From contig OZ024762.1 of NCBI GenBank assembly GCA_964016885.1, forward strand, positions 15,624,001-15,688,000: a stretch of 64,000 nt of DNA, in the 5' to 3' direction. The DNA is from Eledone cirrhosa (Eukaryota). The notes under the pieces are model-generated. The model was not told the DNA's origin, searched no databases, and worked only from the letters and a program-made list of their open reading frames with translations. This document shows, in pieces, positions 1-64,000 of the stretch; position 1 is the stretch's first letter; each line of letters opens with the position of its first letter. A program made the translations under genes and the position numbers.

Positions 1-17
1 CCAAAAGTAGAAAATTA

Positions 18-59
<42 letters not shown>

Positions 60-321
60 TAGTTCCACAACAGTTAGTTCACCATATATATATATATATA
101 TATATAGTCAGGACCCCGGCGGCTGAGCTCTTGCCGTTTCAACAGCTATTTCCAGACTGAGTATTGAGTACTCTGGTGAGTAATGGTCTAACCAGTTTCT
201 TACGGAATCCATGCCGATTTATATCTATCTATATATATATATATATATAGCAGGGAAAAGCGGATGTAAAATGATGATGATGATATATATATCTTTCTCG
301 TTATCTCTCTCCCTCTCTCTC

Positions 322-360
<39 letters not shown>

Positions 361-550
361 TACATAGGCATTGCTACTATTTAGTACCCCCTCCCCCCCT
401 CTCTGTTTTTGTTTCCTTTATGTAATAACATACACTTCCGTCAAATACCATTTTACTACTTTTCATCTTTGTCTAAGTATTTGGCTATCAGTCTGTCTGG
501 CTATCTCACACACTCTCTCTCTCTATCTCTCTCTCTATATATATATATAT

Positions 551-896
551 CATCATCATCATCATCATTTCATTTTACGTCCACTTTTTCCCTGCTTGCA
601 AGGGTGGGACGGGAACTGATACTGGCTTGATTTCTACAGCTGGATGCCCTTCCTAACACCAACCTCATTTACAGTGAGTACTGGGTGCTTTTATGCCGTG
701 GCACCTCCACGACCACTTTGCAGTGGAATGATAGGGACCCCAGTGCTATCATCTCATTTCTACAGCTGAGTAAACTGGAGCAATGTGAAATAAAGTGTCT
801 TGCTCAAGGAAATAACACATCACCCTGTCTGAGAATTGAACTCACAACCTTTCGATTGCAAGGCCAATGCTCTAACCACTAAGCCATGTGCCTCCA
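551..896 (-). mobile_element. tRNA-headed SINE family A
   Basis: Head TGGAGGCACATGGCTTAGTGGTTAGAGC...GAGTTCAATTC (A/B boxes), CCTTGAGCAAG core, GGAAGGGCATCC block, RTE-like tail with (ATG)n. Confidence 0.9.
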
Positions 897-916
897 TTAT
901 ATATATATATATATAG

Positions 917-1028
917 GAAAAGAGTCAGGACCCCGACAGCTGAGCTCCGGCCGTTTCGACAGCTAGATCTGAACTCGTTCATATGTCGGAACGGCCGTAG
1001 CTCAGCAGTCGGGGTCCTGACTCTTTTC
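917..1028. repeat. Foldback (hairpin) dispersed repeat; copies at 34276-34393, 23326-23432, partial at 107-150 and 7163-7225
   Basis: GAAAAGAGTCAGGACCCCGACAGCTGAGCT...AGCTCAGCAGTCGGGGTCCTGACTCTTTTC. Confidence 0.85.
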
Positions 1029-1115
1029 TTATTACCCACTCTGCTACCCCAAGTATCGAGTAATCTGGTGCATTATGGTCCACCTGGTTTCTTACCACAC
1101 TTTCTTTGTTTTATC

Positions 1116-1148
<33 letters not shown>

Positions 1149-4014
1149 GTCTGTCTGGCTAGACCTATCTACCTATCTATCTATCTTACGTCATTCTTTT
1201 TTTCAAATACCACTTTGGAAGAAGAATCAGGATGGAGAGAGAGGTGCTGTACCCCAGCAAGTTTTATGAAAGGTGGGTGAAAGTGGTGAGAATGGCCCGA
1301 GTGAATGGGCCTTCTCTCTATATCAGCCTGTAGGTTGAGGAAAAGGAGGAGGCGAGGAAAGGAGTACAAACTCTTCGTACTCCTGGAGATGAGGGTTGCA
1401 CATTTTTTTTTCGGGGGTATGTGTTACCCTTATAAACTGTCTCCCTCTATTGGGGAAAATCGACTAACTTTTTAAATTCCATTTGTGATAACATTTTACA
1501 CGTTTTTATTGTATGTAAACTTCCCCCTTTGTATTTGTCCCCTTCTTTTGTGCCCCTGTGGCTAATAAAGAAATATATCTATCTATCTTACGTCATGGTT
1601 GACTATATGGAATGACCAGTTCTATCCAGTGGTGAACCAACAAACCTAAATGAATATATATATCAGTCTGTCTGGCAATCTATCTATCTGTCAGGCTATA
1701 TGCCTATATATCTATTTATCTCTCTGTCTGGCTGTCTTCCTATCTCTGACTATCTTCCTATCAATCTATTTATCCGTCTGTCTGGCTATCTTCCTATCTA
1801 TGTATCTATCTATCTATCTATCTATCTAGCTATTGTGATAACATTTTACACGTTTTTATTGTATGTAAACTTCCCCCTTTGTATTTGTGCCCCTGTGGCT
1901 AATAAAGAAATATATCTATCTAGCTATGTGTCTAATTATCCATGTATCCAACCCTCTGTTTATTTATCTATCTGTTTGTAAGTCTATTTTTCTGTCTCTC
2001 TCTGTCTTAAAAACACCATATTTGACGGCTTTTTGAGCAGGCATTAAAAAAAATATATACATAAATGGGTTTAAACTACGAATATCAAGTGAAGGGTATA
2101 AAGTTTGTACATCGTATTTTTATCATTCTACATTGTAATCCTAGTTGTAATATTCTTGTACATTTAAAAAAAAAATAGGAAGTGTGAACATTTTATTGAA
2201 GGGCCACTGCAGCACTTGCGTAGATTGGAAAGAAATGAAGTCTGCTTGCTCCAATGGATATGTAATAGTAAGATACGTGAACGGCAAAGCATAAATGAAC
2301 TGAGAGAGAAACTAGGCATATTCTGCCTGTTCTTGTCAGGAGTTGTGATCAGCAAATAGTATCAACAATAGAAAGACCATAAAAATATTGTTTCCTTGGT
2401 CTGATCTCAAGAACAGCTCCTTTCTTCTGCCAGGAGTTGTGAATGACCAACAGAAATATTGTTTCTTTGGTCTGGTCTGATGTCCAGCTCCTTTCCTTTC
2501 TTCTGCCAGGAGTTGTGACCAACAGAAACATTGTTTTCTTGGTTTAATCTGACAATCAGCCCCTTTTTTTCTTTCAGTTATTGGAAGTTGATGTTTGCAA
2601 GAAAAATGTGCAGGGAATGGAAAGGAATTGCAGAGAACTGTGGTTCTGGGTTGGAAGAACTGGAAATTTATGGTTTATGTAGTGTCTGGGCTGAGTGAAT
2701 GAGAGTGTGTGTGGTGTGTGTATGTGATGTACCTGATGAGATAGTGGATTGGGTGTGCCTCAGCTGAAGTGGGGAGCAAGACCATCCATCATCTGGGAAG
2801 AGCAGAAATCACAGTAACATTTGTAAAAAAAAAAAAAAAAAAGTTTGTGTGTCAACCACTAGAGTGTGTTTGTAGTAGCAGGAAACATTAAACCAGTTAG
2901 TCGTGTGACATTTCTTTGGATTAATCAGCAGTAATACTAGCATATAGTTCACAATAGAGGTGAATATGAAGACATATATGATATGTTTATGTATAATAAA
3001 CATAGGAGAGAGTTTTGAGAGTCTCTCGCTATAAATGTTTTAACTCTTTAGCATTTAAACCAGCTGTACCCAGTCAGCATTCTCTCACCTCTTTCTCTTC
3101 AAACTGGCCATAACCGGTCCCTCATACCAGCGTAAAGGTATTGTTCTCAAAATAAATAATGATTTCTACTATAGGCACAAGGCCAGCAATTTTTTTTTGG
3201 GGGGTGGGGAGTCGATTAAATCGACTCCAGTGCTTTAATTATTGACCCAGTAAGGATGAAAGGCAAAGTTAACCTTGGCGGGATTTGAATTCAGTATGTA
3301 AAGGGACATAACTCTATGCTGCAAAACATGTTGCCCAACGTTCTACCGATACTGCCAATCCAAATATCAAAATCTCAGATTCGATATTATGTGAAATAAT
3401 TATATGAGATAAAGTGTTTACCATGAAAATTCAATAGTATGTATAGAGTAATGTAAAAGGTAAAGGGTTACGCTGTGATTATGTTACAGCTATTTCAGTA
3501 GTCGGCATGAATATCATACATATATTTCTGGATGTTTATCTGTCATCAGTAACATTTACTCAGTCGGTACTGAGACAAGAATAAGCTAAAGCTTATATGC
3601 TTTTCTTTTCTCTCTCTTTTTTTTTTTTGCAAATAAAACATCGACTGGAGAGCTCATTTGCATATATTGTAAATAAAACATTGGCTGAGAGCTCATTTGC
3701 ATCTCTTGATCAGCAGGGATTAATTAACAGTGGCACTAACATAGAGTGGTTCATAATAGAGGTGTTTATGATGGTCTATACAATATTTATGTATAACAAA
3801 ACATACAAGAGTCTCACTATGAATATTTTAAGCTGTGATCAAATCACATCTTAAAATATTCTTTGGGTGTCTTTGTGTTTAGCAGCATCAGTCACTCCAG
3901 GTAGAGCCACTACTTCTCTGAATTGAGAGATCACAGCTAGAATGGCTCAGGAAAGAATCATTGGACAGATTTTACGAGCAATTCTAACAGGTAGGAGACC
4001 CAGGGGTAGACATA

Positions 4015-6320
4015 CGGTGTCTTGCCAGATTGACTTCTTATTAGTTAGGCAGCGGGACAGGCAGATGGTGTCAAATACCAAGACAAACCCTGGGGAAGAA
4101 TGTACCCCACAGCATAGATTAGTCGTTAGTGATATCTCAGTAAGCAAGAGATGGAATGAGACATACAGGAAGGTGTGGAGAAGAAAGGTCTGGAAGCTAA
4201 AAGACCTTTCACTAAAATACAAATTTAGGAAAGCCCTTCAAGATGTGTATGACGAAAAAGAAGACGATTTAGAGTCGTATGACATAAATAATAACTGGAA
4301 TTTCTTATGTGACAACTTACTGCAGGCTACTGATGAAACTTGTGGCTGGAGCAGAGCTCAAACCAGACAGAGAGTAACCTGGTTGTGGAACAGCACAGTA
4401 GATAAGGCCATTAGAGAAAAAAGACTAGCTTGGAAAAAGGGTGGGAGTAGAGAAGGATATACAGCCGCTAAGAGAGAAGCTAGACGTCAGGGTGTTCCAC
4501 ATTGCAAGGCTGTGTGTCAATGCAAATCAGGATGTTGTTGGAGATAAATGTGTCCGGAATAATGCCGGTGTACTTAGTGTCACGAATGATCAGAAAAAGG
4601 AGGTCTGGAAATGTCATTATGAGAGACTGATGAATGTGGAGAACGAATGGGAGAGAGAGAAATTACACTCAGTAGATCCGACAGAGAGACCAGCTATTGA
4701 CGAATATAGGGTCCAAGAAGCGATTAAGGAATTGAAAAATGGTAAGGCTGCTGGACCGTCGGGGATAGTTGCTGAGATGCTGAAGGCAACGGGGCGTAGG
4801 CACTAAACTGGTTGCACGCATCATCAATCAGGCTATATATGGTGGTGTCATACCCAATGACTGGTGCAGCAGTATTCTCATAAATTGCTACAAAGGTAAA
4901 GGGGGATGCTCTGGAGAGGAGCAATTATAGGGGTATAAAACTGATGGATCAAGTTATGAAAGTGGCAGAAAGGATATTAGCACAACTAATTAGAGAAAGG
5001 ATCAAACTAGATGAGATCCAGTTTGGTTTTGTGCCTGGGAAAAGTACAACAGATGCCCTTTTCTTGGTGAAACAATTACAAGAGAGGTTCTTAGAGAAGA
5101 ATAAGCCACTATACTTAGCCTTTGTTGACCTAGAGAAGGCCTTTGATAGGGTACCCCGATCTGTCATCTGGTGGTCCCTAAGGAAACTAGGTGTTGAGGA
5201 CAGTGCAAACTTTGTACAGAGGTACTGTCAGTAAAGTGAGGCTAGGAATGGAGTTTAGTGAGGAATTCCAGATACAAGTAGGAGTACATCAAGGTTTGGT
5301 CCTCAGCCTGCTCTTTTTCATTATAGTCCTCCAAGCCATAACAGAGGAGTTTAAGACTGGCTGTCCATGGGGACTACTCTATGCTGACGATCTGGTTCCT
5401 ATAGCAGAATCAGTAGAGGAGCTAGAGAATAAATTCTGGCTATAGAAACAGCAGTTGGAAGCAAGAGGACTGAGATTGAACCTAGCTAGGACAAAAGTGT
5501 TGATGAGTAGAAAAGAGGACAAAACTCTGATTCTGTCAGGGAAATGGCCATGTTCGATATGCAGAAAAGGAACTGGCATAAATTCTATAAAATGCACACA
5601 ATGCAGATCCTGGGTACACAAGAGATGTAGTGGGATAGCAGGCAAACTAACTGGTAGGGAGTAATAAGTATGCAGTAGATGTACAGGGAAATTAGAGAGT
5701 AGAAGTCGCATTGATAGACACATTTTTCAAATGCAGGGGGGTGCTATAGAAGTGGTGGATAGCTTCTGGTACCTCGGTGATCAGATTAGCATGGGAGGGG
5801 GGTGTTCCGAGGCCATAGTATCTAGAATAAGGACGGGTTGGAAGAAGTTTAGGGAGCTGCTGACGAAGAAGGGTTTCTCCCTGCGTACGAAAGGCCGGTT
5901 ATATGATGCCTGAGTAAGGAGCGCAATGCTGCATGATAGTGAGATATGGGCAGAGGATATGCGACGGCTGGAGAGAAATGAGGCAAGCATGCTCCGTTGG
6001 ATGTGTTGAGAGAGAAACTGTGTCTGAGAGGGATAGAATGTAGTGTGCGAGAGAGGAGACTGCGGTGGTATGGACATGTGATGCGCATGGAGGATGACCA
6101 ATGGGTGAAGAAGTGCCAGGAAATGCCAGTTGAAGGAAGACGTGGTAGAGGTAGACCACGAAAAACATGGGCAGAGGTGGTGAGAACAGACCTCAGATCG
6201 CTGAAGCTCACGGTGGAGATGACGAAGGACCGTGACAAGTGGAGAGATGCTGTGCTGAATAGGACCCGTCCCACCCTTGCAAGCAGGGAAGAGCGGACGT
6301 AAAATGATGATGATGATGAT
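4015..6320 (+). mobile_element. 5'-truncated, decayed RTE-clade LINE (end of APE, RT, Cys-rich finger)
   Basis: QIDFLLVR, GKAAGPSG, QFGFVPGKST, AFVDLEKAFDRVP, GVHQG, LLYADDL, WPCSICRKG...WVHKRC, RLRWYGHV, RGRGRPRKTW. Frameshifts and stops present; (ATG)n tail. Confidence 0.93.
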
Positions 6321-7459
6321 GCCTGGTGGTGGATGAGGAAGATGAGTGGAGTTGAAGAGTGGTGGTAGTGGTGGTGATATGGCAAAAATTCCATTAACCA
6401 CACAACCTCCTTCCCTCTCATCCACTTACCTTATCTCTACCCCTCTCTCCGTCTACCGATGCTTTAAAATGTTTTGGTACCTCTGCATTATATCAGCACA
6501 CAATAATAATACTGATGCCAATAATAATTCTAAGTGTATCATATAATGGTGCCTGTATTATGTATATGGAAACACTAATGTAGTTGTCTTAGTCTACTTT
6601 TCTCTCAGTCTATCTATCTAAACATCTTAGCACCATGTTATTTTCTGTTTTCTAGTTTGACTTTTATTGCTCACTAAACTCTAAAAATATGTTAACAGTA
6701 ACTTGCTTGTATATATATATATAGTAATAATAATTGTTTCTACTTTTGGCACAAGGCCAGCAATTATCAGTGTATCACTGGTACTTTATTTTATCGACCC
6801 CGTAAGGATGAAAGGCAAAGTTAACCTCGGCGGGATTTGAACTCAGAATGGCAAGGGCCGTAACTCTATGCGTCAAGAAGACTAAAATCCAAAGAGGGCT
6901 CGATAAGGATAAATATATATCAAATATATAAGAACCCTAGAGCAAATATTTATTAAAAGCTTAAAACAGATTAAAGTTTAAGCAAAGAATCGTTGCTTTC
7001 ACCCTTAACGGGATCTTCTGAAACTGTTTCAGAAGATCCTGTAAAGAAACCACTGGTAAATGAAATAATTGCCTTATGTTGTTTATTACATAACTATTAA
7101 GCTCTGTTACCTACATAGAGCACTCTTTTTTTCCGACGGAATTACTTCATTTATATATATATAGGAAAAGAGTCAGGACCTCGACATTTGAGCTCCGGTC
7201 GTTTCAACAGCTAGATCTGAACTAACTCAGTAGTGTTAGGACAGTAGTAATCTAGCTGAACTTTTCAAGGGGTACAGTCCTGGTTCCTTACCACACTTCT
7301 CTGTAAAGTTATATATTTATATAGTTATGTAAGCAATGAGTTATTTAATTTGTTGATTATTCAAAAAATTTAGTTTATAACAGGTTAGAAGCACTCAACA
7401 GTTTTTTTATGGAGTATAATATCAATAATATTAATAAATGGAAGACGTACATACAGACA

Positions 7460-8038
7460 TCTATATATATAAAAGCAAGTCGGTCTGTGTGTGTGTGTGT
7501 GTGTCTGTCTGTACAAATACTAGGCTCCTTTTAACTATTGTAGTACCAGGCCGATTTGGTACGTGCTATTGAGGCGACCTCATTGGCTAGCCCATAAGCT
7601 GACGTGCACTCAGAAATTGCTAGCTAAGCCATAAACGACCTTGAACAATTCGCCCGATTGAAGGTCGCGATTTCTAAGCTGACATGCACTCAGAAATTGT
7701 TAGCTAAGCCATAAACGACCTTGAACAATTCGCCCGATTGAAGGTCGCGATTTCTAATTGGACTACGCACATTAGTCAACGTGGCTGAACATATACCGTT
7801 CATATTCCTGTGAGAAATACGTTTGATAGCACGACGTTACTCGCGTCAATTAACTCAAGCTACCCCATGAATTGTTTTTATGTTGCCGTTTATTTCACTC
7901 AATCATGTCACTGTACACCCATTTTGTTAAACTTGTTTTTACAATTACATTTCAATTCTTTGCTCAACCTTTGGCTCTCTTTATACGGACAAACAGGCTG
8001 TCATTCATTTCCCGAGCAACGCCGGGTACATCTGCTAG
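7460..8038 (+). mobile_element. Non-autonomous Helitron
   Basis: A|TCTATATATATAAAAGC 5' end, (GT)n, 3' hairpin CCCGAGCAACGCCGGG then CTAG|T. Internal 80-bp tandem duplication 7595-7757. Confidence 0.85.
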
Positions 8039-8156
8039 TATATATATATCTGTATGTATGTCTTTCTAGCCATTTTACTCCAATTATTTCTAGTTGGGAT
8101 TTGATTTTATTAAAAAAAAAGCTTTCTGCTTTAAATATGTAAACGTTTACATTATT

Positions 8157-8272
<116 letters not shown>

Positions 8273-9160
8273 CATCATCATCATCATCATCATCAGGTTT
8301 AGCGTCCGTGTTCCACGCTTGCATGGGTTTGGACGGGGGTTTTCCCACTTGAGGCAAGAGTGGTTGTCTTGCTCGCATAGGACTGTCTGGCGGGTTTTCT
8401 ACAGTTGGATGCCCTTCCTAACACCAACCACATTTACAGTGTGGGGCTGGGAGGTTTTTACCGTGTTGCCTACACGGCCACATTACAGCGTGGACTGTCT
8501 GGCGGGTTTTCTACAGCTGGATGCCCTTCCTAACACCAACCACATTTACAGTGTGGGGCCGGGAGGTTTTTACCGTGTTGCCTACACGGCCACATTTACA
8601 GCGTGGACTGTGTGTTTTTTGTCGTGACACCTACACGATCTCATTTGTTTCGGCCTGGATGTTGTGGGGCCAACATAACTTTACATTGAAAGGGGCGGTG
8701 TGGGTGGGGTGGAGGTGGAGGTGGTGGGACGGGGGTGTGTTTTGATAGAGGTGCCTACTGACTGTAGTAGGTTTTTACTTTGTATTTAGGTAAGGCGGGT
8801 CTTCTCTATTACTGAGTACCGCCAAAGGTCTCGGTCCAGTGACATTGTCTTGGAGAGGTGTAAGCGTGTGAGGTCGGAAATTATCAGCTCGTCCCATGTT
8901 TTTCTGGGTCTGCCTACTCCGTGGCTACCGTCTATCTTTATTGCCCTGCACTTTGTTATACAGCTGTCGTCTTTCATGCGCATCACGTGACCGTACCAAC
9001 GTAGCCTTCTCTCGAGTAAACAACATCTGATCCCTCTTATTTCTAATTTTTTCCTTAGTTCGTTTATGCTTTGCCGTTCACGTATATTACTATTGCACAT
9101 CCAGCGGAGCATGCAAGCTTCGTTCCTCTCTAGTCTGCGTATATCCTCTGCACACAATGC
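8273..9160 (-). mobile_element. RTE-type LINE 3' fragment with long 3' UTR (second family)
   Basis: ORF 8786-9157 RRLRWYGHVMRM...GRPRKTW followed by ~500 nt UTR and (ATG)n tail. Further pieces near 11588-11810, 12820-13110, 20150-20315, 35048-35530, 37426-37590, 39231-39668. Confidence 0.85.
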
Positions 9161-9500
9161 ATATATATTAATAAATGGAAACTATATTTATAAAACCATA
9201 ATTATTTTATTATATATATTTCAAGGGCGACCAAGGTAAATTATGGTGCGCTTTCATCAGATAATATATATATATATATAGAAAGATTTGAATGGATACA
9301 GTTTAGTTGAAAGGAATTTATTGACACGTGTTTCTATAACAGTTACATAACCTAAAACAGCTGCTATCATGGTGGGACGGTGTATATATATATATATATA
9401 TATATATTTTATATATATATACACCGTCCCACCCTTGCAAGCAGGGAAAAGCGGATGTAAAATGATGATGATGATGATGATGATGATGACAGGCACACAC

Positions 9501-9847
9501 ATCATCATCATCATCATCATCATTTTACGTCCGCTTTTTCCCTGCTTGCAAGGGTGGGACGGGAACTGATGCTGGCTTGATTTCTACAGCTGGATGCCCT
9601 TCCTAACACCAACCTCATTTACAGTGAGTGCTGGGTGCTTTTTTGCCGTGGCACCTCCACGACCACTTTGCAGTGGAATGATATGGACCCCAGTCCCTAT
9701 CATCTCATTTCTACAGCTGAGTAAACTGGAGCAATGTGAAATAAAGTCTCTTGCTCAAGGAAACAACACATCACCCGGTCTGAGAATTGAACTCACAACC
9801 TTTCGATTGCAAACCCAATGCCGTAACCACTAAGTCATGTGCCTCCA
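9501..9847 (-). mobile_element. SINE family A
   Basis: Near-identical to 551-896. Confidence 0.9.
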
Positions 9848-9973
9848 TTATATATACATATACATGTGGGTAATAATAATGTTTGGTTTGTTTGTAAACA
9901 AACGAACCGATTCGAAGGTGTGCCCTGTTGGTGACCGATTGTCACCTGTTTATTTAACACTGGCTTTGAGGAA

Positions 9974-10014
9974 CAATCAACATGTTTCTGGGTCATTACC
10001 CTTCATCAGGACTG
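9974..10014 (-). ncRNA. Minimal hammerhead ribozyme motif (palindromic stem III)
   Basis: cagtc CTGATGA a gggt-aatg-accc a GAAA catg TT gattg. Confidence 0.7.
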
Positions 10015-10172
10015 TATACCTCTGCCAGTCTGTTGAACGGTTGGAAATATATAGTATTTTCTTAAGTACACATCGGCTGAGTAGCCTCATTTGCATACCG
10101 AGTGAGTTATAACTGGCCTTGTCGAATATTAAAAAATATTAATATATATATATATATATTTAATATAGAAAA

Positions 10173-10221
10173 GCTTCTACAGGACTAGAACTGTTTCATT
10201 CGTGAGAAATCATCAGGAAAC
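10173..10221 (-). ncRNA. Hammerhead ribozyme motif with looped stem III
   Basis: gtttc CTGATGA t ttc-tcac-gaa t GAAA cag-ttctagtc-ctg TA gaagc. Confidence 0.7.
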
Positions 10222-10733
10222 TGACTGTCCAAGTAAATATGGTGGTATTTATATCTTTTCTGGTGGTAGGAGAGGGTGGTGATAGGGATGGGTGGAGGTC
10301 GTTAGTTGATGGGTTTAAAGGATTCTTTCTGCCTTTGTCACTCTAAATATAAATTATATCTTTAAAGAATTAGCCTTTAACGAATTCCCTTTTCGTTAAA
10401 CCCATCAACTAACGATCTCCACCCATCCCAATCCCCACCCTCTCCTACCACCTGAAAAGATATAAATACCACCATATTTACTTGGACAGTCAGCTTCCTG
10501 ATGATTTCTCACAAATTTCTAGTCCTATAGAAGCTTTTCTATATTAAACATTTATACTCTGCACTGTATTGAGTACCTTACTTACTGTGGTCACCCGCGA
10601 TTGAACCTGGGATAAACTTATATTCTGTTATACACAGAGTGTCCACAAGAAATGTATACACACTTTGATTACCTGTAGAGGCAATATTTATGAAATGTTG
10701 AAGTGTGCATATAGTATACATATATTTTTGGGA

Positions 10734-10790
<57 letters not shown>

Positions 10791-10962
10791 TTTATTCATT
10801 GATTTATTCATTGAACCTTGTTTAACCTTTATATATATATATGTGTTTGTCTATATTGTTTTTTTCTTATATATATATATATAAAACTTTATTCATTGAT
10901 TTATTCATTGAACCTTGTTTAACCTTTATATATATATATGTGTTTGTCTATATTGTTTTTTT

Positions 10963-11016
<54 letters not shown>

Positions 11017-11037
11017 TGTCTATATCATTTTTTTTCT

Positions 11038-11082
<45 letters not shown>

Positions 11083-11955
11083 AATTTTGTGTATATATAT
11101 ATATATATACACACAAAATTTTTTTTATTTTTTGTTCCTTACGTTTCAAATAAATCTATCTTTCCCACCCATTTGATAGGATTAATGTTATTTATATATA
11201 TAACCTTCGGAGGTTGTATATAAAACTAGGCTCGACTGCTGCTGAATATTTTCGTTTCACTCTATTCTCTAGCAAGGTTGTATATAAAACCACTCTTTGT
11301 TTCGTTTCCCTATCTATGTCAAGAATTATGTCAAGGTTATATTATATAGATGTGTGTTGTTCCGTTTCGTCATAGTTAGTGCCTCTGGTTATCTTACATC
11401 GCCCCCCCCCCCCTCTCTCTCTCTACCTACCTACCCGGCAATGACTAGATTTTACTTGAAAACAGAATAAAAAAAACAACAGCCAACTCTATTCACCACA
11501 CGACCAGCCTGCCTGTCTCTCACTCTCAGAGCACGACTGTATCAGTCATCTTGCTATTAACCATAACAAGCCCTGATAGTGGTTTATATCATCATCATCA
11601 GCATCATCATCATCATCGCTTAACGTTCATCTTCCACGCTAGCATGGGCTGGACGGGTTTGTCCCACTTGCAGCGAGATTGGTCAGGAGACCTGTCTCGC
11701 TCGTACAGAACTGTTTCTAGCAGGTTTTCTACGTCTGGATGCCCTTCCTAACACCAACCACATTTACAGTGTGGACTGGGAGCCTTTTTACCGTGTCTCC
11801 TACACGACTAAATTAAATATATATATATATATATATACACACACTCACACACATACATACTTACATATGTATATACACACACATCTGTAAAGTTATATAG
11901 TTAATATGAAGCGTATATATATATAGAGAAAGAGGCATATATGCATGCGAATCTA

Positions 11956-11991
<36 letters not shown>

Positions 11992-12119
11992 AGTATACAC
12001 ACGTACACAAATATATATGTGTGTGTGCATGTGCATATTTACATTTATGTATCAGCTGTGCTAGGGTGAGAAATAAAATTCTAATCTAAGCAGGGAAAAA
12101 CGGACGTAAAATGATGATG

Positions 12120-12163
<44 letters not shown>

Positions 12164-12515
12164 AGGGTGGGTATAATTCCCGAGATCCATGGACGAGTTC
12201 TCTCCAGCGGCCTCTGTCCCTCATTATCGCTGCCATGTCCTGCTGTCTCCAACAGACCAGTGTCTGTCCTTAGGGCATCAACATACGTTAACCTTGGTCT
12301 TCCTCTTCCAGTGTGTCCATGTATATATGTGAAAGGTAAACAGAAATAACAACACAATCGGTATAAGGAAGGTATATTTTGATTATGTGAATGTATCCAT
12401 TTATTAATATTTTGAATAATATTAATAACTCCAGAAAACTTCATTGTTGAGTGCTTTTAATCTATTGTAAAACTATATTCATTGAATAATCAATGAACCT
12501 TGTTTAACATTTGGT

Positions 12516-12552
<37 letters not shown>

Positions 12553-13127
12553 ATGTAAAAGGTAAACACAGTATATGGAAGGTAGATATTAGGTTAACGC
12601 TTGATATAGCAGGAAGAGGGTCTTAACGTTTCGGAGGCTAGTCTTTCATCAGAAGAAAGAATGAGAAATACGATAGATTGAAGGGACGGGAGGGTTGGAA
12701 TTGGAAAGATATGTAAAACGCAATGACAATCCAAATGTCAATGGCATAGTATTAGGGATATGATAAATAGCACCCAGTCCACTCTGTAATGTAGTAGTAC
12801 TGGTGCCATGACAAAAACCACCCAGTCCACTTTACAGTGTGGACTTTACAGGGTGTTAGGGCATGGGAGGTGTTTGGAAGAGGAAGGATAGTGGTTAAGT
12901 GGTACACACTAGATGTATGTTTCAATCTGTGCTCATGGGAAGGCAGGTCTTCTGTATTATTGCATAACGCCAAAGATCTCAATCCTATGTCATTGCCTTT
13001 GAGAGGTGCAATTGTGCAAGGTCAGCTTTTATCACCTCATCCCAAGTTTTCTTAGGTCTTTTTACTTCATAGCCTACATCAACTTTGATCACCTTGCATC
13101 TTGTTATACATAGGTATATATATATAG

Positions 13128-13400
13128 TGGAGGCATGTGGCCTAGTGGTAAGGGTGTTGGACTTACGAGCATAATGTCGTGGGTTCAATTCCTGGGTTGT
13201 GTGTTGTGTTCTTGAGCAAAACACTTCATTTCACGTTGCTCCAGTATACTCAGCTGAAAATGAGTACCAGCAATGGCTGGGAGTTTAACCCTAGCATCCT
13301 GTCCAGGAGGGAATCTTGTACTCTCAGTTGCTTCGTGCCATGAAACCGGGATAAGCGTCAGCCAAATGGGCTTTCTGGCTTAAGATAGACTTTAGACTTT
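13128..13400 (+). mobile_element. tRNA-headed SINE family B (second copy ~41920-42180 on minus strand)
   Basis: GGAGGCATGTGGCCTAGTGGTAAGG...GGGTTCAATTCC head, CTTGAGCAAAACACTT core. Confidence 0.8.
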
Positions 13401-13404
13401 TTAT

Positions 13405-13822
13405 ATCATCATCATCATTTTACGTCTGTTCTTCCACGCTAGCATGGGTTAGACGGGTTGTCCTGTTGTGGGCAGTAGCCGGTCGGCTGACCATGCCTTG
13501 CTCATATGGGAACTGATTCTGGCTTGATTTCTACAGCTGGATGCCCTTCCTAACACCAACCTCATTTACAGTGTGTGCTGGATGCTTTTTTGCCGTGGCG
13601 CCTACACGTCCACTTTACAGTGTGGGCTGGGTGCTTTTTTGCCGTGGCGCCTACACGTCCACTTTACAGTGAGTGCTGGGTGCTTTTTTGCCGTGGCGCC
13701 TACACGACCACTGTCCAGTGGAATGATAGGGACCCCAGTCCCTATCATCTCATCTCTACAGCTGAGTAAACTGGAGCAATGTGAAATAAAGTGTCTTGCT
13801 CAAGGAAACAACACATCACCTC
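13405..13822 (-). mobile_element. SINE family A, head-truncated, alternative tail
   Basis: Family A body with an internally triplicated ~45-bp block and the CCCATGCTAGCGTGGAAG tail. Confidence 0.8.
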
Positions 13823-26578: not shown

Positions 26579-26726
26579 TGATAACGAAAGGACAGATTAC
26601 CACAGGACAATACAGATTTCTGGCCAAACAAGGTGGACATGTATGGCTGATCACTCAAGCAACGGTCATCTATGACAACCGTTCACAGAAGCCACTCTAT
26701 GTTGTCTGTGTCCACTGTGTACTCAG
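26579..26726 (+). CDS. HIF1A: HIF-alpha PAS-B/PAC exon
   Basis: ttccag/gtaggt. [50 protein letters not shown]; 148 nt, phase 1 to 2. Confidence 0.96.
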
Positions 26727-27044
26727 GTAGGTTGTGTTCCCTTATTTTGTATCTTACTGTCCTTTGTATCTATCTCATCCCCTTCACCTTCTAGGTTTTA
26801 GTGTTGTATATTTGATGTCCTGTGTCTTAACTCATATCATCTTGTAATGATTTAGCAGAATAATAGGTTTGTCAATTCAAATGTTTATAGTATCTTTACT
26901 GACAGACAAATCATTGTGAAATTTTGTAGTAGTATTTCTTAACATATTGTAATTATTTAGCAGAATATATCTAAAAATGGGTTTGTTAATATAATATATA
27001 TATTATATGTGTGTATGTATGTACGTATATATGTATGTATGTAC

Positions 27045-27097
<53 letters not shown>

Positions 27098-27102
<5 letters not shown>

Positions 27103-27495
27103 GGCTTAGTGATTAGAGCATTGGGGTTGCAATCGAAAGGTTGTGAGTTCAATTCTCAGACCGGGTGATGTGTTGTTTGCTTGAGCAAGACACTTTATTT
27201 TACATTGCTCCAGTTTACTCCAGTTTACAATCTCAGTGATTGTGGAGGTGCCACGGCAAAAAAGCACCCAGCCCACACTGTAAAGTGGACGTGTAGGCGC
27301 CACGGCAAAAAACCACCCAGCACTCACTGTAAATGGGGTTGGTGTTAGGAAGGGCATCCAGCTGTAGAAATCAAGCCAGAATCAGTTCTTGTATGAGCAA
27401 GACAAGGCCAGCCGACCGGACACTGCTCACAACAGGACAACCCGTCTAACCCATGCTAGCGTAGAAGAACGGACGTAAAACGGTGATGATGATGA
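27098..27495 (+). mobile_element. SINE family A, alternative tail
   Basis: Family A head and body; tail GGACAACCCGTCTAACCCATGCTAGC. Confidence 0.85.
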
Positions 27496-27906
27496 TTATA
27501 TATATATATATATATACATTCATATATATATCGCTATTTCAGAGCACCAATTCTAATTTTTAATTTCTGCCTGACCAGCAACCGCTCTGTATAATCAGTT
27601 CCTGATTATTACTAGAATTCTATAAGAATCAAACATTCATGATTTTCAGCAAACAGGTGGAGTAATTGGCTTTGATAAGTACCAATCAGTATGAAACAGA
27701 GCTCTGTTAGCTTTATCTCCCCTGTTTGCTGAAAATTTAAAGTAAGTGAGACTGTCACTACTCTAAAACAATAGCGTAAGGTCTTCGAAATGCTTTTAAT
27801 TAAGCATACAGTGTATTGCAAAATACACTATATATACATTCATATATATATATATATTTATGAAAATAAACCAAAGAAGCCTTCAATACATCAAAAGTCT
27901 TTATTA

Positions 27907-27944
27907 GCCAACAATGTTTCGTCCTATTAAGGACTCATCAGGGC
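27907..27944 (-). ncRNA. Minimal type I hammerhead ribozyme motif
   Basis: gcc CTGATGA gtcct-taat-aggac GAAA cattg TT ggc: intact core, 5-bp stem II, short stem III, GUU site, stem I gcc/ggc. Confidence 0.75.
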
Positions 27945-28039
27945 AATTAAAGCTATAAGAAGCACTATATATATATGTGTATGTGTGTGTACGTATGTAT
28001 ATATAATATTTATTTCGTTTTTGTTTCTCTTTTTTCCAG

Positions 28040-30306
28040 CGAGATTGAAAATCAACACGAAATACTCTCCATAGTGCAACAGCCCATATCTTCTTCATCT
28101 CAGTCACAAACAGATGTCTCCATTAAGGACAGCAAAAGCCACGACAACAAGAACAAGAACATTAAATTATTATCATCATCATCATCATCGTCAGCATCAG
28201 CGTCATCAAGACCAGTTTCTGGTGAATGTAGTCGATCCTACGCTCTGCTTGTTGCTCGGAAGATTGCCGCTTCGAGGAACGAGAGTCACCACATGCTGAA
28301 GAGCAAGAAAGAAGTGGCTGCGGAGAGTGATGGCGGTGGCGGTGGCAGTACGAGCCATCGACGTGGTGACAATAACAGCAATGATGGCTGCAGAACGAGG
28401 AACGAGGATGGCGACAAACCCTCATTGTCTCCGTATTCGTTGCCGTTGTCACCGTCAGCCGGCAACGTGTCCAAATCTATGCCGTCGTCTTCAGCAACAG
28501 CAAATTCTTTGTCCTCCTCTTCTCACCTTCTCGTGCTGTCCAGGCTTGGCAGCATGATGAACCAGCGCGAAGAATGGTCAAAGATGTGCAACGGTGATGT
28601 GACGAAACGTGGCTTTGGCAGTGTCGAAGATGAGATGCAGCAGCAACCGAGAGGACAGGAGAGGATGAGGAAGATAAAGAGGAGAGCTATAAACAACGAG
28701 GCTGAGAGAGTGATTAATAATATGAAGAATGATTACGGCAGTGAGACGTCGTTGGTGAAGGAAGAAGATGATGAAGTTGTTGTTGTTGGCGGCTGTAAAG
28801 ACAGTGGTGGAGGTGGTGGTAGTAGCGGTAGAGATGAACACGATGGTGAAGAAAGAGAAGACAGCAAGGGCATGAAATGGAAGAAGAAGAGACAGAAAGC
28901 TGACGATGCTGCTTTGATGAAGGACGGTGTAGTGGTTAATGCCCTCAATGTCGGCCTCCGTGACTGGCCGGCTGACAAATTCGTTGAAGCTTTGGAGCGC
29001 GAAGCGAAAATGCATTTTGAGAAAGCAGTGAAAAGTGACAAAAAAAAGGACAATAGTTTAATTGACTGGAAAAATACGAAGAAAGGTTACAATGGTGAAG
29101 CCAGGACAGACGAGAGTGTCTTGGCTGATGGCTTTGATGGTTGTGTTGGTGATTATAGCAAGAGAAAAAATACCAGAGTCAGCAGAGTGTCTAGATATGG
29201 AGGAAAAATGAGTGTCGAGGACATAGACAGTGCCGGCGGTGAATATTGTGAAGACGAAGATGAAGAAATGGAGGAGAGGGGCAGGAGAAAGAAAGCATGT
29301 AACAAGGCTGACAGCTTTGATAGCATTCTAGAAGTTTCTGAATATGAAGTGGAAACAGATGGTGAAGAGGATGAGAGAATTGATGGCAGAGTAAAAGATG
29401 GATGGAATATGAAGAACAACAAATACAATGTCGGTTCTGTGGAGATGAAGGAGGATGTTATGGATAATGGTTTTGACATCGGCATTAGGGACGTGTCAGA
29501 TGTTGGAAATGAGGAGATGAATGTTGACAGTGTGGTCATTGTGAATGGCAAGTATGATGATGATGATGTGGAAAGTGACATGATGGTCGAACTAACCACG
29601 TCAAGGCAGAGGAAGGCCAAGAAAATGAAGAATGATCTAAGTAACGATCCAATGATGATCGCTAAGAAAAAGAAAAAGATGACAAAGTCAAATGAATTTG
29701 TGAACCAGAACCAGCCACTTACATCGCCAATGAAGGACCTGAAGATAGAATCAGATGAGAGCGAAGTATTTGGACCCAACTCAATTGGGTATTCATTGAC
29801 GCCCACCGATTTCACTGTCGTCCCGTCGGCTCTCATTGAAGATGATAGCGATGATGATGATGTCACTGTTGTTGGCACGTCAACCGAGAACCCTCGATGC
29901 CCAACCCTGCTGCCAAGGAGCGTCGCTAGTGATGAGGGCAGCGACAACAACAGAGAGGTCAACAGTGTCGGCACATACCAGCAGGAGCTGAACCACTTCC
30001 ACGATCGCTACGGCACTGGTCACAGCCCAGGGCTTTTGCTAAACACGGAGAGGATCTTCACACCTCGGACTAAGGATATGGATGAGGATCACAGCACCAA
30101 CCCAAGCAACATCTCTCCTAACAACAGCACAGCAATGCTGACACCGTTTGTCATTGAAAACAACAACCGTAACAGCTCTGGGGTGACAGGTTCTAACAGT
30201 AGTGGAAGAAATGGCTCTACCAACATGTTAATTGATGACTTTGTGGCCCCAACAACAATGCTGTTTGATGCTCAAGATGACTGTGGTGGCACATCAACAG
30301 CTGGAT
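28040..30306 (+). CDS. HIF1A: HIF-alpha very large post-PAS exon (2267 nt, acidic/low complexity)
   Basis: tttccag/gtgagt within the 779-aa ORF. Begins EIENQHEILSIVQQ (post-PAC motif) and contains TERIFTPRTKDMD, resembling the invertebrate HIF pre-ODD motif; phase 2 to 1. Confidence 0.85.
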
Positions 30307-30341
30307 GTGAGTAGCACTTGGTTATTATTATTATTATTACT

Positions 30342-30990
30342 AGGGTGGTGAATTGGCAGTATCGGTAGAGCGTCAGACGCCATGCTTTACAGCATAGAGT
30401 TATGGCACTTTGCGTTCTGAGTTCAAATCCTGCCGAGGTTAACTTTGCCTTTCATCCTTACGGGGTCGATAAAATAAAGTACCAGTAATGCACTGGGGTA
30501 ATTGCTGGCCTTGTGCCAAAAGTAGAAACAATTATTACTTTTATTAAGGGCGGTGGATTGGCAGTTTCGGTAGAGTGCCAGACACTAGGCTTTGCGGCAT
30601 AGAGTTATGGCCCTTTACGTTCTGAATTCAAATCCCATTAAAGTTAGCTTTGCCTTTCATCCTTACAAGGTCGATAAAATAAAGTACCAGTAATGCACTG
30701 GAGTCGATTTAATCGACTTTTCCTGCTCCTAAAATTGCTGGCCTTGTGCCTAAAGTAGAAACAATTATTATTATTATTATTATTGGCGGTGGTTAAGGGC
30801 GGTGAATTGGCAGTATCGGTAGAGGGTCGGGCGCCATGCTTTGCAGCATAGAGTTACGGCCCTTTACGGACTGAGTTCAAATCCCGCCGAGGTTGACTTT
30901 GCCTTTCATCCTTACGGGGTCGATAAAATAAAGTACCAGTAATGCACTGGGGTAATTGCTGGCCTTGTGCCTAAAGTAGAAACAATTATC
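30342..30990 (+). mobile_element. Three head-to-tail copies of SINE family C
   Basis: Each runs GGCGGTGAATTGGCAGTATCGGTAGAG...GAGTTCAAATCC...GTCGATAAAATAAAGTACCAGT...AGTAGAAACAATTATT. Other copies ~3165-3360(-), 6725-6870(-), 24750-24940(+), 25032-25170(-), 34705-34900(+), 37605-37822(-), 46345-46540(+), 55172-55360(+), 61573-61770(+). Confidence 0.88.
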
Positions 30991-31109
30991 ACTTTCCTTC
31001 AGTTTTGTTTCCAGTCTTTCCCCAAAATAAAATGATCTACAGACATATTTCAATTGTATGTAAACACCCAAAAATGTTTACATAATTTAAATGTGTAACT
31101 CTCCGACAG

Positions 31110-31280
31110 GTTTCCAGTCGAGCCCCTAGCAGTGGAGACTTCTGGTGTATTGGCCCCAGGGCTACCTCCCTACTTACCGCAGGTGTGAGCCTCGTGAGAT
31201 GGAATGGCTCTTCCAGCGCATCTCCCTTACCATCCTCCGGGGAAACACCTTCTCCATTCTGTCTGCCGGGGCTGTCGGCC
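31110..31280 (+). mobile_element. CRE-like (RLE) non-LTR retrotransposon C-terminal fragment
   Basis: EPLAVETSGV then, frameshifted, WLFQRISLTILRGN; cf. PFAVETxG...QRISLAIQRGN. Confidence 0.6.
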
Positions 31281-31540
31281 GGCTGGCACGTGGGACCCCA
31301 TTTGCTCATAATACAGTGAGATGGGGAGGGCGAGAGAGATAGAGGTGATGACAGTGGGACTTTGGCTCTTCTGTCTTCGGACCTGGTGTGCAGTGTCAGT
31401 TGACCATAAGGGGGTAAAAGTGGCAGGATTTTGATCGGATAAATAATGCATATAAAACAAAATTTATTTTAATGCATTTTTATGCTGTTGAAGTGTGTAT
31501 ACATTTTTTAGGACACCCTGTGTATATATATGTATATATA

Positions 31541-31874
31541 TGGAGGCACATGGCTTAGTGACATTGGGTTTGCAATCGAAAGGTTGTGAGTTCAATTCTC
31601 AGATTGGGTGATGTGTTGTTTCCTTGAGCAAGACACTTTATTTCACATTGTTCCAGTTTACTCAGCTGTAGAAATGAGATGATAGGACTGGGGTCCCTAT
31701 CAATCCACTGCAAAGTGGTCGTGGAGGTGCCACGGCAAAAAAGCACCCAGTACTCACTGTAAATGAGGTTGGTGTTAGGAAGGGCATCCAGCTGTAGAAA
31801 TCAAGCCAGAATCAGTTCCTGCCCCACCCTTGCAAGCAGGGAAAAAGCGGACGTAAAATGATGATGATGATGAT
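31541..31874 (+). mobile_element. SINE family A (3'-truncated copy also at 36105-36273)
   Basis: Full copy with (ATG)n tail. Confidence 0.9.
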
Positions 31875-32045
31875 TTCATGAGACGAATTATGTATAATCA
31901 GTTGTAACTGTGGCCTTACACAGATGCTTAAGTTTCGTTGGGTTTAACACCAGTTCATTCAGTCTGCCATATTGTAATGGAGTTACGTATATATATATAT
32001 ATATATATATTTACTTAACCCTTTACTTCATCGTGTCTTTTTCAG

Positions 32046-32129
32046 GCATTAATGCGTTGGATGATTTGACATTTCGTGCACCAAGTGCTGGTGATGTGTG
32101 TATAGATTTGTCTGTACCTCCTAACTTTG
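32046..32129 (+). CDS. HIF1A: HIF-alpha N-ODD exon
   Basis: tttcag/gtaagt. CINALDDLTFRAPSAGDVCIDLSVPPNF, cf. human DALTLLAPAAGDTIISLDF (P402 site); phase 1 to 1. Confidence 0.92.
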
Positions 32130-32489
32130 GTAAGTATGTATATATGTGTATATATATATATATATATATAATTTTCGTTTGTTTTTGTTTACTCGAACTA
32201 CCTTTTTCCTGTATCTATCCGTTGTGATCCTGTCTCCATTTTTGTGCTCCTGAAGAAGGGCTAAAACCTGACACGTTGAACTTTCTTTCCCTCTTTCTAT
32301 AATATAAAGCGTGAAACTAATAAGACTTTTTGTACCTCTGTTTGTTGTTTCCTTGAACTATATATATATATATTAAAATCACAGATTAAAATTTAAGCAA
32401 AGAATCGCTTATGACAGGCTGATTAAGTTGAGGTCCAGAACCCAACGAACCCTAAGTACCTGTTTATGTCACTGTTGTAACTATATATA

Positions 32490-33755
32490 CAGGGTGTGGA
32501 CGATATTTGTTCGCAATTTTCAACTGCTAATTTTATGCAAATTTTTTTTACTTCCGTTGTCACTCTTGTCTTCATAAAAACAGTGACTATATTTCCATTA
32601 TTTATTTTCAGAATAATTGATTATGAATAATTTTGAACCTCCAAATTTGTGGAAGAGATACAGAGTTCTTCTTGGAATCCGCGCCGGGAGGACAAATAAG
32701 GAAATTTCAGACTTTCTCAGCGTCAGCAGGAGAATGGTGGAAAAGGTCAGAAAGGAATTGGAAGATTAAGGATTCGACTACGAAGCAACATCAGAGAGGA
32801 AAACACATGATCGATGATCTGACGCCTTCAGAACGCCCGAGTTCGTCGCTGAAGTTCAGGATATCATCAACAATGAACCTAGCAAGTCGATGCATGCCAT
32901 TGCAAGGGAGAAAGGCGTGGATGAAAAGCTCATTAGGCTGGTGGTACATGAAGACATTTGCTACGTTTCATACAAGATGAGGAAAGGACAATTTCTGTCA
33001 AAGGCGATGCAAGAAAAGCGACTGAAGCACACAAAGAAGCTGATCAACAAGTTGAAACACCCACTGGAGCCAGACATGCTGTGGTTTTTCTCCGACGAGA
33101 AAAACTTCTGCCAAGACCAGAAGATCAACTCCCAGAACAACAGGTGGCTCGCTGTCTCATCCAAAGACGTGCCCAGAGTCACGCAGACAAAGTTTCCAGT
33201 GACAACATTGGTCTTAGGTGTCGTCAGCAGTCAAAGTGACGTTATGCCACCTCACTTCTTCCCTGAGGGCCTCAAGCTGAACACCGATGGCTATATCTAC
33301 GTTCTGAGCGAGGTGGTAAAGCCCTGGATCAACAGGTAGCTGCAGGTAGGCCGTACGTGTGGCAGCAAGACTCAGCGCCCTGCCATACCAGCCAAAAGAC
33401 CCAAGCCTGGCTGTCAGAGAACTTCGTCAACCACACTTCACCTGACATCTGGCTTCCCAGCTCGCCTGACTGCAACTCCCTTGACTTCTTTATGTGGGGC
33501 GCAACAGATCTAGCTGCAATACAAAAGGCGATCTGAAGGCCAGGATCACAAGTGCCTTTAGGAGCCTAAGTCGAAGGCCTGTAGCCGGTTCCGAGGCCGT
33601 CATCAAAGCCAATGGCGGGTTTATCGGGTGAGATCGAAAGAACAAGTCATGAAGACAAACTGACCCAAGTTTGATAAATATATCTTAAAAAATAAAACTA
33701 CTGTGTTGTTTTTTCCTAGACGGTAATCTTGCGAACAAATATCGTCCGCACCCTG
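32490..33755 (+). mobile_element. Tc1/mariner-superfamily DD37D (maT-type) transposon, decayed
   Basis: TIRs CAGGGTGYGGACGATATTTGTTCGCA with TA flanks. WFFSDEKNF...QQDSAPCH...SPDCNSLDF, 37 residues between the second and third D. Frameshifted. Confidence 0.93.
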
Positions 33756-33796
33756 TATATATATATAAGTAGTTCCACAACAGTTAGTTCACCATA

Positions 33797-33837
33797 CCGA
33801 GAACAATTGTTTCACCTTATTCGGATCATCAGCTCGG
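33797..33837 (-). ncRNA. Hammerhead ribozyme motif in the left arm of inverted repeat 33767-33919
   Basis: ccgag CTGATGA t cc-gaataa-gg t GAAA caattg TT ctcgg; the right-arm copy has CTGGGGA. Confidence 0.7.
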
Positions 33838-34527
33838 TCTGAATGAAGACGAGCTGGGGATCCAAATAAGGTGAAACAATTGTTCTCGGTATGGTGAACT
33901 AACTGTTGTGGAACTACTTCTACCAAACTCATCCCAAGGACTGAGTGCTCTACTACTACGGATATAACCTTCCAGTGTTCTACTATTAAATATATATATA
34001 TTTCTCTGGTGGAATGTACAATTACAAACATTTATTTTTTCTGTAGGAAAAATTTCAATATTCAGAAACTAATGATTCTAAAGCTAGAATATAAAATTTA
34101 AAACAAAAAAAAATTTAATTTCACCAATGACCACTCTGAATGTTTAACACAACCTTCAAAGAGGGTCACATCCCCCCTACTTTGGTAATATATCTATAAC
34201 AAAGGAAGTGTGGTAAGGAACCAGGTGGACCATAACGCACCAGAGTACTCGATACTTAGAGTAGTAGAGTGGGTAATAGGAAAAGAGTCAGGACCCCGAC
34301 AGCTGAGCTCCAGCCGTTTTGACAGCTATTTCTGAACAACTAGCTGTCAAAACGGCTGGAGCTCAGCCGTCGGGGTCCTGACTCTTTTCCTATATGTGTG
34401 TGTGTGTGTGTTTGTAGATGTTATATTTGTATATGATGTAAGTTGTAGATATATAGACTATACACATAGTATTTTGTTTTCTTTCTCCGTTTGACTTCCC
34501 TGTTTCTTACTTGTCTCCCTTCAACAG

Positions 34528-34655
34528 AATCCTTGTTCAAAGTTCCCAGCATCGATGTTGACGATTCCTACACCATTAATACCGTCGGTATGTCAGAGAT
34601 ATGTGACAATAAACCCCAATGTGTAGCTGTACCAGATCTGTCTTCTCAACTACAG
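34528..34655 (+). CDS. HIF1A: HIF-alpha ODD-region exon
   Basis: Long pyrimidine tract plus caacag, donor gtagct; open frame ESLFKVPSIDVDD...SSQLQ; phase 1 to 0 fits the neighbours. No conserved motif. Confidence 0.7.
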
Positions 34656-34925
34656 GTAGCTAGATCTCATTTTATTTACTTCACTATATTACTATATTAT
34701 TATATGGTGGATTGGCAGTATTGGTAGAGGGTTGGATGCCATGCTTTGCAGCAAAGAGTTACGGCCCTTTCTGGTCTGAGTTCAAATCCCGCCGAGGTTA
34801 ACTTTGCCTTTCATCCTTACGGGGGTCGATGAAATAAAGTACCAGTAATACACTGGGATAATTGCTGGCCTTGTGCCAAAAGTAGAAATAATTATTATAT
34901 ATATATATATATGTATATTTCTCAT

Positions 34926-34961
34926 TCTTCTGATGAAAGACTAGCGTCCGAAACGTTAAAA
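34926..34961 (+). ncRNA. Minimal hammerhead motif of a dispersed repeat (other copies 12621-12656 -, 18120-18155 -, 47308-47343 +)
   Basis: Family consensus tctt CTGATGA ar gac-tagc-gtc c GAAA cg TT aaga; stem III is the ACGT palindrome. Confidence 0.65.
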
Positions 34962-35603
34962 CCCTCTTCCTGCTATAGCAAGCGTTAACCTAATATATTC
35001 TTTCCATATACTGTACCGATTGTGTTGTTATTTCTGTTTACCTTTTACATCATCATCATCATCATCATCATCATCGTCGTTTAAAGTCTATCTTCCACGC
35101 TAGCATGGGTTTAGACGGGAGTTGTCCCACGTGATGCAAGATTGGTTGTCTTGCTCGTATAGGACTGTCTGGCAGGTTTTCTATGCCTGGATGCCCTTCC
35201 TAACACCAACCACGTTTACAGTGTTTACTGCGAGGTTTTTACCATGTTACCTACACAGCCACATTACAGCGTGGACTGTGTACTTTTGTTGTGACACCTA
35301 CACGGCCTCATTTATTTAGGACTGGATATTGTGGCACCGACATAACTTTAGGTGTAGATGGCGGTGGGGGTGTATTTTTGGTTAGGCGGAGCCCACTGAC
35401 TGTAGGTTTCGCTTTGTACTTAGGCAAGGCGGGTCTGCTGTATTACTGCGTAGCGCCAAAGATCTCGGTCCAGTGACATTGTCTTGGAGAGATGTAAGTG
35501 TGTAAGGTCAGAATTTATCAAATCGTCCCATACTGTCTGTATATGTATATGCTAATTATCTAATATTCCCATCTCTTTCAAACCCACATCACGATGACAA
35601 TAG

Positions 35604-35698
35604 GATTTCAACGTAGAAGAAGCAGAGTACGATATTATGCAGACCACCCTGACATCAAACAATGAAAGTATGATGCTAAGTCCAGACATTGGAGATAT
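35604..35698 (+). CDS. HIF1A: HIF-alpha exon at the expected C-ODD position (degenerate)
   Basis: First AG after a pyrimidine tract, donor gtgagt. DFNVEEAEYDIMQTTLTSNNESMMLSPDIGD; phase 0 to 2 bridges the flanking exons. Confidence 0.7.
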
Positions 35699-35798
35699 GT
35701 GAGTTCAATTCCCAGACATTGAAGCAACCCTTCTATTAATCTCTTTTGATTCTTTTTTTCTTTCTTTTATTTATCTTTGTATATTTTGTATGCAGTTA

Positions 35799-35854
<56 letters not shown>

Positions 35855-35869
35855 CCTCCCTCCCTGCCT

Positions 35870-35936
<67 letters not shown>

Positions 35937-36568
35937 AGTAATCAACTGTGTTCAGACCTGGAGAGAGGAGATAGGGCTCTGCCAGGCTTCATAATGGTGT
36001 AGAAATGTTGTATGTCAATGTGGCACCCCCCCCCCCCCCCTACGACTCCCTCAGGGCAAAAAAAAGAAGAAAAACATTATATATATGTACACAAGACTGC
36101 ATGTGAAGGCACATGGCTTAGTGGTTAGAGCATTGGGCTTGCAATCGAAAGGTTGTGAGTTCAATTCTCAGACCGGGTGATGTGTTGTTTCCTTGAGCAA
36201 GATACTTTATTTCACATTACTCCAGTTTACTCAGCTGTAGAAATGAGATGATAGGGACTGGGGTCCCTATCATTAAATCACCCAAGACACCTCCAACGAG
36301 ATATACCTTGGAGGGGGCCAGCTAAACCTGCTTAGGTGTGAGCTGTAACAACAACAACAACAAGACTGCATCTTGCATTAATAAGTAGCGCCTGATGCAT
36401 GTATCAATATGCACTCACAAGTCATTGGGCAACTAACAGTTGGCATAGATAGATAAATTGAGAGATAGAGCACACAAGTCCCTTCCCAACCCAACCCCTT
36501 CTCTCTAAACGCTTACATTTTTGTCTTCTTTTCTTTTACTTTCTCACATAATTCATCTTCTTCTTCAG

Positions 36569-37419
36569 GATGTATTCAAAGAACATGTTGAGCCCCAGAA
36601 ACAAATCAGAAACAGGGTTGGACAAGGGACTCCTGCGAAGGTCCCCTTTTAATGAAAGCCCCTCACTAAGACCAGTACCCACTAAGACAATTATGGTCAA
36701 TCGCAGTCCTAACCCAGAATCAAACATAGAACTGAACACGCTTGCACCCAACAAGGGCCCAATGATGACCCAGATACAGCAGCCAATGACCCCTACTCAT
36801 AACCGTAATCCTAAAGGTAACCTCCAAGTTGGCGAAGGGCTGAAGCGCACGATTGCCCAGAACATGGGTTCACCACCCATCCAACAGCTGATGATGACAG
36901 ATCAGCCGGGGACAATAACATCTCATGTGAGCTGTAACACTAACCTCCCAGATGTAGAGGACATATTAATGCGCACATGTGCCCTCAACAATGAGTGCTC
37001 GCCATCACTAATACAACAACCGACATTGACAGAGAGGTTGAGAGCGACGATATCATCTGCTGCTAACCCTAACTCTAAATTACAAGCAGAAAAAATGCTG
37101 AAATGCGTGCTTGCCCTCAACAGGTCCCCAATGACTTCACTATCAGATTCAATGGCGATGAGGGCTCAGATACAACAACCAATGATGAGCCCCAACCTAA
37201 GCCAAAACTCTAATCAAGCACTTCTTCACAGCAAGGAATTGTCCGTGCAACCAGACCCGGGGGGGAAAATCAGGGGCCCTACCCCAGGGAAGGTTCGTAG
37301 ACTCGAGCCACTACTGATGTCAGAGGAAGTTCAACATCAAGAAGGAGATGGAGGTGTTTCCCCTCAGCAAGGATTTGGATGGCGTACAGCACAGACACGA
37401 CGACTGATCCACGAATATG
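36569..37419 (+). CDS. HIF1A: HIF-alpha exon with internal IQQP repeats
   Basis: cttcag/gtgagt; lies in the 304-aa ORF; phase 2 to 1. Confidence 0.82.
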
Positions 37420-38501
37420 GTGAGTATCATCATCATCATCATCATCATCAATTCACGTCCATCTTCCACGCTAGCATGGGTTAGACGGGTCCCATTTAGA
37501 GGCAAGCTGTGTCGGGTGACCGTCTTGCTCACATAGCGGTGTTTCTGGCTGGTTTTCTACGGCTAGATGACCTTCCTAACGCCAACTACAATCTATATAT
37601 ATAATGGTTTTTTATTTAGGCACAAGGCCATCAAATTAGGGGGAGGGTAAAGTCGATTAAATCGACCCCAGTGCGTGACTGGTACTTTATTTTATCGACC
37701 CCCGTAAGGATGAAAGGCAAAGTCAACCTCGACGGAGTTTGAACTCAGATCATAAAGGGCCGTAACTCTATGCTGCAAAGCATGGCGTCCAACTCTCTAC
37801 TCATACTGTCAATCCACCGCCTTCTATATATATAAAGTTGACAGGATTAGCATAAGTTTCCCTGCTAGTACCAGTTACATCTCAGCGTACTCAAATCCCA
37901 GAGTAGACACAAAGTTAATTGCTTCAATACAACACATGTAAATGAGTACCATAATATATATATACCCGTACTCGAGTGTTGGCCACACTTAATGCAGCAA
38001 GAGGGTGCACAGCATCTACTGTCTACATTTATTATGTAACAATATATATATAAATACTTTATGAATAATGTCCAAGAGTGTTTAACCCTTTAGCATTCAC
38101 ATTACTCTATATATACTATTGTATTTTCATGGTAAAGGCTTTACCTCACATAATATCTCACATAACATTTACATTACTCTATATATACTATTGTATTTTC
38201 ATGGTAAAGGCTTTACCTCACATAATTATCTCACATAATATCGAATCTATGAGATTTTGAGAACAATACCTTAACATCAGTTTGAGTGACCAGTTACAGC
38301 CAGTTTCAACAGAAAGAGGTAGAGAATTCTGGCCGGTTTTGGCTAGTTTGAACATCAAATGGTTAAGAACATGTTCTTAAACACTCTTTGATTGTTATTT
38401 ATAAAGTATTTCGACTCTGTATTATATTTGTTATTTTACATTGAGCTATTCTCATACTGGTAATTGGATAATATTTAAAATTACCCTCATTTATATATAT
38501 A

Positions 38502-39036
38502 CTAGCTGGCGCCCGGCTAGGTATACCACCATTTTATCTTTTCAGGAATCCCCCCTACACTCTAGTGCAAAGATAACGCACGCTCTCTCAAGTCAGCGCT
38601 CTAATGTTGGGTTTGAATAGTTTTTAGGATTCCCCAGTTCAGCAGCCAGTACGTTAAAGAAAGTTGATAGTTACAACAATAAAGGCTGAACAGAGAACAA
38701 ATTTTTTGACAAACAATAATTTGTACAACCATAATGGAAATTCCAAGTAGCAGAAAATATTTAAATTACATTGTTAGAGCCTCAGAGTATACAATATTTT
38801 TTGTTCGGCTCTCCGGAGAAAAGATGAAGAGATTGTTTGGCGAGCTCACCCTAGAGCATCCTACATACAATTGACCATGGGAGAATCACTGATCTCGTAG
38901 CTCGTCTCGCGGAGAAGCTCTGTAGACGTTGACCTCTGAACACTCCTGTTAGGAGCAGGTAAGCAGGTGCTGTTTGGTCCAGCCGTTTGGCGGAAAGTTT
39001 GTTACCTACATACGGCCGTCAGCTTTATAGTATAGA
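38502..39036 (-). mobile_element. Non-autonomous Helitron (second family)
   Basis: Minus strand starts TCTATACTATAAAGC and ends GCCGGGCGCCAGCTAG|T; hairpin partly deleted. Confidence 0.65.
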
Positions 39037-39049
39037 TATGTAGAACATC

Positions 39050-39115
39050 TCTGTCTGACGAATGATCCAGACGTATATTAATATTGTCTGGGATCCAGAA
39101 ACCTTTGGTAATGGA
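39050..39115 (+). ncRNA. Hammerhead-like motif, sense intronic
   Basis: tctgt CTGACGA at gatccagac...gtctgggatc ca GAAA cc-ttt-gg TA atgga; stem I has G-U pairs. Confidence 0.5.
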
Positions 39116-40232
39116 TTAGTTATATTTTGTGTTGTTCACTTTCTAATTAAATAGCTCTGTTCTATACATAGAGCACTCTTTTTTCCTTTGCTTTTCCTTT
39201 GGAATTACCTAACACACACACACACACACACATCATCATCATCATCATCGTTTAACGTCTATCTTCCACGCTTGCATGGGTTTGGACGAGAGTTTTCCCA
39301 CTTGAGGCAAGAGTGGTTGTCTTGCTCGTATAGGACTGTCTGGCGGGTTTTCTACGGCTGGATGCCCTTCCTAACACCAACCACGTTTACAGTGTGGACT
39401 GGGAGGTTTTTACCGTGTTACCTACACGGCCACATTACAGCGTGGACTGTGTTATTTTGTCGTGACACCTACACACCCTCATTTATTTTGGACTGGATGC
39501 TGTGGTACCAACATAACTTTACATCAAAAGGGGTGGGTGTGGCTGGGGGGGGGGGTATTTTGTTAGAGGTGCCTACTGACTGTAGATTTCTCTTTGTATT
39601 TAGGCAAGGTGGGTCTTCTGTGTTACTGTGTATCGCCAAAGATCTCGGTCCAGTGACATTGTCTTGGAATATATATATATATATAGAGAGAGAGAGAAAA
39701 TTCATATAGATACAAACACAGATGATAATGAAATTATTGTGTACAGTGCTCAGGTGCACTATAACTCATCAAAGGTGCATGTATAGTATATAGAATAATG
39801 TTTAAATGTCAGGAATATGAACAGTGTACATATGAGTGGTGTCCATCTTTTATTAGCCCTTAAATGTTCAAACCGGCCAGAATTCTCTACCTTTTTCTGT
39901 TGAAACTGGTTGTAACTGGTCACTCAAACTGATGTTACGGTATTGTTCTCAAAATAAATACTTTCAAAATCTCATAGATTGGATATTATGTCAGATAAAG
40001 CCTTTACCATGAAAATATAATAGTATATATAGAGTAATGTGAATGCTAAATGGTTAGTTTTGTTTGATGAATGAATGAATTAAATTAGTCAATTAATCAG
40101 AGTTGTCTCCCCTGTATTATAGGACTCTTTGGTATGTCTGGAACCATAACTCCTTGGAGTTGTGTGACAATTCGATTGTAAACAAAATATAACTATACAT
40201 ATATATATATATATAGTTATGTATATATCTAT

Positions 40233-40668
40233 CTAGGGCAGGTAAAATTCCAGAGATCCATGGACGAGTTCTCTCCAGCAGTCTCTGTCCCTCATCATCG
40301 CTGCCATGTCCTGCGTCTCCAACAGACCAGTGTCTGTCCTTAGGACATCAACATATGTCAATCTTGGTCTCCCTCTTCCAGTGTGTCCATGCAGGGACTC
40401 CCACAGGAGCACTGAGTGCAATGTCAACTCTGGATGTCGGTGAGCATGTCCAGCTAACCTCAGTCTTCTCTGAGACACTTTTGGGAGGCTCCCATACAGC
40501 TCTGAGTTCTTCATCCTCAGTGTATATTGATTAATGTTCAGAGCCATCCTCAGCATTCTCGTGTAGCACCCATCCACCATCTGAGTGAGTTTCTTGGTCA
40601 GTGTCCAAGTTTCAGACCTGTGCAGCAGCACAGACTCCACTACAGCAACGAAGAGATGGATCTTCAGG
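40233..40668 (-). mobile_element. RTE-like LINE 3' fragment (third family; shorter copy at ~12165-12322)
   Basis: ESVLLHRSETWTLTK...RRLRLAGHAHRH...GRGRPRLTYVDVL. Confidence 0.85.
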
Positions 40669-40744
40669 TGTTTACAAAGTTTTATGTATATAGTTATACA
40701 GCTCTGTGTGTGTTTATATATTAATTATACCACTAATACTACAG

Positions 40745-40854
40745 GATCTGCGAACAACAAGGACAGCGTTTTACGGAACCTTCTGGTCAGTGGAGAAGAT
40801 CGTAACAATGGCTACTTTGTCAACAATCAGCATGTTGGAATGCCTTATCTCATG
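40745..40854 (+). CDS. HIF1A: HIF-alpha exon with SVLRNLLVSGED motif
   Basis: ctacag/gtaagt. GSANNKDSVLRNLLVSGEDRNNGY resembles the SVLxNLLVxG motif of invertebrate HIF-alpha; phase 1 to 0. Confidence 0.85.
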
Positions 40855-40863
40855 GTAAGTCAT

Positions 40864-40913
<50 letters not shown>

Positions 40914-41040
40914 CTCTATCTCTCTCTCTATATATATATATATAATCATGATCATCATCGTTTAACGTCCATCTTCCCCACAAGCATGTGCTGGATGGTT
41001 ATGTCACACTCGAGGCGAGATTGGTCGGGAGAATGTCTCG

Positions 41041-41099
<59 letters not shown>

Positions 41100-41103
<4 letters not shown>

Positions 41104-41690
41104 CTTCCCTACGAATGTTGGCAAATGCCCAAAACTCCGAGTTGGTACCATCAATGTAAGCACAATGAAAGGAAGAGCAGGAGAAATGCTAGAGCGAAAG
41201 GAAATTGATGTAAGCTGTTTGCAAGAGACTAGATGGAGAGGAGAGTCTGCTAGAGTCCTTGTAGGAAAAAGTCAGTGCTACAAATTTTTCTGGGTGGGAA
41301 ATGACGATGGTGTAGGTATGCTACTAGCTGACAAGTGGGTAGATAAAGTAATCTCAGTGTACAGGGTAAATGCAAGAATCATTAAACTCAGACTAGTCCT
41401 GAATAAAACAATTACCACAATAATATCAGCTTACACACCCCAATCGGGGTTTCCAGACGAACTTAAGGATAGGTTTTACGAGTCCCTAATGCACACTACT
41501 GCTCTAACAAACGACAATGACTTCCTAATCATCGCAGGAGATTTTAACGGACACGTAGGTAAACACTGTGACAGCTTCAATAGAGTCCATGGAGGCCATG
41601 GGGTTGGCACAAGAAATGAAGGAGGATTCAAACTTCTAGAATTCTGCGACGCCAATGACATGTTGATATGTAACACAAACTTCAGACACA
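41100..41690 (+). mobile_element. LINE AP-endonuclease fragment (RTE-type)
   Basis: LRVGTINVSTM, LQETRWRG, GVGMLL, ISAYTPQ, IAGDFNGHVG, LLEFC. Confidence 0.9.
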
Positions 41691-42585
41691 AACAACCGAC
41701 CAGACACTGCCCACAACAGGACAACCCGTCTAACCGATGCTAGCATGGAAGAATGGACGTAAAGCGGTGATGATGATGATGGTGATGATATATATATATA
41801 CATATATACACACATACAAATCATCATCATTTAATGTCTATTTTCCATACTTTATTTGCATTGGTTAGACGGGTTATGAGACATTATGGAACTGGCGAAC
41901 TCAGGTCAGGGAAACCACGTGTTGCTCATACAAATCTATTTTATGTTTGGTCTCGTGGCATGAAGCAACTGAGAGTACAAGATCTCCCTCAGGACAGGAC
42001 GATAGTCCATTGCAGGATGAAACTCCAGAGCTATTGCAGGTACTCGTTTTCAGCTGAGTATACTGGAGCTATGTGACATGAAGTGTTTTGCTCAAGAACA
42101 CAACACGCAATTCAGGAATTGAACCCACGACATTATTTCTCGTAAGTCCAACACCCTTACCACTAGGCCACGTGCCTCCACACAGCTATGAGCTGTAAAA
42201 AGACAATAACATAGAAAGACAGGAGACCCTAGCATTAAAATACTAGAAACCTCCTACAACCTCACTGGAGGCTGACTAAACCTACATGGGATGGAGATGT
42301 TTACGTTTGTTTTTCATGCTTGTTCGGGTTGACTGGGTGTTCTAGTATAGTGTCTCACCATTTGTGGTGGCTTATTGTCATCTCAATCAAGTTGTTCTTG
42401 TCTTCTTCTTCATCTCCATTTTCCCCTCTTCCTCCTTTTACTTCCTCTTCTCTTATCATGTCGCTACCAGTGCAATCTCTCCTATACACAACATCTGATT
42501 TTTCTTCTCAGATTTTTCTTTCAGTTTATTCATGCTTTATCATTTATGCATATTCATGAGAATATATACATATATATATACACTG

Positions 42586-42649
<64 letters not shown>

Positions 42650-42784
42650 GTAGCATCATCATCATTTAATGTCCACTGTCCTTGCTATCGTGGAAAATGG
42701 ATGTTAAACGGTATGTGTATATATGCATGTATATATATATATATATATATCATCACATATTTTCTCTTCTCTCTCTTCTGACAG

Positions 42785-43502
42785 CCACAAACCCTAACTG
42801 ATCCACCTACCAAGATGGACAGTTCCTTCTTGGACAGAGTTACCAACAAGAACTCTGTCAGCACCGCAGTGGCTGGGGATCCCACCAGCACCCAGTGCAA
42901 CCTCTCAACCGTTGCCAATAGCAACCACCACGAGGACAACAACAGCAGCAGCAGCAGCTTGTCTCCACAATATCATCATCATCTGTGAAACGTGGAAGCA
43001 ACCAGAAGCAGCAGGACTGGGTGTGGTGGTGGGCTCTTAATACGACCGTCACATCCCCTACAGTAAGTTGCCCCAGTTCTATCATCACTAGCACAAGTTC
43101 CAGCACTAGTAGCAAGGATAACGTGATGGTTTCAAGTTCTGCAGATGCTGCCAGAAGCAATGTCATTTCCCCAACACCACCACCACCACCACCGTCTTAC
43201 CTGATGACGTTGGGCAGTTCATCGTACGATAAACGGGCCCTGTTTGGGGAGGACCTTGTTGGCAGCGGATCACTGGATCAGACCACCTTGAACGGCCCCT
43301 CAAGACTTAAGGGCCCCCGTGGTAGTTTCTTGTGCAACTCTACGCTATCGCAGTCGTCCGACGACATCCAAGCCTTGTTTCGCGAAGGCATTGCCCAGCC
43401 ACCAGAAGAGGACATAGTGAAAAAGAACGTGAGCTGTGACGACATTTCAAAAGTATCCAAGGGAACAACCACTACTACTGCCGCCACTAGCACCAGTAGT
43501 AA

Positions 43503-43534
<32 letters not shown>

Positions 43535-44125
43535 CTGTGCCTACTACCCGTCGTTTGTCATCTAGTCTTCTTCATGATGACATCCAAGCGTTGTTTGGTG
43601 TGGATCTTGACATGGATGAGTTAAGGGATGCGACACAGTCAAACCCTATCACCAGAGGTACAAATTCAGTAGAGGGCAGCGCCAACCAGACAGGAAATGC
43701 TCTCTCTAACCTCTTGCCCAATGGCAAGTCGTCAAGGTCTTCCTACAATATGCAGACAATGTTTGGTGTGGATCTCGTCCCTGCTGGACAGTTGAATATG
43801 GCAAGCCCAGCTGAGTGTGCCGTCATCTCAACAAAAACTACAACTACTGCTACTAATAATGGCATTCGAACACCAAACACCCAGTCTTCAGCTGTTATTC
43901 GGAACAGCAGTAATAATATTAATATGAAATATGGAGTGAAAATGCCCAATACCCAGTCTTCAGCAAGACCACAAGGTTTAGCTATGGGCTTGACCACAGC
44001 GCCAAAATGGTTGCCACGCCTCACGCAAACTGACTGTGAGGTGAATGCTCCAATTTGGGTCGGGAGAGCGCCTACTCAATGGCACGGAATTGTTAAAGGC
44101 TTTGGATGTGGAAAATATCTTTTGA
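42785..44125 (+). CDS. HIF1A: HIF-alpha terminal exon with C-TAD; two frame breaks as assembled
   Basis: Strong acceptor ttctctctcttctgacag. [15 protein letters not shown] (FIH Asn codon 44044-44046) is in one frame and [22 protein letters not shown] (TGA 44123-44125) in another. The entry frame stops at 42986. Confidence 0.8.
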
Positions 44126-44186
44126 TAAATATATTAACTGCGTAGTGCAAATGTAGTAACTTTATATATATGTGTATACATGTGTT

Positions 44187-44231
<45 letters not shown>

Positions 44232-44267
44232 TCACATACACAGTCAATCAGAGGAATATATATAAGC

Positions 44268-44298
<31 letters not shown>

Positions 44299-44388
44299 GT
44301 TTGTATATTCATATGTATATGCATCTATAGTACCTTGTATATTACTCAGCTTAAATGTCCCTTGACACATATATACAAATACACAAAA

Positions 44389-44419
<31 letters not shown>

Positions 44420-44492
44420 CATACATTCATATATAATACAGTATATATATATATTTATATATAATACAGTATATATATATATATATAATACA

Positions 44493-44532
<40 letters not shown>

Positions 44533-44534
44533 CA

Positions 44535-44578
<44 letters not shown>

Positions 44579-44581
44579 CAG

Positions 44582-44662
<81 letters not shown>

Positions 44663-44665
44663 CAG

Positions 44666-44719
<54 letters not shown>

Positions 44720-44781
44720 CATTCATATATAATACAGTATATATATATATAGACACAAACATACATAGACATATATATACA

Positions 44782-44831
<50 letters not shown>

Positions 44832-44969
44832 TATACATCCATATATATTTTACAGATATTCCCATATCTATTTCTTTTCCTATTATATATACAATATATA
44901 CATGTATAGTATAGATACTAATATCTATCTATCTACCATATTTCTACTTCTCTCACTCTCTCTCTTTAT

Positions 44970-45002
<33 letters not shown>

Positions 45003-45055
45003 CACACACACACACACACATATATATATACACATGCACACACATATATATATAT

Positions 45056-45086
<31 letters not shown>

Positions 45087-45141
45087 CACATATATATACA
45101 CACACATATACACACACACACATACATATACACACACACAC

Positions 45142-45180
<39 letters not shown>

Positions 45181-45629
45181 TATATATACACACACACACA
45201 CATATATATATGCACACGCATATATACACACACACACATACATATACACACATATATATATATACACACACACGTACATATATATGTATATACACACACA
45301 CACATATATGTATATACACACACACACATATATATATATTTAAGAGTTAAACAAGATTCAATGAATACATCAAAGAATGAGTTTTACAATAGATTGGAAG
45401 CACTCAACAAAAAGGTTTTCCAGAGTTATTAATATTAATTCAAAATATTAACAAAATAGATATTCTTGTGATCAATTATATTTTATTATACATATTTCAG
45501 AGGTACTGAGTTAAGTCCAACAGTACGTCCTCATCAGATAAAATAAGATGATGCATGACATACCCTGACATAGTAGATGGTTAAGATTCAGTCATGGTAG
45601 TGATTAACTTATGACAAAACTCCCCAACA

Positions 45630-45681
<52 letters not shown>

Positions 45682-45771
45682 CATATATATTTACTTTTTT
45701 TTAATTTGATAGTATTTTTTGTTTGTTTTTCACCATCACAATTACTATTATTCTACATACCAAAATTATAT

Positions 45772-45826
<55 letters not shown>

Positions 45827-46124
45827 CACATACACAAGTTTAAATGATATATAAAGTACATATATCAATAGTATTTTGTAAATATATACACATAAGTTAA
45901 GGTGTTTTACAGAATGTTGTATACAATGTTTGTTTATTTATTTAAAAAAATTATTTTATCAAAGTCAAAGGCAAAAATCAAAAAAGAATATATATTTGAC
46001 TTAATTATTAGCAACTCTGCAGGCGGAGGGGTTGGTTCCTGGAAAGGGGTGGGTCCCCTGGGATGGGGGGTATGGTTAACTTGAAGCAGTTAAGTATAAA
46101 TGTTTTTTTTATTTATTTATTAGA

Positions 46125-46330
46125 TTAACCCTTTAGCATTTACATAACTCTATATTTACTATTATATTTTCGCGGTGAAGTCTTTACCTCACATAATATT
46201 GAATCTATGAGATGTTGATGTTATTTGTTTTGAGAACAATACCTTAACATCAGTATGAGTGGTTGGTTACAGGCAGTTTTTGTAGAAAGAGGTGAGGGAA
46301 TTCTGGCCGGTTTAAATGCTAAAGGGTTAA
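46125..46330. mobile_element. piggyBac-like MITE (reference copy)
   Basis: TTAA|CCCTTTAGCATTTA...TAAATGCTAAAGGG|TTAA. Other copies at ~3040-3470 (SINE inserted), 14501-15640, 25515-25630 (partial), 38082-38366, 39855-40056, 50778-50992, 51311-51535. Confidence 0.85.
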
Positions 46331-46855
46331 CATTATTGGGAAAAGGGGGTGGATCGGCTGTATTGGTAGAGGGTCGGTCGCAATGCTTTTGCAGCATAGT
46401 TATGGCCCTTTACGTTCTGAGTTCAAATCCTGCCAAGGTTAACTTTGCCTTTCATCCTTACGGGGTCGATAAGATAAAGCACCAGTAATACACTGGGGTA
46501 ATTGCTGGCCTTGTGCCAAAAGTAGAAACAATTATTAGGAAAAAGACACAATTTAATATTTATTTAGTGACTAAGGTTAACTAAATAAGGATATTATTAT
46601 TAGGGGAAATATTAACCCCTTCAATTTAGTATAATCCCACTTTCCCTTCAGGGTCAATATCATATATTTTATTTTATTTTATTTTATTTTTTTACATATA
46701 GGAAAAAAAAAAGAAAAAATGTTTGTTAAATTTTTAGCTGAGTGTTATTTTGTATAATTACAAAAGACTAAATGGGACAAAGAGAAGATAACTCAAAATG
46801 GTCCATGCACAATGACGTGAATTAGGGAGAAGTTAACAGGGATGCACTGTATATA

Positions 46856-46922
46856 CAGGATGTCCCCCCAAAAATGTATACACACTTTAATTAGTATGTA
46901 TACATTTTTTTTAAACACCCTG
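46856..46922. mobile_element. Tiny Tc1/mariner-type MITE (related ends at ~10634-10737 and ~31490-31520)
   Basis: TA-CAGGATGTCC...AAAATGTATACA / TGTATACATTTT...ACACCCTG-TA. Confidence 0.6.
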
Positions 46923-47150
46923 TATTATAGTAGAATTAGGTTAGCATATGTTAGCTGGGTGAAATGAAGTTTATAGGGGTGTAATGAGTATATTTGAAAT
47001 AAATTAAGGGCTGTGGGGGTTTTGATGTATGTCGTACACAGTATATTCTCACTATTTGGAAAATGAATAGTGAGTGTAAATGGGGATGAACTGGGGGTAA
47101 TTTCAATACATACATGTTTGCATATATATATTTATATAATCATATATCTA

Positions 47151-47218
<68 letters not shown>

Positions 47219-47435
47219 ACATGAATGGACCTGTTATTTTTCTCTAAAAACATTTTTTTCTGTTTCCAACCTGCCCGTCCCTTCAATCTTTCTGATTTCT
47301 CATTCTTTCTTCTGATGAAGGACTAGCGCCCGAAACGTTAAGACCCTCTTCCTGCTATATCAAGCATTAACCTAATATATCCCTTGTGTTGTTATTTCTG
47401 TTTACCTTTTAAATACATACATATATATATGTATG

Positions 47436-47466
<31 letters not shown>

Positions 47467-47489
47467 ATATATATATATATATATGTATG

Positions 47490-47558
<69 letters not shown>

Positions 47559-47612
47559 GTGTGTGTGTGTGTATATATATATATGTATGTATATATATAT
47601 ATATATACTATA

Positions 47613-47690
<78 letters not shown>

Positions 47691-47695
47691 TATAT

Positions 47696-47732
<37 letters not shown>

Positions 47733-47742
47733 AACATATATA

Positions 47743-47778
<36 letters not shown>

Positions 47779-47798
47779 AACATATATATGTACATACA

Positions 47799-47830
<32 letters not shown>

Positions 47831-47846
47831 CATAAACATATATATG

Positions 47847-47910
<64 letters not shown>

Positions 47911-47922
47911 AACATATATATG

Positions 47923-47964
<42 letters not shown>

Positions 47965-47976
47965 AACATATATATG

Positions 47977-48036
<60 letters not shown>

Positions 48037-48098
48037 AACATATATATGTACATACATATATGTATATATACAGATATATATATACATACGTACACGTG

Positions 48099-48187
<89 letters not shown>

Positions 48188-48344
48188 ACAAACCATATAT
48201 CTATCTTTATATAACCTGTCCCCTTGTTTTTTTTTCTTTTCATGGTTGAGAGAAGAAAATAAGATATATTCTGTAACCTTTGCAGTTTACTCTGAGACTT
48301 GTGTCATTAATATGGTGCCGCCATAATGGTGTCTGTCTCTGAAA

Positions 48345-48680
48345 CGGTGCCACTGAAGTGGTGCCAATGAAATAGGGCCTCTGATATGTTGTCTTTGAAA
48401 TAGAACCTCTGAAATGGGGGCCTCTGATGTAGTGTCACTGCAAGGGTACCTCTGGTGTAGTGTCACTGCAAGGGTACCTCTGGTGTAGTGTCACTGCAAG
48501 GGTGCCTCTGATGTAGTGTCGCTGAAATGGTGCCTCTGATGTGGTGTCGCTGAAAAGGGGGCCAATGTAATGGGGCCTCTGAAAAGGGGTTTCCAAAATG
48601 GTGCCACTGAGAAGGGGCCTCTGAAAAGGAGTTTCTGAAGGGGTACCAATACATTGTCATGGTAACTGTGAAGGGGTGAC
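48345..48680. repeat. Degenerate GC-rich minisatellite (CCTCTGATGTAGTGTCACTGCAAGGGT-like)
   Basis: Visible periodic CCTCTG / CACTG motifs. Confidence 0.75.
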
Positions 48681-48809
48681 ACTAAAGTGGTTCATATTCA
48701 ATTTCAACAATATGTAAATTAATGTCTGGGTTGGGGTGGGGTGGAGATAGGGGTTGGGGTGCTGGGGCGAGCTTGCAATAGGAGGAGGGTGGAAGTGGTG
48801 TCTACCTTG

Positions 48810-49195
48810 TTAGTTGTGAGGTGACGGTGGGGTGTACTTAGTTGTGAAGTCGGGGTGGGGTGTACTGAGTTGTGAGGTGGGGGGTGGGGTGTACTTAGTT
48901 GTGAAGTCGGGGTGGGGTGTACTGAGTTGTGAGGTGGGGGTAGGGTGTACTTAGTTGTGAAGTCGGGGTGGGGTGTACTGAGTTGTGAAGTCGGGGTGGG
49001 GTGTACTGAGTTGTGAGGTGGGGGTAGGGTGTACTTAGTTGTGAAGTCGGGGTGGGGTGTACTGAGTTGTGAAGTCGGGGTGGGGTGTACTGAGTTGTGA
49101 GGTGGGGGTAGGGTGTAGTTAGTTGTGAGGTGGGGTGGGGTGGGGTGTACTTAGTTGTGAGATGAGGGCGAGGTGTAGTTAGTTGTGAGGTGGCG
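48810..49195. repeat. G-rich ~28-bp minisatellite GGGGTGGGGTGTACTGAGTTGTGAAGTC
   Basis: About 13 units with paired G4 runs. Confidence 0.9.
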
Positions 49196-49428
49196 GTAGT
49201 TATATATTATTAGATTGAAGTTATAGGTATGTTGTTAGTTGGGAGTGTGTATAGGTAGTTGTTAGGCAGTGATGTGTTTCTAGTTAGTTGTTAGGTAGGT
49301 GTGTATCTAGTTGTGAGGTGGAGGTGGTGTGTAGAGAGTTAGACCTTAGAACAGATGATATAGACATAGAAAGACAGATTCTGATATATACTTATACATA
49401 AACACACACACACACATATATATATATG

Positions 49429-49551
<123 letters not shown>

Positions 49552-49647
49552 CTAAACATACATAAACATCTACATACATCGAATAAATATGCATACAAAC
49601 ATATATACACATACATACACGCACATTCATATTTGTATGTGTATATA

Positions 49648-49691
<44 letters not shown>

Positions 49692-49743
49692 CATACATGC
49701 ACGCACACATTCACTCACACACACACACACACATGTGTGTATA

Positions 49744-49783
<40 letters not shown>

Positions 49784-49912
49784 TACATTTATACATATGT
49801 ATATATATATATACATATATATATGTATATATATATACATATGTATATATGTATATATATATATACATATATATATGTATATACATATGTATATATGTAT
49901 ACATATATATAC

Positions 49913-49943
<31 letters not shown>

Positions 49944-51768
49944 TATATGTAATTGTACGAGGTGGTATCAGAAAGTTCCTTTGGCTGGACCTACACCACT
50001 AACTCCAACCAGTAACAAAGGTATTTCACATATATATATATTTGGGGATTATGAGAGGAAGGGGCACTCCCCACCACCCCGTGCTTTGATACGGTCCCTC
50101 TGGGTATGTCCTACAGTGATCCCAGTGGCATCTTCCATGCCTTAAAAGCATTATGGAATTTACCCCTTTCTGAATAAGGTTATCCATTACTGTCCATTGC
50201 AGTTCCATTTAAATTTTATCTACCTTTCTTAAGCAATGGCCCAAAACAGTGCTCTGAAGTAGCACCTTAAACCAGTGCTACAAAGCAACGGGCCTGAAAC
50301 AAGGCCCAAAGCAGTGCTGCAGCACCCTAAACAAGTGCTCCATAGCAAAGCACTGAAGCAGTGGCCTAAAACAACACCCTGAACCAGTGCTCCATAGCAA
50401 AGCCCTGAAGCAGTGGCCCAAAACTGCCCTGAACCAATGCCCCATAGCAAAGGCCTGAAAGCAACATGTGACCCCTTTCATCTTCAAATATCAGGAAACC
50501 TGTGGAAATCACAGACTATGATACATCAATGGGATAGGGTGAGGGTGAGACACAAAAAATATCCAACAAACAACATTGACAGCAGCGTGGAGTACTGTCA
50601 CCTTTTCTGAGAGAATCTCTTCATGGGTCAAACTCCATACATAACTGATTCCAAATCATGTGAGGGAGAGAGAAAACTGATGGATATTTCAGGTGTAAAA
50701 ACCATGTCTCAGAAAGGATCCTGTGTTAGGGAGTCAGCAAGGCTAACCCTGATTTAAGAGGAGGGGGTTGAACAGCCCTAACCCTTTAGTATTTCCATTA
50801 CTCTATATTTACTCTGTATTTTCATGGTAAACATTTTATCTCACATAATATTGACTCTGTGAGATTTTGGTATTATTTATTTTGAGAACAATACCTTAAC
50901 ATCAGTATGAGTGGCCAGTTACAGCTGGTTTGAACAGAAAGAAGTGAGAGAATTCTGGCTGGATATGGCTGACTTAAATGCTAAAGGGTTAAAATACTTA
51001 TTGCTTGGTGGCTGTCCTTATGGATAATTTCATATTTTTACATTATTATTTCCTCCATCAACCCACCCATCCACCTATATTTTCTGGTGTTTTTTTTTTG
51101 TTAGTGGCTGTTTGTTCACTCTAAATGCACTTCTTCGTGAAGCTGGTGCTCAACCGGCCTGTAAAAATGCATGTACCCGTGTTTCACTTAAAGAATGCTT
51201 TTGCCAATAGAAGATTTTAGTGAAGAACTTCAACCAAGAATTTGATACAGGCACATAACTTGAAGAATTTGTCAGCCACTTGTAAAGGAGAAAAGAAAAA
51301 AGCCATTTTTTTAACTCTTTACCATTAACATTACTCTATATACATACATACATACTGTTGTATTTTCATGGTAAAGGCTTTATCTCACATAATATCAAAT
51401 CTATGAGATTTTGATATTATTCATTTTGAGAACAATACCTTAACATCAGTATGAGTGGCGGTTACAGCTGGTTTGTACAGAAAGAGGTGAGAGAATTCTG
51501 GCCGGATATGGCCGGTTTAATTGCTAATGGGTTTTTAAAAGCCGGGAGCCGTTTTAACACAAATGTTACAAAAATTCACATAAATAGCTGAATGTGGTTA
51601 CTTAGTATGAAGTCGATTTGTAGACAAATTCAGTAGGTTGGCCTACCATAATAATAATAATAATTGGCAGTTGTGCATGCATGCATTTCTCTTGTACTGT
51701 ACAGTCACAGCACGTGCATCCTGGAGAATCTGATAATACCTCGTTCGTATTTACACATATATATATAA

Positions 51769-51808
<40 letters not shown>

Positions 51809-51945
51809 TACATACATACATATATATATATAATGTATAACATTATATGTATATATATATAAACATATAATATATATTCATATAACATACATTATATATG
51901 TGATATATAATATATATACATATATATATATATATATGTATACAC

Positions 51946-64000: not shown

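Follow-up and report, generated by a model that had tools for sequence, protein, structure and literature searches.

We find that HIF-alpha of the octopus Eledone cirrhosa lacks a canonical C-ODD and retains its N-ODD. On balance, we favor an account in which the C-ODD has eroded and oxygen control has come to center on the N-ODD, probably with slower turnover. PHD hydroxylates a proline in an ODD, VHL then binds, and HIF-alpha is destroyed.

The window, which is the whole 64-kb stretch of DNA analyzed (G000:C23:15624001-15688000), contains 0 N letters and carries a 13-exon bHLH-PAS gene on the forward strand, with GT-AG borders at all modeled introns and an open frame of 1939 residues. A HIF-type bHLH and two PAS domains are present. 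The bHLH exon (15701-15888, between AG and GT) matches PF23171 with an E-value of 4e-18 and Octopus bimaculoides at 97%; no short start-codon exon was located upstream of it. PAS-A occupies exons 18744-19099 (tblastn with the O. bimaculoides protein; AG/GT) and 19824-20027 (90% to that protein; weak PF00989), and PAS-B occupies exons 25214-25320 (PF08447 and O. bimaculoides alignment) and 26579-26726 (PF08447/PF14598; 93%). The linker exon between the two domains (22149-23227), with a long acidic low-complexity insertion, and a 2267-nt low-complexity exon without a Pfam family (28040-30306) are both placed by alignment to O. bimaculoides and by splice sites. Toward the 3' end lies a conserved K-D-S-V-L-R-N-L-L exon (40745-40854; 91%).

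O. bimaculoides XP_014772617.1 (P0005; 2318 aa) is the nearest relative and aligns to 13 of 13 exons with their order kept. In a midpoint-rooted tree of 31 rows, the window gene groups with HIF-alpha and not with SIM or NPAS1-3; together with P0005 and P0009 (756 aa) it forms one clade (100/99) inside mollusc HIF-alpha (100/99). From its position in the tree only, we infer that P0009 is a non-octopod cephalopod protein. Among the matches listed (150 of 406 and 120 of 1100), none was a HIF-alpha from a named squid, cuttlefish or nautilus, and the clade sample consists of three independent sequences: the window gene, P0005 and P0009. Searches of the 3.0-Gb genome with PAS-B, oyster HIF-alpha and the C-TAD gave no second HIF-alpha, canonical or otherwise, and returned only the window locus plus SIM-like and NPAS1/3-like loci; one of these searches used a stricter first pass, and its counts are a lower bound. 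Of these, the locus on C1541 has NPAS3/1 as its best match, and the locus on C10 is SIM-like by motif. The C-TAD family exceeded its cut-off at the window locus only. We conclude that the window gene is the single HIF-alpha found in the E. cirrhosa genome.

A first-pass annotation of this DNA had proposed that the canonical C-ODD is lost and that no APYI-like sequence occurs in any modeled exon. Both points were borne out: none of the gene's frames contains an APYI/RAPY motif or an APY/APF-type C-ODD, and the loss extends to XP_014772617.1 and P0009. The annotation had also suggested a search with the Pfam HIF-1 family for a missed micro-exon. PF11413 gave one match in the genome, at 18.1 bits and below the cut-off of 27, and a C-ODD profile run over 3913 six-frame segments, introns included, found none (best i-E 7.7). 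Two C-ODD profiles were built from 41 non-cephalopod relatives picked for R-A-P-[YF]-I, with the Nucella paralog P0002 excluded. They recovered the C-ODDs of locust, zebrafish and beetle at no worse than 1e-6 (14-27 bits), and found no C-ODD in the window gene model, P0005 or P0009. Of a canonical C-ODD ([LR]-A-P-[YF]-I plus an acidic tail; PF11413), only a remnant core was seen. As far as the three sequences show, the loss is lineage-wide and not an artefact. A-P-[YF]-[IV] is missing from 14 of the 154 HIF-like proteins longer than 600 aa that were compared. Four of the 14 belong to the octopus clade; the others comprise four with a variant core that includes proline, two scorpion proteins with Thr, the degenerate P0002, and three with no profile match. 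C-ODD erosion thus has precedents yet is uncommon.

The position equivalent to the C-ODD probably falls in exon 36569-37419, which is supported by alignment to P0005, splice sites, and MAFFT and HHalign. Of the words sampled from 36570-37420, a fraction of 0.89 occurs in run X1; a homology search with 36573-37418 gave no match among proteins up to 2000 aa. The N-ODD proline and the C-ODD proline are 100-153 residues apart in 31 relatives (median 117), and the equivalent residue lies 116 residues after the N-ODD proline in the window gene, P0005 and P0009. MAFFT alignments with all 31 relatives put the C-ODD proline column on Pro1578 of the window gene (codon 36645-36647) in seven of seven settings, and subsample alignments did so exactly in 23 of 30 cases and within one residue in four more. 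Masking the core left the column at offsets 110-135 and placed it in exon 35604-35698 in 0 of 30 cases. The same column is the second proline of Q-T-P-P-F in P0005; in P0009 it is the valine of Q-K-D-V-F (four of seven settings), with no proline. Around Pro1578 the window gene reads L-L-R-R-S-P-F (36630-36650), a remnant placed by these alignments. An exact LxxLAP, found by motif search, follows in the same exon (L-N-T-L-A-P, 36732-36749; proline codon 36747-36749), 34 residues past the remnant proline; it arises in 1.3% of shuffles and has Ser in P0005. The first-pass annotation had overlooked both elements. HHalign chose Pro1578 in local mode and preferred the LxxLAP proline, Pro1612, in global mode.

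We infer that the remnant proline would be hydroxylated poorly or not at all. An acidic residue at +5 to +9 of the C-ODD proline is found in 41 of 41 relatives, and in neither octopus remnant; in human C-ODD, Asp571, which matches this acidic tail, is reported to bind PHD2 Arg396 and VHL Arg107 (PMC5007464). The remnants of the clade are also unlike one another (RRSPF, QTPPF and QKDVF in the window gene, O. bimaculoides and P0009), and its N-ODD core is nearly constant. Several observations count against the reading that we favor. HHalign confidence across the region is low (0-4 of 9), the remnant proline is retained in both octopuses, and Owenia has R-S-P-Y as its natural C-ODD core. In addition, R-[AS]-P-[FY] appears in only 0.5% of segment shuffles, for a pattern that was picked after the remnant had been seen.

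The strongest competing explanation, which we consider rather unlikely, is that a divergent C-ODD still works, with Pro 36645-36647 or the LxxLAP proline hydroxylated and two-site control persisting. The spacing of 116 against a median of 117, the retention of Leu at -5, Arg at -2 and an aromatic residue at +1, and the Pro-Phe common to the window gene and O. bimaculoides would all fit a functional site, and Tyr at +1 is reported to raise hydroxylation of the human N-ODD more than sevenfold (PMC11406255). The LxxLAP scores a p(max) of 0.003 on a matrix of the N-terminal half of the C-ODD. However, the remnant has no acidic tail, O. bimaculoides differs at -3 to -1 with proline at -1 and has replaced the LxxLAP proline, and P0009 has no proline at the C-ODD position at all.

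Erosion of the C-ODD is accompanied by a well-kept N-ODD. The N-ODD exon (32046-32129; L-T-F-R-A-P-S-A-G-D, target proline codon 32081-32083) is the top six-frame match (i-E 1e-4) of a profile built on the N-ODDs of 31 relatives; this profile scores 14.4 bits on the window model versus 11.1 for a zebrafish control. At 85% to P0005, compared with 34-70% for its neighboring exons, it is among the best-conserved parts of the gene after PAS-B, and its core is identical in O. bimaculoides. At position -2, 135 N-ODD matches have Leu in 128 cases, Val in three and Arg in four, the Arg cases being P0005, P0009 and two further proteins that cluster with P0009; Arg is also found in the window gene. Invertebrate C-ODDs usually have Arg at -2, and we speculate that in the N-ODD it might compensate for the lost C-ODD.

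Under our preferred explanation, the C-ODD of HIF-alpha in this clade would have eroded beyond profile recognition, PHD would hydroxylate the retained N-ODD proline, and VHL would bind the hydroxylated N-ODD as the main route of oxygen-dependent destruction, with turnover slower or the oxygen threshold shifted. Control that is N-ODD-centered and probably slower is suggested because human P402 in the N-ODD is reported to be much slower than P564, even with P564 removed (PMC11406255), because one hydroxylated proline is reported to suffice for VHL (PMC12537007), and because in Tribolium the N-ODD proline is described as the major PHD-dependent site, a C-ODD mutant being without obvious stabilization (PMC6488082). 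The first-pass annotation had expected normoxic degradation to be reduced or altered. From sequence, 'altered' is likely; 'reduced' is plausible by analogy with human kinetics. Oxygen control has probably not been lost, given that the N-ODD is kept and PHD, VHL and FIH exons are present.

These components comprise exons of a PHD2-type enzyme on C14, of VHL on C3 and of FIH on C8. The PHD and VHL exons have open frames with key residues retained: PHD keeps the H-x-D...H iron-ligand triad, the MYND finger and, by residue count, the equivalent of Pro317, which is needed for N-ODD hydroxylation, and the VHL beta-domain exon keeps the pocket W, Y, H and W. The last PHD exon (L007:227-307, on C14) has Lys at the position of human Arg396. 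A comparison of 68 metagenome loci, 46 of them with the last-exon motif, provided 37 distinct PHD sequences with Arg in 24, Lys in 12 and Pro in one at this position. Co-evolution of PHD was thus rejected as an interpretation of this residue, Lys being ordinary in other PHDs, and PHD shows no clear shift in selectivity toward the N-ODD. Counting residues in the VHL beta-domain (L006:1474-1791, on C3) puts Tyr where human VHL has Phe91 and Val where it has Arg107; we draw no argument from the Val.

A more radical possibility is that oxygen-dependent degradation has been largely lost, leaving HIF-alpha partly stable in normoxia and controlled through transcription and through FIH at the C-TAD. 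The slow human P402 (PMC11406255) could be read this way, as could the VHL Tyr, a change at Phe91 that is reported to lower affinity in the human protein (PMC6650433). The FIH exons are present, and the N-ODD Leu-to-Arg change could harm rather than help. We regard this outcome as improbable: the N-ODD exon is better conserved than its neighbors, the PHD and VHL exons are open with key residues kept, and the beetle offers a precedent for the N-ODD as major site (PMC6488082).

The first-pass annotation had taken exon 35604-35698 as the expected C-ODD position. Its reading of the exon itself was accurate, with an acidic lead-in, an LSP tail and no motif, between AG and GT. The exon is real and spliced. 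In one 6323-nt contig of run X1, 34527-34653 and 35602-35699 adjoin with 0 differing letters and the intron skipped; runs X2-X4, all from one sample, contribute DNA-type contigs that span 35501-35760, also with 0 differing letters. We treat run X1 as RNA only on the strength of this splicing; the run records list none as RNA. The preceding linker exon, 3' of the N-ODD (34528-34655; 64% to P0005), is supported by the same contig. The location is probably wrong: measured from the N-ODD proline, exon 35604-35698 covers offsets 59-90, versus 100-153 for the C-ODD proline of 31 relatives, and received the C-ODD column in 0 of 30 subsample alignments, with the core masked or unmasked. Its alignment partner is the K-E-E-P / S-P linker, and the exon, at 70% to P0005, is probably a Ser/Pro linker preceding the C-ODD.

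We see little probability that this exon is nonetheless the C-ODD exon, with M-R-A-P changed to M-Q-T-T and the proline to Thr at 35646-35648. Its acidic lead-in resembles that of Aplysia by eye, it is the third-best window of a -11 to +3 C-ODD matrix in the window protein, and it has a Gln|Asp phase-0 junction, which we take to be as in human HIF1A exon 12. The by-eye alignment found no support in profiles, matrix scan or subsample alignments, however: the matrix score is -7.4 bits and not significant, the spacing of 73 falls outside 100-153, and the masked and unmasked alignments are unanimous. This alternative concerns location only and would leave the functional reading the same. That a canonical C-ODD exon exists and either escaped the gene model or fell out of the assembly is scarcely credible, for although the spliced contig shows only the junction 34655-35604 directly, with the rest of the exon chain resting on length arithmetic, the window has no N, the introns have no profile match, the contig agrees in length with the model (4449 versus 4433 nt upstream; 1651 nt downstream, equal to the 851 + 110 nt of the following two exons with 690 nt more, and ending beside a microsatellite), and a canonical C-ODD is likewise missing from P0009 and from O. 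bimaculoides, whose gene model is independent.

The two-ODD HIF-alphas of other molluscs (Magallana gigas A0A8W8ICI4, Leptochiton, Aplysia and Haliotis) share with the window gene the bHLH-PAS-PAS architecture, the N-ODD and the tree clade, and they have the C-TAD that the last exon of the window gene matches in two halves. Unlike it, they retain R-A-P-[YF]-I followed by acidic residues, their N-ODD has Leu at -2, and they are about 700-860 aa long compared with about 2300 aa for the octopus type. The O. bimaculoides ortholog (89% over 331 N-terminal columns) has the same exon order and no canonical C-ODD, but differs in its Q-T-P-P-F remnant, in lacking the downstream LxxLAP and in its uninterrupted C-terminal frame. 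Tribolium castaneum HIF-alpha, with the N-ODD as major site, exemplifies the mode proposed here for octopus, although its C-ODD proline is still recognizable and is described as fine-tuning (PMC6488082). Most bilaterians are reported to have two ODDs, and known single-ODD animals to keep the C-ODD type (PMC6650433, PMC6235002). Trichoplax and cnidarian HIF-alphas are described with one ODD of C-ODD type, whereas octopus has apparently eroded this one; cyprinid HIF1aA and eelpout lack the N-ODD and keep the C-ODD, the opposite of octopus, where no paralog was found (PMC6235002, PMC6650433). In HIF-alphas of the scorpion Centruroides (P0196, P0201) the C-ODD proline is Thr, and the Nucella lapillus paralog P0002 has a degenerate C-ODD beside a second copy (P0187) with an intact one; in both cases the flanks still match the C-ODD profile. 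An N-ODD-like site is present in P0196 and P0002.

In the literature the C-ODD is presented as the older and dominant element, and what the N-ODD is for is called unclear (PMC6235002, PMC11406255, PMC12537007). If the only HIF-alpha of a lineage depends on the N-ODD, it provides a natural test of whether the N-ODD suffices, and bears on how the hypoxia threshold is set in active, oxygen-hungry cephalopods. More tentatively, and less likely than not, cephalopods as a whole may have lost the C-ODD of their only HIF-alpha, with N-ODD-only sensing through a C-ODD-like Arg(-2) and a reset oxygen threshold; such an animal class would be the mirror image of early animals with their single-ODD state. 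The erosion in octopus HIF-alpha is likely a new observation. No report on cephalopod ODDs was found in the running text of openly available papers. O. bimaculoides is in a supplementary table of PMC6488082, with octopus unnamed in the main text; PMC9618697 includes Octopus genomes, with the ODD unmentioned in its main text. The available portions of PMC5470732 do not mention octopus, those of PMC11255218 describe only HIF1A mRNA measurements in O. maya, and those of PMC9865615 hold nothing relevant to cephalopod ODDs. The database title of the O. bimaculoides ortholog, 'uncharacterized protein LOC106870896', may explain why the erosion has gone unremarked.

The last exon (42785-44125) carries sequence for the C-TAD with its FIH-type Asn motif. 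Relative to O. bimaculoides it has two compensating frame changes, at about 42965 and 44060, and the window protein as assembled stops at 42986-42988, before the C-TAD. Assembly indels are likely here because the middle frame is open for 407 codons; if the frame changes are real, the C-TAD is lost too. Both halves of the L-x5-[DE]-V-N C-TAD match PF08778 behind the two changes, and it is intact in O. bimaculoides. Octopod HIF-alpha is about three times as long as other HIF-alphas usually are, owing to low-complexity insertions in the PAS region (22149-23227) and before the N-ODD (28040-30306) that are common to the window gene, P0005 and P0001 and absent in P0009. The intron after the N-ODD exon contains transposase-like frames at about 32800-33560 (weak Tc3-type match, E 0.07), an endonuclease fragment of a LINE-like element lies at 41102-41740 (PF03372, PF14529), and the intron segment 34665-35565 is full of very high-copy short repeats, with a summed contig depth in the millions.
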